Part shown: positions 1 through 64,000 of the stretch, piece after piece
How the letters are laid out: every line of letters starts with the position of its first letter
Position numbering within the stretch: position 1 is the first letter of the stretch
Assembly: GCA_964419615.1 (NCBI GenBank)
Contig: CAYQPU010000001.1
Span: 1-64,000, forward strand
Reading direction: 5' to 3'
Length of the DNA: 64,000 nt
From: an uncultured Methanosarcinales archaeon
GTDB lineage: Archaea; Nanobdellota; Nanobdellia; Woesearchaeales; JAGVZT01
The notes under the pieces: model-generated
The model's database searches: none
What the model was told of the DNA's origin: nothing
Seen by the model: only the letters and a program-made list of their open reading frames with translations
Position numbers and translations under genes: made by a program

Positions 1-7
1 TTCCAGA

Positions 8-301
8 TTGAGAAATGTTAATGAACAGATCAATCAGTTTTATGAATTTATTGATGGTTACTTTTCCAAAATTGAAGAAAGATTAGGTAATGCTTCTGAC
101 CAAGGCGTAATAAGTAATGAAGTTGTTCATGAATTTTTGAGTTATGTAAATATTATGAGAGAAGAGGAGTTAAGTATAAGGAATAGAGAAAGATCTAAGC
201 TGCAAACACCAAGTGATTATTTCATGCAATCAGATGTTCAAGCTCATTCACTCTCAGATAAAGTAGATAGCCATACAGGTTACTTAGATTTTGCACAATG
301 A
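8..301 (+). CDS. hypothetical protein (may be partial at window edge)
   Basis: 97-aa ORF overlapping the 3' end of the convergent regulator; no recognisable motif. Confidence 0.4.
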   Translation: MRNVNEQINQFYEFIDGYFSKIEERLGNASDQGVISNEVVHEFLSYVNIMREEELSIRNRERSKLQTPSDYFMQSDVQAHSLSDKVDSHTGYLDFAQ

Positions 302-1160
302 TTATTAGATACATTGAGATTAGTAAATTGTTTTTATCTGCCTGGTTTTGAATTGATTGGATTTTATTTATTAAATTTCTAGTTTTCCTATATTCCTTTA
401 ACATTTTGTCTAGTTTAAAGTCGTAGAATTGGTTCATTAAACTGTGGCTTAATTCCTCTATTGTTTTTATTATTGGTTTCAATTCTGAATTAATTTTTAT
501 TTTTTTTATATCTAGTTTTGATACCCGATTTACTAAGTATTTGACATTATCACTTATTTTTTCAAGTTCACTTACAAAACTGTATAAAAATGGAGTTCTA
601 TTGTCCTGCATAGACCTTCCCTTTATTAAGATTCTCCGACAGTAATTTGTAAATCTATTATTGGTTTTTTCCATTTCAAGGATGAGATTGGCAGCACCAG
701 TGTCTTTGTTAAAAAGCATTTCACCAAGTAAAGGAATCATTTGCTTATTTATTAGAAAAGTTCTCCTGAGCATACTGTCAAATTCTTCTTTTGTTCCTTT
801 TGAAACTGATTTTAATTCAATAAAGTCTTTTTTATAGTTTACAATTTCAAGGCCTACAAATTGCTCAGTCACAATTTTTCGCAGAAATTCAGGATTATCA
901 TATTTTATTCTAATTTCATCATACCCATTTTGATATAGTACAAACAAGAATCTTTGAAGAAATATATCAAAACCAGTTGCATTTACATCAATCTTTAGTG
1001 TTTGACTTTCAGGTGTACTTGTTGGAGATAGTAATAGTCCCAGATCGGTTTCTAGAATTTCTAGTTCTTCGCCTTTTTGGATGTTTAATTTTTTTACCCA
1101 TTTAGCTGGTAAGCTAACCATCATTGTGTTCCCTGAGATATTGATTACTTTTCGTTTCAT
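222..1160 (-). CDS. AbrB/MazE-type DNA-binding domain plus PhoU-like domains (archaeal phosphate-uptake regulator family)
   Basis: N-terminal RKVINISGNTMMVSLPAKWVKK..KGEEL AbrB signature; helical PhoU-like repeats (E..K...RF, ELEKISD). Confidence 0.85.
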   Translation of the reverse strand: MKRKVINISGNTMMVSLPAKWVKKLNIQKGEELEILETDLGLLLSPTSTPESQTLKIDVNATGFDIFLQRFLFVLYQNGYDEIRIKYDNPEFLRKIVTEQFVGLEIVNYKKDFIELKSVSKGTKEEFDSMLRRTFLINKQMIPLLGEMLFNKDTGAANLILEMEKTNNRFTNYCRRILIKGRSMQDNRTPFLYSFVSELEKISDNVKYLVNRVSKLDIKKIKINSELKPIIKTIEELSHSLMNQFYDFKLDKMLKEYRKTRNLINKIQSIQNQADKNNLLISMYLIIIVQNLSNLYGYLLYLRVNELEHLIA

Positions 1161-1291
1161 GTTATTTGAGAGTAAATTGATATATTTAAATTTTTCTGAT
1201 TTATTTAAACATTTAAATGTATTTATAATGTTTAACCAAAATGTTTAAGTTTTCTCATTACTAACTAATAGTTAATTGGAGGATAAAAAAT

Positions 1292-1681
1292 ATGGCAATT
1301 GAAGATGTATTGAAAGCGCATTTGTACCTTGTTGAACACAGTTACAAATCCATCATCAAACAGGAAACCGGAGATATGATTAGTTTTGTTAGAGCTACTG
1401 GTGACGATTCATGGGAATCAGAATACTCAGCCCAAAATGGTTGGAGTTATGAGAAAAATAGCCCATGTTGTCAGTCTAGAAACAGAGATGCAAATTTCTG
1501 TAGTGATTGTGGAGCTGGTGTTAATGGTAGAGATGTGTATTACCATAGAGATAGATTCAATTTGAGTGGAGGAGATAGCACCGATGAGTCCAAGAGCTTA
1601 GCTGAGGATTTATTTTCTGTTGTTGAATTACCTGAACAAATTGAGATTGAAAATGATAAAACAAAAGGAGTTGAGTACTAA
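1292..1681 (+). CDS. hypothetical Cys-motif protein, paralog family A
   Basis: SD ggagg upstream; CC-x8-FCxxCGAGVNGRDVY shared with the next ORF. Confidence 0.8.
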   Translation: MAIEDVLKAHLYLVEHSYKSIIKQETGDMISFVRATGDDSWESEYSAQNGWSYEKNSPCCQSRNRDANFCSDCGAGVNGRDVYYHRDRFNLSGGDSTDESKSLAEDLFSVVELPEQIEIENDKTKGVEY

Positions 1682-2053
1682 ATGAATGTTGATATTGTTG
1701 AAAAAGTTCTAGAAGCACAGATCTACTTGATGGAACATAAATATGACACAATTCTTGCTTTAGAAACCCAAGGGATGGTAAGCTTTGCTTCAGAAAGTGG
1801 AGATGGAGAATGGGAAGCGTATGCTGATCTACATAAATGGATGTATAAAGAGAATAATGATTGTTGTTTGCCACAAAAAGAGATAGCAAATTTCTGTGAC
1901 CAGTGTGGAGCTGGTGTTAATGGTAGAGATGTTTATGTTATAGAAAATTTTGTTCCTGAGCAACCTTCTGCCATAGATGGCATTGAGATGGTACTTACTA
2001 GTTTAGTTGATGGTGTTAGAGACTATTTTGCAAAAGGAGGTCAAGAAATATGA
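1682..2053 (+). CDS. hypothetical Cys-motif protein, paralog family A
   Basis: abuts the previous stop; aligns along its length with 1292..1681. Confidence 0.8.
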   Translation: MNVDIVEKVLEAQIYLMEHKYDTILALETQGMVSFASESGDGEWEAYADLHKWMYKENNDCCLPQKEIANFCDQCGAGVNGRDVYVIENFVPEQPSAIDGIEMVLTSLVDGVRDYFAKGGQEI

Positions 2054-2682
2054 ACACAAAAATGGGAAATTTAACTGATATTGCAGAAAAATTAACAAGA
2101 GAAGTTTGTTTGACAACAGTTGTTGAAAGTCCTTTTGTCAGTTATACTTATGATCAAGAAAACCTTCCAGAAGAAACAAGAAAGGAGATGGTGGCCTATG
2201 TTTTTGCTACCCCTATTGGAATGGAATTAGATGGAAACAAAGAGCTAGCAGATTTATTAACAAAGCAGGCACCACTTGATGTTGAAGGTGAAGTAGAATT
2301 AATAGAAAACGTGTATTTTCTTGCTGGAGCTTGTGTTACATATCATGCTTTAAAAAAGACATTTTGGGACGAACTCCCTATCGTGACTCAAGAGTACATT
2401 GAAGCTTATTTTGAAGATGTTTGTGGTAAAGCAACTCAAGGAAAACCGTTGAGTAAACAAGAAGGGGAATGGGAAAGATATACAGTGGCTAATGATCCTT
2501 TAGGACAACAGCTATTGATTAATGCACATTGGCTTCCAATTAATGAACAAAGGTTCCTAATGCCAGCTTATTACATAATTAAAGATCATAGTGATCCAAG
2601 GAAGAGAGCAGCTTATGATGGGAATATGCTTGTTATCAGATTGATTCAAACTGCAATGGGGGAGGTGACTGATAATGAGTGA
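2050..2682 (+). CDS. hypothetical protein, paralog family B
   Basis: ATGA overlap; motifs YFLAGACVTYHALK and DGNMLVIR. Confidence 0.8.
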   Translation: MNTKMGNLTDIAEKLTREVCLTTVVESPFVSYTYDQENLPEETRKEMVAYVFATPIGMELDGNKELADLLTKQAPLDVEGEVELIENVYFLAGACVTYHALKKTFWDELPIVTQEYIEAYFEDVCGKATQGKPLSKQEGEWERYTVANDPLGQQLLINAHWLPINEQRFLMPAYYIIKDHSDPRKRAAYDGNMLVIRLIQTAMGEVTDNE

Positions 2683-3358
2683 TTTTAGACCCACAGTAAA
2701 GGTGCGAAGATTAAATGCCTACCTTGAAGATCATTTTGTTGAATTATTTTCTAGGATGGAAAGTCCCGGAAATGCAAAAGTTAAACAGTTTATTAAAACA
2801 GGAGAATACGTTGTTACAGGTTATGATGAACCTGATGAACAGTATTGTCAGTTTTTGACTGCCATGGTTTCATATGCAGATACTCCAGTTACTTTTAGAC
2901 ACCTTGAGTATATCAATAATACAAAGAGGTTAATGCATGACAACGGGTGTTCTGATCTTGTTAAAAAGATTGAACAAGAGGCATCTCTTGCTAGCATCAG
3001 ATCCCCTAGAACAAGCCCTATTTCAAAACCTGATCCTCATTTGTTCAATAGAGTTTTTCAGGGAGCAGCATGCGCGGTTTATCGACTATACTTACAAGCA
3101 GCTGTTGAGGCTGGTGAATGTTTTCCAAAGATTTCTCTTGAGAATGAATCTGTGGAACAATTATTTTCTCGAGAAAGGGAGGGACTTGTTGATTATCCTG
3201 ATGTGATCTACCCACTTATTGTTGCTCTTACTAGCATGCAAGGTATGATTATGGGTGGATGTAGTAAATCATTGAAGGTGTGTTCAGACGCAGCTAGTTT
3301 GGTTTATTCAGCTATTAACGCTAGTTATGGAGGTAAAGAAAATGGATTTAGTGAATGA
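2675..3358 (+). CDS. hypothetical protein, probable family B
   Basis: overlapping start with SD gggaggtg; VFQGAACAVYRLY motif. Confidence 0.75.
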   Translation: MSDFRPTVKVRRLNAYLEDHFVELFSRMESPGNAKVKQFIKTGEYVVTGYDEPDEQYCQFLTAMVSYADTPVTFRHLEYINNTKRLMHDNGCSDLVKKIEQEASLASIRSPRTSPISKPDPHLFNRVFQGAACAVYRLYLQAAVEAGECFPKISLENESVEQLFSREREGLVDYPDVIYPLIVALTSMQGMIMGGCSKSLKVCSDAASLVYSAINASYGGKENGFSE

Positions 3359-3614
3359 TTATGGAGAATTAGTTAGGAGTTGTGTGCAGTATCCAATTGA
3401 CAAAGTTAGGTCTACCTTAGACCCAGATGGTTTTGTTTTAGGGGATCTTGATTTTTCATTGCCTGATATTGTTGAGGCTGCACATGATAGAATTAAAAAA
3501 ATTGGTGAGATGTCTCGAGAAGAACTCTATGAGAATAGTGGCTGTGGTACTGATTATTTTCGAAAGTGGAGAATATGGATTTATCAAAATGGAGTTGATG
3601 AGATTATCAATTAG
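3327..3614 (+). CDS. hypothetical protein (start probably 3342)
   Basis: SD ggagg before MDLVND; lies within the array. Confidence 0.65.
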   Translation: MEVKKMDLVNDYGELVRSCVQYPIDKVRSTLDPDGFVLGDLDFSLPDIVEAAHDRIKKIGEMSREELYENSGCGTDYFRKWRIWIYQNGVDEIIN

Positions 3615-3625
3615 TAGAGGAGAAA

Positions 3626-4375
3626 ATGGAAGAGAATAATGATTTAGCAAGTAGGATACTTAGAAAAATTGAACCACATTATAACAAAGCACTTGATGTT
3701 GCAGAAAAAGCAAGTGATGTTATTACTTATCCTTTGGATAAATGGTTTGACACAATGACAGGAACAGATAGTAGATTCGTCCCAGAAGTAGAGGAAACTT
3801 ACGGAGAGCTTAGACGTTATTGGGGTATGAGTAAAGATAAGGATATCGATGAACTTCATGGAAAAGTTAGAGAACAATTAGTCCAAAAGGGTTATACACA
3901 TCAACGTGTTGATAGTGATCTAGAATTATGGATGAATCATTTTGATCAGGATTCTCCAGAGTATTTTATGATTGATCCTTCTGGCAAGAGAGCCTATTAT
4001 GCAAGTCTGTCTGGTAAGTTTAATCACCCTGATGAAATTGTTGAAATGATGCAGGATTGCCTTGAAAGAAGTGATTCAGAATTTAATGGAGATGGCATAT
4101 TAGTATTAGGTTCATTATTTGCTTCAGCGGCTTTGACTTCCACAGGTTTTGTTTTACCATTTTTGATTGGTTGGGGAGCAACTGTTACAACTCAATTATG
4201 TGATGGTTATACAAAACTTCAGGAAAAGATGTTCACTGGTTTGTCGAATCTAAATGGTAAGGGATTGTATACAAAAAGACATAATGAGATTTACAACACA
4301 TTTGCACAAAGCAGTGATGCACTTTATCATTTGCTGCAGGTGCCTGATAAAGAGGTGATCTCAAATGCTGACTAG
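3626..4375 (+). CDS. hypothetical protein with hydrophobic hairpin, paralog family C
   Basis: SD gagg; aligns with 4365..5018. Confidence 0.8.
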   Translation: MEENNDLASRILRKIEPHYNKALDVAEKASDVITYPLDKWFDTMTGTDSRFVPEVEETYGELRRYWGMSKDKDIDELHGKVREQLVQKGYTHQRVDSDLELWMNHFDQDSPEYFMIDPSGKRAYYASLSGKFNHPDEIVEMMQDCLERSDSEFNGDGILVLGSLFASAALTSTGFVLPFLIGWGATVTTQLCDGYTKLQEKMFTGLSNLNGKGLYTKRHNEIYNTFAQSSDALYHLLQVPDKEVISNAD

Positions 4376-5018
4376 AATTATTGATAATTTTTTCCATGGT
4401 GATGCACGAAATGAAGCCTGGGATAGAGCTTTGGATCATATGAATGTTGAGTATGAAAAAAGGACCACAGCTTCTAAACCTGAATTCAGAAAAGAAGTTG
4501 TTAAAAAACTTGATGAAAAAGGTTTTGAAAAAGTTGAATCAAAAGGTTTTTATGAGTTTTGGAAAAATGACAATGAAGATTATTTTGTTATTAGAGATAG
4601 TGGCAAAAAAGGGAAATCAATATCATCTTATTATTTGGGTTTAGCATATGATGGAGAGATTGATGGTGCACAAATTATGGAGGATTGTATTTGCAGAGAG
4701 TATGTAGAGTTTTTGGCAGATGGATTTGGTATGATGGGTACTGCCTATATAGGTGCCACAATTGACAGTTATCTACCAGGTAATTCTGTTTTTTGGACTG
4801 GAATGGGAACCGCATTTGCTGCACAGTTTTTTGATTTATACACCTGGGCTGCAGAAGTTGGTTTTAATCTTTTATCTGAATGGACTGGTGAAGGGTATTA
4901 CACAGAGGAGCATAATGAGTTTTACAAAAACAATTTTTGTTCCGAGTCAGATGCAATTCATGAATTAACTCATATGAAAGAAGGAGGAACAAAAACAAAA
5001 CATGAGAAAATTATTTGA
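4365..5018 (+). CDS. hypothetical protein with hydrophobic hairpin, paralog family C
   Basis: SD gaggtg; G.G.YT..HNE.Y and SDA..L motifs shared with the previous ORF. Confidence 0.8.
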   Translation: MLTRIIDNFFHGDARNEAWDRALDHMNVEYEKRTTASKPEFRKEVVKKLDEKGFEKVESKGFYEFWKNDNEDYFVIRDSGKKGKSISSYYLGLAYDGEIDGAQIMEDCICREYVEFLADGFGMMGTAYIGATIDSYLPGNSVFWTGMGTAFAAQFFDLYTWAAEVGFNLLSEWTGEGYYTEEHNEFYKNNFCSESDAIHELTHMKEGGTKTKHEKII

Positions 5019-5646
5019 CAAGATGAAAAGAGCCAGACAAGGTGATACAATGCTTGAATGGATGAGTGATAAACATAATGGTTTATTCTGCCCATTTGTT
5101 TTGTATGATGCTTATCCGGATCTTGAACAGAGAACACAAAATTATCTTTTGTCTTGGATACAAGATGGAATGCAAAAAGTTAGAAGAGATGGAAATAGTG
5201 ATTTGGCAGATTTTGTTGAGCAGCAATCAATGATTGGAATTGATAATGTTGATCGCGATTATGGTCAGGTTTATTTCAAAGCAGGTTTTCTTGCTGCATA
5301 CCAAAATGTAAAACAAAGAATTGTGAAGCATCAAAAAAATATTCCTTTTGGTCCGCCAGACAGAAGTAAACCTCAGAGACATAAGGTGTTTTCAAAAGGT
5401 ATACCTAGACCATCTGCAGATGAGATTGAGAAAAGGGTTGACAAGGCTCACCGAGGAAGATTTCCATTTATGTATACTGCCAAAGGTGATGAAGCGTATT
5501 CCTATTTTTACAGAAACCAGCCACTAGATTTTGTTGCAAACCATATTGTTGATAATGGTTGGGATCCAGAGCAGGCTCGAGCTTTGGATGGTATGATGCT
5601 TGCTTATAGGACGCTGGGAGTTGTTGAATATGCACGAGGAAGATGA
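5002..5646 (+). CDS. hypothetical protein, paralog family B
   Basis: SD ggagg; YFKAGFLAAY and LDGMMLAYR motifs. Confidence 0.8.
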   Translation: MRKLFDKMKRARQGDTMLEWMSDKHNGLFCPFVLYDAYPDLEQRTQNYLLSWIQDGMQKVRRDGNSDLADFVEQQSMIGIDNVDRDYGQVYFKAGFLAAYQNVKQRIVKHQKNIPFGPPDRSKPQRHKVFSKGIPRPSADEIEKRVDKAHRGRFPFMYTAKGDEAYSYFYRNQPLDFVANHIVDNGWDPEQARALDGMMLAYRTLGVVEYARGR

Positions 5647-5672
5647 TAAATAAACATAAAAGGTGAAAGAAA

Positions 5673-6377
5673 ATGAAATTTAAAGAATTTGTAGAAAAAA
5701 CAAAAGAGAATTATGACATAGTTGAGGAACCAAAAGTATTGATGGTCATTGATGGTGGTGTAGAGAAGAGAGAAGGTACGGATCCATTGACACAGGTGCA
5801 AGAATCCATAAATGATATGCCTAAAGATTTAGCATCATTTGTAGTTGAGCAAGGAGATTATAGGAATCAGATTAATGGTGTGTCAAGTATGCCTGGAATT
5901 CTTGTTTCATGGAAAGCGTGGTTTGCAGGTGCTAGTATTGCATGGAATGTTTTAAAACAGACCTATGGAGCAGATATTGAAGTCAATCAAGAACATGTTG
6001 ACCAATATTTATTTTCACAACTGCAAACTCCATTAAAACAACTTGATTCAGACCAAGGTATTAGCGCGAGTGAGATGAGTGCAAATATGTATTTTGCAGA
6101 TAGAGATAAAGAAGGATTGGAAGCATTAACTGATGAAAAAGGAGTTTTTGGTCCATTTGATTTTGATCCAGTTGGTATAAAATCTGAGGATAGTAGAGTT
6201 ATTATTGGTGGTTATGCAGCTAGTAGCAGAGAAGATGGATTGGTCTTTAGAGTTTTTAAAGATACCAATAATGCTGAGTTGATTAATGGATACCTGGCTG
6301 TGATGAGAATTGCATATAATGCAATTGAAAGTGACATAATCAAAAATGAAGAATCAGCAGGACCAGTATTAGACTAG
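5673..6377 (+). CDS. hypothetical protein, paralog family B
   Basis: SD aggtga; WFAGASIAWNVLK and NGYLAVMR motifs. Confidence 0.8.
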   Translation: MKFKEFVEKTKENYDIVEEPKVLMVIDGGVEKREGTDPLTQVQESINDMPKDLASFVVEQGDYRNQINGVSSMPGILVSWKAWFAGASIAWNVLKQTYGADIEVNQEHVDQYLFSQLQTPLKQLDSDQGISASEMSANMYFADRDKEGLEALTDEKGVFGPFDFDPVGIKSEDSRVIIGGYAASSREDGLVFRVFKDTNNAELINGYLAVMRIAYNAIESDIIKNEESAGPVLD

Positions 6378-6396
6378 AAAGTTAATTGTTAATCAC

Positions 6397-6548
6397 AGTT
6401 AGCCCCTTTGGGCCTGCTCGTTCGCCAGTTTGTTATCTGTGTTTGATATATTAATCTTGATTATATCCATGTTGACAAACTGTTCCTTTTTGTTTCTTAT
6501 CACAATCACTGGCTCACTCACATAAACCTGGCCAAAAAGGGGCCAACT
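6397..6548 (+). ncRNA. candidate structured ncRNA, copy 1 (family unknown; strand tentative)
   Basis: terminal stem GTTAGCCCCTTT/AAAGGGGCCAAC, inner stem CAGTTTGTTA/TGACAAACTG; homologous to 42254..42399 with compensatory changes. Confidence 0.55.
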
Positions 6549-6614
6549 TTCAATTTTTAACCAATATTTATTATTAATAACATTTATAAATAACCCCATG
6601 TTCCATGATAGTAT

Positions 6615-6719
6615 ATGAAGCGAAGCTCAAGACGTTGGAAGAAAAAAGGCCAAATGCGTTGGAAATGGCAGAGAAAACGAATGAACAAGTTAAAACAGAG
6701 ACGAAAGAAAAAGAAATAG
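6615..6719 (+). CDS. rpl41e: ribosomal protein L41e (eL41), 34 aa; below the ORF-track cutoff
   Basis: translates MKRSSRRWKKKGQMRWKWQRKRMNKLKQRRKKKK, matching the archaeal L41e pattern. Confidence 0.9.
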   Translation: MKRSSRRWKKKGQMRWKWQRKRMNKLKQRRKKKK

Positions 6720-7681
6720 ATTTATAAATGAGTTTTGCTTACCCATATACACGATTTCAAACCAGGGGTTTGAAGTCAAATCAACTCCATCTTACATAAT
6801 GAATACTTGATGATCAATTAAGTATGAAAGATATTTGTGAGTCTCAAGAATTAAGAAGCGACCGTCCAATATAAAAAAATACACTGGAGGGGTTATCTCA
6901 ATACATATGAGAAGGATTTTACCTCGCTATAAAAGTGCATTTTTTTGAACGAATTCCAGTTGATCCTGCTGGAGGCCGCTGCTATTGGGATCCGACTAAG
7001 CCATGCAAGTCCAGGGGTGCTTCGGCACACCGGCAAACTGCTCAGTAACACGTCGATAATCTGCCCTTGAGTCAGGGATAACCTTGGGAAACTGAGGCTA
7101 ATACTTGATAGGGGAATTCTACTGTAATGTGTTTTCCTTTAAAGATTACGCTCAAGGATGAGTTGGCGGTGGATTAGCTTGTTGGTGGGGTAATGGCCCA
7201 CCAAGGCGATGATCCATAGGGGCCTTGGAAGAGGTAGCCCCGAGAAGGACACTGAGATACTGGTCCTAGCCCCACGGGGTGCAGCAGGCGCGAAAACTTT
7301 ACACTACACGAAAGTGTGATAAGGGGATCCCAAGTGCCTATACTATGTATAGGCTTTTTCCAAGAGTAAAGACCTTGGAGAATAAGTGGTGGGAAAGACT
7401 GGTGCCAGCAGCCGCGGTAATACCAGCGCCACAAGTGGGGGCCATGTTTATTGGGCCTTAAGCGTTCGTAGCAGGTTGTATAAATCTCTTGTGAAATCGT
7501 TAGGCTTAACCTAACGGCGTGCAGGAGAGACTGTAAAACTAGAGACCGGGAGGAGTCAGAGGAATTCTTGGGGGAGCGGTAAAATGCTATAATCCCAGGA
7601 GGACCACCGGTGGCGAAGGCGTCTGACTAGAACGGGTCTGACTGTGAGGGACGAAAGCCAGGGGAGCAAACCGGATTAGAT

Positions 7682-7819
7682 CGACCTTTTGTAAACAAAA
7701 GCTCGACCAAAAACACTTAAGTGCGATATTTTACTTTGTAAAAATCGCACGAACTAATGTTTGCAACAATCTACATTTAGTGAAAGTGTGGTCAAATTAT
7801 GTACAAAAGTGTCCTAAAT
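7682..7819 (+). other. 138-nt ORF-less BHB intron in 16S (E. coli 793/794)
   Basis: splits GGATTAGAT|ACCC; central helix TTAG/CTAA with 3-nt bulges; basal stem GACCTTTTGTA/TACAAAAGTGTC. Confidence 0.85.
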
Positions 7820-7909
7820 ACCCGAGTAGTCCTGGCTGTAAACGCTGCGAGCAAGGTGTTGCATATTCCAACATGAATATGCAGTGTCGAAACGAAGGTG
7901 TTAAGCTCG

Positions 7910-7960
<51 letters not shown>

Positions 7961-8104
7961 CTCACTACAAGGGGTGCGGCGTGCGGTTTAATTGAACTCA
8001 ACACCGGAAATCTCACCAGGAGCGACGGCAGAATGAAGGTCAGTCTAAAGGGCTTACCTGACGAGCCGAGAGGTGGTGCATGGCCGTCGTCAGCTCGTGC
8101 CGTA

Positions 8105-8135
8105 ACTTTGAAGGTTTTAACATTCAAAGCGGTTA
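8105..8135 (+). other. 31-nt BHB mini-intron in 16S (E. coli ~1079/1080)
   Basis: splits GTGCCGTA|AGGTGTCC; helix GCCG/CGGT; bulges TAA/TAA; stem CTTTGAA/TTCAAAG. Confidence 0.85.
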
Positions 8136-8450
8136 AGGTGTCCTGTTAAGTCAGGCAACGAGCGAGACCTGCATCTACAATTGCTAACAGCTCTATCAGA
8201 GGACTGAGCACATTGTAGAGACTGCCTTGGAAACAAGGAGGAAGGTGCAGGCTACGGTAGGTCTGTATGCCCCGAATCCCCTGGGCTACACGCGCGCAAC
8301 AATGGTAAGGACAATGGGATGCAACTCCGAGAGGAGAAGCTAATCCTCGAAACCTTATCTTAGTCCAGATTGAGGGCTGCAACTCGCCCTCATGACGCCG
8401 GAATCCCTAGTAATCGGACGTCAACAGCGTCCGGTGAATACGTCCCTGAG

Positions 8451-8483
<33 letters not shown>

Positions 8484-8734
8484 TGGGTTTGAGTGAGGCC
8501 TAGCTTTTTAGCTATGTCGAACTCAGGCTCGATGAGGAGGGTTAAGTCGTCACAAGGTATCCGTAGGGGAACCTGCGGATGGATCACCTCCTTTTTTATT
8601 TAAGCAGGGACTCACAAATATCTCTTATACCACAAACTATATAAGAAACATATAGTTTAAACATATCACTTCTATCCCGCAGCGGGGGACAAGCGCTGAT
8701 TTTCATGTGATAATCATAATATTATCATGTTCAT

Positions 8735-8860
8735 GGGCCCGTAGCTCAGTTGGTAGAGCGTCGCCCTTGCATAGGGAGATTCTTCCAAAAGACAGGCGGA
8801 GGCCTCGGGTTCGAAAACGGGATCCAATTATGGAACCGGGTGAAAGCCCCGACGGGTCCA
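8735..8860 (+). tRNA. tRNA-Ala: tRNA-Ala(UGC) with two introns: 8772..8793 (37/38) and 8816..8846 (59/60)
   Basis: acceptor stem GGGCCCG/CGGGTCC, D arm GCTC/GAGC, anticodon TGC, T arm TCGGG-TTCGAAC-CCCGA after splicing; lies in the 16S-23S spacer. Confidence 0.92.
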
Positions 8861-10103
8861 TTTTCGATTACAGAAAATGACCCTCCGAACGAAAGTGAGG
8901 TTGGGTCAATTTCATATTCAATCACAATCATTTAATCAAAATGGTTTGGTTATCAGCAGAATACCAAACCTTCGGCTAAAACATCATGTTAATGCGGCCA
9001 TGCATAAGTTGGAAAGGCTAAGCTATTAGGTGGATGACTCGGCTCAAGAGCTGATGAAGGGCGTGACAAGCTACGATATGCTTTGGCGAGCCGCATGTAG
9101 GCATTGAACCAAAGATACCTCAATCAGACTTCTGCTTGAATCAGTAATGATGGGAAACGCAGGGAATTGAAACATCTTAGTACCTGCAGGAAAAGAAATT
9201 AATAAAGATGCTGCTAGTAACAGCGAGTGAAAGCAGCTTAAGGCAAACTGAATCCCTTTTTGAAAGAGAAGGGAGATGTGGTGTTATAAGACTACCTTTA
9301 AGCCCTATTCTGGCAACCTAAACTCTCCTGGAAAGGAGGACCATAGAGTGTGATAGTCACGTAAGGGTAACTGGGATGGGCCATGGTATGTTCTTGAGTA
9401 CCTTTCGCTGGAAACCGAGAGGGAATTTGGGAGGCATCAACTTCCAACCTTAAATACTACTTGAGTCCGATAGCAAACAAGTACTGTGAAGGAAAGTTGA
9501 AAAGAACCCCTAACAGGGAGTTAAAAGAACCTGAAACCTAATAGCGATCGTGTGGTACCGCTCTACGGAGTTGTACCGTTCGTTTCGAATAACGTGCCAG
9601 GGAGTGTATTTGTGTGGCAAGGATAATCTAAAAGAGGATCCAAAGCGAAAGCAACAAACCCGCAGCTTGCGAGGGGTGGGGTGTGAAAGCGCCCATAGTC
9701 ACATGGATACGATCTGAAGCTGGGCGATCTACGCTTGGGCAAGGTGAAGCCAGAGTAAAATTTGGTGGAGGCCTGAAAAGGTTCTATGGACAAGTGTTCT
9801 TCTGATCTGAGTGTAGGGGTAAAATGCTAATCGAGCCCAGCAATAGCAGGTTCCTGCCAAAGTTGGCTGTAGTCAAATCTCGGTGGAGATGGCTGAGGAG
9901 GTAGAGATACGGATTGAGAGTTTAGGCGTGGAGACACGTCGGCACTCTGTCCAACTCCGAATGCTTCAGCATCATAGATGCCGGGGGACGGGGGCGTGGG
10001 GTAAGCCCATGTCCCGAGAGGGGAACAACCCAGACTATAGTTAAGGTCCCAAAGTACTAGTTAAGTGTTAAAGGCTAAAGAGTGTTCATTTCCCAAGACA
10101 GCG

Positions 10104-10136
<33 letters not shown>

Positions 10137-10964
10137 AAGTGCGTAACAGCTTACTCGTCAAGGAAGTGGGCCTCGAAAATGGACGGGGCTAAACTAGTCA
10201 CCGATACTATAGAGTTTTGTAAAAAATTTGGTAGGCAGGCGTTCTGTTTGGATAGAAGTGTGTCTGCGAAGATGCATGGACCGGATAGAAATGAGGATCC
10301 TGGCGGTAGTAGGATCTGAGCAGCTTGAGAATAGCTGCCACCGTAAGGGCAAGGGTTCCTTGACAATGCAAATCAGTCAAGGGTAAGTTGGTCCTAACTG
10401 ACTTCATAACTAGAAGTAATGAGGAAAGGGAAACAGGTTAATATTCCTGTACTATTTAGGTATCCGGCGACGAAAGCCTTGTTTCTGACGCTTTTGGGTA
10501 AGTTATCACTGTTTGTCTGCAGTGTTAACCAGCATAAATCTGTGGAGTATCTTAATGATGAGAAACAGATTAAAGCTGGGATGAGCATCCTTCTGGGATG
10601 TATAGCTGATCCCTGGAGCCCGTGAAAAAGGAACAAGGATAAATTCTAAATAACCATACCCAGAACCGACACAGGTGCCCCTAGGTGAGAAGCCTAAGGT
10701 GTGAAGGGACAATCCAATTAAGGGAAATCGGCAAATTAGCCCCGTGTCTTCGGTGGAAGGGGTCCCTGCGATTGTGTTCGTATGAATGCGATTACAGGGC
10801 GCAGTGACAAGGGGGGTCCGACTGTTTAACAAAAACATAGCCAACTGCCAACCCGTAAGGGCTAGTATAGTTGGTGACGTCTGCCCACTACCAGTACTTT
10901 AAACTCCTTTACAAGGGAGCGAAGAGCTGGCAAAGGGCGGGAGTAACTATAACTCTCTTAAGGT

Positions 10965-11686
10965 GAAAATCGTTGCCTTATCAAAATCTAGCTATATGCT
11001 CGAATATCTGGTGTATCTCATGCTACCAGTGGACATATGTGCGTAAGACTTTTTAAGTTTGATCACATATGAAGACTGGTGAAAATGCAATGAGTGCAGA
11101 CAACGAGCAGGAAAGGCTAAATACAGATTGGGTTGTTGGATTCGTTGATGGTGAAGGATGCTTTCATGTTTCAATTAATAAAATTTCAAAGATGTCTTTG
11201 GGATGGCAAGTTCTTCCAGAATTTCGTGTTGTTCAACATGAAAAAGAAGTGAAGATTTTGTTACAATTACAAAGGTTTTTTGGAATGGGAATTGTTGTTA
11301 AAAATCATGGAAGCAGAAAAGAGCTAAGAATAAGAGGTCATAGTACTCTTAAAGAATTAGTTCGATTCTTCAATAAAAATCCACTGAGAACATCAAAACA
11401 AAAAGATTTTGAGATATTTGCTCAAATAATCAGTTTGATGGATCAAGGGAAGCATCTCACAAGAGATGGTTTGAAGAAAATTTCAATTCTTCGGTCAAAA
11501 ATGAACCGACAAGTTAAACCAAAGTATTTAGAATCCCCAGAGACTATACGCTAGACACATAATATTGTGTGAAGACATAGTCCGACCCACTAGGCGACTA
11601 GTGGAGGTGTGCAGAAATGTGCATCCACCATCATCAAGATGGTCAAAACCCTAACTGTATTTTATGGGTTTAAAGTAACAGATGTG
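10965..11686 (+). mobile_element. group I intron at 23S position 1931
   Basis: exon ends ...CTTAAGGT(U), P1 pairs AAGGT with GCCTT, intron ends in G before AGCGAAATACC; core-like GAGACTATACG and AAGACATAGTCC (P7). Confidence 0.9.
11069..11554 (+). CDS. single-motif LAGLIDADG homing endonuclease (intron-encoded; start may be 11090)
   Basis: WVVGFVDGEG motif; C-terminal ESPETIR reads through the intron core. Confidence 0.92.
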   Translation: MKTGENAMSADNEQERLNTDWVVGFVDGEGCFHVSINKISKMSLGWQVLPEFRVVQHEKEVKILLQLQRFFGMGIVVKNHGSRKELRIRGHSTLKELVRFFNKNPLRTSKQKDFEIFAQIISLMDQGKHLTRDGLKKISILRSKMNRQVKPKYLESPETIR

Positions 11687-12223
11687 AGCGAAATACCTTG
11701 TCGTTTGAATGACGACGTGCATGAATGACGTAACGAGATCCCCACTGTCCCTAATTGGAACCCTCTGAACACTCTATTCTGGTGCAGAAGCCAGAGATTT
11801 CCAGTGGGAAGTGAAGACCCCGTGAAACTTTACTGTAGCCTGTTGCTGTGATGCGGATGTTGTTGTATAGTGTAGGTGGGAGTTGCTAAAACTTGAGTCG
11901 AAAGACGAGAGATCAGACGACAATGTAACACCACTCTTCATAATTTGCATTGCTTACTCGAAAGAGGACACCAATTGGCAGACAGTTTGGCTGGGGTGGC
12001 ACGCTGCTGAAATAATATCAGCAGCGCCCAAAGGTTGACTCAACGCGGTCGGAAATCGCGTGTGGAGTGCAAGGGCATAAGTCAGCCTGAATGGATTCTC
12101 ACTAAGACAGATTCCAGCAAAGAAATTTTGGCCTAGCGAACCTCTATGTCCTCCTTGATGGGGGCTAGAGATGACCGAAAAGTTACTCCGGGGATAACAG
12201 AGTTGTCTCCCCCGAGCGTTCAC

Positions 12224-12260
12224 AGTTGCTTGCGGCTATTGGTCGCAAGCGACCGAACAG
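12224..12260 (+). other. 37-nt BHB mini-intron in 23S helix 89 loop (E. coli 2477/2478)
   Basis: splits GTTCAC|AGCGACGG; helix GTTC/GAAC; 10-bp hairpin GCTTGCGGCT/GGTCGCAAGC. Confidence 0.85.
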
Positions 12261-12651
12261 AGCGACGGGGAGGCTTGCTACATCGATGTCGGCTCTTCCT
12301 ATCCTGGTGGTGCAGAAGCCACCAAGGGTGGGGGTGTTCACCCATTAAAAGGGATCGTGAGCTGGGTTCACAACGTTGCGAGACAGTTGGTTTAATATCT
12401 ACTGGAAATGTAAAATGTCTGAGAGGAAGGATGTCAAAGTACGAGAGGAACTGGCATTCGAGGCCTCTGGTCTACCGGTTGTCTGACAAGGCAGGCCGGG
12501 CAGCTACGCCTTAGAGGATAAGAGCTGAAAGCATCTAAGCTCGAAACCTCCCCCGAAAATAGACATTTATAGAACTCCTGCAGAACACAGGTTTGATGGA
12601 GCTGGGGTGTAAGTACCAAGGTAACGAGGTATTCAGCCCGCAGCCACCAAA

Positions 12652-12755
12652 AGTTCTTACTCAACTATGCATGGTTTTTTCATTTTTTTTTCTATTTCAT
12701 TTCAACATAAACAATATTGGTATAGTGTAAGCTATGTTGTTATGATTAGTACAAT
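12652..12755 (+). repeat. ~100-nt imperfect direct repeat, copy 1 (23S trailer)
   Basis: exact 23-mer AGTTCTTACTCAACTATGCATGG at 12652 and 13744, followed by degenerate similarity to ATTAGTACAA. Confidence 0.85.
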
Positions 12756-12810
12756 AATTCCAATTGGAACTAAAATTAAATTATATGCAAAAAATAAAAA
12801 ATTAGAATTG

Positions 12811-13644
12811 TTATCTTAGTTTTTTCTTCTCTTTTTTCTTTGGTAAAAAGTTTTCTTTAGAAATAGTTGATTTTCCTAAACGTTTTTCAACGCTTTTTCT
12901 TGCGTCATTTGCAGCTTCTCCACCTTCTTTAGCAGAATCTTTGCATTCACCAAATCCTTGAGAATTTCTATCTTTTGTAATTTCAGTAGTTGTCTTTTCT
13001 CCAAGCATAGTAAATATTAACTCTAAATCAGTCATATGATCCCTTAAATTTTGGTTTTTCTTTTGTAGTCGCTTGAATTCTTTATACTCTCCCACTGTTT
13101 TTCCAAATGTTGCTTTACTAATCTCATTTGTTAATATTGCAAATTCTTTTTCTGTTTTGATATCCCTATTTTCCCATTCGTCAGTCAATTCTTGTCTTAC
13201 AGAAATTCCTCTTAGTCTTTTGTCAATCCACTCTTTAGGATAACCTTTGAGTTCATAGTATTCTTTTATTCTATTTTGTCCAATTTCTGGATTTTCAATT
13301 TCTTCAATTCTTTCATATCCTACTTGTGCTAACCATTGTTTGAATGGTTCTGCTTTCGGAGAGGGTATTGCTTGTATTAGTCGAAAAATCTCTTTAGTGT
13401 TTCCTACATCTGTTAGTCGCATTTTACCATCAGGAGCAGACATTTTCAAAGCGTTACAATTTGTAACGGTTTCATTTCCTTCATCTTTTAATCTTTTTTT
13501 GAGAACTCTCCAATAAATTTGAGGGTTATCACTTTCAGTTAAAACAGCTATGATGTCAACTATAGAGAAATACCATTCATCATTATTCCAGATTCGTCTT
13601 ATTTTCTTGTCTTGAAAGACAACAAGTTTATTATTTTCTTCCAT
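12811..13644 (-). CDS. Bro-N domain protein (phage antirepressor-like)
   Basis: IRRIWNNDEWYFSIVDII, APDGKMRLTD, IFRLIQAIPSPKAEPFKQWLA, NLRDHMTDLELIF. Confidence 0.85.
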   Translation of the reverse strand: MEENNKLVVFQDKKIRRIWNNDEWYFSIVDIIAVLTESDNPQIYWRVLKKRLKDEGNETVTNCNALKMSAPDGKMRLTDVGNTKEIFRLIQAIPSPKAEPFKQWLAQVGYERIEEIENPEIGQNRIKEYYELKGYPKEWIDKRLRGISVRQELTDEWENRDIKTEKEFAILTNEISKATFGKTVGEYKEFKRLQKKNQNLRDHMTDLELIFTMLGEKTTTEITKDRNSQGFGECKDSAKEGGEAANDARKSVEKRLGKSTISKENFLPKKKEKKKLR

Positions 13645-13743
13645 TTATAAAGGAATAAATTATTTATCTTTAAATACTCTACGTCAAAATGTCCAGTGGA
13701 TAAACAAAACAACTAGAATCAACCGCAAAGGCCAGTTCCTAAC

Positions 13744-13841
13744 AGTTCTTACTCAACTATGCATGGCTTTTTATTTTTTATTAATTTTCTACATAAACAT
13801 TATTGACATAATGAGAGCTATGTTGTCATTATTAGTACAAC
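13744..13841 (+). repeat. ~100-nt imperfect direct repeat, copy 2
   Basis: see copy 1. Confidence 0.85.
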
Positions 13842-13939
13842 AAAGATTATTATCTTAGAAGGAATTTATGTAATTAAAAATCAAAATTGTCAGAATTAAT
13901 ATAAATAGAATTTAATTCCCATAATTAAGGGGTTATTGA

Positions 13940-14659
13940 ATGAACAATAAAAAGGAAAGGCCATTTACAGAAATACTGTCAGAGATTGCAGAATATGAAG
14001 ATGGAAATGTACTGCTGGCAGAGATACTTCAAGAGATCGGTAAGCATGATAATCAAAGAGTACTCAAAAAAATAGGCTTAAAAAATTGGTTCAAAGATCC
14101 TAAGAAATCCTATAAAGCATATTTTACCAGTCAGGATCAGTTAAAGGGGGATGTGGAAAAACTGTTAGTGGCCAATTCATCTATTGATAAAGTGTGCGAA
14201 GATCTGGAAGGATTGGAACATGAAGAACACTTCAAATACGGGAGTGTTAAGACCACTTTTCCAGGTAGAATACTTATTCCCAATATTGGATGGATACCAG
14301 TTAATAGCGAGGCACATATTATACTAAGTAAAAGCTATAGAGAATGGTCAGAAAAACCTATTGATATTGATGAACTTAAATTTGAATTAAATCCTTCTCA
14401 ACTTTATGAAAAGATTGCTCAACATAGATTTAGTATGGGTTCGTGGATTGATGATCCGGGTTATGAAAGCGAATTACTTGATACAGTTGAAAGTGCATTG
14501 AAGTTAGATTATTTGCTTTTAGTGGATGAATATAAAGGTAAGCTTAGTAAACAAGTAGAAAAGTCTATCAGAATATATGATGTATATGCTTCAGATATGA
14601 AAATAACACAAGGTGGGAGATTGGTAAATTTAACCTCTAAATTTGTTGATTCTACATAA
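13940..14659 (+). CDS. hypothetical protein
   Basis: 239-aa ORF with purine-rich leader. Confidence 0.7.
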   Translation: MNNKKERPFTEILSEIAEYEDGNVLLAEILQEIGKHDNQRVLKKIGLKNWFKDPKKSYKAYFTSQDQLKGDVEKLLVANSSIDKVCEDLEGLEHEEHFKYGSVKTTFPGRILIPNIGWIPVNSEAHIILSKSYREWSEKPIDIDELKFELNPSQLYEKIAQHRFSMGSWIDDPGYESELLDTVESALKLDYLLLVDEYKGKLSKQVEKSIRIYDVYASDMKITQGGRLVNLTSKFVDST

Positions 14660-14798
14660 AAATGCAATCAAGAAGATGATGTTGTTATGTTCTCTACAAC
14701 AAAAGTTTATATACTAGTTACCACTCTTAAATAACAAATAATCGAAAGATTTATATAGATGTAAATAAATCTTTAATGTAACAATTGGGGGTATTAGA

Positions 14799-15542
14799 AT
14801 GGGAAGAAATTTATCAAAAGATGTTTCAGATTTATTTAAAAATATGGTTTTAGCTGAGCAAACAGCTTTAAGTTTAGGATCTGAAGAAATAATAGAAATA
14901 TTTGGTTATGGAACGGTTAGAGATATTGTTAAGCCTAATATTCCAGCATCATTTGTTGGCGCAGCATGGGATTATAATACAGAAAAAGTAGTAAGTTTTT
15001 CAGCAGAAAAAATGTTCAACTATGGTGGAGCTGCAGGAGCAATAACTCCTGGAAATGAAATTCCTAATGAAACTGTTTTTGCAATGAAAACTGAAGCTGA
15101 AAGAACTGCAAGAAATAAAGCAGTAAGTGATTATGGTGATTTAATTGATGAAAAAGCACAGGAGGCAAAAGAATTTGCAAAAAGGATTACTGATGCTCAA
15201 GATTACTATGAATCTCCTCCAGAAGATGCAGATTATCAAACAATGCATGCAAATCTAGATTTTTTAATTAATGAATGTGGTACAACTTTTAGAACTCGCC
15301 CAGACACAACATACAGACAATTACAATTTGTTGTTAATAGAATTGAATCGCACATAGGATTATTCACTGAGAACCATCTATCTGAAATTCAAGATGAATT
15401 AGAACAATTAAGAGGACTTAAAAAATTCATAAAAGACAAAAAATATTTGGGTAGAGAAAAACAGTTTGAAAATACATTAGATCCTGAGGCTGTTGCTACA
15501 GTTAGGATGTATGAAATTGAACAAAGCAAGCAAAGTGAATAA
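14799..15542 (+). CDS. hypothetical protein
   Basis: 247-aa ORF; BRE/TATA cgaaagatttatata upstream. Confidence 0.75.
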   Translation: MGRNLSKDVSDLFKNMVLAEQTALSLGSEEIIEIFGYGTVRDIVKPNIPASFVGAAWDYNTEKVVSFSAEKMFNYGGAAGAITPGNEIPNETVFAMKTEAERTARNKAVSDYGDLIDEKAQEAKEFAKRITDAQDYYESPPEDADYQTMHANLDFLINECGTTFRTRPDTTYRQLQFVVNRIESHIGLFTENHLSEIQDELEQLRGLKKFIKDKKYLGREKQFENTLDPEAVATVRMYEIEQSKQSE

Positions 15543-15545
15543 AAG

Positions 15546-16634
15546 ATGAACAAAAAACAAAAAAGAGTTGAGGATTTTGTAGTTGGAGTAAGTGATTGTG
15601 TTAAACAGCTTAATGCAATTGAACATCAACCAGAAATTAACCTTTGGCCTGTTTTTAATTTTGGTTTCGATTCTTATGTTTTCTATTTGTTCGTTGAACA
15701 GGGATTTTTAGGAAAGTATCACCACAATATGAATAGTAGACATCAATTTGAACAAGCAAGAAGAGATGCTGAAGATAGAGCTATTGGAGCAGATGATGAA
15801 CTTGCCACTTTGTATAATGGTGTGAGACAGACTGCCTTTGAAGGGGACGACTTTGAAACTTTAACAGGTCTACTTGGACAATTAAAAGTTAAAGAAAATA
15901 GAGGTGACATTGGTTTTACTTGTCATCTGAACTTAGAAGAATTATACAGTGAAGCAGAGTTAACATTGGAAATTGCTGAAAGTTTAAGAGATCAAGGTAA
16001 TATTGAAGCAAGATTTTTGGTTGATAGATTAGAAAACTTGCTTTCAAAAGACAAAATTGGTGGTGCAAGAGGTCTCCCAGCAGACTATGTTGACCAAATG
16101 AGTATTGATTCGATTGCTAGAATCATGTTTAATGGTGATGCTCCAAGAAAAGTTCCAAAGTTCAAAGTGCCAAAAAGAAGTGGGGATATGTATGTTATTA
16201 AAACTGCTTTAGGTTTGAATGATATTGGAAGATTAACTAATGAATATGCTAAGGTTGGTGCATGTGAAAAATTCGAAATTTCCCCTGAACAAGCTGCAAG
16301 AGAAACTGTTGAACTGTTAGATGAACTTTGTATTACTTCAGGCGCAGTTGTCGATGCTGTTATGGGTTATATAAAGAATTTGAGTGAACCGAGTGGTCCT
16401 TATTCAAAAAAAGAGAGAGGATTTACAAGAGGAAGATGGGCTCATCCAAGACCTGGTATTGAAACAACATGCTACTGTGTTAAAGATATGCTGAAAGAAT
16501 GTGCTGCTTTTGATAATAAAACAACAGTAGATAATATTAGAAGAGAATCTCTAAAAGTGTATGCTAATTCAAGAGGAAAACACCTCCAAATTAGACATGT
16601 TACTGGACTTGAATATGTTCCTGTTGTTATCTGA
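15546..16634 (+). CDS. hypothetical protein
   Basis: 362-aa ORF 3 nt downstream of the previous gene. Confidence 0.75.
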   Translation: MNKKQKRVEDFVVGVSDCVKQLNAIEHQPEINLWPVFNFGFDSYVFYLFVEQGFLGKYHHNMNSRHQFEQARRDAEDRAIGADDELATLYNGVRQTAFEGDDFETLTGLLGQLKVKENRGDIGFTCHLNLEELYSEAELTLEIAESLRDQGNIEARFLVDRLENLLSKDKIGGARGLPADYVDQMSIDSIARIMFNGDAPRKVPKFKVPKRSGDMYVIKTALGLNDIGRLTNEYAKVGACEKFEISPEQAARETVELLDELCITSGAVVDAVMGYIKNLSEPSGPYSKKERGFTRGRWAHPRPGIETTCYCVKDMLKECAAFDNKTTVDNIRRESLKVYANSRGKHLQIRHVTGLEYVPVVI

Positions 16635-18282
16635 TAGCAGTTTGTAGTTCTCTTCTCGCTTGCTTATAGAGATTTTCGTGACTACTTAATTCATTTCTTT
16701 GTTCCTGCAATTTCATTAAACGGCCATCATCTCTTTCTAAGTTTCTAACCATCCTCAAGCATTTATTGATCTTTTCTCTCACATCACTTAAGATTGTCAC
16801 TCTTGGACTTCTCCAGTATCCTTCCAATTCTCCCTTTATACCATCAAACTCATTTTGTTCTTGCTGAAGATTTTTATATTCATCTTTTAAATTCCAAGAA
16901 CATCTTCCAGTAATCCCATCTGAATCTGTTATCTCTGCTTTAAGGTCCTTTAAGGAAGCCTTATAATGGTCTAGATGATCTTTTAATGTCTTATGGTGGC
17001 CTCTTGCAGTATTCTTTTCAGCTCCGTCTGTCATCCTGTCAACTTGCTGGCTCAATTGATTTGCTTCATTTAGCAAGGTTTGATATTTTTTATCTTCCAT
17101 AACTTCTTTCTTTGAGATCTTAATCACATCTACAACAATTTCCAGACTCTTTTTAATTTCCTTAGATATAACACTTACTCTTCCAATAATTGTCTTAATA
17201 AGAGCATGTCTTTTTGGAATACTCTTTGCTCTCTCACCTTCACTAACAGTTACTCCCAATTCCTGATCTATCTGCTCAAGTTTTGTTACTGCTGCTTCAA
17301 GCTTTACAAGATCCTGCTCCATGTGTTCATTGCTTCTATGCAAGCTTGACTTTAGTTGAGTATTTTGTGTAGCGTATTTATGTTTCTTTTCTCGAAACTC
17401 CTCAACTTCTTTATCCTTGGTGGTCATATTGCTCCACCATTCTCTTAGTTTTCCACCAGCTTCCATTGTTGGGTCTGCTTCTGCTGCTCCTTTCCATGCA
17501 CCACCTATACCTTTTACTGTATATCCAAGTGTCATCAACATAAGTATTCCTTCCATAACACTAAAGATTACCATATAAGGTCCAGTTATATCTGGAGCCG
17601 GAGGTGCTGCAGATACTGCAAAAGCACAAACTATTGTTGAAAATAATACCATTGATAGAATTGATTTCTTTTTCCTTTTGTTAAAAATTAATCCAAAAGG
17701 TAAAAAAACAGGATATGGTTTTAAGTAAGTTGCCAAATTATTTACAGCAGTAGCAAATTGAGCTTTTGTACTTCCCACTATTAACAAAGTGATTAGACTT
17801 AATCCAGCTTTGATCCAATTATTTCTCGGTGTACTTGGTAATCGAAAAATGAGAATCAACATTACTACAACTACTAATGACATCATAATAAAAATAAGAC
17901 CTGTTATCCAATTCCCGAATAAGGCATAGAAAAATCTTGGCTGAAAATTCATAAGAACTGCTATCATTGCTGTTAAAGCACCACAAACCATCATCCTAAT
18001 TCTTAGAGGAATTGGTACCAAACCAGTTAATCCATATAAAATTGCGAATACGATAATTGCAGAAAAAGCAATTAATATCCCAAAAGCCCTTGCTGGTGAA
18101 CCAAATAATGGTAGTGAGAATATTTGTTCAACAAACCCAAAAGCATCAGCCACTAATTTTACCAACTCTTGAAATTGGTTTCCTGCTGGAGCTCTTCTTG
18201 GTTGAGCATACACCATAGTAAAACCCAATAATAATATTAACACAATCATCAATCCAATTTTTGTTCTCTTTTTCATTTTCAT
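16627..18282 (-). CDS. multi-pass membrane protein with C-terminal coiled coil; paralog of 19335..19961 plus the N terminus of 18295..19344
   Basis: signal peptide, several TM helices, NQFQ..GPY motifs, long charged helical tail. Confidence 0.8.
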   Translation of the reverse strand: MKMKKRTKIGLMIVLILLLGFTMVYAQPRRAPAGNQFQELVKLVADAFGFVEQIFSLPLFGSPARAFGILIAFSAIIVFAILYGLTGLVPIPLRIRMMVCGALTAMIAVLMNFQPRFFYALFGNWITGLIFIMMSLVVVVMLILIFRLPSTPRNNWIKAGLSLITLLIVGSTKAQFATAVNNLATYLKPYPVFLPFGLIFNKRKKKSILSMVLFSTIVCAFAVSAAPPAPDITGPYMVIFSVMEGILMLMTLGYTVKGIGGAWKGAAEADPTMEAGGKLREWWSNMTTKDKEVEEFREKKHKYATQNTQLKSSLHRSNEHMEQDLVKLEAAVTKLEQIDQELGVTVSEGERAKSIPKRHALIKTIIGRVSVISKEIKKSLEIVVDVIKISKKEVMEDKKYQTLLNEANQLSQQVDRMTDGAEKNTARGHHKTLKDHLDHYKASLKDLKAEITDSDGITGRCSWNLKDEYKNLQQEQNEFDGIKGELEGYWRSPRVTILSDVREKINKCLRMVRNLERDDGRLMKLQEQRNELSSHENLYKQARRELQTAIR

Positions 18283-18294
18283 ACCTCTTATTGT

Positions 18295-19344
18295 TTATAA
18301 TCCATTTTGAATTTTTTTAATTAATGTATATACTTGTTTATAATGCTTCATAGCTGCATTCCATCTACCAAAAAATTGTGATAAAACATTAACAGCGGCA
18401 GCAAAAGCTGCATCTCCTTGGTTATTGGTAATAAGGGTACTATTGGTACTTGCATTTGAAACCAAGCCAGTGTTACCCACTAGATCAGTAAAGTCTCTTT
18501 CATTATTATTTCGCTCATCAACAAAAAACCTTTTATGCACAGGTTCCCCTGAATTAATAATGGTTTCAATCTGGGTAAACTCATTATTAAATTGGTTGAC
18601 CCCATTTGATAAACAGTAGTTTTTCAAATCTTGAATTGCAGTAAGCATTGCTTGATAATCTTTTGTGAATTTTTCAAATGGCTTTACTTTAATAAGTTCA
18701 GCAATATTTGAGCCAGGAGATTGTGGTTTTAATTCTCTCCAAGTTGGATTAGTTACCTTAGGTCCTTTTTTAACTTTTACAGGTTGACCAATTTTAACAT
18801 GACGTGCTCCTTCACCAACAAGGTGCTTTTGTGACCAGTCTAAAATCTTTATGTGTAATGTGCATGCTTGTCCAGGATTAAATTTAGAAGCAGGTATCTC
18901 CACATCTTTCTTTGATTGAAACAAAGTTCTACCTCTTCTAAAACTTCCATCACCTTTCACTAGTTCCTCCCTATCCAAGAACCATTGAAATTTCCCTGAT
19001 TTTGGCATAGACTGGCTAGAATCTGAAGCAATTGCTTGAAAAGGGTGTGGTTGTTTTCCAAGAGGTATTTCAGCCCCTTCAGCAGGATAAACCACTTGCA
19101 CTGTTATTTTATCCCCTGCTTTCCACTCACTTCCAGCAACAGTTCCAGTTCCTGTTTGAGCTTGCTGTGGTTCTTTTCTTTTAAATAGATCTCCAAGCTT
19201 GGGTCCTTCACCAGTTGGTTCTTCATCACCCATACCACCCATAATTCCTTGACCAACTTCCTTAACTGCCATTACCATTAGAGCTAGTTTTAACACATTC
19301 AGTACTGCTATGTACGGTCCTGCTAAATTCGCTGTTACTGCCAT
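18295..19344 (-). CDS. membrane-anchored protein with Ig-like beta region
   Basis: N-terminal GPY helix; ITVQVVYP..FQAIASD..FQWFLD. Confidence 0.75.
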   Translation of the reverse strand: MAVTANLAGPYIAVLNVLKLALMVMAVKEVGQGIMGGMGDEEPTGEGPKLGDLFKRKEPQQAQTGTGTVAGSEWKAGDKITVQVVYPAEGAEIPLGKQPHPFQAIASDSSQSMPKSGKFQWFLDREELVKGDGSFRRGRTLFQSKKDVEIPASKFNPGQACTLHIKILDWSQKHLVGEGARHVKIGQPVKVKKGPKVTNPTWRELKPQSPGSNIAELIKVKPFEKFTKDYQAMLTAIQDLKNYCLSNGVNQFNNEFTQIETIINSGEPVHKRFFVDERNNNERDFTDLVGNTGLVSNASTNSTLITNNQGDAAFAAAVNVLSQFFGRWNAAMKHYKQVYTLIKKIQNGL

Positions 19345-19961
19345 TTTTTTGAAATTTTATAGTATATTAATGTAAAGGGAATTACTCCATAGGTAACTAT
19401 TACACTTTTTAGATCATTTGCAAAGTTTACCAGATCATCATCTGCTGATAAGGTTATCATTAATGCCATAAAATAAAGAAAAGCTCTGAGCCAATGGTGG
19501 CCACTTCCAACTGGATTTCCTGCTGCATCTAGCGTCGGTTGAACTCTTACAGCTGCAAGCCAAACTAAAATTCCAACAACCCCAAATACGAGTAATAGAT
19601 ATATTTGAATGATCCAATTGCCAATGACTTTGTACATGAACATTCTTTGAAAGTTAAGTGCAATAACACACATGGTTGCAAGGATTACAGCAATAATTCC
19701 TCTTTGTCTTGCATTAGCTTGCTGAAATCCCCAATTAAGTCCAACCATGAATATTGCAAGTAAAAATACCCATGTTAAAAACAAGAAAAATCCAAATGCA
19801 CCATAAGGAGTTCTAAACATAGGTAGTGTCATAACGTCTCCTAAAAATTCAAAAACATCTTCTAAAAGATCAAGTACATCTTGGAATTGATTCTGTGCAT
19901 AAACTACTGAGGAACATAAAACTAGTATAAATAGAGCTATCAATACCAATCTCTTTTTCAT
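19335..19961 (-). CDS. multi-pass membrane protein
   Basis: signal peptide (VYA|QNQFQ) plus about 5 TM helices. Confidence 0.8.
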   Translation of the reverse strand: MKKRLVLIALFILVLCSSVVYAQNQFQDVLDLLEDVFEFLGDVMTLPMFRTPYGAFGFFLFLTWVFLLAIFMVGLNWGFQQANARQRGIIAVILATMCVIALNFQRMFMYKVIGNWIIQIYLLLVFGVVGILVWLAAVRVQPTLDAAGNPVGSGHHWLRAFLYFMALMITLSADDDLVNFANDLKSVIVTYGVIPFTLIYYKISKKWQ

Positions 19962-20080
19962 TATGTATGCTTTTTATGTGCTATATATATAAAATTTTCT
20001 TTTTCTAACATAAAAATTGACACCAATAATTACTACTCTAAAGAGAAAAATATAAATATATTATTACTTAATTTATTTTT

Positions 20081-20269
20081 ATGACCGGAATAAAATTCCA
20101 ACCCATTCTGGATGAAATTGGTGGGAATTCTATTAGATTTGATAAGCTATTGCAAGAGATTATTGATTTTGGTGAGTCAAGAGCTTATGATGGGATTTGG
20201 TATTGTGGGCATAATTTGGGTATAATAAGTAAAGAAAATCTGCTGCTCGGAGCTTATCCCTCCGCCTAA
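20081..20269 (+). CDS. small hypothetical ORF whose 3' end is altered by the insertion
   Basis: reads ISKENL into the direct repeat; the second repeat copy is followed by TAA. Confidence 0.35.
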   Translation: MTGIKFQPILDEIGGNSIRFDKLLQEIIDFGESRAYDGIWYCGHNLGIISKENLLLGAYPSA

Positions 20270-20414
20270 ATGTCGGGACTTCTCGTCCCGAGCATCGTCA
20301 GAAATTTACAATTTCTGAGAGGCGGGGGCTTTTACGCTCCTCACTTCAACACGCAGATTTTCAGACTTAAAAGTCCTCGCCCTGAAGGGCGGGGCTTTAG
20401 ACCCACGGACATTT
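20243..20414 (-). mobile_element. IS200/IS605-like non-autonomous palindromic miniature element
   Basis: GC-rich hairpins AAGTCCTCGCCCTGAAGGGCGGGGCTT and CCCTCCGCCT..AGGCGGGGG; no ORF; flanked by a 17-bp direct repeat TAAGTAAAGAAAATCTG (20226..20242, 20415..20431). Confidence 0.65.
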
Positions 20415-20447
20415 TAAGTAAAGAAAATCTGTAACAAAAGATTTATA

Positions 20448-20469
20448 TATAACCGCGATTGAGGTTATA
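20448..20469. promoter_or_regulatory. palindromic operator overlapping the TATA box of the TA operon
   Basis: TATAACC-N8-GGTTATA. Confidence 0.5.
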
Positions 20470-20492
20470 ATAACCACAATTAAGGTAATAAA

Positions 20493-20999
20493 ATGAACTT
20501 ACTAAGATTTTTGAAAAACAATAAAAAAGCAAGAAAGATTTTTGGAAAGAGAGAATTAAGAATAATTGAGAAGCAGTTGTTAGGAGTTAACCTAACACAA
20601 TCAGAAAAGAACAGATTATCTCGAGATATAAGGAAAAAATTTGAATTTATTAAGCAAACTGCAAAATTCCAAGATGAATTCAAATTAAAAAAAGGAAAGA
20701 TTATAGACCAAATAATAAATCAAGCAATAAAATCAATTCTACAAGAAACAAAAGATGTTAAAAAAATACATTTATTTGGATCTGCAGCAGACAAAACCCT
20801 TCATTTGAATTCAGATATTGATTTGGCTGTTGAATTTGACAATATCAGCTTAAAAAAAGCTACTTTGTTTAAGAAAAGAATCCTTGGACAGGTAGATAAA
20901 AAAGTGGATATACTGGTTTTCGAATATCTTCCGGAAAAGATAAAACAAGAGATAAAAACAAAAGGAAAACTGATCTATCTGAATGAGAATAAAAGATAA
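20493..20999 (+). CDS. mntA: minimal nucleotidyltransferase antitoxin with N-terminal extension
   Basis: LFGS...SDIDLAV..VDI motif; overlaps the HEPN gene. Confidence 0.85.
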   Translation: MNLLRFLKNNKKARKIFGKRELRIIEKQLLGVNLTQSEKNRLSRDIRKKFEFIKQTAKFQDEFKLKKGKIIDQIINQAIKSILQETKDVKKIHLFGSAADKTLHLNSDIDLAVEFDNISLKKATLFKKRILGQVDKKVDILVFEYLPEKIKQEIKTKGKLIYLNENKR

Positions 21000-21399
21000 G
21001 ATTGAGCAGATTAAAAGATATTTAGATGAATTAGAACAGATTTCTCCGAATAATTTTGAGGATTATGACATAAAAACTTGTGCTGCATGTGAAAGATACT
21101 TTGAAAAAATTGTTGAGGCAGCAGTTGATTTGAGTTATCTTGTAATTAAGAAAAATCAATTTAAGGTTCCAGAAGAGGCTAATGAAGCCTTTGACATCTT
21201 AGTTAAGGAAAAAATTATTTCAAAAGAATTAGCAACTAGATTAAAAGAAGCTAAAGGAATGAGAAATCTTATCTCTCATCAGTATGGAAACATAGATGAC
21301 AAAATTGTGTTTAAATCAATAACAGAAGAATTACCAACAGACATAAAGAATTATATCAATATAATAAAAACAAAATTTAACAGAGAATATCTATACTGA
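20983..21399 (+). CDS. hepT: HEPN/DUF86 RNase toxin
   Basis: ACERYFEKIVEA and R-X4-H motif RNLISH, followed by Y..ID. Confidence 0.88.
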   Translation: MRIKDKIEQIKRYLDELEQISPNNFEDYDIKTCAACERYFEKIVEAAVDLSYLVIKKNQFKVPEEANEAFDILVKEKIISKELATRLKEAKGMRNLISHQYGNIDDKIVFKSITEELPTDIKNYINIIKTKFNREYLY

Positions 21400-21491
21400 T
21401 AATAGTCATAATTACAATTCAATAAGCTGTATTAAACACAAATGTCCATCAACTCATCTGTTTTTGTTATTCTAATATTCTTCTAGGTTCA

Positions 21492-21526
21492 CCAGAAATC
21501 TTCCGGCCACTCCGTAAATCTTCTGG
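21492..21526. promoter_or_regulatory. two tandem 15-bp semi-palindromes (CCG-N-AAA-N-TTT-N-CGG family)
   Basis: CCAGAAATCTTCCGG at 21492 and CCGTAAATCTTCTGG at 21512, about 20 bp upstream of TTTTAAAC. Confidence 0.5.
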
Positions 21527-21570
21527 TAATTCTACCAAAATATCTTTTAAACCCAAAACTAAAGATATGA

Positions 21571-22146
21571 TTGGTGAGGCGGATGACAGTTGCACTTGAG
21601 AGTGTTATGAATGATATAGCAAATGGTTATGTACCAAAGAACAATTGGTCTGGTTTTCCTTTAATAGAAAGTATAGATAGATTACTTGACACGTGGTTTA
21701 TTGAGGAAAGATCTATTGAGATTGCTCCTGAGTATACAAATCGATTGAAAGCTGACAAAGGTTATCGGAAAGTTGTTAAGCAATATTTTAAGATGTTTCC
21801 AGGATACCAACATGTTGATGATTGCTTAAAGTGTGCAACAAAAACATTGGAAATTGTGGACCAATTTGGTGGAAATGATTATGATGTTGTGCAGTTCTTA
21901 AAGCAAGTTACACGTTTCAATTTTAAGTTTAAAACAACTCCTTTCAGTGTATATCATACAATAAAATCAAAAGTTCTTCCCAAATGTGAATCAAGAAATG
22001 ATTTTCATGGACATATTAATTACTTAAAATATTTACATACAACAGTAGAGAAAAAAGAAGGCTATCCTCTCAGTCCAGGCTATAGTACAATTCACTTGAG
22101 TCCAGAAAATATGTTTGATGGGTTTTCCTATTATAAGTGTGGGTAG
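21571..22146 (+). CDS. hypothetical protein (start probably ATG 21583)
   Basis: SD ggtgagg before 21583. Confidence 0.7.
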   Translation: MVRRMTVALESVMNDIANGYVPKNNWSGFPLIESIDRLLDTWFIEERSIEIAPEYTNRLKADKGYRKVVKQYFKMFPGYQHVDDCLKCATKTLEIVDQFGGNDYDVVQFLKQVTRFNFKFKTTPFSVYHTIKSKVLPKCESRNDFHGHINYLKYLHTTVEKKEGYPLSPGYSTIHLSPENMFDGFSYYKCG

Positions 22147-22254
22147 TAATGTTCACTACAACATAACTATTTATAGAAAATCCTCTCAATAAACAGTAAG
22201 AAATTTGGAACAAACAAAATTGTTCTGTGTTTCTAGGGGATGACTTAGTTCATA

Positions 22255-22719
22255 ATGCTTAGCGATAGCTATAGAGGTGAAAAGATGTGTAAGGAAATGA
22301 AAATATTAGCAAATTTAAGACAGGATGCAAGACAAAGCTTAGTTAGCATCTCAAAAAAAACAGATATTCCAGTTAGCACAGTTTATGAAAAAATAAAACA
22401 ACAAGAATCTTTGACAATAAAAAAATACACTTCTTTGCTTGATTTCCCAAGTTTAGGATTTAATATCAGGGCAAAGATTTTGGTTAAAGGTGATGTTAAG
22501 GATTATTTAATGGAGCATGAGAATGTGAATTCTGTTTTTCAGCTTAATGATGGTTTTGATTTTGCAGCTGATTGCATTTTCAAACATATGTCTGAGTTCA
22601 AGAGTTTTATTGAGGGCTTGGATGGTGTCAAGAAAGAAGTTTTCTTTGTTACTGATGAACTAAAGAGAGAAGAGTTTCTCAGTTTAGATTATCTAAAAAA
22701 CTTGGAGGGAGAAAAATGA
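22255..22719 (+). CDS. Lrp/AsnC family transcriptional regulator
   Basis: ILANLRQDARQSLVSISKKTDIPVSTVYEKIK HTH; LDFPSLGF; RAM-like C terminus. Confidence 0.85.
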   Translation: MLSDSYRGEKMCKEMKILANLRQDARQSLVSISKKTDIPVSTVYEKIKQQESLTIKKYTSLLDFPSLGFNIRAKILVKGDVKDYLMEHENVNSVFQLNDGFDFAADCIFKHMSEFKSFIEGLDGVKKEVFFVTDELKREEFLSLDYLKNLEGEK

Positions 22720-23279
22720 AACAATATTGGAACAAGTTAAGTCCAAAACAAAAATTGATTACAAAATTAACCGTTGCTGCACTTGTAGGTGGAACAGTAG
22801 TTGGTGGTGTTTGTTATACAGCTGGTCAGGTTAATGTAGCTGAATTTTTGGAAGAACCAACAGAGGCTGCATCTATTGCTTTGGAAGCAAAACTAATTGA
22901 ATTTAATCCAGGGTATTATGTTGATGTTGCAACAGGATATATTGCTGAGCATCCTGAAGAAATGCAAGCGTATACTGAGAATCTTGCAACATTTGTTTAT
23001 GCTGTCAACGAAGCTGACTTGTTAACCGAAGACGGACAAATCTATATGTTTGCTGCAAATGCAAATGAGATACCTGTTGAGGTTGGTGTTAAGGTTTGTA
23101 ATGAGAATATTTTACCACGAACTGAAAACAGTCTGGAATTAGAGTATGTTCTAACAGGTGTGAAACAACTTGATGTTGATGATTATGGGACTATCTTGCT
23201 AGAGATGGGAGCTCAAGTCAAGGGTACATTGACAGAGGACATCAAGGATCTGTTTAACTGGGGAGATAATGGGAATTAA
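22716..23279 (+). CDS. membrane-anchored hypothetical protein
   Basis: ATGA overlap; basic N terminus followed by a hydrophobic helix. Confidence 0.7.
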   Translation: MKQYWNKLSPKQKLITKLTVAALVGGTVVGGVCYTAGQVNVAEFLEEPTEAASIALEAKLIEFNPGYYVDVATGYIAEHPEEMQAYTENLATFVYAVNEADLLTEDGQIYMFAANANEIPVEVGVKVCNENILPRTENSLELEYVLTGVKQLDVDDYGTILLEMGAQVKGTLTEDIKDLFNWGDNGN

Positions 23280-23463
23280 GAGTAGATTGTTGACATATGC
23301 AGTGATATTTACTTTGGGTTACAGCATGGGAAGCTGCATTATGAATGCTGAATATGATCAACAACCTATGGCGTCTACATACCAAGGTGTGGATGTTGAA
23401 AGTATTCAATCATTAAGTGAAATGGAATTTAATGAACACAGTATTGAGGCTTTGCTTCCATGA
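23269..23463 (+). CDS. small membrane or secreted hypothetical protein
   Basis: overlapping start; N-terminal hydrophobic helix. Confidence 0.55.
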   Translation: MGIKSRLLTYAVIFTLGYSMGSCIMNAEYDQQPMASTYQGVDVESIQSLSEMEFNEHSIEALLP

Positions 23464-23645
23464 ATACAACAAAAAAAGGAGCAAAGCTTGAGATTTATGT
23501 TGAACAGTTGTTCAAAGATCTTTGTAAAATAAAGGTCAGGAGAAATGTGATTTACAATTGCAAAGGCGTGGTGACTAGGAGAAAAAGGCGAGCGCAGATT
23601 GATGTTGAATATTGGGATGTGAGATACAATTCCTTTTTGTACTAA
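23460..23645 (+). pseudogene. truncated Mrr-like PD-(D/E)XK restriction endonuclease domain
   Basis: KGAKLE.YV..LF, RNV, QIDV motifs; ends before the E-x-K motif. Confidence 0.55.
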
Positions 23646-23801
23646 TCTATCAAGAGCATCATATACTGTTGTTCTATGCATTTTAGAAGTGTCTGCTATT
23701 TTGGAAGCTGTTGCAGATCCCAAATCAAGTAATGTTAAATAGATTTTAGCTTCGTTTTTACTAAGCCCAATTTCTTCCAAGATTTCCAAACGATCTTCCA
23801 T
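23616..23801 (-). pseudogene. truncated TrmB-family regulator (HTH only; ORF reads on to 23406)
   Basis: LEEIGLSKNEAKIYLTLL..GSATAS.IA....HRTTVYDALDRLVQKGIVSHI, then antisense of the endonuclease. Confidence 0.7.
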
Positions 23802-23892
23802 AATATTGGAAGAGTTATGTGGAATATAAATATTTGTTAAAACACCATTTTGTGCCAATATATTTTTATATATCAATAAAATCTATTCAAAT

Positions 23893-24483
23893 ATGAGAAT
23901 CCTTTGCTTTGTTGATGTTCATGGTGATTTTGGAGCCATTAGAAAATTGGCTAAAAAGGCTCGGAAAGCTGATTTGCTGATTTGTGCAGGAGATATTTCT
24001 AGATTTGAGACAGATATTGATCTGATTTTACAGAAATTGGATGAGATTGGCAGGAAAATTCTTATTATACATGGAAATCATGAAGGTTCTGATTATTTGG
24101 CTGAAAAGTGTGAAAAATTTGATAATTTGGTGTTTTTTCACAAAAAAACTGAGTTTATTGAAGATGTGCTGTTTATTGGTCATGGTGGAGGAGGATTTGA
24201 GGAAAAATCTCCAAATATGGAAAAGTTCTTTCAAAAAAACGAAGATATGCTTAGAAAGGCTCAAAAGTCAGTATTTATTACGCACGCGCCTCCTTTTAAG
24301 ACCAAATTAGATGTTATTGGTAGAAATCACAATGGAAATAATACTTTAAGGAATCTTATTATCAAGTATCAGCCAGTTTATGCTATTTCTGGGCATTTTC
24401 ATGAAAACTGGGGTAAAAAAGATACTATTGGAATGTGTAAGGTGCTTAATCCTGGGCCTTACGGTGTTTTAATCAATATCTAG
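23893..24483 (+). CDS. calcineurin-like metallophosphoesterase
   Basis: DVHG, GD, GNHE, THAPP, GHFHE motifs. Confidence 0.9.
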   Translation: MRILCFVDVHGDFGAIRKLAKKARKADLLICAGDISRFETDIDLILQKLDEIGRKILIIHGNHEGSDYLAEKCEKFDNLVFFHKKTEFIEDVLFIGHGGGGFEEKSPNMEKFFQKNEDMLRKAQKSVFITHAPPFKTKLDVIGRNHNGNNTLRNLIIKYQPVYAISGHFHENWGKKDTIGMCKVLNPGPYGVLINI

Positions 24484-24634
24484 TCTCAATCTTGCCCTGA
24501 GACTGTCTCAATATTGTCTCACACAGTTCCACAGGAAATCAAGGGGTGCCTTCTCCACATGAAATAAAGGGGTCTCATCATTTGAAGAAGTCTCATTAAT
24601 GTCTCAATTTCTTCTTAATGTTGTCTCATGAGAC
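24483..24634. other. probable replication origin (oriC): two ORB boxes plus GTCTCA repeats
   Basis: GTTCCACAGGAAATCAAGGGGT (24526) and CTCCACATGAAATAAAGGGGT (24553) resemble the ORB consensus with G-string; nine GTCTCA/TGAGAC copies. Confidence 0.7.
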
Positions 24635-24669
24635 AAAAGTTTAATAAATCCAAGAGATAGATTAAAGTT

Positions 24670-25089
24670 ATGGGGGATGAATTAGAAGATCTAAAGTACA
24701 ATCTAAAAGTATCTTTTTCTAGAATGAAGAATGATATTCAAGATAATAAAGATAAGATCTCAAAGCTTTTAGAAATAAACCAACAACTTGCAGATCAGGT
24801 TTCTGAGTTAAATAAAGGTCTTAATACAAAATCTTCTGGACCAAAATCTGAGCTTGCAAGGCAGTTTAAGAAGAATCAAAAATCTTTGATTCAACAGAGA
24901 ATTTTGAGTTTGATTGAAAGGGCAGAATATTCCTTACCTGATCTAAAGATGATAATTGTTGATCAGAAAAGATATTGTTCTAAAGCCACGTTTTATAGGT
25001 ATGTTAGTGAGCTTGAGAAATCAAAGCTTGTTAGTATGGCTGAAGTTAATGGTGAGAATATTGTTGTTGGCAAGAATGCTAATGAATGA
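24670..25089 (+). CDS. coiled-coil plus C-terminal winged-helix protein
   Basis: heptad N terminus; YSLPDLKMIIVDQKRYCSKATFYRYVSELEKSKLV HTH. Confidence 0.75.
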   Translation: MGDELEDLKYNLKVSFSRMKNDIQDNKDKISKLLEINQQLADQVSELNKGLNTKSSGPKSELARQFKKNQKSLIQQRILSLIERAEYSLPDLKMIIVDQKRYCSKATFYRYVSELEKSKLVSMAEVNGENIVVGKNANE

Positions 25090-25774
25090 TTTTTGATTTG
25101 ATATCATCTGTTCCATGTTCAAATGTAACATCCATGAATTGAATCCATAAGTATTCTGGAATTGAATCAGCCACACTCAAGAATATTTCGGCCTGATTTC
25201 TTGTCAAATAATGCTTTGTAGCTCGAGTTTGTCTTCTAACTTGGCTATCCTTATGCACTAGACTGTAACCATTTAAGTCCAATTTTTCAAGTTCATCAAA
25301 AACTTTTTCATATGATTGTCTCATTCCAGCATACTGCTCGTTATTATGTGCGCGCACAATTGCTCCTGCAATTAATGTAGGTGATTGGTCGGACATTAAT
25401 AATACAGAATTATTAAACCATTGCCTAATAGACCAAGGTGTTTGTACTGGTGGTTCATATTGTTCTTGCTCTCTATGCTCGACAATTGCACTTAAATTAA
25501 TTGAGATGCCAGATTTATCTACAACACCTTCTTCTACATGTGCAATTAGACCATTAGGTGCAAAAACATCAACTCCCAAGACTTCATTAAGTTCATCACA
25601 ATATCTACGCATTGGTCCAGCATCTTTTCTTAAAAAAGAGTTAACTGGGTGCACTTCTGATACATACTTCTCCTTAAAATATTCAGCCGCTGCAACTACT
25701 TTTTCTGCAGTTAGTTCATTTCCTAATAAACAACCTTGAATAAATTCAACATCTTGATCAGTGTATAATTCCAT
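25079..25774 (-). CDS. hypothetical protein
   Basis: 231-aa ORF. Confidence 0.65.
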   Translation of the reverse strand: MELYTDQDVEFIQGCLLGNELTAEKVVAAAEYFKEKYVSEVHPVNSFLRKDAGPMRRYCDELNEVLGVDVFAPNGLIAHVEEGVVDKSGISINLSAIVEHREQEQYEPPVQTPWSIRQWFNNSVLLMSDQSPTLIAGAIVRAHNNEQYAGMRQSYEKVFDELEKLDLNGYSLVHKDSQVRRQTRATKHYLTRNQAEIFLSVADSIPEYLWIQFMDVTFEHGTDDIKSKIIH

Positions 25775-25860
25775 TTTATAGAATAAAAAAGCTCCAAGTT
25801 ATTTATTACTTTTGGAATATTACCAAAATCCTTTTAAAAGAAGCAAATTACTACCCTACT

Positions 25861-27612
25861 ATGACTAGAATTGCTGTTGTGGAAAAAGAGAAATGCAATC
25901 CAATTAAGTGCGGAGATTGGCTGTGTATTAGACTGTGCCCTGTTAACAGAACTGGTGAAGAGTGCATTTCCAAAACAGCTGACAAAAAAGCTCAGATTGA
26001 TGAAAAGCTTTGTACTGGTTGCGGTATTTGTCCAAAAAGATGTCCTTTTGGAGCTATTCATATTCTTAATTTACCAGAACAGTTAACTCAAAAACCAATT
26101 CACAGGTATGGAGATAATTCTTTTGCTTTGTATTCATTGCCTACACCCATGTTTGGTAAAGTTGTTGGAGTTATTGGAAGGAATGGTATTGGTAAGTCAA
26201 CTGCAGTCAAGATTTTGGCTGGTATTCTCAAGCCTAATCTGGGAAAGATTGGACAAGAGGCAAAAACAGATAGACTTATTGATTATTTTAAAGGAACTGA
26301 AGCACAAAAGTTTTTTGAAGGTGTTAGAGATGAAAAGATTGTTGTTAGTTTCAAACCCCAAAAAGTTGATACAATTCCAAATCAGTATAAGGGAAAGGTT
26401 ATTGATTTATTGAAGAATGTTGATGAAAAAGGAGAATTAGATATAATTGCAGAAAAGTTAGACTTGACAAAGATTCTTGATAATGATATTAAGAATATTT
26501 CAGGCGGAGAATTACAAAGAGTTGCTATTGCTGCAACCGTTCTTAAGAAAGCAAACCTATATGTTTTTGATGAACCTACTTCATATCTTGATATTAAACA
26601 GAGAATTAAGGTTAGTAAGTTTATTAAAGATCTTGCTGATGAAGAAACAGCAGTTTTGGTTGTTGAGCATGATCTTATTATTCTTGATTACATGACTGAT
26701 TTGATTCATATTATGTATGGTAAAGAGGCTGTTTATGGTATTGTGAGTTTACCAAAGACAACTAAAGCAGGGATTAATATTTATTTATCTGGTTATCTAA
26801 AGGAAGAGAATATGAGGTTTAGGGATTCCAAGATTAAGTTCTTTGAAAAAGCTCCTTCAAAACAAGTTAAACAAAAAACAATTGTTGAATGGAGTGATAT
26901 TCACAAAAAACTGAGTAAGTTTGAACTTACAGTTAATTCTGGTAAACTTGAGAACAAGAAAGTTGTTGGTATTGTTGGAGAAAATGCAATTGGTAAGACA
27001 AGTTTTGTTAAGATTCTTGCTGGTGTACTTGAGGCAGATGATGGAAAGATATTAGGGGATATCAAAGTTAGTTACAAACCACAGTATGTGCAGGCATCTG
27101 AGAAAATGGTTGCTGTTGTACTAAAACATGCTATTAAATACAAGAATCAATTAATTGCACCTTTAGGTATTGAACCTTTAATGCAAAAAAAATTATCTGA
27201 ATTGTCTGGTGGAGAGTTGCAAAGAGTTGCTATTTGTGTTTGCCTTGCACAAGATGCGGATTTATATTTACTGGATGAACCTTCTGCATATCTTGATGTT
27301 GAACAAAGGTTAAAGGTTTCAAAAGTTTTAGAGAACATAATTTCCAAAAGAGAAAAGTCTGCTTTGGTTGTTGACCATGATTTACTGTTTATTGATTATA
27401 TTTCTCAGCAGTTATTAGTGTTTGATGGTATTCCAGCTGAGAAAGGAATGGTTAAGGGTCCTTTTGAAATGGAACAAGGTATGAACAATTTCTTAAAAGA
27501 CCTTGGAATTACTTTTAGAAGAGATCCTGAAAGCAAAAGACCAAGAGCTAATAAACCTGAGTCTGTTATGGATAGAAAACAAAAACAAGAAAAGAAATTG
27601 TATTATGGATAA
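25861..27612 (+). CDS. rli: ribosome recycling ATPase ABCE1/Rli1
   Basis: N-terminal 2x[4Fe-4S] Cys motifs, two ABC domains (GRNGIGKST, GENAIGKT, SGGELQR). Confidence 0.97.
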   Translation: MTRIAVVEKEKCNPIKCGDWLCIRLCPVNRTGEECISKTADKKAQIDEKLCTGCGICPKRCPFGAIHILNLPEQLTQKPIHRYGDNSFALYSLPTPMFGKVVGVIGRNGIGKSTAVKILAGILKPNLGKIGQEAKTDRLIDYFKGTEAQKFFEGVRDEKIVVSFKPQKVDTIPNQYKGKVIDLLKNVDEKGELDIIAEKLDLTKILDNDIKNISGGELQRVAIAATVLKKANLYVFDEPTSYLDIKQRIKVSKFIKDLADEETAVLVVEHDLIILDYMTDLIHIMYGKEAVYGIVSLPKTTKAGINIYLSGYLKEENMRFRDSKIKFFEKAPSKQVKQKTIVEWSDIHKKLSKFELTVNSGKLENKKVVGIVGENAIGKTSFVKILAGVLEADDGKILGDIKVSYKPQYVQASEKMVAVVLKHAIKYKNQLIAPLGIEPLMQKKLSELSGGELQRVAICVCLAQDADLYLLDEPSAYLDVEQRLKVSKVLENIISKREKSALVVDHDLLFIDYISQQLLVFDGIPAEKGMVKGPFEMEQGMNNFLKDLGITFRRDPESKRPRANKPESVMDRKQKQEKKLYYG

Positions 27613-27627
27613 AAGAAAAAGAAAAAA

Positions 27628-28491
27628 TTACCTAATCCTACTTGCCTCTGTTATTGGCAATGTTCCATCCATTTGTAGATAAATTACATCTGCTTCAGGA
27701 TTAATGCTCTGGATTGCCAAGTACTGCAGGTATTCAGGAGTTAAAGTTTGATCAATTATATCTTGTGCTTTTGCAATACCTCCTGCTTCTGCTATTCTAA
27801 TGTCTGCTTCTTTTTTTGCTACTTCCAATTGAAATTCTTTTTGAAGAACTTCTTGTTCTTTTGTTAGTTTTAATTCAATAGCTTTTGTTAATTCAGCAGG
27901 TATAGAAATGTCTCTTAGCAATACATCCTCAATTACTATTCCTCTAGGTTCTAGTTTATTAACTAGATAGGTTTGCATTTCAACAGATACTTGTTTTCTA
28001 CCCATCTCAGAGTATAAATCTTCTACTTTGTACTTGGATGAAGAGTCTCTGATTGCATTTCTAATGTAAGGAACCAGTAATGTCTCCCTATAATTGTTAG
28101 ATGTTGTTTTTCTAAGTTCAGCTACTTTTTCTGAATTTAATTTGTAGAGAACACTAATATCTAACGTTACAATTAATCCTTCATTACTTGGAACTGTTGC
28201 TGTTTCTTTGATTTCCTTTGTTCTTACATCATATTTTGTGATTGTTGAAAAAGGAGGTAGTGCAAGATGTACTCCACTTAAGAGCTCCTTGTCATTTATT
28301 TTTCCAAGTGTTTTTCTAACCCCTACTTCTCCATCACTGATAACTCTGATAGTTGTTAACAGGAAGATAAATGCAAATAGTAAAAATCCTCCAATCAAAA
28401 TTACTTTAACTGGATTTGGTAGTTCTTTTGTTCTAACCATAATTACACCTCTTAATATATTATATTGATTATTAGTTACTGTCATTTGCAT
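27628..28491 (-). CDS. SPFH/prohibitin (band 7) family protein (start probably MVRTK)
   Basis: TM anchor, GEVGV..TLG, GI.IEDVLLRDI, AIE.K coiled coil. Confidence 0.9.
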   Translation of the reverse strand: MQMTVTNNQYNILRGVIMVRTKELPNPVKVILIGGFLLFAFIFLLTTIRVISDGEVGVRKTLGKINDKELLSGVHLALPPFSTITKYDVRTKEIKETATVPSNEGLIVTLDISVLYKLNSEKVAELRKTTSNNYRETLLVPYIRNAIRDSSSKYKVEDLYSEMGRKQVSVEMQTYLVNKLEPRGIVIEDVLLRDISIPAELTKAIELKLTKEQEVLQKEFQLEVAKKEADIRIAEAGGIAKAQDIIDQTLTPEYLQYLAIQSINPEADVIYLQMDGTLPITEASRIR

Positions 28492-28531
28492 TAATACAGT
28501 ATATATACTTTTCTAATCAAAAAACCGTAAA

Positions 28532-29656
28532 TTAAGCCAATATGTTTAGAATGTCTTTTCTATAGAATAATAGTATCCCAAATACAACAATACTAAGTGA
28601 GATTGTGACACCAGTTATGTTGGAGTTATCATTCATATTTATTTTTTGTTCAATAACTTTTGATGTTTTTCCATCATATAATATATTTCCAATTAATTCA
28701 TATTCTCCTGCTTGAGGTAGTTTATAGTTTGTTTTTATGGTTCTTTCTTCTCCAGGTATGATTAGTATTGAATCACTTTCAATTATGTCAAGTAGTTTAT
28801 TATTAAAGTAAATTTTTCCTTGGAATTTGGCATTTAATGGAGCTTTTCCTGTGTTTTTAAATATGGAACTTATTTCTAATATTTGCTCAGTTAATGTTAA
28901 ATCCATTTTTTCAAAGGATCCTTTTCTTGACAAACTTCCAAATGGAAGAATATTAAATGATAGTTCCTGATATTTTATTGGTTTATCTAAACTAACTTGC
29001 AGTTTTGCTAAATGGGTTCCAATATACATATGTTCTGTGCTTCTGTTAATTAGAATCTTTTGTCTTGAATTTGGTAGAATATAATCTGATTCAAAGTTAA
29101 ATTCATCAACAGAGATATTATTTTTTTCAATTAAAAAATTAAATAAAGGTTTTAATTTAACATTTCCATTGTTGTGAACTATAGTTTTAAAGGAAACAAA
29201 GTTTCCTTGTTCTGCATCTTCAACACCAATTTTCTCAACCGCAAGATTGATAACTTGTTTTCCAGTTATCTTGACTTTTGTTTTTATTGATATTCCTGTG
29301 TTAAATGATACGCCTTGTTTGTTTGGGTTATCAATTGATATAGTTATGAATGTGTTGTATTCTCCATTTGAGGTTTCATCAGAAGTATTAACAAAAATAT
29401 CAATAACTTGAGTTTGGTTTGGTTCTATTTTTCCTTTTTGTTGAAAAATTGTAAACCATTCTTTGTAGTCATCTACCTTAGTTTGATATTCTATCACATG
29501 ATCTGAAGGGTTTATTATTAATAGCTGAGTTCTTGCTTGCTCTCCTCTATAGATTTCAATTTCCAATCTTGATGGAGATATTCCTACACCTTGAGCACTC
29601 ACAAATGGAATGAATAGCAAGCTAAGTGCTAACAGCATTAATGTATATTTGGCCAT
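28532..29656 (-). CDS. secreted Ig-fold protein with C-terminal TM anchor (DUF916-like N terminus)
   Basis: signal peptide, GVGISPSRLEI, NNGNVKL, NTGKAPL, C-terminal TM helix. Confidence 0.7.
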   Translation of the reverse strand: MAKYTLMLLALSLLFIPFVSAQGVGISPSRLEIEIYRGEQARTQLLIINPSDHVIEYQTKVDDYKEWFTIFQQKGKIEPNQTQVIDIFVNTSDETSNGEYNTFITISIDNPNKQGVSFNTGISIKTKVKITGKQVINLAVEKIGVEDAEQGNFVSFKTIVHNNGNVKLKPLFNFLIEKNNISVDEFNFESDYILPNSRQKILINRSTEHMYIGTHLAKLQVSLDKPIKYQELSFNILPFGSLSRKGSFEKMDLTLTEQILEISSIFKNTGKAPLNAKFQGKIYFNNKLLDIIESDSILIIPGEERTIKTNYKLPQAGEYELIGNILYDGKTSKVIEQKINMNDNSNITGVTISLSIVVFGILLFYRKDILNILA

Positions 29657-30902
29657 GATAATTACCTGAGACTGTTCCTCTTGGCATTTCCAAAGCTATT
29701 GTTAATTCTCTGTATTGAGAAATACCATAGTTTAGTCCAACTGGAACTAGTTGTTTTGATGTACCAAGAGATCCACCATATCCTGATTCAAAGTCATTGT
29801 CAAGGAAGGAGTATTTTAGGTTGTTAACTGTTATAGTATCAAATACTGAATTTAAATCTGAAGCTCTTATTTCAAAGTCAAGTTGTGTGTTTCCAATGTT
29901 TCTGACGGTTGGATTAGGTGTTGTCATGTCGTGATCTCCTAGTACTTCTACATAAGAGCCAGATTTTCCACTAAAGTTTATTTGAGGCGTGTCAATTTCA
30001 AAGGCGATTAATTCAAGGTATTCTATGTTTTGATTAGAAGTTAGATTATTGCCAGCAGTATCTTCAACAAATAAATCTACAGAATAATTTTCTGGTGCAA
30101 GATAATAGTTAAGTGGTATTTCCAAAGAGTATTGAACAGAGCTAGTGTTAAACTCTCGCACAAATACCATTAGATAATCTTGATTATTAAAACTGATTAC
30201 TGGAGTTTCAAGATCTTCATCATAATCTGTTATGTTGACTTTGATAACAAGGTTTTTTGTTGCACCAGGATTTGGTATAACTTGAATTCCAGCAAATTCT
30301 GAATCATCAGGTGTTAATGTAAATGAATCTAATATTGGAGGATTACTTAGAACTTCAGCATAGATTTCAATTATTTTCTCATTTTCTGCAACTGCATTTG
30401 AATTTGTTGGGCTTGGTGATTGCTGTGAAAAATCAAAACTGTTGTTGTTTGTATCTACAAAGTTATTTCTTGATAGACTTGTTCCTTCATCAACATCATC
30501 TGCAGGTGTTCCCTCGTAAATTAAGGAATCTCCCCAGCCAACAACATCAACTAGCTGTCCTTGACTGTCTAAGAGTTGTACTCCTGAGTTAGTGTTTGGT
30601 AAAGTAATTTCATCAACAAAATCTGGTTCTGACCATTCTTCGGGCCATACCTCATTATCATCTTCGTCTGCAATTAAAAAAGATGTATTTGCTTTCAACA
30701 CAGTATTGTCTGGAATTGTGGCTTGAATACTTGTTGTGTTTAGTTTCCAGCCACTAATGTCAATTTCATCTCCAAGATTATATAATTCAATATACTCACT
30801 ATCTGATTCAGACAAGCTTGGATCATAGTGAACTTCTGTTATGATAACGTTTGCCGACGCAAAAGGGATCAGTAGTAGTAGTAAAAAAAGGTGGGTTTTC
30901 AT
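29622..30902 (-). CDS. secreted lamin-tail-domain protein
   Basis: signal peptide, VIITEVHYDP...EYIELYN..IDISGWKL, VDVVGWG, SPTN. Confidence 0.85.
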   Translation of the reverse strand: MKTHLFLLLLLIPFASANVIITEVHYDPSLSESDSEYIELYNLGDEIDISGWKLNTTSIQATIPDNTVLKANTSFLIADEDDNEVWPEEWSEPDFVDEITLPNTNSGVQLLDSQGQLVDVVGWGDSLIYEGTPADDVDEGTSLSRNNFVDTNNNSFDFSQQSPSPTNSNAVAENEKIIEIYAEVLSNPPILDSFTLTPDDSEFAGIQVIPNPGATKNLVIKVNITDYDEDLETPVISFNNQDYLMVFVREFNTSSVQYSLEIPLNYYLAPENYSVDLFVEDTAGNNLTSNQNIEYLELIAFEIDTPQINFSGKSGSYVEVLGDHDMTTPNPTVRNIGNTQLDFEIRASDLNSVFDTITVNNLKYSFLDNDFESGYGGSLGTSKQLVPVGLNYGISQYRELTIALEMPRGTVSGNYHGQIYINAVST

Positions 30903-30948
30903 AATATCTGTTTGAAATTAGAATTTAATATGAATTGTGGAGGTTTTG

Positions 30949-30963
30949 CCGGAAAGTTTGCGG
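30949..30963. promoter_or_regulatory. 15-bp palindromic site upstream of the LTD gene
   Basis: CCGGAAAGTTTGCGG, 47 nt upstream of the ATG. Confidence 0.55.
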
Positions 30964-31097
30964 TGCTTATTCTACAATATAGTTATTTTTATTTTTGCAG
31001 TGCTTCCACCAAGTTGAATCCTCGTGAAGAATATGATTTTAAGTTGATCTTAACTAGAATTAAAAGCTAATAATAAAAGAAAAAAATTTCATTAAAA

Positions 31098-31325
31098 CTA
31101 ATGTGCTGTAGTAAGTTGATGTTCATAATACGCAGGTTCTGCCTCAATTGTGTCCAAAATCTGTAGAGTCAAATCAGAATATGCTGTTTCAATTTCTCCA
31201 AGTGCTTGCCCTAATTTCGCACCCATTTCTTCTGATATTTTATCAGTTGGATTATATTCTAACATTCCATCAACAATTCTTAGAGTTGCAATATGATCTG
31301 GTGTTTGGTTTATAGTTAAATGCAC
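31098..31325 (-). CDS. small hypothetical protein
   Basis: 75-aa ORF coupled to the upstream ORF. Confidence 0.5.
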   Translation of the reverse strand: MHLTINQTPDHIATLRIVDGMLEYNPTDKISEEMGAKLGQALGEIETAYSDLTLQILDTIEAEPAYYEHQLTTAH

Positions 31326-31540
31326 AAGGTGGTTTTTTTTATTACATAAATCTCATCACCTTCTCCAAATCCAAAAAAACTTTTTGTTTCCTCCAAAAAA
31401 TCTTTTTTGTATGGAAATCTTTGAGCCAAACTAAAGTTCCTTTGTTCCATTAATTCATAAGCCACATGTGTTTCTAATACCTGGTTTGCTGTTGGATTCA
31501 TTCCCTTGCTACTTGTAATAACATCTATTGGATCTACCAT
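31316..31540 (-). CDS. small hypothetical protein
   Basis: 74-aa ORF, SD ggagg. Confidence 0.55.
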   Translation of the reverse strand: MVDPIDVITSSKGMNPTANQVLETHVAYELMEQRNFSLAQRFPYKKDFLEETKSFFGFGEGDEIYVIKKTTLCI

Positions 31541-31653
31541 TGTGATTTCCTCCGATACATTTTGTATAAGGGTAATTTAGTTAATATTTAAATCTTTCCC
31601 AAATTAGTTATTTTTTAGTAGTAAATAATTGGATATAAATATATATAAATAAA

Positions 31654-32580
31654 CTACTCTTTACTCGAAGCCAAATACCTGGCAGCCTTTATCAGTGCCA
31701 TTGCCCCTTGGCCTGCAGAAATAACATATTGATACTCATGACCTGATGCACAATCTCCCGCTGCGAATATTCCTGGAACAGATGCTTTTGTTTGACAATC
31801 TACTTGTATGTGTCCATGGTTATCTAGCTCAACAAGTTCTTTGAATGGTGCTGTGTTTGGTATTCTTCCTATTTCTATGATTATACCTTGAGTATTGATT
31901 TCTTTTTCTGTTCCATCCTGTTCATACTTTAATCCGGAGACAAATTTATCTCCAACAATCTCTGTTGTTTGTGCATTATAAATTACTTCTACTTTGGGAT
32001 TGTTTTTTACTTTCTCCATAAGATATTCATGACCTTTTAATTTATCATCTCTTACAACAAGGTAGATTTTTGATGTAATATCTTTTAGAAAGTCAACAGC
32101 TTCCATTGCAGAATCTCCTCCACCTACAACTGCAACTGTCATATCTGAAAACAATGGACCATCACATATTGAGCAATATGTAACTCCTTTATTGTTTAGT
32201 CTTTCTTCACCAGGCACATTAAGTTTTCTTGGTTTGGATCCTGTGGCAATGATTATTGTTTTTGTTTTATACTCTGAGTTATTGCCAATCACAACAAAAT
32301 GATTTTCTTGTTTCTCTATTTTCTTAATGTATTCTTGTTTGATGTTGACCAGGTTGAATTCCATTTGTTTTTTCATTACTTCACTAAATTCAACTCCTGT
32401 GGTTTGCACAATCCCAGGATAGTTTAATATCTCCCCGCTTGACATGAATTGACCTCCTGCTTCAGCTGAGATGATTTCATACTTTATCCTTTTTCTAGAG
32501 GCATAAATTGCTGCTGTCATGCCTGCAATTCCACCTCCAATTATGATTGTGTCATACATCTTATAAGCCAAGTAGTTCAT
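31654..32580 (-). CDS. trxB: thioredoxin reductase-like FAD oxidoreductase (start probably MYDTII)
   Basis: IIGGGIAG, CSIC redox motif, VGGGDSA, FAAGD. Confidence 0.93.
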   Translation of the reverse strand: MNYLAYKMYDTIIIGGGIAGMTAAIYASRKRIKYEIISAEAGGQFMSSGEILNYPGIVQTTGVEFSEVMKKQMEFNLVNIKQEYIKKIEKQENHFVVIGNNSEYKTKTIIIATGSKPRKLNVPGEERLNNKGVTYCSICDGPLFSDMTVAVVGGGDSAMEAVDFLKDITSKIYLVVRDDKLKGHEYLMEKVKNNPKVEVIYNAQTTEIVGDKFVSGLKYEQDGTEKEINTQGIIIEIGRIPNTAPFKELVELDNHGHIQVDCQTKASVPGIFAAGDCASGHEYQYVISAGQGAMALIKAARYLASSKE

Positions 32581-32794
32581 CTATTTTTGATTTGTTGAAT
32601 CCAACTATCACATTTTCATCAATCAATATAACAGGAACTCCCATCTGACCTGATTTTTCAATCATTTCTTTTCTAGCTTCTGCATCTTCTGCAACGTTTT
32701 TATGTTCAAATTCAACATTTTTCTCTTTAAAATAATCTTTTGCTTTCACACACCATGGACATGTAGGTGTTGAAAAGACTGTAACTTTTGCCAT
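32561..32794 (-). CDS. glutaredoxin (NrdH/YruB-like)
   Basis: FSTPTCPWC, GVPV, VGF; start MAKV overlaps the upstream TAA. Confidence 0.92.
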   Translation of the reverse strand: MAKVTVFSTPTCPWCVKAKDYFKEKNVEFEHKNVAEDAEARKEMIEKSGQMGVPVILIDENVIVGFNKSKIDELLGL

Positions 32795-32907
32795 TATTCT
32801 TGCCTCCATTCTCTTGTGAATATTTCACATTCACATTTCTCTTCATCACATTTGCAGGTTGTACATATTAATTTTTCGCCAACTTGTATGCATTCTTCTT
32901 TTGTCAT
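32794..32907 (-). CDS. 37-aa Cys-rich miniprotein (metallothionein/metal-binding-like), not in the ORF track
   Basis: MTKEECIQVGEKLICTTCKCDEEKCECEIFTREWRQE; SD gggagtga; TAATG coupling to glutaredoxin. Confidence 0.7.
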   Translation of the reverse strand: MTKEECIQVGEKLICTTCKCDEEKCECEIFTREWRQE

Positions 32908-32911
32908 ATAT

Positions 32912-33397
32912 TCACTCCCTTTTTTTTAATTGCTTATCAAGTACCATCAAAGCTGGTTTCATTTCTCCAACCATTTTGAGTTTTTGTACAATCTCATCTG
33001 CTGACGCTTCTTCTTCAACTTGCTCTTTTACAAACCATTGTAAAAAGTTTTCAGTTGCATGATCTTTTTGCTCTCGAGCAAGATCTACGAGAAAGTGTAT
33101 TCTTTTTGTGATATGCACTTCATGATTGTAAGCTGCAGTTATTGCATCTATTGGACTTTTCCATTCAAATGCTGGTTTTGCAATTTCTGTTAATTCTACT
33201 CTGGCTCCTCTTTCATTGACATAATTATAAATTTTCATTGTATGTTCTATTTCCTCTTCAGCTTGCTTGATCATCCAATGGCTAAATCCTGGAAGATTAG
33301 TGGATTCAAAGTATGCTGACATTGATAAATAGATATAGGCAGAAGCTAGTTCTTCATTAATTTGTTTGTTTAATTCATCGGTTACTTTTTTGTTCAT
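32912..33397 (-). CDS. ftnA: non-haem ferritin
   Basis: QINEELASAYIYLSMS, EEIEH, FLQWFVKEQVEEE. Confidence 0.95.
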   Translation of the reverse strand: MNKKVTDELNKQINEELASAYIYLSMSAYFESTNLPGFSHWMIKQAEEEIEHTMKIYNYVNERGARVELTEIAKPAFEWKSPIDAITAAYNHEVHITKRIHFLVDLAREQKDHATENFLQWFVKEQVEEEASADEIVQKLKMVGEMKPALMVLDKQLKKRE

Positions 33398-33411
33398 TTT
33401 TTTCTCCTCCT

Positions 33412-33954
33412 TTATTCAGGTTTGATAGCATCTTGTCCTGGTTCCCAATTTACAGGGCACACATATTCTGAATGCTCATTTATGTATTTTGCTGCCTTAA
33501 TTTTTCTTAGGATTTCTTGAATGTTTCTTCCAATCGCATTGTCGTGAAATTCAAATGCTTTAACATTCTGATCTGGATCAATAATAAATGTTGCTCTAAG
33601 GCTTAAACCTTCCTCTGGAATTAATGTTCCATAAGCTTGTGTTACTCTACGAGCTGGATCAGCAAGCATTGGATATTTTATTTTGGCAATTGCATCAGAG
33701 TTTTCATGCCATGCTTTGTGTACAAAGGCTGTGTCCGTACTAACACTAATTACCTCTGCATCAAGTTTTTTAAATTCTTCATATTTATTTGCCAATTCCT
33801 CAAGTTCAGTTGGACAAACAAATGTAAAATCAGCTGGATAAAAGAATAATACTACCCATTTTCCCGTATAATCAGTTAATTTGATTTTTTTAATATCCTT
33901 ATTAATAAAAGCATCCTCTTGAAAATCCGGTGCTTTATCTCCAATATTTACCAT
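33412..33954 (-). CDS. ahpC: 2-Cys peroxiredoxin
   Basis: FYPADFTFVCPTE and VCP. Confidence 0.95.
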   Translation of the reverse strand: MVNIGDKAPDFQEDAFINKDIKKIKLTDYTGKWVVLFFYPADFTFVCPTELEELANKYEEFKKLDAEVISVSTDTAFVHKAWHENSDAIAKIKYPMLADPARRVTQAYGTLIPEEGLSLRATFIIDPDQNVKAFEFHDNAIGRNIQEILRKIKAAKYINEHSEYVCPVNWEPGQDAIKPE

Positions 33955-33963
33955 AATTTCACC

Positions 33964-34218
33964 TCAAAATTTTATTTTAGTATTTCCTTGATTAATCTTG
34001 GATTGACAAGCAAGTCTTTGATTATCATCTAAATCCATGTCAATTTCTTCTTGTGTTAGCTGATTGAGATTATCCAAACCTTCTTCTACCTGGATTTTAC
34101 ATGAACCACAAGTACCTGCATAGCATCCAAAAACAACACCTAATTTTTCACAGGCATTAGTGATATCACTGCCATCTTTAACTTCAATCTTGTTGCTATT
34201 TGATTCTATTGTTGCCAT
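33964..34218 (-). CDS. [2Fe-2S] ferredoxin
   Basis: GCYAGTCGSC...RLACQ. Confidence 0.9.
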   Translation of the reverse strand: MATIESNSNKIEVKDGSDITNACEKLGVVFGCYAGTCGSCKIQVEEGLDNLNQLTQEEIDMDLDDNQRLACQSKINQGNTKIKF

Positions 34219-34808
34219 TTTCCAAGATTTCTATCTGCTTGTTCCCAATTGATTATCTTAAAGAAGTTTTCAACATATTCTGCTCTTTTGTTTTGGTATT
34301 TAAGATAATATGCATGTTCCCACACATCAAGCATTATAATTGGTTTTAATCCATCTGTTATAGGATTGTCTTGGTTTGGTGTGCCCATTATTTTTAGTTT
34401 ACCATTATCTAAAACAAGCCATGCCCATCCACTTCCAAATCTTGTTAGTGCAGTTTTTGAGAATTGTTCTTTGAATTGATCAAATCCACCAAACTGACTA
34501 TTGATCATATCAGCAACTTGGCCTTTGAAATCCTGATCTTTTTTAAGAATTTTCCAAAACATTGAATGGTTTAAGTGTCCACCGCCACTATTTCTAACAG
34601 CAGTTTGTGTTTCAGCTGGAATATCATTTAAATTCTTTATTAATTCCATTGGTTCTTTTTTCTGTAACTCTGGATTATTCTCCAAAGCCTTGTTAAGTTT
34701 ATTCACATATCCTTGATGATGTTTAGAATGATGTATTTGCATTGTTTTTGCATCTATATATGGTTCTAATGCATCATACTCGTAATCTAATTTTTTTAGT
34801 TCAAACAT
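34206..34808 (-). CDS. sodA: Mn/Fe superoxide dismutase
   Basis: HHSKHH, GGHLNH, FGSGWAW, DVWEHAYY. Confidence 0.95.
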   Translation of the reverse strand: MFELKKLDYEYDALEPYIDAKTMQIHHSKHHQGYVNKLNKALENNPELQKKEPMELIKNLNDIPAETQTAVRNSGGGHLNHSMFWKILKKDQDFKGQVADMINSQFGGFDQFKEQFSKTALTRFGSGWAWLVLDNGKLKIMGTPNQDNPITDGLKPIIMLDVWEHAYYLKYQNKRAEYVENFFKIINWEQADRNLGKWQQ

Positions 34809-34894
34809 TTTTACACCTCCAATTCTGTTTGTTAATTTTTCAAATATAAAGGTTTGTAATTATTTTTTTCTCCGCGTATTTTTATCACATCTGT

Positions 34895-34936
34895 AAAAAA
34901 AAGCCCTGCAGGAAAGAGGCGGGAACCTGCAGTGCC
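34895..34936 (-). terminator. hairpin plus U8, intrinsic-terminator-like
   Basis: CTGCAGG/CCTGCAG stem followed by 8 T on the minus strand. Confidence 0.4.
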
Positions 34937-35061
34937 TTTTTAATTAATTATATAATATTTCATGGTATTGTTGCTTGTCAATTTCATCTTTTATATTGTC
35001 CTTTTCAAGTATGCCATTCATCTTTGTTATTTCTCCATTATTGTCTACACACTTTCCTTCA

Positions 35062-35298
35062 TTACATTGAATTTTTTGCTCGATTTTGTATCACCACCTC
35101 AAAATTTTTGTTTGTTACAATCTTACCAAGTTCTTGTGTTAATTTTTCAACGTCAGCTTCATATGATTCTGCGCATTGCTGCACTGTTTCCCATGTTGCA
35201 ACACAGCAACCAACGCATGGAATGCCGTGTTTTGACAATATTTGCACAGAATCAGGGTATCTTTTTACCAGATCTGCAATGATCATATCCTTTACCAT
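35062..35298 (-). CDS. DUF1858 domain protein
   Basis: DMIIADLVKRYP...GIPCVGC..ATWETV. Confidence 0.85.
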   Translation of the reverse strand: MVKDMIIADLVKRYPDSVQILSKHGIPCVGCCVATWETVQQCAESYEADVEKLTQELGKIVTNKNFEVVIQNRAKNSM

Positions 35299-35421
35299 CT
35301 TAAAAATGATTATTTGTGCTGATTTAATAAATGTATTCCAAATAATTTATGGGATAATTATATTTTGAACTTATGAATTATAAGTAAAATATTTATAGAA
35401 GTTCCATTTTCTTATAGTTCA

Positions 35422-35988
35422 ATGGCAAATAAACCAAAAACATTTTCAAATATTGAAGAATTTGATAAAACATTAGGATTAAACCAAAAGCTAGCTCTTG
35501 ACAAAAGAGATAATGTTATTTTGTCGATGATCCAGCAAAATCCAGATGTTTCTCAGGAAGAGATTGCTAAAATGATTAAGCTTTCCCAGCCTTCTGTTGG
35601 AGCAAGACTTAAGAAATTAAGAGATAAGGGCATTTTGCATAAAGTTAATGGGGTTAATTTTAGAGTGGTTGATTTAAGTTTGGGTTTGGTTCTGGTTAAT
35701 AGTACAGACACTTCTGCTATTATTAGTGAGTTTAGGGATTGTCCTTTTTTTCTTAATGCAATGATTACATCTGGACAGCACAATTTGACATTATTATTTA
35801 TGGCAACAGATTTGAAAAGATTAGAGGGAATTGTTAATCATCATTTGAGGGGAAATGAGAAAGTAAAGGATATTCAATTAAATATTGTTATTTCAACAGC
35901 AAAAGATTTTGTGCTGCCCCTAAATATTAATTATAATAATAAAAATCAGCTTGGGTGTGAGCAGCACTGCAAAGATTGTTTAGCTTGA
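35422..35988 (+). CDS. Lrp/AsnC family regulator with C-terminal Cys cluster
   Basis: SQEEIAKMIKLSQPSVGARLKKL HTH; ends CEQHCKDC. Confidence 0.85.
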   Translation: MANKPKTFSNIEEFDKTLGLNQKLALDKRDNVILSMIQQNPDVSQEEIAKMIKLSQPSVGARLKKLRDKGILHKVNGVNFRVVDLSLGLVLVNSTDTSAIISEFRDCPFFLNAMITSGQHNLTLLFMATDLKRLEGIVNHHLRGNEKVKDIQLNIVISTAKDFVLPLNINYNNKNQLGCEQHCKDCLA

Positions 35989-36459
35989 GGATTTTTCTTT
36001 CCAGGTTGCATTAACTTTTGAGAGTAATTCTGTTAATTTTGGTTTAAGTTTTTCATTCCAAAACACAACAGAATCGTCTATAAACTGTGCTTCTTGTTTT
36101 TTGTTTTTTGTAAGGCCAATTAAGGTATTTCTTGAGACTATCTCCATTATTTGGTTTAGTAATACAATTACTTCTTGTTTTGCATCTTGCTCAAACATTT
36201 GACTTTCAGTTACGCCGATCATGGAACCTGGGTTAGGCATTACAAGCCCGTGCAAATATGATACCCATGAGTTAAATGTTGATGTTATTCTATGACACAT
36301 CATTCTTGATAAGGAGGTGCTTATGAATCCTTCTTTTTGAATAAAATCTCTTAGAAAAAAGATCTTTTCAAGTTCCTCAAACGATGATTTGAATCCTAGC
36401 TCCTGCTTCATCTTAGCAAATTCTTGATCAAATTCCTTTTGTAGCTCGTTACTGACCAT
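35980..36459 (-). CDS. hypothetical protein
   Basis: 159-aa ORF. Confidence 0.75.
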   Translation of the reverse strand: MVSNELQKEFDQEFAKMKQELGFKSSFEELEKIFFLRDFIQKEGFISTSLSRMMCHRITSTFNSWVSYLHGLVMPNPGSMIGVTESQMFEQDAKQEVIVLLNQIMEIVSRNTLIGLTKNKKQEAQFIDDSVVFWNEKLKPKLTELLSKVNATWKEKSSS

Positions 36460-36598
36460 TGTAGGTAAAAGGGAAGGCAGGATTATATTTAAATGATTCC
36501 TTAAACGGACTTTCAGATCAAATTGCTATCCTCAAGTAGTAAAATACCGAAACATTTAAATACTCAAGATATCAATTACTACTCTAAGGTGGTTTTAC

Positions 36599-36840
36599 AT
36601 GGATGAATTATCAGAATTAGTAAAAAAAGATACAAAACACCTTGAAGAAAAAGGGGTTGAGCACGTCAAAAAGAGGGATTACTTGGAGATATACTAGGTG
36701 AAAAACCAATGTTCGAAGATGATGGCGACCAAGAGATCCTAAAAGCTCTTAAAAAAAGAAAAAAGAGCTTTGAAGAAGTCGTGAACCAAAAAAATATAGA
36801 CAAAATTGAATTAGACGAAGTTATGCAAGAGGATTTTTGA
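36599..36840 (+). pseudogene. small acidic ORF split by a -1 frameshift at CAAAAAG (36667..36673)
   Basis: frame-0 ORF stops at 36697; the -1 frame is open from 36670 to 36840. Confidence 0.4.
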
Positions 36841-36876
36841 CAAAGCTTTTTAAAAAAGACCCTGTTCTGAGATATT

Positions 36877-37128
36877 ATGGAATATGAACTTGAGATTAAC
36901 AAAGTTATTAAACAGATTAAAAAACAGAATGCTAAGACTGTTTGTTTACAACTTGCAGATGGACTTAAGCCAAAGGCAAAGATGATACAAGAAGAGATTA
37001 CAAAGGAAACAGATGCTCAGGTTGTTATATGGGCTGGTTCTTGTTTTGGAGCTTGTGATATCCCATTAGAGTTAAAGAATTTGAAAATTGATTTATTAAT
37101 ACAATTTGGGCATAGTGAATGGAAATAA
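36877..37128 (+). CDS. stand-alone N-terminal domain of diphthamide synthase Dph2
   Basis: VCLQLADGLK, GSCFGACD, IQFGHS; only 83 aa. Confidence 0.8.
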   Translation: MEYELEINKVIKQIKKQNAKTVCLQLADGLKPKAKMIQEEITKETDAQVVIWAGSCFGACDIPLELKNLKIDLLIQFGHSEWK

Positions 37129-37241
37129 AAATACAAGTAAATCAAAAATTTCCCTGTATTTTTAGTGTTATAATTCACCCCAAATGCTGAGAAGAAATGA
37201 GAGGAAAACAAGTTATTGTAGTTAAGGAGGTTTTATAACAA

Positions 37242-38393
37242 ATGAAGTTTTTAATTGAATCAGATATTTTGAATAAATTGGAGCCAAACATAACGAAGGC
37301 TGTGGAATTAATAAAAAACAATATTGGTAAAAGTCAAATTGTTATCAGACACCACGCAGATTGTGATGGTTACACTGGAGCAATCGCTGTTGAACAAGCA
37401 GTTAATAGTTCTTTGATTAGTAGGAGAAAATGGTTTTATTTAAAGAGAGTTTCCTCTCGAGCCCCTTATTACGAACATAGAGACGTTTTTTGGGATATTT
37501 CAAATTATTTAAAGGATGTTTCAAAAGATCAAGCACCATTATTGATCCTTATGGATCATGGCAGCACTACTCAAAGTTTGTTTGCAATTAAACTTGCTAA
37601 ACTTTATGGATTGAAAGTCATTGTTATTGATCATCATAAACCAACAATGATTGATGGTAAATCAGTTATTAGTGAGCATGCTGATGTTTTTATTAATCCA
37701 TACCTGGTTGGAGGAGATTCTAATTTAACTGCAGGTATGCTTGGTGTTGAGATTTCAAGATTAATTAAGAAAAATCCAATTTCCCACTTAGCTGCAATTT
37801 CAGGTATTGGAGACAGAGCAGAAGGAAAAGAGTTTGACCAATATTTAAGAATTGCAAAGGAAAAAGGTTATACAAAAGAATTTGCTCGGTCACTTGCACG
37901 ATGTGTTGATTTTGAAGCGTATTATCTTAGTGGAGATTCTAAGTTAATTCATGATTTACTACTGTCAGACTTAAAGGAACAAAAGATTAAGAGTTTTTTA
38001 ATTGAAAATGAGGTTAAAAAGCTTGAAGATGAGGCAAAAGAGTCATTACTTGGTTTAACTAATATTTCGGGTCAAGGGTTTAAGATAATTGAGATTAATG
38101 TTGAAAGTTTACAATGGGGATATCCTTCACAAGGTAAAGCAACTGGTTTAATGTTTAGGCATTTTGAAAATGAGTATAATGAAAAGATTTTAGTTTTAGG
38201 GATTGGTGAATCAGCAATCACTATCAGAACTAATTTGAATAATTTCGATGTTAATGAGATAATTGCACAATTAAAAGAAAAGTGCAAGCATGCTGCTGCT
38301 GGTGGCGGTGGTCATGAAGTTGCTGGAACAATTCATTTTGTTGCTGCTGCAAAACAAGATGTGCTTAATGCTATTAAGGATCATGCAAAATGA
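37242..38393 (+). CDS. DHH/RecJ-like phosphoesterase
   Basis: HHADCDG, DHG, IDHH, GGGGH..AG. Confidence 0.88.
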   Translation: MKFLIESDILNKLEPNITKAVELIKNNIGKSQIVIRHHADCDGYTGAIAVEQAVNSSLISRRKWFYLKRVSSRAPYYEHRDVFWDISNYLKDVSKDQAPLLILMDHGSTTQSLFAIKLAKLYGLKVIVIDHHKPTMIDGKSVISEHADVFINPYLVGGDSNLTAGMLGVEISRLIKKNPISHLAAISGIGDRAEGKEFDQYLRIAKEKGYTKEFARSLARCVDFEAYYLSGDSKLIHDLLLSDLKEQKIKSFLIENEVKKLEDEAKESLLGLTNISGQGFKIIEINVESLQWGYPSQGKATGLMFRHFENEYNEKILVLGIGESAITIRTNLNNFDVNEIIAQLKEKCKHAAAGGGGHEVAGTIHFVAAAKQDVLNAIKDHAK

Positions 38394-38426
38394 TACAATA
38401 TTTGTTGATAACTCTGGTTTGTTATT

Positions 38427-38834
38427 TTGGCATTTATAGCAAAAACAGAGGAAGTTAAGCCTGGTAGAAAGTATTTTTTGTTCATGCGAAAAGTTGTGCT
38501 TAGCTTAATTATTGGAGTTATGTTTTATAATATCCATTGGATTTGTGCTTTGTTAGCTGCAGGACTAGTTTATTATTTTAGCAAACAGATTAAAAAATAC
38601 AAAGTTGTTTATTTATTACTAGGATTGGTTTTATTTGTTAGTTCTTCTTACCAAATTTTCACTGTTGCAAGTCTGATTTTATTTTATGGTTTTGTGCAAG
38701 GAACCTTGGATACAGAAAAGCTGCTTAAGAAAAAGGTTTTTTATGTTATGGGTGTTGAGTTTAAGAGATATTATGGATTCTTGTTTGTATCTGTAATACC
38801 TAAGGTTCTTTGGAGCTTTGTCCAGATTCTTTGA
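38427..38834 (+). CDS. hypothetical membrane protein
   Basis: about 4 hydrophobic helices. Confidence 0.6.
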   Translation: MAFIAKTEEVKPGRKYFLFMRKVVLSLIIGVMFYNIHWICALLAAGLVYYFSKQIKKYKVVYLLLGLVLFVSSSYQIFTVASLILFYGFVQGTLDTEKLLKKKVFYVMGVEFKRYYGFLFVSVIPKVLWSFVQIL

Positions 38835-40762
38835 AGGTTCTGCTTGATTGTTAGTTTTTCAAGTTCTATTACTATTTCTTGGCTTGAGTAGTATTCTTTT
38901 TGATTTGAATCATAATATAAAACCATTATTTCAACTGTATTGTTGCCTTGTTTTAGTTCTTCACTGTTAAATCTTAATACCAGTTCTTTGTCACCCTCAA
39001 ATTCTTCAAATTCAAATTTACCCTGCAAAGTCCCAATTATTACAACTTGAACATTTTGCGGCAAAGTGGTTGAGTTCGTTGTTAAATGAATTACAATTTC
39101 ATGTTCATTATCAAAGCTTACATTTACAGGATAGGTGATATTATTAATAAGTAGCTTTGGCTGATCAAGAATTGTGTACTTTATATTTGAGGTTTTAGTA
39201 ATTTCTGAATTTTTAATTGTAATTGTCTGCTCAATAAATCCAGGATTTTCTGGTTGGATTGTAAAGTTTATTTGAGATGATCTTCCAATTCCAAGTTCAA
39301 GTGTGTTGCATTTATCTATGCAAATACTTAAGTTTTGTAGGATTACGTTGCCTATATTTGTTATTTTGCATGAACCTATAATTTCTTCATAAATATAATA
39401 TTCTTCTTGTGATATACTACAATTCAAGTTAACATTTCGAGAATAAGCAAGAGAATCTTGCTTTACAAGATCACTTAGTAATTTGTTGATTTCTCCTAAA
39501 GAATAATTTGGATAAGTAACTGAAGAATCAAATGCATTATATGTAGCAGTGCCTCTTAGAGAGACAATACCAAAAGGCATCTCGTATCTATACATAGAAT
39601 TAAGGTTTTTGTCAACTTTTATTATCCAGTAAATGTTTTTTTCTGAACTCGGTTCGAGTAATACATGTTTGTTATACGGGCTTATTATTTGTGTTCCTGA
39701 TGAAGTTGATAAGCTAAGATCTGTTTCCACGTAAAAATTATTCTTATTAACAATTCTTGCGTTGATCAGATTATAAGACCCAAAGCCAACCATTTGTCTG
39801 AGCGGTCTTAGTTCAAATTCAAGTAAACTACTTTGCGCTTGTGTTCTGTCAACCATGCTAGCATTAATGTTAAGTTGTTTAGAAGTCATTTGTACATCTC
39901 TTCCAACCCACATTATGAAACTTGTGCTTCTGTTTGAATCAGGATTATTACTGAATACAACATGTGATGCATCTACAAATCCAAATTCACCATAAGTTAC
40001 ATCAAATGGTATCCAGCCATATTCTGGAAAATATAATTCTGCCCAACCATGCGGTTCCCACCCTTCTATTCCAAGGTAGTTTGTGTATGCAACTCCGCTT
40101 ACATAACGTGCTGGGATTCCCAAGCTTCTGGAAAGAGCCATAAATAGGGTGGTGATTTCATCACATACACCATATCTGTTTTCAAGTACCCAAGATGCAG
40201 GTTGAGATGCTGTTGCTGTGATTGTGCTCATGTTATATTGCACATTTTGACTTACCCACCTAAATAGTTCAAATACAACATAGTTTAGATCATCTTGGCC
40301 TTTGGCAAGGTCAGATGCAAGCTCAATTATAAGTGGATCATCTGAATCAATGTTTTCAGTTGCTACAAGATACTCATTAAGTGAAGGATCAAATTCTCCC
40401 AAAGGAAAATCGATTTTTTCTTTTATGATTGGGAAATAATCGCTTACCTCAACTCTAGAGTCAACACTAGTTGTGAAAACAAGATCATCAAACGTGGTCC
40501 ATTCAAATATGATTGTATCATCTATTGATTTTGGTTTAGGAGATATTTCCTGATTAATGATTGTTTGTTGCTCTGTGTTTTGAGGATATATTGTTAGTTG
40601 GTATTGCAGCTCTGTTAACCTTGCTGAACTGCTTTTTTCAATTGCACGAAGTTCAGAATCAATTGAAACATCTATGACCATTTTGCTTGAATCAAGGCCA
40701 AGGTTAGCACAGGCAATAGGAATGATCAAAATAACTAAAAGTAGATACACACCTCTTTTCAT
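38771..40762 (-). CDS. secreted transglutaminase-like domain protein
   Basis: signal peptide; GVCDE, HGWAE, FDVT catalytic triad. Confidence 0.9.
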   Translation of the reverse strand: MKRGVYLLLVILIIPIACANLGLDSSKMVIDVSIDSELRAIEKSSSARLTELQYQLTIYPQNTEQQTIINQEISPKPKSIDDTIIFEWTTFDDLVFTTSVDSRVEVSDYFPIIKEKIDFPLGEFDPSLNEYLVATENIDSDDPLIIELASDLAKGQDDLNYVVFELFRWVSQNVQYNMSTITATASQPASWVLENRYGVCDEITTLFMALSRSLGIPARYVSGVAYTNYLGIEGWEPHGWAELYFPEYGWIPFDVTYGEFGFVDASHVVFSNNPDSNRSTSFIMWVGRDVQMTSKQLNINASMVDRTQAQSSLLEFELRPLRQMVGFGSYNLINARIVNKNNFYVETDLSLSTSSGTQIISPYNKHVLLEPSSEKNIYWIIKVDKNLNSMYRYEMPFGIVSLRGTATYNAFDSSVTYPNYSLGEINKLLSDLVKQDSLAYSRNVNLNCSISQEEYYIYEEIIGSCKITNIGNVILQNLSICIDKCNTLELGIGRSSQINFTIQPENPGFIEQTITIKNSEITKTSNIKYTILDQPKLLINNITYPVNVSFDNEHEIVIHLTTNSTTLPQNVQVVIIGTLQGKFEFEEFEGDKELVLRFNSEELKQGNNTVEIMVLYYDSNQKEYYSSQEIVIELEKLTIKQNLQRIWTKLQRTLGITDTNKNP

Positions 40763-40873
40763 AATCTACTCTGAGTTTGAACTATATATAAGGTTTTTGC
40801 CAAAAATAAAAGATTCTGTTTTTTCAAACCTTTAATCAAAAACCTTAAAAACCTATATTCATTACAATGGATT

Positions 40874-41941
40874 ATGGGGATGTTTGATGGAATGCTTGGA
40901 TCTGATGAAACTTTGTTTAAGAATCCTGTTGCTCTTGATTATGATTATCTTCCAAAAATATTACCTTATAGAGAGGGTGAACAGCGAAAAATTGCTGCTT
41001 GTGTAAAACCTCTGTTTAATAGAAGGAATGGTCGTAACTTGATTATTTTTGGTAAGTCTGGTGTTGGTAAGACTGCTGCTTGCAAGCATGTTTTAGTGGA
41101 ATTAGAAGAGCAAACAGATGAGATTGTCCCTATTCATGTTAATTGCTGGCAAAAAAATACTTCTTATAAGATTCTTACAGAGATGTGTGAGGAGTTAGGT
41201 TATAGGTTGACACATAACAAGAAAACTGATGAGCTGCTAAAAGTTGTGGTTACTATGCTTAACAAAAGTTCAGCTGTGCTTGTGTTTGATGAGATTGATA
41301 AGGTTGAGGATTATGATTTTTTGTATAATTTTTTAGAAAGTCTTTATAGAAAGAGTGTTGTTTTAATTACAAATCACAAAGAGTGGTATAATGAGCTTGA
41401 TTCTAGGATCAAATCGAGGTTAGTCCCAGAGATGCTTGAGTTCAAGCCTTATAACGTTGAGGAGACTGGAGGGATTTTAAAGCAGAGAATTGTGCATGGT
41501 TTTCAAGAAGGTGTTTTTGGGTCAGATTCAATTAGTTTGGTTACTAAAAAAACCCATGAGATGCAGGATATTAGATCTGGTTTGTATTTGTTAAAAGAAG
41601 CTGCTAATATTGCTGAGGAAAAAGCTTGCCGAAAGGTTGATATTGAACATGTTAAGATTGCTGTTGGTAAGTTAGATGAGTTTAAGATCAAGGATAGCGG
41701 GGATTTAGATGAAGAGACTCAGAATATTTTAAAGATTATTAAGAATAATTCTGGTAAAAAGATTGGAGATTTGTTTAAGGTTTATCAAGAGGATGGTGGG
41801 AGTTTAGTGTACAAGTCTTTTCAAAGAAAGGTAAAAAAGCTTGAGAAAGGTAAGTATATTTCGGTTTTAACAAAGACAGGTGGAAAAGAAGGAACAACTT
41901 CTATTTTGAGTTATAGTGATAAGAAGTTGACTGATTTTTAA
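40874..41941 (+). CDS. cdc6: Orc1/Cdc6 replication initiator
   Basis: LPYREGE, GKSGVGKT, VNCW, FDEID, C-terminal winged helix. Confidence 0.93.
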   Translation: MGMFDGMLGSDETLFKNPVALDYDYLPKILPYREGEQRKIAACVKPLFNRRNGRNLIIFGKSGVGKTAACKHVLVELEEQTDEIVPIHVNCWQKNTSYKILTEMCEELGYRLTHNKKTDELLKVVVTMLNKSSAVLVFDEIDKVEDYDFLYNFLESLYRKSVVLITNHKEWYNELDSRIKSRLVPEMLEFKPYNVEETGGILKQRIVHGFQEGVFGSDSISLVTKKTHEMQDIRSGLYLLKEAANIAEEKACRKVDIEHVKIAVGKLDEFKIKDSGDLDEETQNILKIIKNNSGKKIGDLFKVYQEDGGSLVYKSFQRKVKKLEKGKYISVLTKTGGKEGTTSILSYSDKKLTDF

Positions 41942-42210
41942 AACACCATCAAGAAGTCATCATAATCGTCAGAAGGTTCTTCATATTTTATGTCCAGATT
42001 ATCTACTCTTGCTAAGAAGGATCCTTTTCTAGCTTCATGGATTAGTTCATCTATTAGTTTTTGATCACCTTCTGCAATTATTTCTACTGAACCATCTGGT
42101 TTGTTTCTAACGCAACCTTTTAGTCCAATCTGGTTAGCTCTCTTTTTTATATGTAATCTATAAGATACTCCCTGGACTTTTCCTTGGGCATTTAGGATAA
42201 CTCTTTTCAT
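41938..42210 (-). CDS. acyP: acylphosphatase
   Basis: GKVQGVSYR, GCVRNKPDGSVE. Confidence 0.93.
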   Translation of the reverse strand: MKRVILNAQGKVQGVSYRLHIKKRANQIGLKGCVRNKPDGSVEIIAEGDQKLIDELIHEARKGSFLARVDNLDIKYEEPSDDYDDFLMVF

Positions 42211-42253
42211 TACTTTCTTTGTTTGTGATATTGATATAAATAGATTTTGTTAC

Positions 42254-42399
42254 TTAGTCCCACCTGGCCAGTTCGTGAGCCAGTTTGCTAGCTGCCAAAC
42301 AAAGTGAGTTCAAGTGTTTTCTACAAATGGCAAACTGTTCCTTACCCTGTCTGATGACGATCTAAGTCTCTCTCTCTTTCTTGGCCTTGCTGGGACTAA
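42254..42399 (+). ncRNA. candidate structured ncRNA, copy 2
   Basis: terminal stem TTAGTCCCA/TGGGACTAA, inner stem CAGTTTGCTA/TGGCAAACTG; shares CAAACTGTTCCTT with copy 1. Confidence 0.55.
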
Positions 42400-42486
42400 T
42401 TTTTACAACTAACACACTGGACACTGGACATTGTGATGTGAGGTATTTAAACAAATTTGTCTGATCTACTCCCTGAGGTGATGTTA

Positions 42487-42567
42487 ATGGAAAATACAAG
42501 TAATATCCAGGAACTATTTTTTGAGCAGGTTAAGCAAATGACTTTAAGAGGTGGTACAAATGCTTGA
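42487..42567 (+). CDS. 26-aa micro-ORF
   Basis: SD GAGGTG; overlaps the next micro-ORF by 8 nt. Confidence 0.4.
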   Translation: MENTSNIQELFFEQVKQMTLRGGTNA

Positions 42568-42664
42568 TTATTATTCAGAAGAAGAATTGGAAAGTGGTGT
42601 TAGTGATGGTAGTGTAGCAGCTGGAGACTGTGCTTTTATGAGAGGTTATCTAGATGCAGCCTAA
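42560..42664 (+). CDS. 34-aa acidic micro-ORF
   Basis: SD GAGGTG; MLDYYSEEELESGVSDGSVAAGDCAFMRGYLDAA. Confidence 0.55.
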   Translation: MLDYYSEEELESGVSDGSVAAGDCAFMRGYLDAA

Positions 42665-42787
42665 TTATATGGATTGGAAGGATTACTCTAAAAAGGCTGA
42701 TTTTTTTAATCTTTTTTATTTTCAGCAGCAAGTAAGAAAACAAAACTGTCACAAGCTATTTAAATAGAAGTTGATTACCATATATGT

Positions 42788-43360
42788 ATGCAGGTTATGA
42801 CTAAAGATGAAGTTTTGCTGAACAAAAAAAGAATAGTTCAGGGTATTAAGAAGGGTGCTGTTTTTATTCATCCTACTGACACAATTTATGGAATTGGATG
42901 TAGTGTACTAGATCAAGATGCTGTTAAAAAAGTTAGAGATTTGAAAAAAAGGAATTTTATGCCTTTTTCCATATTTGCTCCATCAAAGGAATGGATCTTT
43001 GAGAACTGCAAAGTAAGTGAGCAGGCCCAAGAATGGATAGAAAAACTACCTGGACCTTATACTTTAATTTTGGCATTAAAAAACAAGGATGCTGTAGTTC
43101 CAGAGGTTAATAATAGTCTGAACACAGTTGGTGTTAGAATTCCTGATCACTGGTTTAAAGAGGTTGTTAGTGAGCTTGGAATTCCAATTGTTACCACAAG
43201 TGCCAATATTAAAGGAGAGAATTTTATGACTGATATTGATAATCTTGATCCAAGTATTAAATCTGGAATGGAATTTATTGTTTATGAAGATGAGAAACAA
43301 GGAAAACCTTCTACTTTAGTTGATCTTTCTAAAAAAGAGCCTAAGATACTTCATAGGTAG
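42788..43360 (+). CDS. sua5: threonylcarbamoyl-AMP synthase (Sua5/TsaC/YrdC)
   Basis: HPTDTIYGIG, LPGPYT, VGVRIP, TTSAN. Confidence 0.93.
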   Translation: MQVMTKDEVLLNKKRIVQGIKKGAVFIHPTDTIYGIGCSVLDQDAVKKVRDLKKRNFMPFSIFAPSKEWIFENCKVSEQAQEWIEKLPGPYTLILALKNKDAVVPEVNNSLNTVGVRIPDHWFKEVVSELGIPIVTTSANIKGENFMTDIDNLDPSIKSGMEFIVYEDEKQGKPSTLVDLSKKEPKILHR

Positions 43361-44009
43361 GATCTTAACAAGATTTTTAAATAAACAGACCTTATTCCTT
43401 TTTAATATGAAAATACTAGCATTTGGGGATATTCATGGAGATACTAGGTTAGCATTAAAGCTAGCTGAGAGAGCTGAAAAAGAGAATGTTGATTTGGTTG
43501 TTTTGTGTGGAGATATTACCTATAATGAACAATCAACTGAGAATTTGATTGGACCTTTTGTTAAAAAGAACAAAAAGGTTTTATTGATTCCAGGCAATCA
43601 CGAGAGTGTTGCTACATCTGATTTTCTAGCAAGGCTTTATGGAGCCACTAATTTACACGGTTATTCTATTACTTCTGGAGATGTTGGATTTTTTGGTTGT
43701 GGTGGTGCAAATATTGGCATTCACCAATTAGAGGAAAAAGAGATATTTGATTTACTTAAGAAAAGTCATGATAGTATTGAGGAAGTTAAAAAGAAGATTA
43801 TGGTTACTCATGTTCATCCTTCTGGTTCAACAATGGAAAAAATGTCAAGTTTTTTCCCAGGTTCAGATGGTGTTAAAAAAGCTATTGATGAGCTAAAACC
43901 GGATTTACTTTTATGTTCTCATGTACATGAAGCTGAAGGTCTTGAAGAGATGATAGGTGGCACTAAAGTTGTTAATGTTGGAAAAGAAGGTAAGATAATT
44001 GAATTATGA
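43320..44009 (+). CDS. calcineurin-like metallophosphoesterase (start probably MKILA at 43407)
   Basis: GDIHG, GD, GNHE, THVHP, SHVHE. Confidence 0.9.
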   Translation: MIFLKKSLRYFIGRILTRFLNKQTLFLFNMKILAFGDIHGDTRLALKLAERAEKENVDLVVLCGDITYNEQSTENLIGPFVKKNKKVLLIPGNHESVATSDFLARLYGATNLHGYSITSGDVGFFGCGGANIGIHQLEEKEIFDLLKKSHDSIEEVKKKIMVTHVHPSGSTMEKMSSFFPGSDGVKKAIDELKPDLLLCSHVHEAEGLEEMIGGTKVVNVGKEGKIIEL

Positions 44010-44671
44010 AATCTTTTGATCTTGATATTGGTGAGCCGTATTTAGTGCAGATTGCAAAAGATCACAAGTGGGAAAACACTTGGGATATTGATTTGAGTTC
44101 TGATTTGCCAAACGCAGATAAGTTTATTGAGTACACAAAAGGTAGTTATGACAATGTTGCGATTGAAATTCTGTTTAAAAACAGTGAAGGTATGAAGAAC
44201 ATACTTGGGTTTGTTTTTAGTGACAAACTCAAAATCAAAACTGAAGCAGAGTTTTTAGAAATAATAACAAGGATTGCTAGCAACAAATCTGGTTTTGAAG
44301 ACCTGGTAGGTGAGCTCAACAAAACATTATTGCATAAAGATGAGTTCTTGTTTAAAGGAATGCCTGACATGATCAGAGTTGGTGTTGTTAATCATTGGTT
44401 TTCTGTTGGTCCTTGTCTGATTTGGGAAAAAGACTCCTCAACTGTAATACCAAAAGAAGAACTGCTTGACAAATTACAGCAGAATCAGGGTTTGTTTAAA
44501 TCAAGGCTAAACTATCAAGGAATTAGTTTCATATTTAATAGAAATGAGTTTGATTTTTATTATTGGATCAAACCTTCTTGTTTTAAAAAAAAAGGTGAAT
44601 ATTTTGTTGTTGATATTAATAAAATAATCAAACTAATGCAAAATATGTTTAGGTTTGAGTTCAGTTCCTAG
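44006..44671 (+). CDS. hypothetical protein
   Basis: 221-aa ORF, ATGA overlap. Confidence 0.7.
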   Translation: MKSFDLDIGEPYLVQIAKDHKWENTWDIDLSSDLPNADKFIEYTKGSYDNVAIEILFKNSEGMKNILGFVFSDKLKIKTEAEFLEIITRIASNKSGFEDLVGELNKTLLHKDEFLFKGMPDMIRVGVVNHWFSVGPCLIWEKDSSTVIPKEELLDKLQQNQGLFKSRLNYQGISFIFNRNEFDFYYWIKPSCFKKKGEYFVVDINKIIKLMQNMFRFEFSS

Positions 44672-44673
44672 AA

Positions 44674-45057
44674 TTAAGGCATGATATATCCTTCTACTTT
44701 CTGTTTTGATCCGTGAGCTCCTTTGTAGAGAATTGAGTTTTCAGGTATTATTTCGTTTACATCTTCATTATTATTAAGCATGCATGTTATTCTAGTTGCT
44801 AATCCATCATCATTCACTCCTGTCATAAAAATACCATGATATACAAGTGATAAAGATTTAGCTTCTAGTTTTCCTCCAATAACTTGAGTTTGCTCAATAA
44901 AACACATTGAGAATTTTTTTGGTTTACTTGGGATTACAACAACAGGTCCATAATCAGGAGTTGCTGTTAAATCTTCTAAGTTGATTTTTTCAGCAGACTC
45001 AATAATTTCTAGTTCCACAAGCCTTTCTACCACAGGATCTGGGTTATATTCATCCAT
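44674..45057 (-). CDS. hypothetical protein
   Basis: 127-aa ORF. Confidence 0.6.
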   Translation of the reverse strand: MDEYNPDPVVERLVELEIIESAEKINLEDLTATPDYGPVVVIPSKPKKFSMCFIEQTQVIGGKLEAKSLSLVYHGIFMTGVNDDGLATRITCMLNNNEDVNEIIPENSILYKGAHGSKQKVEGYIMP

Positions 45058-45123
45058 TTTAATCTAATATAAGGGAATTGAGTTTAATATATAAAGTTAA
45101 TTATTATAAAAGAGTAAAACAGC

Positions 45124-46590
45124 TTAACCTTTCACACTTATCAATGGTTTTACTCTGACAACTCTTTTTGCAACATCTGAGCTGTGCATTACACCTACAA
45201 CAAGATCTACCGCTTTATAAGCTCCAGGTGCCTCTTCTGCAACTCCACCAAGACTATGCCCTTTTATGATTATGCCTTTTTCTGCAAGGTGTTTGACAAG
45301 TTCTGTTCCTCGCCATTGTCTTTTTGCTTGGTGCCGGGACATTACTCTTCCAGCGCCATGTATTGCGCTTCCAAATGTTTCTTTCATTCCAGTTTCTGTT
45401 CCATGTAATATATATGAAGATGTACCCATTGTTCCACCAACTAATACTGGTTGACCTATTGATCTGTATGCACTTGGAACCTCATCCCTACCAGGACCAA
45501 ATGCTCTTGTTGCTCCTTTTCTATGAACCATTAATTCTTTTTGTTTTCCTTGAACTGTGTGTTTTTCAACTTTTACATTGTTATGACCAATTTCGTAGAA
45601 GGTTTCAATTTCTTCGGGTTTTACATTTATTGATTTGAAAGCTTGTCTTGTTAAGTGAGCTATCATTTCTCTGTTGGCAAATGCACAGTTAATTCCAGCT
45701 TTTACCGCCGCCAGGTAATCTTCTCCTTCTGGGCTTTGGATTGGAGCACATACAAGTTCTTTTTCTCTAATTGGAATATTGTATTTTTTATTTGCAGCTT
45801 CAAGTGTTTTTAGATAGTCTGTTCCAATTTGATGGCCTAATGCTCTTGATCCACAGTGGATGCTGATTAAGATTTGATCTTTGAACAGACCATAAGCCTT
45901 GGCTGCATTTTCATCAAATACTTCATCAACATATTGAACTTCAAGATAGTGATTTCCTGATCCAAGTGTTCCTACTTGTCTAAATTGCCTTTGTTTAGCT
46001 TTGTCACTTACTTTTGATGGATCAGCACCTTTGACTCTTCCATTTTCTTCAATGTACTCAAGATCAGATTCAAATCCATAACCTTGCTCAACTACATATT
46101 CTGCTCCTCTAATCAGAACATCATTAATTTGCTTCATATCTAATCTTAAGTCTCCTTTTGAACCAATTCCTGCTGGAACTGTTTTAAAGAGTGCATCTGC
46201 TAATTGTGATTTTACTTTTTCAACATCAGCTCTTGTTAACTGAGTTTTCAGAGTTCTAACTCCACAATTAATGTCAAAACCAACTCCAGCGACACTTATA
46301 ACTCCTTCTTGCAGGTCAAATGCTCCAACACCTCCAATCGGAAATCCATAGCCAGGATGTACATCTGACATTGCTAAAGAATATTCTTGTATTCCAGGTA
46401 AACATGCAACATTGATTATTTGTTTAAAAGCATTCCATTTCTTGCCTGCTTTAACATCAGCTATTAAATGATCAATTATTTCTTTGTTAGCATATATTCT
46501 TCCAGGAACATTCATTTCTCCATGTTTTGGGATGTCCCAAACATAGTCTGTGACTTTTTTTGCTTCATTCATTTCTTCCATTTGTATCAC
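45124..46590 (-). CDS. rtcB: RNA-splicing ligase RtcB
   Basis: DVHPGYGFPIG, DINCG, GSGNH, HRKGA, HGAGR. Confidence 0.97.
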   Translation of the reverse strand: MIQMEEMNEAKKVTDYVWDIPKHGEMNVPGRIYANKEIIDHLIADVKAGKKWNAFKQIINVACLPGIQEYSLAMSDVHPGYGFPIGGVGAFDLQEGVISVAGVGFDINCGVRTLKTQLTRADVEKVKSQLADALFKTVPAGIGSKGDLRLDMKQINDVLIRGAEYVVEQGYGFESDLEYIEENGRVKGADPSKVSDKAKQRQFRQVGTLGSGNHYLEVQYVDEVFDENAAKAYGLFKDQILISIHCGSRALGHQIGTDYLKTLEAANKKYNIPIREKELVCAPIQSPEGEDYLAAVKAGINCAFANREMIAHLTRQAFKSINVKPEEIETFYEIGHNNVKVEKHTVQGKQKELMVHRKGATRAFGPGRDEVPSAYRSIGQPVLVGGTMGTSSYILHGTETGMKETFGSAIHGAGRVMSRHQAKRQWRGTELVKHLAEKGIIIKGHSLGGVAEEAPGAYKAVDLVVGVMHSSDVAKRVVRVKPLISVKG

Positions 46591-47010
46591 CTATACATCT
46601 AATAAACATTCAAAATAATGGTTTCCTCCTTCATATTTATAACTCAAACCTGAGTATGTTGCAGCTTTAACTTCTGTTTTTGTTTCATGTTTCTTAAGAT
46701 TGATTTCTTCACCAATTGCTATTCCTTTTAATACAAATTTCTCATCTTGTTTAATGGAAACTTTAAATTCTGAGAAAAACATGCTGTTTATATCAGCTTG
46801 GGCTAGTAATTCATTTAGCCATTCCACAAAAAGAGCTGCTAAACTATCTGCTTCACACTTTATTTTAACTTCTTGTTTTTGATCAACCTCATCAAGGTTT
46901 ATCATTACATTAAACATCGCCTTTGCTCCTTCTTCAAAAGCCTTATTAACAGACTCAGCGAAGCTTTGGATGCCAACATCAGCTTGATGTTCAAGGTATT
47001 TATATCCCAT
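46591..47010 (-). CDS. archease
   Basis: YLEHQADVG, EVKAATY, LDV end; adjacent to rtcB. Confidence 0.95.
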   Translation of the reverse strand: MGYKYLEHQADVGIQSFAESVNKAFEEGAKAMFNVMINLDEVDQKQEVKIKCEADSLAALFVEWLNELLAQADINSMFFSEFKVSIKQDEKFVLKGIAIGEEINLKKHETKTEVKAATYSGLSYKYEGGNHYFECLLDV

Positions 47011-47045
47011 AGCTAGATTGTATTGCCAGGTGATTTAAAAGGTTT

Positions 47046-48611
47046 GTGTACATGATATCAAAGAAAACCTTTTTATATTTGATTATACTCCGTTTTGTTA
47101 TTATGGCTGTAATGTCGTTGGTCTGGGGTATATTTAGTAGTGGGACTACAAAGCAGTTGATCACTTCTTTCTTGATTTTGCTAGTTGGATTTCTTATTGC
47201 TAAATTTTCAACAAAGATATTTCATATACTGTACAGAACAGTTAGAGGTTCAGAGTCAATTAAACTGCATGAAGAAAAGGAGCCTTTACTAAGGTTTGTA
47301 AAGTATATAATTATGAGCCTTACTATTATTATTGCACTCTTATACCTTCGAGTTTCAATTGTTGAACATCTTAAGTTAACTTATGATCTTATTCCACAAA
47401 TACTGTCTATCATATTGGTAATTGTGCTCGGAATTACGATTATTGAGTTTTTTATTTTTATATTAAAATCATTTATTAAGTCTGTTGGTCTTGATGAGTA
47501 TTTGGAATTGTATAATCTTGGGCATTTGCTAGGAGTTATTATTTGGATTGTGAAAGTAACAATGCATCTGGTGTTGATTGAAATTATACTAAGAATGGTT
47601 GGAGTTGATTTTACCCCATTTACAACATTTTTAAGGATTGTTTTTTATGCATCATTTGTGCTGTTAGTCCTTTTTACATTTATTGGGTTAAAATGGTTTG
47701 TAGAAAATCTGTTTGCAGGATTGTTTTTAAGAAGCATACCTTATTTTAAAGTTGGTAGAAGCATAAAATATGGTGATTTTAAGGGAGAAATACAGAGTAT
47801 AACAAAAGCTGCTATAACAATTAAAAGGGGTAAGAAGATTAAATGGATTCCAAATAAGCTTATGACTCATGCTGAGCTCGAGTTTGAAGAGAAAATCCCT
47901 GAGCTTAGATCTTTGCCAAAAATTAAAAAATATTTTGTTGAGCAAAAGCCAAGTTATTGTGGTCCAGCATCTGCTGAGATTATATTAAACATATTTGGAC
48001 ATAAGGTTGACCAATTGGATATTGGAGAAAAATGCAAAACAGCTGTAGGAGTTGGCACTCATCCTAAAACATTAATTGGAGTTTCTGAAAAGCTTACCAA
48101 GAAAAAGGTTAGAGGAGTTTGGATTGATTATGATAATATTCTTGATCTTCAAAAAGAAATCAAGTCTTGGCTTGACCAAGGTGCCCTTGTAATTATAGAT
48201 TATAAGAAAAACTATCTTTTCCCAAAAGCTAAAACTGCTCATTATTCAGTTGTTATCGCTGTTGAAGGTAATGAATTGCTAGTTGTAGATCCAAGTATGC
48301 ATACAGGTGGAGTTTATTATGTTGATCCAAATAGAGTTTTCAAGGGAATGAATACTTATTCTAAGCTGATTAAAGGCAAGCGAGGATATATTGTGTTAGC
48401 ACCATCTGGTACAAATGCATATTGGAGAATTGAAAATGATCTTGCTTATGCAGATATAGGATTATATGATGATTTGAACAAAAAGTTAAGAGATAAACTT
48501 GCAAGACTAACAAATAAGACTAACAATGGAACTATTTTCCCAAACAAAGTTAAAAAGTTCCTGAATAATTGGGAAAAGAAGGAAAAGATTAGTCGAGTTT
48601 GGAAGCCTTAG
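47046..48611 (+). CDS. MscS-like membrane protein fused to a C39-like peptidase domain
   Basis: TM-rich N half; NLFAG...FKVG..I...GEIQSI..IPN MscS core; QKPSYCGPAS, HYSVV, VDP triad. Confidence 0.8.
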   Translation: MYMISKKTFLYLIILRFVIMAVMSLVWGIFSSGTTKQLITSFLILLVGFLIAKFSTKIFHILYRTVRGSESIKLHEEKEPLLRFVKYIIMSLTIIIALLYLRVSIVEHLKLTYDLIPQILSIILVIVLGITIIEFFIFILKSFIKSVGLDEYLELYNLGHLLGVIIWIVKVTMHLVLIEIILRMVGVDFTPFTTFLRIVFYASFVLLVLFTFIGLKWFVENLFAGLFLRSIPYFKVGRSIKYGDFKGEIQSITKAAITIKRGKKIKWIPNKLMTHAELEFEEKIPELRSLPKIKKYFVEQKPSYCGPASAEIILNIFGHKVDQLDIGEKCKTAVGVGTHPKTLIGVSEKLTKKKVRGVWIDYDNILDLQKEIKSWLDQGALVIIDYKKNYLFPKAKTAHYSVVIAVEGNELLVVDPSMHTGGVYYVDPNRVFKGMNTYSKLIKGKRGYIVLAPSGTNAYWRIENDLAYADIGLYDDLNKKLRDKLARLTNKTNNGTIFPNKVKKFLNNWEKKEKISRVWKP

Positions 48612-49411
48612 AATTCTTTTGTTCTTTTAATTTCCAAATCTGTTTGGTCAGTAATATGTTTTATTTTTTCTTTGTATGGACCAAGTCCTTTCCAATCTAA
48701 GATTATGAGATCTGCTTTTGGAATAGTTCTATTTATAGCCTGACCTAACAACTCAAGATTCAAATCATCAAGTTTGTATTTGGGGCATACATGACCTATT
48801 GCAATTTCTGAGTTTAAAATTATTTTTTTGAAGCTTGGTGTGTGATGCAGTCCACCAATTCCAACTGCGGTTTGGTATTGTTTTGGTTCAGATGATATTA
48901 AGTCTAGAATTGTTTTGGCTATTATGTTTGCGGCAGTTTTATCATTCCAGTGCTCTTCTGATGAACCTATCTCAATAAACATAGATGGTTTTTCGATATA
49001 TGGCCCATGGTGAGTGCATTCCTGAATAATTTCAAATTGAGTATCTTTGCCGAGTTCATTTAGTTTATTAAGTGCTTTTTTTAAGTGCAAAGCTGGAGCA
49101 ACAGCAAGTTCATTATCTTTGCCGCCCATCATTGCTTCTCCCCAATTGCCTTGAGTGTGCACACTTAAGGAGGAAATTTGAGCTTTTGATTCGTGCTTGG
49201 TTGCAAATATGAACAAATCTGCTTGAATTTCCTGATCCAGGTTTTCACAATCAACAGAATCTTTTTTTACGGTGTACAGTTTTGCATTTCCAAGTTTGTA
49301 TACTTGAGAATCATCAAATTCACCATCTGGTTCAAATCCTAATTCTAATAGTGAGTTTTTTATGTTTAAACCTGCCAGATCCTTGCTAGATACAATTATT
49401 CCGAATTCCAT
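48608..49411 (-). CDS. dtdA: archaeal D-aminoacyl-tRNA deacylase DTD2
   Basis: FATKHES, SVHTQGN, ECTHHGP, FIEIGS, GGLHH. Confidence 0.92.
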   Translation of the reverse strand: MEFGIIVSSKDLAGLNIKNSLLELGFEPDGEFDDSQVYKLGNAKLYTVKKDSVDCENLDQEIQADLFIFATKHESKAQISSLSVHTQGNWGEAMMGGKDNELAVAPALHLKKALNKLNELGKDTQFEIIQECTHHGPYIEKPSMFIEIGSSEEHWNDKTAANIIAKTILDLISSEPKQYQTAVGIGGLHHTPSFKKIILNSEIAIGHVCPKYKLDDLNLELLGQAINRTIPKADLIILDWKGLGPYKEKIKHITDQTDLEIKRTKEF

Positions 49412-49434
49412 TCTTGAAACTAAAGTACTTTGTT

Positions 49435-50784
49435 TTATAGATTTTTTGATAGATAGCTTAACACATTCCTATAAAAATTAATATCAGATAGTTTTGTAAT
49501 ATTATTTGTTATTGTTTTGTGATGCAAGTAAAAGCTTTTATATGCTTGTTTTTGTGTTTCCTTTAATGTTTCAGGATTATAGTTTTCGTTTACAACCAAT
49601 GGATTTTCATTATGAGTTGAGAATCTTTGCCATTCATTGTTTGAATTTTTATCAATAAATGGATATGGAACATACATATGAAATGATGCTCCGCATAAAG
49701 GAAGTTGTTTTGCAAGCGCTATTGACTTATTCACATCTTTTAAGGTTTCACTTGGAGATCCAATAATAAACGATCCGAATACCCTTATCCCTTGTTTTTT
49801 AACCATTCTTATTTTATTCTTAATGTCTAAGATATTGATTTGCTTATTCATTTTTTTTAGAATATTCTGAGATCCTGATTCTATACCAACATAGATACAA
49901 TAACAGTTTGATTTTTTCATTGATTTGATCATTTTTTCATTTATATCATTTAGATGCATACTAGCACTCCAACCCATATTGTGCCTTTGCATATGTTCTG
50001 AGAATTCAATTACTCTTTGATTATCAACTCCAAAATTATCATCTTGGAAAAAAATAAAATTTCTACCGAGTTTTTTTGCAGTTATTACCATGTCAATTAT
50101 ATTTTCTGGTGAGTGTGCTCTCCATTCTCCAAAAACCGCCTGGTCACATATTTTGCATTTGTATGGACATCCCCTACTGCTTATTAACAAGAAGGGTTTT
50201 CCATATGTTTGCAATGCATGAAATCGATAGTTTTTTGGATTAATTAGGTCAAAAGCAGGTAGTGGTAGAGAATCAAGTTTGGATACTGGCTTTCTTGTTG
50301 GAGTTTGAATGATTGTGCCATTATGTCTGTAGATTATACCTCTTACCTTGGATAAAGTTTTATCTTTTTTTAGGGTATCTAATAAATCAAACATAGTCAA
50401 TTCTCCTTCACCAATTACTCCTATGTCCAAATCTAAACATTTTTTCATAGCAGAAACTGGAACTGAGGAGATGTGAGAACCTCCAAGGATTGTGATTATT
50501 TTCTTGTTTTGTTTTTTGATCCTAGAAAAAATCTTTTTAATTGATGGAAATACTGCAGTTGCTGCTGTAATTGCTACAACATCAGGCTCTGCCTTGGTTA
50601 TTAATGTGATTAGCTTGCCTTCACCAATTTTCTTTGCTGGACAGTCAATTAATTCAATTTCATGATGCTTCCTAATGTAAGATGCAATGTACAATAATCC
50701 AACCGGGGGAAGAATTGCTGCAGACTCGTAATAATTAGAATATACCTCTTGATTAACAGGAGGATTGACTAATAATACTTTCAT
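49435..50784 (-). CDS. B12-binding radical SAM protein
   Basis: PPVGLLYIA, GGSH, SRGCPYKCKIC, GIESG. Confidence 0.92.
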   Translation of the reverse strand: MKVLLVNPPVNQEVYSNYYESAAILPPVGLLYIASYIRKHHEIELIDCPAKKIGEGKLITLITKAEPDVVAITAATAVFPSIKKIFSRIKKQNKKIITILGGSHISSVPVSAMKKCLDLDIGVIGEGELTMFDLLDTLKKDKTLSKVRGIIYRHNGTIIQTPTRKPVSKLDSLPLPAFDLINPKNYRFHALQTYGKPFLLISSRGCPYKCKICDQAVFGEWRAHSPENIIDMVITAKKLGRNFIFFQDDNFGVDNQRVIEFSEHMQRHNMGWSASMHLNDINEKMIKSMKKSNCYCIYVGIESGSQNILKKMNKQINILDIKNKIRMVKKQGIRVFGSFIIGSPSETLKDVNKSIALAKQLPLCGASFHMYVPYPFIDKNSNNEWQRFSTHNENPLVVNENYNPETLKETQKQAYKSFYLHHKTITNNITKLSDINFYRNVLSYLSKNL

Positions 50785-50807
50785 TATATCTGAGTGTGCT
50801 TGTACTC

Positions 50808-52022
50808 TTATAATTGTTTCTGATATTTATTGTGAAGTGTTTTTTGAAATACTGAGGATTTTGTTAATTGTTCTAAGAGATGATCTGCTCTGACCAGACC
50901 AGAACCGAAGATCCATTGATTGTCATAGTCTCTTTCTGAATCAAGGTGGTCTGCTGTGTCTTCCATTATTTGTTCCAAATCCATGTCATTGTAAACTGAA
51001 AGAGCTAATGCGATGGTTCCTGTTATGTGTGGTGTTGCCATGGATGTTCCGCTTAGGATTGCAGATCCTCCTCCAGGATAACATGACATGATATCAACTC
51101 CGGGTGCAGATATGTCATTTGTCTCACAAATGTTACTAAAGTCTGCATGTTGATTGGCTTGATTTACAGCAGCAACTGCAATTACTGATTCATCAAATGA
51201 AGCAGGGTATGAAGGGCCATATCTTTCGTTGCCTGCTGCAGCAACAACAAAATGACCATTATTATAAGCTAGTCTGCATATGTCTTCAAAGGCTCTTGAG
51301 GCATCTCTTGATCCAAGACTCATGTTCATTACATCAATTTCATTTTTAATGCACCATTCAACACCTGCTATTACATCTGCTTCTGAGCCAGAGCCATATT
51401 CATTTAGGACTCTTACAGCATATAGTGTTGAGTCAAGACTAACTCCATAATTATTTGAACAGCTTGTTCCTGCAACATGTGTACCATGTCCTTCTTCATC
51501 CATGGGGTTAGAATCTAAGTTAACTAGATCAACTCCTTTGGATTTACCAAAGTTTGATCTAAGTTCTGGATGATTGTAATCAATACCTGTGTCAATAATT
51601 CCAATTGATATATTTGATCCAGTAGATATTTTGTGTGCACCATACACACCAATGTTTCTTAAGTTCCATAGACTACTGAATTCAAGGCTGTGGTAAACAT
51701 CAGGCTGATGTTTGAATGAAGGAACTTTTGACACCTTTGAAACAACATTAATTGTTGTGATTGAAGATAACTCATCTGATAGTGTTTTTGAATGCATTTT
51801 AGATGTTATTCTTTGCACATCTCCCGCAGACATAGTTACACTAATGTACGGGATCAGATCATAGACATGATCCACATTACCAAGTTTGCCCAATGATTCC
51901 GCAACTGCTGGTTGATATCCATTTTTTACACCGATAATAACACTAAATTTATCATCTTTATGTGATTTTGCAAGTTTTGCTTCGAGATGTTCTTTTCTCT
52001 TTACTTCTCTAAGAATTTTCAT
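50808..52022 (-). CDS. subtilisin-like S8 serine protease without a signal peptide
   Basis: DTG, HGTHVAG, GTSMATP triad; N-terminal prodomain. Confidence 0.92.
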   Translation of the reverse strand: MKILREVKRKEHLEAKLAKSHKDDKFSVIIGVKNGYQPAVAESLGKLGNVDHVYDLIPYISVTMSAGDVQRITSKMHSKTLSDELSSITTINVVSKVSKVPSFKHQPDVYHSLEFSSLWNLRNIGVYGAHKISTGSNISIGIIDTGIDYNHPELRSNFGKSKGVDLVNLDSNPMDEEGHGTHVAGTSCSNNYGVSLDSTLYAVRVLNEYGSGSEADVIAGVEWCIKNEIDVMNMSLGSRDASRAFEDICRLAYNNGHFVVAAAGNERYGPSYPASFDESVIAVAAVNQANQHADFSNICETNDISAPGVDIMSCYPGGGSAILSGTSMATPHITGTIALALSVYNDMDLEQIMEDTADHLDSERDYDNQWIFGSGLVRADHLLEQLTKSSVFQKTLHNKYQKQL

Positions 52023-52068
52023 AAAAACAATTTTAGTTTTTTGTTAAATATGTTCTACCCAAGAATTG

Positions 52069-52083
52069 CCGAAAACTTTTCGG
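52069..52083. promoter_or_regulatory. 15-bp palindromic site upstream of the S8 protease
   Basis: CCGAAAACTTTTCGG, 47 nt upstream of the ATG. Confidence 0.55.
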
Positions 52084-52162
52084 AATTAGTGAAAATACTG
52101 TATTCTTCACAGACTAGTGTATAGTAAATTTTATAAAACAAACATAATTTTGCAAGGTAAAG

Positions 52163-52480
52163 ATGATAGTAATCTACATCACTTTTGCAACAAAAGAGGA
52201 AGCTGAATCTGTTTCTAGAGTGCTTCTTGAAAAAAAATTGATTGCATGTTCAAATATTCATTCATTTGATTCAAGTTATTGGTGGAAAGGTGAAATTATT
52301 AGCAAACCTGAGTTTATGATGCTTGCAAAAACTAGTAAAGAAAAATTTGAAGATATAAAAATTGAAGTTAAAAAGCTGCATAGCTATGAAGTTCCTTGCA
52401 TTATTTACTGGGAAATTAACGGAAATAAAGAATACATTGATTGGATGAAGCGATGCGTTAATGAAGGACCATTTGATTAA
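52163..52480 (+). CDS. cutA: divalent-cation tolerance protein CutA
   Basis: LIACSN, YWWKG, HSYEVPCI. Confidence 0.93.
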   Translation: MIVIYITFATKEEAESVSRVLLEKKLIACSNIHSFDSSYWWKGEIISKPEFMMLAKTSKEKFEDIKIEVKKLHSYEVPCIIYWEINGNKEYIDWMKRCVNEGPFD

Positions 52481-52664
52481 GATAAATATGGAATGCCTAT
52501 ATTGTTGTGAAAATGGCGAAAAGAGATGGTTCTCTGAATGGAACCATGAACATCATTATAAGACGTTTCTATGCAAATGTTGTGGGAAAAAGAACTTTGT
52601 TAGAGTCAGTTTCCAAGGTTCAGGTCATGATAATTGGGGACTTGAGGATCAGGTAGATTCATAA
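52461..52664 (+). CDS. small Cys/His-rich Zn-finger-like protein
   Basis: CLYCC...CKCCG. Confidence 0.65.
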   Translation: MKDHLIKINMECLYCCENGEKRWFSEWNHEHHYKTFLCKCCGKKNFVRVSFQGSGHDNWGLEDQVDS

Positions 52665-52709
52665 TATCTATAGATTAAATATAAAAATATCAAGTACTTT
52701 TGGTTTGCT

Positions 52710-53147
52710 ATGGAAGATTGCATAACATGTAATTATAATAAAGATCCATCTAGTGTGCCTGGAGGAAGGATTAAAGAATATGAGTATTGGATTTTAGAAC
52801 ATATTAATGAACCAATACCTGTTAAAGGTTGGCTGGTTTTAAAAACTAAAAGACATACTGAAGGAATAGATGGTTTCAATATTAATGAGTCTCAAGAATT
52901 ATCTGAAATTCTTTTTAACTTACCAAAAATCCAAAAGCAAATCTTTGATACTGAACAGATTTACATTTGCTGTTTTACAGAACTAGTGAATCATTTACAC
53001 TTCCATCTTATTCCTCGTGGCAAGAATGAGATAAGGAAAGGTACTCAAATTGTTGATCTAATGTCTGATGTTAAAAAAAATAAAACCTTAGCAATAGACC
53101 CAAATTTAATTTTGGATTCAATTCAAGAATTAAAAAAGAGACTTTAG
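52710..53147 (+). CDS. HIT family protein
   Basis: HLHFHLIPR. Confidence 0.88.
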   Translation: MEDCITCNYNKDPSSVPGGRIKEYEYWILEHINEPIPVKGWLVLKTKRHTEGIDGFNINESQELSEILFNLPKIQKQIFDTEQIYICCFTELVNHLHFHLIPRGKNEIRKGTQIVDLMSDVKKNKTLAIDPNLILDSIQELKKRL

Positions 53148-53148
53148 T

Positions 53149-54306
53149 TTATAAGATATTATTTAATTCTTCTACTGTTCTATCAACATGTTCTTTTTGT
53201 ATTATTAATGGTGGTAGGAATCTAAGTACTGTTGATGATGCCGGAGCTGCTATTATTCCTTTTTCCTGAAGTTTTTTTAGGTATTCACTGCTTTTCTTTT
53301 TTAGATCTAGTCCTATCATTAGACCTGCTCCACGTACATCTCTTATCAGAGGAGAATCAAGATTGTTTAGTTCTGACATAAAGTAACTTCCAATTTCCTT
53401 ACTATGACTTAATAGGTTGTTTTGCTCAATGTAATTGATTGTTGCAAGGCTTGCAGCACATACTAATGGATTCCCTCCAAAAGTAGAGCTGTGAACACTC
53501 TTACCTACAGTTTCTGCAATTTCTTCAGTAGTGAGTGTTGCACTCATTGCAAGACCATTTGCTATTCCTTTGGATAAACAGATTATATCTGGTTCTACAT
53601 TGTAAAGTTCTGAAGCTGTCCAATGTCCTGTTCGAAATCCTGTTTGGACTTCATCAAAGATTAATACTGTTTCTGTGTCATTGCAGATGTCTCTAGCTGC
53701 TTTAAGGTATTGCTTTGTTGCAAGTTTTATTCCTGATTCTCCCTGGATTGGTTCAAGGATTAATGCGGCTGTATCTTTATTCACTGTTTCTTTTAATTCT
53801 TCCTCATCATTAAATCTGATTTGCTCAAAGCCAGGAATTAGTGGTAAAAATGGTTTTCTGTACTTAGGACTTGAAGTTGTTGCTGAGAGTGTAGCCAAAG
53901 TCTTTCCATGATAACCTAATTTTGCGGATATTATCTTTCTTCTTCCAGAATAGATCATTGAGAATTTTATAGCTGCTTCAACTGCTTCTGCACCAGAGTT
54001 TCCAAAGTAGATTCTATTTAGATTCTTGGGTGTAATACTGATCAATTTTGCTGCTGCTTTTTCACGGACTTTATTATGAAAACTCCAATGTATGTTTGAG
54101 ATTTTGGATAGTTGATCTGTGATTGCGCTGTTTATAGCTTTACAGTTATGACCCAAAATACTAACCCCAATGTTTGTCATTAAGTCAAGATATTTATTTC
54201 CCTTATCATCATATAGATAGACTCCGTTTCCTCTTGTGATGTTTAGTTCTCTAACTGGAAAGGTTGAGATCATTATTTTTTTATTATCTAAGTTTTCATT
54301 ATTCAT
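53149..54306 (-). CDS. lysJ: [LysW]-aminoadipate semialdehyde transaminase (class III PLP)
   Basis: NSGAEAVEAA, EPIQGESG, FDEVQTG, SKG, SSTFGGNP; cluster context. Confidence 0.88.
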   Translation of the reverse strand: MNNENLDNKKIMISTFPVRELNITRGNGVYLYDDKGNKYLDLMTNIGVSILGHNCKAINSAITDQLSKISNIHWSFHNKVREKAAAKLISITPKNLNRIYFGNSGAEAVEAAIKFSMIYSGRRKIISAKLGYHGKTLATLSATTSSPKYRKPFLPLIPGFEQIRFNDEEELKETVNKDTAALILEPIQGESGIKLATKQYLKAARDICNDTETVLIFDEVQTGFRTGHWTASELYNVEPDIICLSKGIANGLAMSATLTTEEIAETVGKSVHSSTFGGNPLVCAASLATINYIEQNNLLSHSKEIGSYFMSELNNLDSPLIRDVRGAGLMIGLDLKKKSSEYLKKLQEKGIIAAPASSTVLRFLPPLIIQKEHVDRTVEELNNIL

Positions 54307-55088
54307 TGTATCACAGTTCCTTTTTTTATATCTTTTATTGGGTGCTCAACTCTCCCATCTGTAATGTAAACTGTTGTTTGACTATTTTCAAATAGTTTTC
54401 TAAGGGCAAGGATTTTGCGTTTTATTCTGCCTTCTACTTGTTGCTCGCGCTGCTCTAATTCATCACAGTTTATTTCCTTTACAAGTGAATCAGGATCATT
54501 AAGATTATCTAATAAACCCTGAGCTTCTATTAATTGGATTATTTTGTCTGCAGGTATTGCTTGGTGAATTACATTTACTATATTATCATTTTCAGAGTTT
54601 ATTGCAAACCCATTTTCATCAACTATGGGTACAGTAATTACCGGAGTGTATCCATTATCTAATAATAGCCTGAGTAGGGCGGTGTTTACAGATTTTGGTT
54701 TACCTGAAAAATCTCTTACAATTTTTAGCTTGTTATTTTCTTTAATCCTAATCCCATTGTTTCTACTTCCTTGAATTAATCTTCCATCTAAACCAGTTAA
54801 ACCTATTGCGTTTATTCCATTTTGTTGACATAGTTCAACAATTCTTTTGTTTTTAAGGCCAGAGTATGCCATCATCATTATATCAAGGGCATCCTTGTCT
54901 GAGAATACACTTGAATAGCCAGATACTGATTGAATTGTTTTTTTTGGTTTGTCTAATTGCTCAGCAATTTTATCTCTTAGAGCATTTGCTCCATGAACTA
55001 TTATGAATTTTTCATCTAGTTCTGATAGATCCTTAATTATCCCTTCAATGTTAATATCTGCTCCTCCTCCAATCTTTACAATTATCAT
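54303..55088 (-). CDS. lysZ: [LysW]-aminoadipate/glutamate kinase
   Basis: IVKIGG, VHGA, SG..SVF.D, GRIKRK. Confidence 0.9.
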   Translation of the reverse strand: MIIVKIGGGADINIEGIIKDLSELDEKFIIVHGANALRDKIAEQLDKPKKTIQSVSGYSSVFSDKDALDIMMMAYSGLKNKRIVELCQQNGINAIGLTGLDGRLIQGSRNNGIRIKENNKLKIVRDFSGKPKSVNTALLRLLLDNGYTPVITVPIVDENGFAINSENDNIVNVIHQAIPADKIIQLIEAQGLLDNLNDPDSLVKEINCDELEQREQQVEGRIKRKILALRKLFENSQTTVYITDGRVEHPIKDIKKGTVIQ

Positions 55089-55744
55089 TTAAAACACCTT
55101 GTTGTGTTGTTAGGTATAGGTTTTGATTCATTGTTAAATTTTTCTGAACATATTACCAATTTGTCAGTTTCACTAAGGTGCATTGTGAAATATTCTGATC
55201 TTTCATTAAAATTTGTTGATAAAAATATGTTTTTAGTTTGCATATTTACAATTACCAAATTTATTGCTTTAACAGTATTTGTTCTACATACAAGATAATC
55301 AATTCCTTTTTTAATTGCATTTAATAAAGAATCTGATCCACTTGATTGTTGTAGTTCAGAGTCTCGAAATCTTTTGATAAGATTAAATATTTTTTCAGCA
55401 CCAATTCTTCCATGTTCCCTTATTCTAACTCCTCTTAATTCTCCATTAAACACAAAGACTAGTTCATTATCAGTAAACGGCATGTTGTTTTCAATTACTA
55501 TGTCTTTGTCTTCAAATGCACTTCTTGCATGAACAATTAGTAAGTTTGTTTTTTCAAATTTCTCAAAATCATCTTCCCAGATAGGATTAATGTTTTTGTA
55601 AAATTTCCAACCTCCTGAAAAAAAGGCACACCCCCAACCATGGCCTTGATACTCTTTGCTGTTTTGGCACAATTTAGCAAATTTTTCTAGATAGGGAGCT
55701 ATTTCAAACTCAGTGTTTGATTTGATTATTAGTATTCTACACAT
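55085..55744 (-). CDS. class II glutamine amidotransferase-like Ntn hydrolase (EgtC/YafJ/Dug3-like)
   Basis: N-terminal MCR nucleophile, HGWG, HARSA, NNMPF, FNG. Confidence 0.85.
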   Translation of the reverse strand: MCRILIIKSNTEFEIAPYLEKFAKLCQNSKEYQGHGWGCAFFSGGWKFYKNINPIWEDDFEKFEKTNLLIVHARSAFEDKDIVIENNMPFTDNELVFVFNGELRGVRIREHGRIGAEKIFNLIKRFRDSELQQSSGSDSLLNAIKKGIDYLVCRTNTVKAINLVIVNMQTKNIFLSTNFNERSEYFTMHLSETDKLVICSEKFNNESKPIPNNTTRCFK

Positions 55745-55760
55745 TTTTTATGTTGAGTTA

Positions 55761-56792
55761 TTAAACTGGATGAAGGCCTGGAAATTCAAGTCCAAGGGTT
55801 TCTTTGAAACCACTCATTAGATTCATTGACTGAACTGCTTGACCTGCTCCTCCTTTCATTAGATTGTCAATAGCGCCCATTACAACTAACCGGTTTGATT
55901 TTGGATCTACCTCAAATCCTACTTCACATATGTTTGTTCCTGCAAGTATTTTTGGTTCAGGGTATCTATATACTCCAGTTCGCTTTTTTACTAGTCTTAC
56001 AAAAGGTTCATCTTTGTAGGCTTGCCGATATGTATTCCAGATTTGTTTTTCATCAACTCCATCTTTTAAAAAAAGGTGAGATGTTGCCAAGATTCCTCTT
56101 ATTAATTCAATTGAAGTTCCTGAGAAATGAACAGTTGGTTTGTGGCGAAAGTTTAGTTCTTGCTCTACTTCTGCTGTGTGTCTGTGACCTGTTGGCTTAA
56201 ATGATCTTACAGCATGTGATCTTTCTGAGTGATGCGAGGCAAGGCTTGGCTTGTTTCCTGATGCCGAGCTTCCTACCTTTGCTTCAGTGATCACTGTTGA
56301 TTCAACAAGGTTGTTTTTAAACAAAGGATATAGTCCTGTGATTGTTGCTGTGGCTAGACATCCTGTTCCTGCAACTAGATCTGCTTTTTTTATTTTTTCT
56401 CTATGTAGTTCAGCCATGCCATAAACAAATTTACTTAAGTATTCTGGATTAGGATGATCTTCACCATACCACTTTTGATAGTCTTCTTTTTGTCTTAATC
56501 TAAAGTCTCCGCTAAGATCAATTATTTTTCCTGCTTTTTGCTGGAGCTCTGTTATTTTTTTCATTGCTAATCCATGGGGCAGTGCTAAAAATAATATGTC
56601 TGATTCTTCTAGATCATTTATTGTTGAAAATTTCAAGTTGTGGCCTCGAAGGTTTGGATGTACATCATGGACAAATTTTCCTGCAAATCTTTCTGAGGTT
56701 ACTTGTTTTAGTTTTACTTTTGGATGTCCTAAGAGAAGTCTTACAGCTTCTCCACCTATGTAACCGCTCGCTCCAACTACACTTACTTTCAT
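55761..56792 (-). CDS. lysY: [LysW]-aminoadipate 6-phosphate reductase (ArgC family)
   Basis: GASGYIG, GCLAT, HRHTAE, DNLMKGGAGQA. Confidence 0.92.
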   Translation of the reverse strand: MKVSVVGASGYIGGEAVRLLLGHPKVKLKQVTSERFAGKFVHDVHPNLRGHNLKFSTINDLEESDILFLALPHGLAMKKITELQQKAGKIIDLSGDFRLRQKEDYQKWYGEDHPNPEYLSKFVYGMAELHREKIKKADLVAGTGCLATATITGLYPLFKNNLVESTVITEAKVGSSASGNKPSLASHHSERSHAVRSFKPTGHRHTAEVEQELNFRHKPTVHFSGTSIELIRGILATSHLFLKDGVDEKQIWNTYRQAYKDEPFVRLVKKRTGVYRYPEPKILAGTNICEVGFEVDPKSNRLVVMGAIDNLMKGGAGQAVQSMNLMSGFKETLGLEFPGLHPV

Positions 56793-57631
56793 TTTTTTGC
56801 CTCCTTGATTAAATAATTAACAATTTTTTCTGGAATATTAACTCCAGTTGTATCAATGCTGTTTCTAAATTCCATTGTATGATTGATTTCATTTATTATC
56901 ATTCCATTGTCTGTTTCAAATATATCCATTGCTAAGATTCCACCACCAACTGCTTTAGCAGCCTTTAAACAGATATTATTGATCTCTTCTGTTATTGGGC
57001 AGTTAGTTGCCGTGCCACCTCTTGCTGTGTTGGTTATCCAATGGTCTGAAGCTCTGTAAATTGCACAAATTGTTTCATTTCCTACTACAAATGCCCTTAT
57101 ATCCCTTCCTGGTTTTTTTATGTATTCATTAATAAAAAAAACTGAGTGATGGTATGAACCAAGTACTTGTTTGTGTTCAAGTACTGTTTCTGCAGCAGCT
57201 TCATTATCAATTTTTGACAAGAGTCTTCCCCAAGAACCTATTGCCGGTTTTAAGACTACTGGATAACCAAATTCTTGTATTGCTTTCATTGCGCTTTCCC
57301 TTGAAAATGCAACTTTCACTCTTACCGCAGGTACTTTGTTTTTTTCCAAAGCAAGTGTTGTTAATATTTTATCTCCACATGTTCGTACTACTTTTGGTTT
57401 ATTTACTATTTTTATATCATGATCATCTAGGATTTTTGTGATATGTCTTGATCTTGAAAAATTGATGCTTCTATCTATTATTATATCTGTTTCAAAGACT
57501 GGTGTTTTTTCCAAACAAAAAGTTAAATCTCTATCATCAATTCTTACTAATTCAGCTTTGCTCTTCTTTATAGTCTCAAATAGTAATTTCTCTTCACGTC
57601 TAACCCTTGAGCATATGACTCCAATTTTCAT
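56789..57631 (-). CDS. lysX: alpha-aminoadipate--LysW ligase
   Basis: GSWGRL, HWITNTARGG, EINHTMEFRNS. Confidence 0.88.
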   Translation of the reverse strand: MKIGVICSRVRREEKLLFETIKKSKAELVRIDDRDLTFCLEKTPVFETDIIIDRSINFSRSRHITKILDDHDIKIVNKPKVVRTCGDKILTTLALEKNKVPAVRVKVAFSRESAMKAIQEFGYPVVLKPAIGSWGRLLSKIDNEAAAETVLEHKQVLGSYHHSVFFINEYIKKPGRDIRAFVVGNETICAIYRASDHWITNTARGGTATNCPITEEINNICLKAAKAVGGGILAMDIFETDNGMIINEINHTMEFRNSIDTTGVNIPEKIVNYLIKEAKK

Positions 57632-58458
57632 TTTAGGCTCACCATGTAATCTATAATATCATCTGTTATTTTTTCATCTAGATGAGGGAAGTAAACACTA
57701 AATTCAGGTGTATAATCTACTTCTAACACTTGTATTCCTTTACGAGATTCAAGCATATCAACACATACAAAATCTCCGTTTACTGCATTTTTTGCCTTTA
57801 AGGCCAATTTTTTGATTTTTGGAGTGACTGTGCATTTAGATATGCTTGCTCCTTTGTCTATATGAGTTATCCAATGTTTTGAATTACGGTAAATTGCATA
57901 TACTTTGTTCCCTACAACAAATACCCTTATGTCTCTGCCGTGTTTCTCAATGTATTCTTGAACATAGTATACTGAGTGGTGATATGTTCCAAGATTCTTT
58001 TTATGATAGACAATTGCTTCAGCTGCTTCTTTATCATTGATTTTTGCAAGAAGTTTACCCCAAGAGCCAATGGCTGGTTTTAGTATGACTGGGTAACCCA
58101 TTTCCTCGATTATATCAAGTGCTTTTTCTGGTGTGAAGGCTATTTGTACTTTTGGTGTTGGAATTTTGTTCATGATTAAGGCTTCTGTAACTGAGAACTT
58201 GCTGCCGCAGATTTGAGCAGTTCTACCTGAGTTTACTGTTTTTACTCCAAAACTGTTTAGAATATTAAGTGCATACATTGCTGTTAAATGATTCATGCAT
58301 CTTTCTAGAACAATATCATGATCAAATCCATTTTTTCCTATGTCAAATAGTAGATCTTGCACTTTAATTAAGTCTAGTTCAATGCCTTTTTTATTAGCTG
58401 CAGCTATTAGAAGCTTTTCATCTTTTCTAATTCGCTCATATAGCATTCCAATTTTCAT
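57628..58458 (-). CDS. divergent LysX/ArgX-family ATP-grasp ligase
   Basis: GSWGKL, RDIRVFVVG, but HWITHIDKG and EVDYTPEF. Confidence 0.8.
   Translation of the reverse strand: MKIGMLYERIRKDEKLLIAAANKKGIELDLIKVQDLLFDIGKNGFDHDIVLERCMNHLTAMYALNILNSFGVKTVNSGRTAQICGSKFSVTEALIMNKIPTPKVQIAFTPEKALDIIEEMGYPVILKPAIGSWGKLLAKINDKEAAEAIVYHKKNLGTYHHSVYYVQEYIEKHGRDIRVFVVGNKVYAIYRNSKHWITHIDKGASISKCTVTPKIKKLALKAKNAVNGDFVCVDMLESRKGIQVLEVDYTPEFSVYFPHLDEKITDDIIDYMVSLK

Positions 58459-64000: not shown

What the first reader, a model, noticed from the sequence alone, without database searches (positions are those of the whole stretch)
6397..6548. Unrecognised ~150-nt structured RNA present twice, with compensatory changes
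Seen: this element and 42254..42399 share the order TTAG(C/T)CCC, GGCC, GCCAGTTTG, variable loop, CAAACTGTTCCTT, variable region, GGCC, GGG(G/A)C(C/T)AA. Both stems covary: outer C-G vs T-A and inner T-A vs C-G. The same U.G wobble appears on the + strand of both copies. Loops are unrelated, which argues against a recent MITE copy. I could not match RNase P, SRP, 5S, C/D box, hammerhead or HDV consensus. This copy follows the orphan array and precedes rpl41e and the rRNA promoter. Inference: a conserved ncRNA family or ssDNA structure, possibly undescribed.
Basis: partly seen in the sequence, partly recalled or inferred. Interest (0 to 1): 0.75.

Follow-up and report, generated by a model that had tools for sequence, protein, structure and literature searches.

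The report
Worn MITE copies with folded core
The two look-alike 150-base folded elements are real. They are two of 25 old copies of a small non-coding jumping-DNA family (a MITE) in a Woesearchaeota genome, not a new RNA gene, so the finding is fairly ordinary apart from how well every copy keeps its fold.

Summary
Window 6397-6548 and 42254-42399 share the same helices, with compensatory changes, and have no Rfam match.

They are not a two-copy RNA.
- The genome holds 25 diverged copies, all intergenic and with no orientation bias.
- The sister species (Ca. Woesearchaeota SuakinDeep_MAG79_5) holds about 28. Many of those are young, with 12-nt terminal inverted repeats (GGCAAAGTCAAC) and perfect 9-bp target-site duplications. 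Their sites are empty in this genome.
- The copy B site is empty in the sister species.
- Near the copy A site the sister carries an independent insertion flanked by duplications.
- More distant relatives in two other families of the order share the end motif GTCAACTTAA. A 9-bp duplication was seen at one of them.

G.U pairs are not favoured over A.C in the stems, so no transcribed strand is indicated. No RNA data exist.

One oddity remains. In this genome the duplications and outer repeats are gone and the loop is randomised, yet the stems are 92-97% paired and the core blocks are 90-96% identical.

No transposase with matching ends was found.

Earlier agents of this scan reached the same MITE reading on other pieces of this genome.

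The parts
6397..6548 (+). Copy A of the element (whole body, from the outer stem's 5' arm to its 3' arm)
   Evidence: Covariance model hit of 136.9 bits; alignment A2.
6397..6409 (+). Copy A, outer stem P1, 5' arm (pairs with 6536-6548)
   Evidence: RNAalifold and pair counts: 13 pairs, all with compensatory changes across the 24 copies.
6411..6414 (+). Copy A, P2 GGCC (pairs with GGCC at 6530-6533)
   Evidence: Three of the four pairs are invariant and one has 2 compensatory A-U. Mean pairwise identity is 0.96.
6420..6425 (+). Copy A, candidate P4 5' arm (pairs with 6512-6517)
   Evidence: Four of six pairs covary with no one-sided changes. The two middle pairs form in only 9 of 24 copies.
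6426..6482 (+). Copy A, hairpin P3: stem 6426-6434 / 6474-6482, variable loop 6435-6473
   Evidence: The stem is 97% paired with 0.90 identity. The loop has 0.37 identity, near the flank baseline of 0.32.
6536..6548 (+). Copy A, outer stem P1, 3' arm
42254..42399 (+). Copy B of the element: P1 42254-42264 / 42389-42399; P2 42266-42269 / 42383-42386; P4 42275-42280 / 42367-42372; P3 42281-42289 / 42329-42337
   Evidence: Covariance model hit of 130.9 bits. The orthologous spacer in the sister species lacks the element, and homology resumes within 2 nt of the 5' end of P1.
6583..6590 (+). TATA-like box TTTATAAA of the rpl41e-like ORF, about 35 nt beyond copy A. It is not part of the element but marks the spacer it sits in.
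   Evidence: The same promoter is conserved in the sister species, about 10 nt beyond that species' own independent insertion.
42235..42242 (-). TATA-like box upstream of the divergent acylphosphatase gene, 12 nt from the 5' end of copy B. It marks the spacer and is not part of the element.

Best explanation
Both elements are old, immobile copies of a non-autonomous DNA transposon (a MITE) that is confined to a few lineages of one Woesearchaeota order.

Shown:
- The family is dispersed, non-coding and intergenic.
- Young members in the sister species carry terminal inverted repeats and 9-bp target-site duplications, and their sites are empty in this genome.
- A relative in another family of the order has the same end motif (GTCAACTTAA) and a 9-bp duplication.

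Inferred: a DDE-type transposase supplied in trans binds the ends, makes a 9-bp staggered cut and pastes the element into the short free spacers next to promoters. An IS1-family enzyme is the best lead, but it is not matched by its ends.

The 'RNA helices' are the element's long sub-terminal inverted repeat (P1 and P2) plus an internal inverted repeat (P3) and a weaker P4. Their complementarity is a requirement of the element itself. It is kept in the lineages that go on transposing, so each new copy starts with matched arms but with its own arm and loop sequence.

In this genome no intact ends, no duplications and no IS1 gene remain, so the 25 copies are fossils wedged between promoters.

It is unresolved why their core has stayed so intact in place.
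For: - 25 copies were found by nhmmer and the covariance model. All are intergenic. They lie at least about 45 nt from gene starts, may abut gene ends, and show no orientation bias. TATA-like boxes lie 8-41 nt beyond most ends.
- The model finds the family only in G000 and same-genus G001 among 40 relatives. In a 150-genome sample of the order it also finds G150 (8 copies) and G122 (1 copy).
- G001 copies carry GGCAAAGTCAAC ends and perfect 9-bp duplications: CTATAACTT, CTTTGTAGG, TTATTGAGA, AAAGTTCTC, TGTAAAATA and ACATATCAA. For the five tested against G000, the sites are empty there.
- The G150 copies have ends containing TTGTCAACTTAAG, and copy L124 has the duplication CCGATTCGA.
- The copy B site is empty in G001.
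- Excluding the closing pair of P3, G.U versus A.C counts in the stems are 19:16 in G000 and 11:27 in G001, so no strand is favoured.
- There is no Rfam hit.
- An IS1 InsB-like ORF (PF03400, 70.5 bits) is present in G001 and was not found in G000.
- MITEs with stable folds, decaying direct repeats and even compensatory changes are documented. Examples are bcr1 (about 155 bp) and Chunjie (9-bp direct repeats) in PMC3184786 and the review PMC10969869.
Against: - The two window copies, and all G000 copies, have no inverted repeat beyond P1 and no target-site duplication above chance. Their mobility is inferred from homology and from presence/absence between species.
- No transposase gene with matching ends was found. 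The IS1-like genes in G001 and in four other genomes of the order lack GTCAACTTAA nearby. The DDE_Tnp_1 remnants also do not match.
- Simple neutral decay does not explain the pattern. The flanks and the loop are randomised (identity 0.32 and 0.37), yet P2 and P3 are 0.96 and 0.90 identical and the stems are 92-97% paired.
- Several insertions in the two species share the same spacer but differ in subfamily or orientation. This needs hot spots or some other process.
Confidence: 0.8

Rival explanations
1. It is an exapted MITE. The copies began as transposon insertions, but the folded core is now kept in place by selection for a host-level role. The role could be a structured RNA made by read-through or from the adjacent, nearly symmetric TATA boxes, or a protein-binding DNA platform or insulator between divergent promoters.
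For: - Core blocks and stems are far better kept than the loop and flanks.
- 18 alignment columns are invariant in 24 copies although duplications are undetectable.
- The same architecture (P2, P3 with CAGTTT.../...AAACTGTTCC, and P4 with an internal mismatch) recurs in G150, which belongs to another family.
- 11 of 25 copies sit between divergent genes, and TATA-like boxes lie 8-41 nt beyond most ends.
Against: - There is no G.U-over-A.C bias and no strand or orientation preference.
- The distribution is patchy and lineage-restricted, and sites are empty in the sister species.
- Conservation of the core across young, still TSD-flanked copies fits a requirement of the element itself.
- No expression data exist.
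Confidence: 0.12
2. It is a true multi-copy ncRNA gene family. On this view there are 25 paralogous genes for a small RNA of about 150 nt with a variable loop, and the transposon-like copies in the sister species are a secondary capture.
For: - Multi-helix covariation is well above the shuffled and slid controls.
- Folding z-scores range from -2.8 to -4.2.
- The variable loop within a constant scaffold resembles guide-type RNAs.
Against: - No promoter lies at a fixed distance and orientation is random.
- There is no G.U bias and no Rfam family.
- The family was not found in 6 other genera of the same family of organisms.
- Inverted-repeat ends accompany the core in two distant lineages, so the ends look ancestral and not captured.
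- No 'empty' inverted-repeat pair without the core was seen in G001.
Confidence: 0.05
3. It is a single-strand-DNA hairpin element moved by a Y1/HUH transposase, of the IS200/IS605 PATE or REPIN kind. That would explain the lack of outer inverted repeats and duplications in this genome, and covariation without an RNA strand bias.
For: - G000 copies have no ends beyond P1 and no duplications.
- A Y1_Tnp gene exists in G000 (C57, 115 bits) and in G150.
- Stems would covary in a folded ssDNA intermediate.
Against: - The Y1 gene is single-copy and its flanks share nothing with the element.
- G001, which has the youngest copies, has no Y1_Tnp hit.
- Young copies have inverted repeats and 9-bp duplications, which Y1 elements do not make.
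- No conserved target tetranucleotide lies 5' of the copies.
Confidence: 0.03

Closest known systems
Prokaryotic MITEs with hairpin-forming bodies, e.g. Chunjie of Geobacter (178-235 bp, 21-bp TIRs, 9-bp direct repeats) and QMITE2 of Coxiella (PMC3184786, PMC10969869)
   Same: Small, AT-rich, non-coding, multi-copy and intergenic. It has terminal inverted repeats, 9-bp direct repeats in young copies, a stable predicted fold, and direct repeats that fade with age.
   Different: The outer repeats and duplications are lost in this genome's copies. The body is a conserved multi-helix junction, not one long hairpin. It comes from a DPANN archaeon, and no partner IS has been identified.
bcr1 repeat of the Bacillus cereus group (about 155 bp; Klevan 2007 and Kristoffersen 2011, as summarised in PMC3184786)
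   Same: About 155 bp, with a genomic distribution that is not conserved between relatives. Base-pair compensatory changes keep a cruciform-like fold.
   Different: bcr1 has 5-bp direct repeats, is shown to be transcribed, and is bacterial. Here transcription is untested and the stems show no RNA-type G.U bias.
Archaeal MITEs of Sulfolobus, Halobacterium and Haloquadratum (listed in PMC10969869)
   Same: Non-autonomous elements in archaeal intergenic DNA, thought to be mobilised in trans by IS transposases.
   Different: There is no sequence relation. This family is restricted to a few Woesearchaeota lineages and has a strongly conserved internal core.
IS1 family insertion sequences. That IS1 makes 8-9 bp duplications is established knowledge recalled from memory, so it is a lead and not a test.
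   Same: A 9-bp duplication. An IS1 InsB-like gene is present in the species with young copies and was not found in the species with only worn copies.
   Different: No IS1 copy examined has ends matching GGCAAAGTCAAC or GTCAACTTAA. G150 has MITE copies but no PF03400 hit.

Membership tests
MITE (miniature inverted-repeat transposable element) | Small (under about 500 bp) and non-coding | tested here: met
   The copies are about 150-160 nt. Single-base indels between copies and stop codons in the loop rule out a conserved ORF.
MITE (miniature inverted-repeat transposable element) | Many dispersed copies, mostly intergenic | tested here: met
   There are 25 copies on 20 contigs, all intergenic, about 28 in G001 and 8 in G150.
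MITE (miniature inverted-repeat transposable element) | Terminal inverted repeats | tested here: inconclusive
   Relatives meet this: GGCAAAGTCAAC in G001 and TTGTCAACTTAAG in G150. In the window copies the termini are the P1 arms, whose first 6 nt (GTTAGC) are conserved, and there is no further inverted repeat beyond them.
MITE (miniature inverted-repeat transposable element) | Target-site duplication flanking the element | tested here: inconclusive
   Perfect 9-bp duplications flank six G001 copies and one G150 copy. The 25 G000 copies, including both window copies, show none above chance.
MITE (miniature inverted-repeat transposable element) | Presence/absence at orthologous sites in relatives | tested here: met
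   Five G001 copies have empty sites in G000. The copy B site is empty in G001.
MITE (miniature inverted-repeat transposable element) | A cognate autonomous IS with the same ends | tested here: not met
   None was found in G000, G001, G150 or four other genomes that carry IS1 genes.
Structured ncRNA gene family (Rfam-type) | Conserved secondary structure with covariation | tested here: met
   22 of 36 pairs show double changes, and 0 of 500 shuffles reach the observed scores. The slid controls give 29-47% paired against 84.7% observed.
Structured ncRNA gene family (Rfam-type) | Strand signature: G.U tolerated far more than A.C | tested here: not met
   The counts are 19:16 in G000 and 11:27 in G001, excluding the closing T.G of P3. 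The minus strand folds at least as well as the plus strand.
Structured ncRNA gene family (Rfam-type) | Same loci kept across related taxa | tested here: not met
   The family was not found in 6 other genera of the same family of organisms. Most G001 sites are empty in G000. Shared spacers hold different subfamilies or orientations.
Structured ncRNA gene family (Rfam-type) | A discrete transcript | not testable with these tools
   No RNA run holds the sequence.
IS200/IS605-type ssDNA elements (PATE / REPIN) | No TIR or TSD, sub-terminal hairpins, a fixed target tetranucleotide, and a Y1 transposase sharing the ends | tested here: not met
   Young relatives have inverted repeats and 9-bp duplications. 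No conserved 5' target motif is present. The single Y1 gene of G000 shares nothing with the element.

The most novel reading that the evidence does not exclude
The conserved four-helix core is a working module, not just transposon baggage. It would be a structured RNA or a protein-binding DNA platform carried around by a MITE and then held in place by selection at about 25 promoter-proximal spacers in a 1.5-Mb DPANN genome. That would explain why the stems and core blocks survive after the ends, the duplications and the loop have been erased.
Probability: 0.13. Interest if true: 0.6.

Novelty: new member of a known kind. Interest (0 to 1): 0.3.

Why it matters
As a MITE it mainly matters for annotation. 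It explains about 25 'orphan structured RNA' calls in this genome and gives a covariance model to mask them.

It also documents mobile-element activity and insertion hot spots next to promoters in very small DPANN genomes, where little is known about transposons.

The one point of wider interest is evolutionary. Old copies that have lost every hallmark of mobility still keep their pairing and core sequence. This makes a clean case for asking whether MITE folds are kept by selection on the element, by the host, or by a DNA-level correction process.

Tried and rejected
- **Known RNA families.** Rfam at gathering and at permissive thresholds gave only chance snoRNA-level hits with E about 5. ARAGORN found no tRNA.
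- **Shapes judged by eye.** I considered tRNA with an intron, 5S, RNase P, SRP, C/D-box or K-turn RNAs, hammerhead (CUGAUGA occurs in copy B only), a bulge-helix-bulge intron, and an integron attC site (the inverted core motifs are in the wrong order and there is no array). I dropped all of them on the alignment of 24 copies.
- **A small peptide.** Copy A holds a hydrophobic 31-aa ORF. This was rejected because indels between copies are not multiples of three and the loops carry stops.
- **TnpB omega-RNA.** The only hit was a sub-threshold Zn-ribbon match elsewhere.
- **Y1/IS200 link.** The gene is present but unrelated to the element.
- **IS256.** No hit.
- **DDE_Tnp_1 remnants.** Their ends do not match.
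- **IS1 partner.** The gene is present in G001 only, but no ends match there or in four other genomes.
- **Pattern scans.** Scans of genome contigs and metagenome contigs gave only G001 as a real hit. The other hits are at the chance level and fail the model.
- **Expression.** No RNA holder was listed.
- **DNA contigs.** Contigs of four DNA runs were laid on copy A. They cover it, and no contig joins across it. This says nothing about expression.

Full report
**Observation.** In copy A the helices are:
- P1: 6397-6409 with 6536-6548
- P2: GGCC 6411-6414 with GGCC 6530-6533
- P3: a 9-bp hairpin stem, 6426-6434 with 6474-6482, around a 39-nt loop
- P4 (weaker): 6420-6425 with 6512-6517

Copy B has the same plan at 42254-42399. 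Both strands of both copies fold better than shuffles, with z from -2.8 to -4.2, and the minus strand folds at least as well as the plus strand. Rfam has no match at its gathering scores or at E up to 10, and ARAGORN finds nothing.

**Copy number.** A BLAST of copy A against the window's own genome (1.48 Mb, 64 contigs, 99% complete) gave many weak hits. A profile built from them finds 25 copies on 20 contigs. They are about 70% alike, with a loop that cannot be aligned.

On an alignment of 24 full copies (A2):
- All 13 pairs of P1, one pair of P2, three pairs of P3 and four of six pairs of P4 show changes on both sides.
- 84.7% of cells pair, against 29-47% when partners are slid by 1-3 columns.
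- None of 500 shuffles reaches the observed scores.

**Context.** All 25 copies are intergenic in a genome that is about 90% coding.
- Eleven lie between divergent genes.
- Five lie between same-direction genes in the sense orientation.
- Seven lie between same-direction genes in the antisense orientation.
- At most two lie between convergent genes.

Ends lie at least about 45 nt from a start codon but can lie 4-20 nt from a stop codon. TATA-like boxes sit 8-41 nt beyond most ends. There is no orientation preference and no conserved upstream sequence. This is the pattern of an insertion that is tolerated wherever it does not break a promoter. It is not the pattern of a gene with its own promoter or of a leader for a particular class of gene.

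**Distribution and mobility.** A covariance model (R1) searched over 40 relatives hits only this genome and the one other species of the genus, G001. It finds nothing in six other genera of the family or in 33 other families. G001 is Candidatus Woesearchaeota archaeon SuakinDeep_MAG79_5.

The G001 copies fall into subfamilies.
- The largest is young and about 184 nt long. It has the ends GGCAAAGTCAAC...GTTGACTTTGCC outside the P1 stem.
- Perfect 9-bp direct repeats flank these copies: CTATAACTT, CTTTGTAGG, TTATTGAGA, AAAGTTCTC and TGTAAAATA.
- A second subfamily has related ends (GAGTCAAGTTTGATG).
- Five of ten G001 insertions tested have an empty site in this genome.

The two window copies were tested directly.
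- **Copy B.** The spacer between the acylphosphatase and Sua5/YrdC genes lacks the element in G001, and homology resumes within 2 nt of the 5' end of P1.
- **Copy A.** G001 carries an independent copy with terminal repeats and the perfect duplication ACATATCAA. It ends about 10 nt upstream of the same rpl41e-like promoter, whereas copy A ends about 35 nt from it.

A wider sample of 150 genomes of the order adds eight copies in G150 (a different family) and one in the GC-rich G122. The G150 copies have ends containing TTGTCAACTTAAG, which share GTCAACTTAA with G001. One has the 9-bp duplication CCGATTCGA. They keep the same inner plan: GCC/GGC, CAGTTTTC...GAAAACTGTTCC, and a P4-like helix with an internal mismatch.

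Exact-pattern scans of the species-genome and metagenome collections gave only G001 as a real hit.

**RNA or DNA.** In a functional RNA, G.U pairs are tolerated and A.C pairs are not. I left out the closing T.G of P3, which is a fixed trait of the family present in 28 of 46 copies. The stems then hold 19 G.U against 16 A.C in this genome and 11 against 27 in G001. Together with the equal folding of both strands and the random orientation, nothing points to one transcribed strand. No RNA sequencing run holds the sequence, so expression is untested. DNA contigs from four marine metagenome runs cover copy A, and no contig joins across it.

**The unexplained point.** In this genome the sequences beyond P1 are not inverted repeats of each other (score 5.7 against 5.9 for mismatched controls), and there is no 9-bp direct repeat above chance. 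Only one copy (contig 9) keeps a recognisable GGAAAAGTCAAC.

Mean pairwise identity between copies is uneven:

| Region | Identity |
|---|---|
| Flanks | 0.32 |
| P3 loop | 0.37 |
| P1 | 0.57 |
| P4 3' arm plus TCAC | 0.81 |
| P3 stem | 0.90 |
| P2 | 0.96 |

P1 and P2 are 92% paired, and P3 is 97% paired. If loss of the duplications means roughly 0.2 or more substitutions per site since insertion, which is my rough estimate, neutral decay would leave about 70% of pairs intact and almost no invariant columns. Eighteen columns are in fact invariant.

Among young G001 copies that still have duplications, differences are also concentrated in the loop, the distal part of P1 and the linker, and they spare the core. 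The simplest reading is that the core is needed by the element itself and is selected in the lineages that keep transposing. That does not fully explain retention in copies that look old.

Three alternatives remain open:
- selection in place on a host-level role;
- a DNA-level arm-to-arm correction, which would fit the lack of G.U bias;
- a way of spreading that leaves no duplication.

**Hot spots.** At least seven G001 copies lie in the same spacer as a G000 copy, where about 0.5 would be expected by chance on my rough count of spacers. Several of these pairs differ in subfamily, and two are in the opposite orientation. So insertion is regionally targeted, or old copies are replaced.

**Enzyme.**
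- G001 has an IS1-family InsB-like ORF of 171 aa (PF03400, 70.5 bits). This genome has no hit. That matches young copies in one species and worn copies in the other.
- IS1 elements make 8-9 bp duplications. This is established knowledge that I recalled from memory and did not test.
- Against this, no end matching the MITE lies near that gene or near IS1 genes in four other genomes of the order, and G150 has MITE copies but no PF03400 hit.
- DDE_Tnp_1 remnants in both species do not match either. IS256 gave no hit.
- A single IS200-type Y1 transposase in this genome shares nothing with the element and has no hit in G001.
- Close InsB homologues are common on 1-kb metagenome contigs.

The partner is therefore not identified.

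**Comparison with known elements.** Reviews describe prokaryotic MITEs as AT-rich, intergenic and stably folding, with direct repeats that fade with time. They list archaeal examples (PMC10969869). Chunjie has 9-bp direct repeats, and the 155-bp bcr1 repeat keeps a cruciform-like fold through compensatory changes (PMC3184786). The present family is a new member of that kind, in DPANN archaea.

**Earlier work in this scan.** After I had reached the MITE reading, I consulted the notebook of earlier findings. Several earlier agents had filed other copies of this family in the same genome as worn MITE copies with a folded core. One earlier agent preferred a small RNA.

New here are:
- the G.U versus A.C test;
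- the relatives in two other families with a shared end motif;
- the empty site for copy B;
- the independent insertion near the copy A site;
- the region-by-region conservation figures.

**Verdict.** The ncRNA-family reading is only partly supported. The element is a fossil MITE and a new member of a known kind, of modest interest.

Noticed in passing
window 6953-8592, 8735-8860, 9003-12670: The rRNA operon is oversized. SSU spans 1640 nt against a 1478-position model and LSU spans 3668 nt against 2987, so both probably hold insertions or introns. The spacer tRNA hit is 126 nt long (Rfam 47.8 bits) and ARAGORN does not find it, so it probably carries an intron.
   Followed up: no
L073:270-743 (G001:C48) and L077 (G001:C50, about 82150-82510): There are longer variants of the MITE in the sister species. 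A 474-bp form has about 320 bp inserted after CTCTTACGAT and is present in at least 6 copies, mostly at contig ends. Another form has about 170 nt inserted in the P3 loop. These may be nested elements or cargo.
   Followed up: partly
G000 versus G001 spacers: C12:36667, C42:8865, C19:796, C24:16707, C7:35315, C22:14403, window 6394: The same intergenic spacers are occupied in both species, often by different subfamilies or in opposite orientation. This points to insertion hot spots next to promoters, or to replacement of old copies.
   Followed up: partly
window 42416-42431: The tandem CACTGGA CACTGGA just downstream of copy B is identical in the sister species, within an otherwise diverged spacer upstream of a conserved TATTTAAAC box. 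It may be a regulatory site.
   Followed up: no
window 6615-6719: A K/R-rich 34-aa ORF (rpl41e-like) has no Pfam hit, but it and its TTTATAAA box are conserved in the sister species.
   Followed up: partly
window 4365-6377: Three consecutive ORFs of 217, 214 and 234 aa lie just upstream of copy A. The second and third were scanned and have no Pfam match, and the three share short repeats. No repeat array was found.
   Followed up: partly
G000:C57:973-1428: A single IS200/IS605-type Y1 transposase gene (PF01797, 115 bits) is flanked by short GC-rich hairpins. A fragment also lies at the end of contig 2. Both are unrelated to the MITE.
   Followed up: partly
L117:1396-1908 (G001:C10): An IS1 InsB-like ORF stands without a recognisable InsA part or inverted ends. 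It may be a remnant or a domesticated gene.
   Followed up: partly
window 40874-41941: An Orc1/Cdc6 gene lies about 300 nt upstream of copy B, with an acylphosphatase gene between them. I did not examine whether a replication origin lies nearby.
   Followed up: no

What the first reader, a model, noticed from the sequence alone, without database searches (positions are those of the whole stretch)
24483..25089. Candidate oriC: tandem ORBs interleaved with nine GTCTCA repeats, next to a winged-helix gene rather than cdc6
Seen: two same-orientation ORB-like boxes with GGGGT strings (24526, 24553). GTCTCA occurs at 24483, 24505, 24516, 24572, 24590, 24601 and 24623, and TGAGAC at 24498 and 24629 (the last pair forms a 12-bp palindrome), in an A/T-rich tract. 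The next gene encodes a coiled-coil plus wHTH protein, and cdc6 is 16 kb away with no ORB upstream. Known: Orc1/Cdc6 binds ORBs; the crenarchaeal WhiP is a wHTH origin-associated initiator. Inference: a two-component DPANN origin in which the wHTH protein binds the GTCTCA iterons as a co-initiator or segregation factor.
Basis: partly seen in the sequence, partly recalled or inferred. Interest (0 to 1): 0.72.

Follow-up and report, generated by a model that had tools for sequence, protein, structure and literature searches.

The report
Off-origin Orc1 boxes in repeat array
Two textbook binding boxes for the archaeal replication initiator sit inside an evenly spaced array of GTCTCA repeats, directly in front of the gene for the small DNA-binding protein that most likely binds those repeats. 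The unit is kept across a whole order of tiny marine archaea (Woesearchaeales) and I found no published description of it, but it is not the chromosome's main replication origin.

Summary
Nine GTCTCA/TGAGAC hexamers and two tandem ORB boxes lie at 24483-24634, and this is the only such cluster in the 1.48-Mb genome.

The origin reading is mostly wrong:
- A canonical oriC lies on another contig (C3:6366-6816). It has inverted ORBs around a DUE of 4% GC, directly upstream of orc1-1, polD DP1 and DP2. This design is conserved in about 28 relatives.
- The window's cdc6 (40874-41941) is the divergent Orc1-2 paralogue.
- The cassette has no DUE (36.6% GC), and its ORBs all point the same way.
- In the one closed relative with a clean skew, the cassette lies 281 kb from oriC1 with no skew inflection.

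The cassette itself is strongly conserved. Iteron arrays picked by pattern alone sit next to this wHTH family in 26 of about 27 real arrays, and most embed 1-3 ORBs. The protein's recognition helix co-varies with the iteron sequence (YCSKATFYRY with GTCTCA; LCSKSSFYRL with GTCCCA).

Strict ORBs occur at only three kinds of locus: oriC1, the tbp-mcm-rpa promoter and this cassette.

Best reading (confidence 0.5): a self-bound promoter and nucleoprotein site that Orc1 also reads. A secondary or unidirectional origin is not excluded (0.2).

Earlier follow-ups in this scan reached the same conclusion for the same cassette in other genomes. I found no published description.

The parts
24483..24521 (+). 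Left iteron block. GTCTCA at 24483 (overlapping the stop codon of the upstream phosphoesterase gene), 24505 and 24516; TGAGAC at 24498. The sites at 24498-24510 form the inverted pair TGAGAC-T-GTCTCA. Direct spacings are 22 and 11 bp.
   Evidence: The same left block (> < > >) is kept in family-level relatives.
24526..24547 (+). ORB box 1 (core TCCACAGGAAATCAAGGGGT at 24528-24547): dyad part plus G-string.
   Evidence: Orthologous boxes occupy the same place in relatives.
24552..24573 (+). ORB box 2 (core TCCACATGAAATAAAGGGGT at 24554-24573). Same orientation as box 1, 26 bp start to start. Its G-string overlaps the next iteron.
24572..24634 (+). Right iteron block. GTCTCA at 24572, 24590, 24601 and 24623; TGAGAC at 24629. 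The palindrome GTCTCATGAGAC at 24623-24634 abuts the promoter. Direct spacings are 18, 11 and 22 bp.
   Evidence: A terminal palindrome just before a TATA-like box is seen in nearly all standard-configuration relatives.
24635..24649 (+). Putative BRE/TATA (AAAAG + TTTAATAAAT). Its centre is about 25 bp before the ATG, which implies a leaderless or near-leaderless mRNA.
   Evidence: Sequence. A TATA-like A/T box sits at the same place in relatives. The promoter assignment is inferred from the known archaeal TATA-to-start distance and is not shown experimentally.
24670..25089 (+). Gene for a 139-aa protein: a long N-terminal helix (residues 2-51, probable coiled coil) plus a C-terminal winged helix-turn-helix. 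The recognition helix YCSKATFYRY is invariant. No Pfam or NCBIfam family.
40874..41941 (+). Orc1-2-type paralogue of Orc1/Cdc6 (AAA_22 + Cdc6_lid; no Cdc6_C Pfam hit). It is one of the two possible readers of the ORB boxes and is not physically linked to the cassette.
   Evidence: Its distance to the cassette varies from 13 to 544 kb in relatives. Which paralogue binds the ORBs was not tested.

Best explanation
The locus is a conserved site where Orc1/Cdc6 binds away from the replication origin. It is built around the promoter of a lineage-specific winged-helix gene.

Proposed mechanism:
- The wHTH protein dimerises through its N-terminal helix and binds the GTCTCA hexamers. The hexamers are mostly spaced at 11, 22 or 33 bp, that is, on one face of the helix. 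The result is a higher-order complex on both sides of the ORB boxes.
- The terminal palindrome directly upstream of BRE/TATA lets the protein control its own transcription.
- One to three Orc1/Cdc6 molecules, all facing the same way, bind the embedded ORBs and add an input that depends on the initiator.
- This makes the gene the third member of a very small ORB 'regulon', alongside orc1-1 at oriC1 and the tbp-mcm-rpa operon.

What is shown: the anatomy, uniqueness, conservation, linkage and co-variation, the absence of origin hallmarks, and a canonical origin elsewhere.

What is inferred: who binds what, the direction of regulation, and the downstream role of the wHTH protein. That role is probably linked to replication or the cell cycle.
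For: 1. Uniqueness and significance of the array.

2. Conservation of the iteron-gene unit.
- Homologues chosen by protein carry the same array upstream in the same family and in other families.
- Arrays chosen only by GTCTCA-N5-GTCTCA occur in 62 of 301 genomes of the order, nearly always at one locus per genome.
- 26 of about 27 real arrays sit next to a member of this protein family.

3. Evidence that the protein binds the iterons.
- The recognition helix is invariant where the hexamer is invariant.
- The long-form subfamily has helix LCSKS(S/T)FYR(L/I) and uses GTCCCA instead of GTCTCA.

4. Promoter geometry. The palindrome, a TATA-like box and the ATG follow each other; the first two within about 15 bp, and the box centre about 25 bp before the ATG, here and in relatives.

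5. Evidence that it is not an origin.
- No DUE: 36.6% GC.
- ORBs are always co-oriented within a cassette.
- A canonical oriC1 with inverted ORBs, a DUE and orc1-1/polD exists in this genome and in relatives.
- In closed G091, the strand-balanced skew switches at oriC1 (about 590 kb). It keeps one sign on both sides of the cassette at 868 kb.

6. Precedent within these genomes for ORBs acting as promoter elements.
- 21 of 29 relatives have 1-3 ORBs at about -105 to -165 and -200 to -245 upstream of tbp, all oriented with the gene.
- In this genome tbp heads a tbp-mcm-rpa cluster.
- Strict ORBs occur genome-wide only at oriC1, upstream of tbp and at the cassette, in G000 and in three closed genomes (G398, G103, G023).

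7. Literature precedent. Sulfolobus Orc1-2 is a transcription factor that activates tfb3 and other genes (PMC6061795). Orc1-2 paralogues are generally not linked to origins (PMC3914693).
Against: 1. In about 8 lineages the wHTH gene is inverted, so the array lies at its 3' end and cannot be its promoter. The linkage therefore serves something beyond autoregulation.

2. Arrays of 5-25 phased sites are far more than a simple operator needs. They look more like centromeres or iteron origins.

3. A third of the arrays have no ORB and carry another rare element (TATCGACGA) instead. The Orc1 input is therefore not essential to the core module.

4. Nothing shows binding, regulation or transcription. 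The only RNA contig found lies in the neighbouring gene.

5. The skew evidence rests on one closed relative. G104 has an uninformative monotonic skew. Partial G181 shows a local skew peak at the cassette.
Confidence: 0.5

Rival explanations
1. A secondary origin of a two-component type, possibly unidirectional or rarely used. Orc1 on the co-oriented ORBs would load MCM, and the iteron-bound wHTH protein would act as co-initiator. This would be a chromosomal analogue of iteron plasmids, or of Sulfolobus oriC3/WhiP. It is the weakened form of the first reader's idea.
For: - The ORBs are of full origin quality.
- The layout of direct iterons, initiator boxes, an inverted repeat at the promoter and an adjacent wH gene mirrors iteron replicons (review PMC4980987).
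- Array and gene stay linked whatever their relative orientation, as an origin and its factor do.
- The patchy distribution (26 of 41 relatives) fits an accessory, captured origin.
- There is a local skew peak at the cassette in partial G181.
- Sulfolobus UBP shows that small non-initiator proteins can be essential at origins (PMC12141716).
Against: - No DUE.
- ORBs are never inverted, and both inverted ORBs are needed for Sulfolobus oriC1 activity (PMC12141716).
- Some cassettes have a single ORB and some have none.
- In G091 the skew has the same sign on both sides of the cassette, which excludes a frequently used bidirectional origin there.
- Gene orientation does not diverge at the cassette, whereas it does at oriC1.
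- The protein has one wH domain, not the two of RepA or WhiP.
Confidence: 0.2
2. A centromere-like or chromosome-organising landmark. The phased iterons would be coated by the wHTH protein, as parC is by ParR or parS by ParB, to mark one chromosomal position for segregation or condensation. Orc1 binding would couple this to replication.
For: - There is a single locus per genome with many helically phased sites.
- The cognate binding-protein gene is adjacent in either orientation.
- Iterons flank the promoter, as in R1 parC (own knowledge).
- One database source labels a homologue 'chromosome segregation ATPase'. This is almost certainly a coiled-coil artefact.
Against: - No partner NTPase gene is nearby. 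The neighbours are a metallophosphoesterase, an unknown 231-aa protein and ABCE1. The only recurrent neighbour in relatives is DUF192.
- The position relative to oriC1 varies from 12% to 33% of the genome.
- The family is missing from about a third of high-quality relatives.
Confidence: 0.15
3. An initiator-control locus analogous to E. coli datA or DARS. A cluster of initiator boxes away from the origin, shaped by an architectural protein, would titrate Orc1 or change its nucleotide state and so time initiation at oriC1.
For: - ORBs of origin quality lie off the origin, embedded in an array for a dedicated DNA-shaping protein.
- There are only three ORB-bearing loci per genome.
- The cassette lies 100-400 kb from oriC1, so it is duplicated at a set time after initiation.
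Against: - This is purely an analogy; no such locus is known in archaea.
- One to three boxes give little titration capacity.
- Cassettes without ORBs exist.
Confidence: 0.1

Closest known systems
Canonical archaeal Orc1/Cdc6-dependent oriC (Pyrococcus oriC next to cdc6-polD; Sulfolobus oriC1: ORB / DUE / inverted ORB)
   Same: The ORB sequence is the same: dyad plus G-string. The same boxes occur at this genome's own oriC1 on contig C3.
   Different: - No DUE.
- ORBs are tandem and never inverted.
- Not next to an initiator gene.
- Not at a skew switch in the closed relative.
- Embedded in a second repeat family.
ORB pairs upstream of the tbp-mcm-rpa operon in Woesearchaeales
   Same: - ORBs lie off the origin, co-oriented, about 100-220 bp upstream of a start codon.
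- They are conserved across the order.
- The probable role is a promoter element read by the initiator.
   Different: - The tbp boxes are about 85 bp apart and have no iterons around them.
- The cassette boxes are 24-26 bp apart, sit inside the wHTH protein's own binding array, and can flip relative to the gene.
Iteron-type plasmid replicons (pPS10, R6K, RK2, P1: DnaA boxes + iterons + inverted repeat at the rep promoter + rep gene; review PMC4980987)
   Same: - Host-initiator boxes lie beside direct iterons.
- An inverted half-repeat pair sits at the promoter of the adjacent winged-helix gene.
- Array and gene are inherited together.
   Different: - Chromosomal, single-copy and vertically inherited.
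- No AT-rich unwinding element.
- The protein has one wH domain plus a coiled coil, not WH1-WH2.
- The iterons are 6-bp cores at 11-bp pitch rather than 17-22-bp units.
Sulfolobus ucm/UBP (PMC12141716) and oriC3/WhiP (PMC3607249)
   Same: A small sequence-specific protein that is not Orc acts next to ORBs. The authors of PMC12141716 explicitly ask whether other archaeal lineages have analogous proteins.
   Different: - The ucm is a single 11-bp motif inside the DUE of true origins, and UBP binds more than 300 sites genome-wide.
- Here the protein appears to have one target locus, and that locus lacks origin features.
Sulfolobus Orc1-2 as a transcription factor (PMC6061795, PMC9738581)
   Same: An Orc1/Cdc6 paralogue reads promoter-proximal sites and controls genes that include a general transcription factor paralogue.
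   Different: - Orc1-2 reads a short ANTTTC motif at -23 to -55.
- Here the sites are full ORBs further upstream, and which paralogue binds them is unknown.
Plasmid R1 parC/ParR type centromere (own knowledge)
   Same: Two blocks of 11-bp-phased iterons flank the promoter of the gene for the protein that binds them.
   Different: - ParR is a ribbon-helix-helix protein with a ParM partner.
- Here the protein is a wHTH, no NTPase partner is present, and initiator boxes sit in the middle.

Membership tests
Canonical archaeal oriC (Orc1/Cdc6 type) | ORB elements matching the dyad + G-string consensus | tested here: met
   Two perfect boxes at 24528-24547 and 24554-24573.
Canonical archaeal oriC (Orc1/Cdc6 type) | At least two ORBs in inverted orientation flanking the unwinding region | tested here: not met
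   Both boxes are on the + strand. In about 40 orthologous cassettes the ORBs are always co-oriented. oriC1 on C3 and in relatives does have inverted ORBs.
Canonical archaeal oriC (Orc1/Cdc6 type) | AT-rich duplex unwinding element | tested here: not met
   The cassette is 36.6% GC, and its minimum over 100 bp is 28% (17th percentile of genome windows). The oriC1 minimum is 4% (0.007th percentile).
Canonical archaeal oriC (Orc1/Cdc6 type) | Adjacent initiator gene (usual, not obligatory) | tested here: not met
   orc1-2 is 16 kb away and orc1-1 is on contig C3. The distance to orc1-2 varies from 13 to 544 kb in relatives.
Canonical archaeal oriC (Orc1/Cdc6 type) | Replication-associated compositional switch at the site | tested here: not met
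   Closed relative G091: the strand-balanced GC skew switches near oriC1 (about 590 kb). It is negative on both sides of the cassette at 868 kb. This could not be tested in the fragmented G000. G104 is uninformative and G181 is ambiguous.
Canonical archaeal oriC (Orc1/Cdc6 type) | Origin activity in vivo (MFA, 2D gels, ARS) | not testable with these tools
   The runs holding the locus are low-depth marine metagenome contigs.
Iteron-type replicon origin | Direct repeats in helical phase beside host-initiator boxes | tested here: met
   Spacings of 11 and 22 bp in the window. Across loci, 81 of 207 successive spacings are 11 bp, 24 are 22 bp and 9 are 33 bp; about 39 of the 11-bp ones follow from how the loci were chosen.
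Iteron-type replicon origin | Inverted iteron pair at the promoter of the adjacent gene | tested here: met
   GTCTCATGAGAC at 24623-24634, directly before the TATA-like box.
Iteron-type replicon origin | Adjacent gene encodes a Rep initiator with two winged-helix domains | tested here: not met
   The AF2 model (pLDDT 85) shows one long helix plus a single wHTH. Foldseek returns only generic ArsR/PadR/FUR-type matches.
Iteron-type replicon origin | AT-rich unwinding region next to the iterons | tested here: not met
Partition centromere with its binding protein (parC/ParR-like) | Phased repeats bound by the product of the adjacent gene | tested here: inconclusive
   Linkage and helix/iteron co-variation support binding. 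There is no biochemical test.
Partition centromere with its binding protein (parC/ParR-like) | Partner NTPase gene in the same module | tested here: not met
   The neighbours are a metallophosphoesterase, an unknown 231-aa protein and ABCE1. The only recurrent neighbour in relatives is DUF192.
Initiator-read promoter element (as at tbp-mcm-rpa in this order) | Co-oriented ORBs at a conserved distance upstream of a promoter, outside the origin | tested here: met
   The cassette ORBs start 142 and 116 bp before the ATG. The tbp ORBs lie at about -137 and -221 in G000 and at similar places in 21 of 29 relatives.
Initiator-read promoter element (as at tbp-mcm-rpa in this order) | Orc1/Cdc6 binding that changes transcription | not testable with these tools
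   Needs EMSA or footprinting and in vitro transcription.

The most novel reading that the evidence does not exclude
The cassette is a new, two-component kind of archaeal replication element outside oriC. A dedicated iteron-binding winged-helix protein cooperates with Orc1/Cdc6 bound to co-oriented ORBs. Together they either fire a secondary (possibly unidirectional) origin or control initiator activity, as datA and DARS do in bacteria.
Probability: 0.25. Interest if true: 0.82.

Novelty: new variant of a known kind. Interest (0 to 1): 0.66.

Why it matters
Replication control in DPANN archaea is essentially unstudied, and ORB boxes are normally taken as a direct marker of an origin. Here, across a whole order, perfect ORBs occur at exactly three kinds of locus: the true origin, the promoter of the helicase operon, and this cassette.

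Three consequences follow:
- The initiator appears to have a small set of targets outside the origin.
- An uncharacterised, order-wide wHTH family with a single, elaborate target site is tied to the initiator.

This gives a concrete protein-DNA pair for testing how an archaeal initiator is used away from origins. Dhanaraju et al. (PMC12141716) raise that question explicitly for other archaeal lineages.

Tried and rejected
1. Two ORB classes (GGGGT at the cassette, GGTGT at oriC1), each read by a different Orc1 paralogue. This was suggested by G000 and G091, but many relatives have full GGGGT boxes at oriC1. Rejected.

2. Correlating the cassette with presence of Orc1-2. Every relative has both paralogues, so the test is uninformative.

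3. The TATCGACGA element of ORB-less arrays as an alternative initiator box that is also present at oriC1. It was found in only one of about 28 oriC1 regions. Rejected. The element remains unexplained.

4. GC skew.
- G104 (1.0-Mb contig) has a monotonic cumulative skew, even after balancing for gene strand. Unusable.
- G181 was fetched only in part and is ambiguous.
I did not try another route.

5. Public reads. Eight runs hold the locus. All are stored as contigs at about 3x depth. The single RNA contig lies in the neighbouring 231-aa gene. Nothing could be learned about transcription start, expression or marker frequency.

6. Naming the protein.
- Pfam gives only a sub-threshold FUR winged-helix hit.
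- NCBIfam gives nothing.
- Foldseek against the PDB gives only generic wHTH repressors with E above 0.004.
- The ESM Atlas gives only unnamed archaeal clusters.
- No homologue outside the order appeared among 301 sampled genomes of the phylum.

7. Literature. No paper combines ORB with Woesearchaeota, and none among the DPANN/Orc1/ORB hits describes this cassette.
Full report
**1. What is in the window**

- The hexamer is under-represented in the window overall: 19 copies against 26.5 expected, with nine of them inside 152 bp.
- This is the only cluster of four or more copies per 200 bp in the whole 1.48-Mb, 64-contig assembly.
- The Poisson probability is about 1e-12 genome-wide.
- Phased or inverted hexamer pairs occur nowhere else in the genome.

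Between the left and right hexamer blocks lie two tandem, co-oriented origin recognition boxes:
- TCCACAGGAAATCAAGGGGT at 24528-24547
- TCCACATGAAATAAAGGGGT at 24554-24573

A strict ORB pattern matches only three sites in the genome: these two and one on contig C3.

The last two hexamers form the palindrome GTCTCATGAGAC (24623-24634). It is followed at once by AAAAG and TTTAATAAAT. The centre of that A/T box lies about 25 bp before the ATG. This is the geometry of an archaeal BRE/TATA promoter with a leaderless mRNA. The promoter assignment is an inference from the well-established TATA-to-start distance.

The tract is not A/T-rich. It is 36.6% GC against a genome mean of 33.4%.

**2. The genome's canonical origin is elsewhere**

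Cdc6_C and TIGR02928 searches of the whole genome find two Orc1/Cdc6 genes:
- a full-scoring orc1-1 at C3:6815-8023 (431.9 bits);
- the window's gene at 40874-41941 (175.7 bits, below the cut-off, no Cdc6_C hit). This is the fast-evolving Orc1-2 type. In other archaea that paralogue is not origin-linked (PMC3914693), and in Sulfolobus it is a transcription factor (PMC6061795).

orc1-1 is followed by PolD DP1 and DP2. It is preceded by a 450-bp spacer (C3:6366-6816) with inverted ORBs at 6494(-), 6722(+) and 6790(-), around a stretch of 4% GC over 100 bp. That places it in the most AT-rich 0.007% of genome windows. Genes diverge from this spacer.

The same design recurs upstream of orc1-1 in about 27 relatives from more than 20 families, in G091 and in G104. 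It consists of a proximal ORB(-) at about -80, an ORB(+) at about -130 to -180, a DUE of 1-16% GC, and a distal ORB(-).

This is a textbook oriC of the Pyrococcus type.

**3. The cassette is conserved as a unit**

Homologues of the 139-aa protein were found in 26 of 41 relatives. Among the ten relatives' loci whose upstream regions I read, nine carry the same upstream architecture: all six from the same family, plus three from other families at 34-42% protein identity. Only G011's upstream region lacks it. That architecture is one to three tandem ORBs flanked by GTCTCA blocks, a terminal palindrome, a TATA-like box, and a start codon (ATGGGGGA or ATGGGAGA).

The upstream neighbour gene differs outside the family.

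I then ran the reverse test. I searched 301 genomes of the order for GTCTCA-N5-GTCTCA alone.
- 62 genomes matched, almost always at one locus and often with several phased copies. The reversed-pattern control gave only scattered single hits.
- Of the 30 loci fetched, 26 of about 27 genuine arrays sit directly next to a gene that matches an HMM of this protein family. The exceptions are arrays cut by contig ends, plus one chance match.
- About three quarters of the arrays embed ORBs. Within any one cassette the ORBs always point the same way. Relative to the iterons they can point either way.
- Successive iteron spacings peak sharply at 11 bp (81 of 207), then 22 bp (24) and 33 bp (9). About 39 of the 11-bp spacings follow from how the loci were chosen.

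In a 301-genome sample of the phylum, every one of the 111 genomes with the family belongs to this order. Source names identify the group as Woesearchaeota.

**4. The protein and its probable site**

AlphaFold2 on a 27-sequence alignment (pLDDT 85) gives a helix spanning residues 2-51, followed by a classic winged helix-turn-helix (residues 58-134). Foldseek finds only generic ArsR/PadR/FUR-type domains. Pfam, NCBIfam and the ESM Atlas give no family name.

The recognition helix YCSKA(T/S)FYRY is invariant wherever the iteron is GTCTCA. A long-form subfamily (180-290 aa) has LCSKS(S/T)FYR(L/I) instead. Its arrays are built mainly of GTCCCA/TGGGAC.

This co-variation, together with the tight linkage, is the best in-silico evidence that the protein binds the hexamers. 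It may reflect a single evolutionary split, so it is suggestive rather than statistical.

The long-form arrays lack ORBs. At comparable positions they carry a rare element, T(T)ATCGACGA(T/G)AA. It occurs at 0.004-0.02 copies per 3.3 kb genome-wide, but at three to six copies in these loci. I cannot explain this element.

**5. Is it an origin?**

Tested against the defining features of an Orc1-type origin, the cassette has ORBs but nothing else:
- It has no DUE.
- It has no inverted ORB pair, here or in any orthologue. Both inverted ORBs are individually required at Sulfolobus oriC1 (PMC12141716).
- It has no adjacent initiator gene.
- Gene orientation does not diverge from it.

G091 is a closed 909,956-bp relative with a clean V-shaped cumulative skew.
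- A skew measure balanced for gene strand is positive from about 180 to 500 kb and negative from about 620 to 920 kb.
- The switch lies at orc1-1/polD (587.7 kb), and there is a broad zero zone at 0-150 kb.
- The cassette at 868 kb lies in the middle of the negative zone, with no change of sign.
- A frequently used bidirectional origin at the cassette would have reversed the skew between about 730 and 868 kb.

The caveats are that it rests on one genome, that G104 has an odd monotonic skew, and that partial G181 shows small local peaks at both orc1-1 and the cassette. I could not fetch a further closed genome. A rarely used or unidirectional origin is not excluded.

**6. ORBs as promoter elements in this order**

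The third strict ORB in G000 (C3:18290-18309), together with a weaker one 84 bp closer to the gene, lies upstream of tbp. That gene is followed directly by mcm and an RPA-like OB-fold gene.

In 21 of 29 relatives, one to three ORBs lie at about -105 to -165 and -200 to -245 from the tbp start. Apart from one overlapping weaker reverse-strand hit, all are oriented with the gene.

In G000 and in three closed genomes (G398, G103, G023), strict ORBs occur only near orc1-1, upstream of tbp, and at the cassette. The same three places hold all the well-formed boxes in G091 and G104.

tbp always lies 1.4-29 kb from orc1-1. Its ORBs nevertheless stay with its 5' end when the local gene order differs (G000 against G091).

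ORBs outside origins, read at promoters, are therefore a regular feature of this order. The cassette ORBs start 142 and 116 bp before the wHTH start codon and fit that pattern.

**7. What argues for more than a promoter**

In about eight lineages the wHTH gene is inverted, so that its stop codon abuts or overlaps the end of the array. In those lineages the array cannot be the gene's promoter, yet the linkage persists.

Add to this the 5-25 phased sites and a single target locus per genome. Together these resemble a centromere with its binding protein, or an iteron origin with its Rep. I therefore keep three rivals:
- a secondary, two-component origin (0.2);
- a centromere-like landmark (0.15);
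- a datA/DARS-like initiator-control site (0.1).

My best explanation (0.5) is a self-bound nucleoprotein site that Orc1 also reads. In the common configuration it doubles as the autoregulated promoter of the wHTH gene. This ties that protein to the initiator's small non-origin target set.

**8. Novelty and provenance**

Full-text searches found no description of ORBs in Woesearchaeota or of this cassette. The closest published analogues are ucm/UBP and oriC3/WhiP in Sulfolobus, Orc1-2 as a transcription factor, and bacterial iteron replicons.

After I had reached these conclusions, a look-up showed that earlier follow-ups of this scan describe the same cassette in other Woesearchaeota genomes, and also the tbp-mcm ORBs. 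Their verdicts are the same: real, conserved, undescribed, and not the main origin. Those are AI notes and not independent evidence. I re-derived each of the shared points here.

Points I did not see in their summaries:
- the co-variation between recognition helix and iteron;
- the alternative TATCGACGA partner element;
- the inverted-gene configuration;
- the strand-balanced skew test.

**Unpublished genomes**

G006 contributes one cassette example (L021) and one of the 21 of 29 tbp loci (L112). G138 is one of the 62 of 301 pattern matches. G215 and G425 are two of the 111 of 301 family matches. No conclusion depends on any of them.

Noticed in passing
G000 contig C3:6366-6816 (locus L002), outside the window: Canonical oriC of this genome. 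Inverted ORBs at 6494(-), 6722(+) and 6790(-) surround a stretch of 4% GC, directly upstream of orc1-1, polD DP1 and DP2. A TrmB-family gene diverges on the other side.
   Followed up: yes
G000 contig C3:18200-18310 (L002), outside the window: Two co-oriented ORBs lie about 137 and 221 bp upstream of tbp, which heads a tbp-mcm-rpa32-like cluster. Similar boxes occur in 21 of 29 relatives at fixed distances. tbp always lies 1.4-29 kb from orc1-1. In G038, tbp and orc1-1 are divergent neighbours only 1.4 kb apart, so the tbp boxes may descend from the distal ORBs of oriC1.
   Followed up: partly
Loci L027, L030, L038, L039, L269, L270 (relatives): The rare element T(T)ATCGACGA(T/G)AA occurs in 2-6 copies in the GTCCCA-type, ORB-less arrays of the long-form wHTH subfamily, roughly where ORBs sit in the GTCTCA-type arrays. 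Its binding partner is unknown.
   Followed up: partly
G104 contig C1 (1,000,545 bp; loci L157-L207): The cumulative GC skew falls monotonically over the whole 1.0-Mb contig (final value -25,663), even after balancing for gene strand. The only reversal is at about 390-450 kb, starting about 8 kb from the cassette. There is no V shape, although a canonical oriC1 lies at 496.5 kb.
   Followed up: no
L019:1791-2243 and 12 other cassette loci: A DUF192 (PF02643) gene lies close to the wHTH gene in 13 of 38 loci from several families, directly downstream where I looked (L019). It is not present at that place in the window.
   Followed up: partly
window 23254-23876: A TrmB-type wHTH ORF (23406-23876, minus strand) matches the family only over residues 33-87 and then runs into unrelated sequence. 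It is overlapped by short ORFs on the other strand. This looks like gene debris just upstream of the phosphoesterase gene.
   Followed up: no
window 20493-21399: A HepT-like ribonuclease gene (20983-21399, Pfam E=1.7e-27) overlaps the end of a 168-aa ORF (20493-20999). This is probably a MNT/HepT toxin-antitoxin pair.
   Followed up: no
window 25079-25774 (minus strand): A 231-aa ORF with no Pfam or NCBIfam match is convergent with the wHTH gene and overlaps it by 11 bp. The only metatranscriptome contig laid on the region falls inside it (25365-25547).
   Followed up: no
window 6000-12000: GC rises to 42-49% against about 33% elsewhere. This is probably the rRNA operon; I did not check.
   Followed up: no

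What the first reader, a model, noticed from the sequence alone, without database searches (positions are those of the whole stretch)
55085..55744. EgtC/Dug3-like Ntn hydrolase as non-orthologous LysK replacement and/or LysW deamidase
Seen: Cys2 nucleophile and class II amidotransferase motifs, with no synthase domain; it lies between lysY and lysZ with an ATGA-type overlap. Known: EgtC and Dug3 hydrolyse gamma-glutamyl amide bonds. Both LysW-gamma-Glu-Lys and the terminal Gln amide are such bonds. Inference: one enzyme could both unmask and unload the carrier.
Basis: partly seen in the sequence, partly recalled or inferred. Interest (0 to 1): 0.82.

Follow-up and report, generated by a model that had tools for sequence, protein, structure and literature searches.

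The report
Cysteine hydrolase replacing LysK release enzyme
A small cysteine-dependent amide hydrolase sits inside this tiny archaeon's carrier-protein (LysW) lysine operon where the usual metal enzyme LysK is missing; it most likely cuts finished lysine off the carrier and also removes the glutamine cap with which the carrier is encoded, a way of finishing this pathway that I found in no searchable paper.

Summary
Window 55085-55744 (- strand) encodes a 219-aa standalone Met-Cys Ntn hydrolase of the class-II amidotransferase fold. It lies between lysY and lysZ, with an ATGA overlap onto lysZ, in one operon: lysW-hcs-lysX-lysX-lysY-GAT-lysZ-lysJ. LysW ends EDWGQ.

The gene is a fixed part of one widespread operon type:
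- All 37 bacterial loci fetched keep it in the lysY-lysZ slot.
- In a 201-genome sample of the window's phylum, it occurs in exactly the genomes that hold a LysW operon.
- No canonical LysK was found in any genome carrying it. Three relatives, one a closed 1.16-Mb contig, have no M20 peptidase at all.
- Operons without it carry true LysK.

The catalytic Cys, Arg and Asn-Gly are kept. The Asp that binds glutamine's free alpha-amino group is an invariant Gly, which fits a peptide-bound gamma-glutamyl substrate.

Gln-ended LysW was seen in 16 of 49 hydrolase-type operons and 0 of 43 LysK-type operons, and Glu/Gln switched at least 9 times.

The best reading is a release hydrolase that also uncaps Gln-LysW. 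Nothing here is biochemically shown.

Earlier follow-ups in this scan reached the same reading on other DNA. Their claim that ammonia oxidisers carry Gln-LysW without this enzyme could not be tested here.

The parts
55085..55744 (-). Standalone Cys2 Ntn hydrolase with the class-II amidotransferase fold, 219 aa. It is the candidate LysW gamma-glutamyl amidohydrolase, for product release and Gln uncapping.
   Evidence: ORF and MCR start. ATGA overlap with lysZ. Weak GATase_4/6 and EgtC hits. Model pLDDT 92.5. EgtC is the top fold match. Motif alignment.
59585..59746 (-). lysW, the amino-group carrier protein, 53 aa, ending EDWGQ (CAA TGA).
   Evidence: TIGR01206 at 76.3 bits, over the 53.2 cut-off; PF21344. 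Terminal codons read.
58455..59597 (-). Homocitrate synthase (hcs/lysS). The likely start is the ATG at 59588, which overlaps the lysW stop (CAATGA).
   Evidence: HMGL-like plus HCS_D2 domains; TIGR02146 at 368 bits. Overlap read.
57628..58458 (-). lysX paralogue 1, an ATP-grasp ligase.
   Evidence: LysX_preATP_grasp plus RimK domains; TIGR02144 at 271.6 bits.
56789..57631 (-). lysX paralogue 2, an ATP-grasp ligase. It is the orthologue of the single lysX of the bacterial cassettes.
   Evidence: TIGR02144 at 327.9 bits, over cut-off. 51-59% identity to the cassette LysX.
55761..56792 (-). lysY, the reductase.
   Evidence: TIGR01850 at 396 bits.
54303..55088 (-). lysZ, the [LysW]-aminoadipate kinase. 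It belongs to the clade that travels with the hydrolase.
   Evidence: NF010659 at 245.4 bits, over cut-off. 47-63% identity to LysZ of hydrolase-type operons against 33-40% to LysZ of LysK-type operons.
53149..54306 (-). lysJ, the aminotransferase.
   Evidence: Aminotran_3; TIGR00707 at 404 bits.

Best explanation
The gene encodes a cysteine N-terminal-nucleophile amidohydrolase whose substrate is the gamma-position of the C-terminal residue of LysW.

Proposed mechanism (inferred): after the start Met is removed, Cys2 attacks the gamma-carbonyl. The leaving group departs, a gamma-glutamyl thioester forms on the enzyme, and water resolves it to LysW-Glu. The leaving group is lysine from LysW-gamma-Lys (ornithine in cassettes that make ornithine), or ammonia from LysW-Gln.

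The same reaction therefore does two jobs:
- It unloads the finished amino acid, the job LysK does elsewhere.
- It uncaps, once per molecule, a carrier that is translated with a terminal Gln, as in this window.

Shown here: the gene's anatomy and fold; retention of the catalytic residues; loss of the alpha-amino-binding Asp; invariant operon membership; exclusivity with LysK; restriction of Gln-ended LysW to these operons in my samples.

Inferred: both substrates and the chemistry.

My odds: about 0.7 that it is the release enzyme, and about 0.5 that it also deamidates Gln-LysW in vivo. The confidence figure given (0.65) is for the release role as the core claim.
For: 1. Fixed operon membership.
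- All 37 loci found with this protein (Thermodesulfobacteriota, Gemmatimonadota, Gamma- and Alphaproteobacteria) keep it next to LysW-pathway genes, always directly after lysY wherever lysY lies on the fetched stretch. Thirty show the full order lysW-lysX-lysY-GAT-lysZ-lysJ; the others are cut by a contig end, miss a lysW hit, or (L022, L031) have no lysZ-lysJ after it. Their flanks are unrelated.
- More than 3,100 homologues exist.

2. Phyletic match in the window's phylum sample of 201 genomes.
- LysW over cut-off occurs in 8 genomes. These are exactly the 8 with a strong orthologue of this protein, on the same contig in seven of them and on separate contigs in G192.
- A ninth genome (G174) has a second subtype after lysJ, in an operon cut at the contig start.

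3. LysK is missing.
- 0 of 36 bacterial genomes, the own genome and Acanthopleuribacter pedis reach the TIGR01902 cut-off.
- G087, G129 and G230 (the last a single 1.16-Mb contig) have no Peptidase_M20 hit at all. Yet they carry lysW-hcs-aconitase large-aconitase small-Iso_dh-lysX-lysY-GAT-lysZ-lysJ.

4. Mutual exclusion.
- LysW operons without the hydrolase carry M20 genes. The six I scored reached 330-404 bits on NF003367, [LysW]-lysine hydrolase.
- Neither subtype of the hydrolase is hidden in those loci.

5. Active site.
- Cys2, Arg74 (the GlmS R73 equivalent) and Asn100-Gly101 (N98-G99) are invariant.
- The 'G-x-T-D-S-E' motif, whose Asp binds glutamine's alpha-amino group, reads G-R-I-G-A-E-K here, with Gly115 invariant. 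YafJ, 1te5, 3mdn and GlmS keep the Asp.

6. Gln cap.
- Gln-ended LysW occurs in 16 of 49 hydrolase-type operons and 0 of 43 LysK-type operons (Fisher p about 1e-5; related genomes are not independent).
- There are at least 9 Glu/Gln changes on the hydrolase tree, at least 4 of them forced by well-supported branches. The window's own genus differs: G096 ends in Glu.
- Two Gln-ended LysW picked blind from a 1.84-billion-protein search both sit in hydrolase-type cassettes.
Against: - No biochemistry exists, and no complex model could be made with these tools.
- The own genome has two generic ArgE/DapE-family M20 genes. One lies between argH and carA. With a canonical ArgB, a second ArgC and no ArgJ, it is most simply ArgE. 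Thermus LysK is known to be promiscuous toward acetylornithine (PMC12998189), so the reverse moonlighting by either M20 is not excluded in this genome.
- Bacteria G001, G018 and G030 have canonical ArgB and LysA besides the cassette, so the product of their cassette is unclear.
- Pfam and NCBIfam scores are below cut-off, so the family assignment rests on fold and motifs.
- Earlier scan notes, unverified, say Gln-ended LysW is normal in ammonia-oxidising and some Asgard archaea that lack this enzyme. If so, uncapping does not require it.
- My non-hydrolase sample was drawn by similarity to hydrolase-type LysW and from one phylum, so it may miss such lineages.
Confidence: 0.65

Rival explanations
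1. It is a dedicated LysW maturase only. It deamidates Gln-LysW to Glu-LysW, as Dop does for Pup, while another hydrolase releases lysine.
For: Gln-ended LysW was found only with this enzyme in my samples. Amide-nitrogen hydrolysis is the ancestral reaction of the fold. The own genome has two spare M20 genes.
Against: Thirty-three of 49 such operons encode Glu-ended LysW and still keep the gene. G087, G129 and G230 have no M20 peptidase to do the release.
Confidence: 0.08
2. It is an editing or housekeeping hydrolase. It strips wrongly loaded or stalled adducts, such as LysW-Glu in a lysine-only system, or otherwise tunes the pool of free carrier. It is not the pathway's final step.
For: The same gamma-glutamyl chemistry and operon linkage would be expected. 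In some bacteria the cassette coexists with full canonical arginine and DAP routes, so its role there may not be simple.
Against: A release enzyme would still be needed, and none is found in the operon or, for three genomes, in the genome. A second subtype sits after lysJ, a slot where LysK lies in many LysK-type operons.
Confidence: 0.08
3. It is a real glutamine amidotransferase subunit that hydrolyses free glutamine and passes ammonia to a partner enzyme of the operon.
For: It has the class-II amidotransferase fold with Cys, Arg and Asn-Gly intact.
Against: No synthase domain or conserved partner is present beyond the standard LysW enzymes. LysJ already supplies the amino group. The Asp that anchors free glutamine's alpha-amino group is replaced by an invariant Gly.
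Confidence: 0.04
4. A generic ArgE/DapE-type M20 deacylase does LysK's job in this genome, and the Ntn hydrolase has some other role that merely travels with the operon.
For: There are two M20 genes in the own genome (95.7 and 63.8 bits on the LysK model, below the 163.1 cut-off). LysK and ArgE are homologous and promiscuous (PMC12998189).
Against: M20 genes are uncorrelated with LysW operons in the phylum sample: 31 of 201 genomes have one, and 4 of the 9 LysW genomes lack the ArgE/DapE type. Three of those have no M20 at all. The hydrolase matches LysW presence 9 of 9 and 0 of 192. One own M20 sits in an arginine operon.
Confidence: 0.08

Closest known systems
EgtC (ergothioneine-pathway gamma-glutamyl amidohydrolase; PDB 4zfj, 4zfk, 4zfl; NCBIfam TIGR03442)
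   Same: It is the best structural match (TM 0.72-0.77). Both are standalone Cys2 Ntn hydrolases of about 220-230 aa. By established knowledge, EgtC cleaves a gamma-glutamyl amide bond to release the amine partner, which is the chemistry proposed here.
   Different: Only 16% identity, and 30.1 bits against the family cut-off of 218.65. The context is a LysW operon, not an egt operon. The proposed gamma-glutamyl donor is the C-terminal residue of a protein, and the alpha-amino-binding Asp position is an invariant Gly. Whether EgtC keeps that Asp was not checked here.
LysK ([LysW]-lysine hydrolase, M20 metallopeptidase; NF003367 / TIGR01902)
   Same: The proposed reaction and place in the pathway are the same. 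The two are mutually exclusive in LysW operons, and the second hydrolase subtype sits after lysJ, a slot LysK often holds.
   Different: The fold and mechanism are unrelated: a Cys Ntn thioester against a di-metal M20 enzyme. There is no sequence similarity.
Glutaminase domains of class-II amidotransferases (GlmS, PurF) and the standalone YafJ / PA1307 (1te5) / SPO2029 (3mdn) proteins
   Same: The fold is shared, with Cys1, the Arg that binds the alpha-carboxylate, and the Asn-Gly oxyanion hole.
   Different: It has no synthase partner. The 'TDSE' Asp for the free alpha-amino group is replaced ('RIGAEK'). Pfam scores are below the gathering threshold.
Dop / Pup(Gln) deamidation in actinobacterial pupylation, and yeast Dug3
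   Same: Dop offers a conceptual parallel (from general knowledge): a small protein encoded with a terminal Gln is deamidated to Glu before its gamma-carboxylate is ligated, and the same enzyme also removes the conjugate. Dug3 is a class-II amidotransferase-like subunit acting on a gamma-glutamyl peptide.
   Different: Dop has a glutamine-synthetase-like fold and is not homologous. No Dug3 comparison was run here.

Membership tests
Class-II (Ntn) glutamine amidotransferase superfamily | N-terminal nucleophile Cys directly after the start Met | tested here: met
   MCR at residues 1-3; Cys2 is invariant in 47 homologues.
Class-II (Ntn) glutamine amidotransferase superfamily | Ntn alpha-beta-beta-alpha fold | tested here: met
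   Model pLDDT 92.5. Foldseek finds EgtC, PurF and GlmS glutaminase domains with E 3e-11 to 1e-6.
Class-II (Ntn) glutamine amidotransferase superfamily | Arg binding the alpha-carboxylate, and the Asn-Gly oxyanion hole | tested here: met
   Arg74 aligns with GlmS R73 and Asn100-Gly101 with N98-G99. All are invariant.
Class-II (Ntn) glutamine amidotransferase superfamily | Asp binding the free alpha-amino group of glutamine (GlmS D123, 'TDSE' motif) | tested here: not met
   The position is an invariant Gly115 in 'GRIGAEK'. YafJ, 1te5, 3mdn and GlmS keep the Asp.
Class-II (Ntn) glutamine amidotransferase superfamily | Pfam gathering score (GATase_4 / GATase_6) | tested here: not met
   20.3 bits against 23, and 20.6 against 27.
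Class-II (Ntn) glutamine amidotransferase superfamily | Fused or partner synthase domain that receives ammonia | tested here: not met
   The protein is a 219-aa single domain. Only standard LysW-pathway genes are conserved beside it.
EgtC (TIGR03442) | Score over the curated equivalog cut-off | tested here: not met
   30.1 bits against 218.65. Cassette orthologues score 27-39 bits.
EgtC (TIGR03442) | Ergothioneine gene context (egtA/B/D) | tested here: not met
   The neighbours are lysY and lysZ in every locus examined.
LysK ([LysW]-lysine hydrolase, M20) | Peptidase_M20 domain and a score over the TIGR01902 / NF003367 cut-off | tested here: not met
   This protein has no M20 hit. True LysK genes in other operons score 330-404 bits.
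LysK ([LysW]-lysine hydrolase, M20) | Hydrolysis of the LysW-gamma-Lys isopeptide bond | not testable with these tools
   This needs an enzyme assay.
LysW-pathway operon component (functional grouping) | Conserved co-location and co-occurrence with lysW/X/Y/Z/J across distant lineages | tested here: met
   37 of 37 bacterial loci show it. In the phylum sample, 9 of 9 LysW genomes have it and 0 of 192 others do. It also holds in seven Acidobacteriota genomes and in A. pedis.

The most novel reading that the evidence does not exclude
The enzyme is not a plain hydrolase but a gamma-glutamyl transferase on a protein carrier. Its thioester intermediate with the LysW terminus would be resolved by the alpha-amino group of the next alpha-aminoadipate or glutamate. 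That would swap finished lysine for new substrate without the ATP spent by LysX. The encoded Gln would then be a ready-activated first charge, making Gln-LysW a pro-carrier with a built-in priming or checkpoint step, much as Dop primes Pup.
Probability: 0.08. Interest if true: 0.88.

Novelty: new variant of a known kind. Interest (0 to 1): 0.72.

Why it matters
The LysW (amino-group carrier protein) route to lysine and arginine is described with one release enzyme, the M20 metallohydrolase LysK. A 2025 study of the pathway still lists only that (PMC12998189).

If this reading is right:
- A large and phylogenetically wide set of operons finishes the pathway with an unrelated cysteine Ntn hydrolase. 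There are more than 3,100 homologues, spread over DPANN archaea, Acidobacteriota, Gemmatimonadota, Thermodesulfobacteriota and Proteobacteria.
- Genome annotation and metabolic models would stop scoring these organisms as lacking the last step of lysine synthesis. That includes small DPANN archaea usually assumed to depend on hosts.
- It would explain how carriers encoded with a terminal Gln, which the known LysX chemistry cannot use, are made functional.
- It would give a second example, after Pup and Dop, of a small protein tag that is deamidated before ligation.
- The Asp-to-Gly change gives a simple sequence marker for Ntn amidases that act on peptide-bound gamma-glutamyl groups.

Tried and rejected
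- Profile-profile comparison of the family with the E. coli GlmS glutaminase domain gave nothing (probability 0.5%). I used a MAFFT alignment bridged by DPANN paralogues and YafJ instead, cross-checked by HMMER YafJ-GlmS and paralogue-1te5/3mdn alignments.
- I tried to see whether EgtC keeps the alpha-amino Asp. The HMMER alignments stop before that motif, and no true EgtC was present in the genomes I could reach. This is unresolved.
- I tried to reach ammonia-oxidising or Asgard archaea to test the earlier notes about Gln-LysW without the hydrolase. The LysW word search returned only 39 close relatives. The profile search's top 150 gave 12 Gln-ended carriers, mostly on contigs too short to classify. 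My last homologue search, on P0302, found only the query itself. No genome handle outside the phyla of my loci could be obtained.
- I considered that the own-genome M20 beside argH is a hidden LysK. This is judged less likely but is not excluded.
- I considered a divergent hydrolase hidden in the gaps of LysK-type loci. None was found with either subtype as query.
- A promoter and terminator scan of the operon was uninformative (29 promoter-like sites against 31 expected).
Its loci were not fetched.
Full report
**What is there.**
- All coordinates below are on the - strand. The window carries eight tightly packed genes: lysW (59585-59746), homocitrate synthase (58455-59597), two lysX paralogues (57628-58458 and 56789-57631), lysY (55761-56792), a 219-aa ORF (55085-55744), lysZ (54303-55088) and lysJ (53149-54306).
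- Adjacent genes overlap by four bases, except for a 16-base gap before the 219-aa ORF. The stop of that ORF and the lysZ start form ATGA. The lysW stop and the likely hcs start form CAATGA.
- The 219-aa protein starts Met-Cys. It has only sub-threshold class-II amidotransferase hits and a weak EgtC hit (30 bits against a cut-off of 219).
- LysW ends EDWGQ, encoded CAA then TGA, one base away from a Glu codon. The same protein is on record from 7 contigs.

**Host.**
- The closest named LysW (70% identity) comes from a Candidatus Woesearchaeota archaeon.
- The genome is 1.48 Mb and 99% complete. Its phylum sample consists of 0.5-1.9-Mb genomes.

**Fold and active site.**
- An AlphaFold2 model built on 47 homologues is confident (pLDDT 92.5).
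- Foldseek ranks EgtC first (TM 0.72-0.77, 16% identity), then the PurF and GlmS glutaminase domains, 1te5 and 3mdn.
- In the family alignment, Cys2, Arg74, Asn100-Gly101 and many other positions are invariant.
- I aligned the family with DPANN paralogues that are not linked to LysW, with E. coli YafJ and with the GlmS glutaminase domain. The three catalytic motifs line up. The 'G-x-T-D-S-E' motif reads 'G-R-I-G-A-E-K' in the family. In GlmS (D123) and the other glutamine-using enzymes, the Asp of that motif holds the free alpha-amino group of glutamine; this is established knowledge of the family.
- HMMER alignments confirm that 1te5 and 3mdn keep TDSE, and that YafJ's GETDSE matches GlmS SETDTE.
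- A gamma-glutamyl residue at the C-terminus of a protein has a free alpha-carboxylate (the Arg is kept) but no free alpha-amino group (the Asp is lost and a Gly leaves room). This is what a LysW-directed enzyme should look like. It argues against free glutamine as the substrate.

**Operon membership.**
- The protein has more than 3,100 homologues of about 211 aa.
- All 37 loci recovered from species-representative genomes keep it beside LysW-pathway genes, directly after lysY wherever lysY is on the stretch. They come from Thermodesulfobacteriota/'Deltaproteobacteria', Gemmatimonadota and several Gamma- and Alphaproteobacteria. Thirty show the full lysW-lysX-lysY-GAT-lysZ-lysJ order; five are truncated or lack a lysW hit, and in L022 and L031 lysZ-lysJ do not follow. 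Their flanks are unrelated, so the unit is self-contained.
- In a 201-genome sample of the window's phylum, LysW passes its cut-off in 8 genomes. These are exactly the 8 with a strong orthologue, on the same contig in seven; in G192 the two genes lie on different contigs.
- A ninth genome, G174, holds a second subtype of the hydrolase (MCRFLL..., 'G-S-I-G-S-Q-K', again Gly at the Asp position). It sits after lysJ in an operon cut by the contig start.
- The same subtype ends an Acidobacteriota operon, L163. That is a slot where LysK sits in many LysK-type operons.

**Is LysK really missing?**
- The LysK model (TIGR01902, cut-off 163) is not reached in the own genome (best 95.7 bits), in any of the 36 bacterial genomes, or in Acanthopleuribacter pedis. 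It is reached in 4 of 14 control genomes.
- The own genome has two generic ArgE/DapE M20 genes.
  - One lies between argH and carA-carB, on a contig that also carries a canonical ArgB. The genome has a second ArgC and no ArgJ. The simplest role for this M20 is acetylornithine deacetylase.
  - The other lies next to serS.
- No DAP decarboxylase passes its cut-off, so lysine should come from this operon.
- The decisive case is among relatives. M20 genes occur in 31 of 201 sampled genomes without relation to LysW. G087, G129 and G230 have no LysK and no Peptidase_M20 match at all. These genomes are 96-98% complete, and G230 is a single 1.16-Mb contig.
- All three carry a ten-gene operon: lysW-hcs-aconitase large subunit-aconitase small subunit-isocitrate/isopropylmalate-type dehydrogenase-lysX-lysY-GAT-lysZ-lysJ. 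In G129 it lies one ORF away from a class-I lysyl-tRNA synthetase gene.
- Every carrier-dependent step of the pathway has a gene except release, and the hydrolase is the only gene without an assigned step.

**The converse.**
- A metagenome scan with a LysW alignment gave 80 loci. The pattern it used excluded the last residue.
- Thirty-one of these show lysY and lysZ without the hydrolase between them. Many carry an M20 gene after lysJ or between lysX and lysY.
- In a 251-genome Acidobacteriota sample, both operon types occur.
- The M20 genes of the non-hydrolase type are true LysK: 330-404 bits on NF003367 and 242-308 bits on TIGR01902.
- Neither hydrolase subtype is hidden in those loci.
- LysZ of hydrolase-type operons is 47-63% identical to the window's, against 33-40% for the LysK type. 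The two operon types are therefore separate lineages.

**The Gln cap.**
- Gln-ended LysW occurs in 7 of 33 bacterial cassettes, 3 of 8 DPANN operons and 6 of 8 Acidobacteriota hydrolase-type operons. That makes 16 of 49.
- It occurs in 0 of 31 metagenomic and 0 of 12 Acidobacteriota LysK-type operons. Fisher's p is about 1e-5. This overstates the case, because related genomes are not independent.
- On a tree of the hydrolase, the Glu/Gln state changes at least 9 times, with at least 4 changes forced by strongly supported branches. The window's congener G096 has Glu where the window has Gln.
- A profile search of 1.84 billion representatives listed 150 LysW, of which 12 end in Gln. The only two with readable cellular context, A. 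pedis and a 2.96-Mb contig, are both hydrolase-type cassettes.
- Frequent, recurrent flips confined to one operon type are what near-neutrality predicts, if the resident release enzyme also takes the amide of Gln. That amide is the same bond with ammonia as the leaving group.
- Most such operons encode Glu, so uncapping cannot be the enzyme's main purpose.

**Limits.**
- Nothing is shown biochemically. No complex with LysW could be modelled with these tools.
- In G001, G018 and G030 the cassette coexists with a canonical ArgB and LysA. G007 has only LysZ as an ArgB homologue. The product of the bacterial cassettes is therefore not settled and may differ between lineages.
- Earlier follow-ups of this scan reached the same LysK-replacement reading on other genomes.
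  - One reported the Gln and hydrolase link as exclusive.
  - Another reported Gln-ended carriers as common without the hydrolase in ammonia-oxidising and Asgard archaea.
  - I could confirm the first pattern in my own samples but could not reach those archaea.
  - If the exception holds, LysK or another enzyme must also uncap. The proposal for this operon type would be unaffected, but the exclusivity would fall.

**Literature.**
- No paper in the searchable library combines LysW with amidotransferase, Ntn, EgtC or YafJ in a relevant way.
- None contains 'EDWGQ'.
- A 2025 study of the Thermus pathway names LysK as the hydrolase and mentions no alternative (PMC12998189).

**Verdict.**
- This is a variant of the known LysW pathway. 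An EgtC-like cysteine Ntn hydrolase stands in for LysK and probably also activates Gln-capped carriers.
- It is not a member of the EgtC family by its defining score or context. It is not a canonical glutamine amidotransferase, because the alpha-amino site and the synthase partner are missing.

Noticed in passing
L135:3424-3603 (ENA contig NODE_409, 42 kb): A LysW-type zinc ribbon ending EEDWGQ sits among dozens of very small ORFs, a dCMP deaminase, RtcB and a Lar-like gene. This looks like a phage genome with no LysX/Y/Z nearby. A virus-borne carrier mimic is unexplained.
   Followed up: no
L166-L183 (Acidobacteriota genomes, e.g. L168:9020, L172, L180, L181): Many Acidobacteriota have a LysW-like zinc ribbon with no LysX/Y/Z neighbours. 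Its tail is a long run of Asp/Glu ending in Tyr or Glu (e.g. ...DDDDEY) instead of EDWGE. This appears to be a separate family of acidic-tailed ribbons of unknown role.
   Followed up: no
window 56789-58458 (-): There are two tandem lysX paralogues here and in the relative G136 (L045), while the bacterial cassettes have one. The genome also has a canonical ArgB, ArgC and an ArgE-like M20, so the second ligase is not obviously an ArgX.
   Followed up: partly
G000 contig C45 (L001:53-4085): The arginine genes are arranged argB-argH-M20 deacylase-carA-carB with overlapping starts. This is an unusual place for an ArgE-like gene, in an archaeon whose phylum mostly lacks amino-acid synthesis.
   Followed up: partly
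L128:5006-5899 and L095:9022-9897 (metagenome LysK-type loci): Extra ORFs are inserted between lysX and lysY. The one in L128 begins ...VVVAHPDDAEFGC, which from memory resembles PIG-L/LmbE-type deacetylases. The one in L095 resembles a HAD hydrolase. These could be further alternative release or editing enzymes.
   Followed up: no
L022 (G018) and L031 (G027): In these two gammaproteobacterial loci the cassette stops after the hydrolase (lysW-lysX-lysY-GAT). lysZ-like genes lie elsewhere in the G018 chromosome.
   Followed up: no
window 60017-60673 (+) and L131:3255-3884: A DUF7523 protein is divergently placed upstream of lysW, both here and beside another Gln-ended LysW of an archaeal contig. 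It is a possible operon regulator.
   Followed up: no
L184:2347-2541: A Gln-ended LysW (P0206) stands alone between a patatin-like gene and unannotated genes, with no LysX beside it on a 4.5-kb contig.
   Followed up: no
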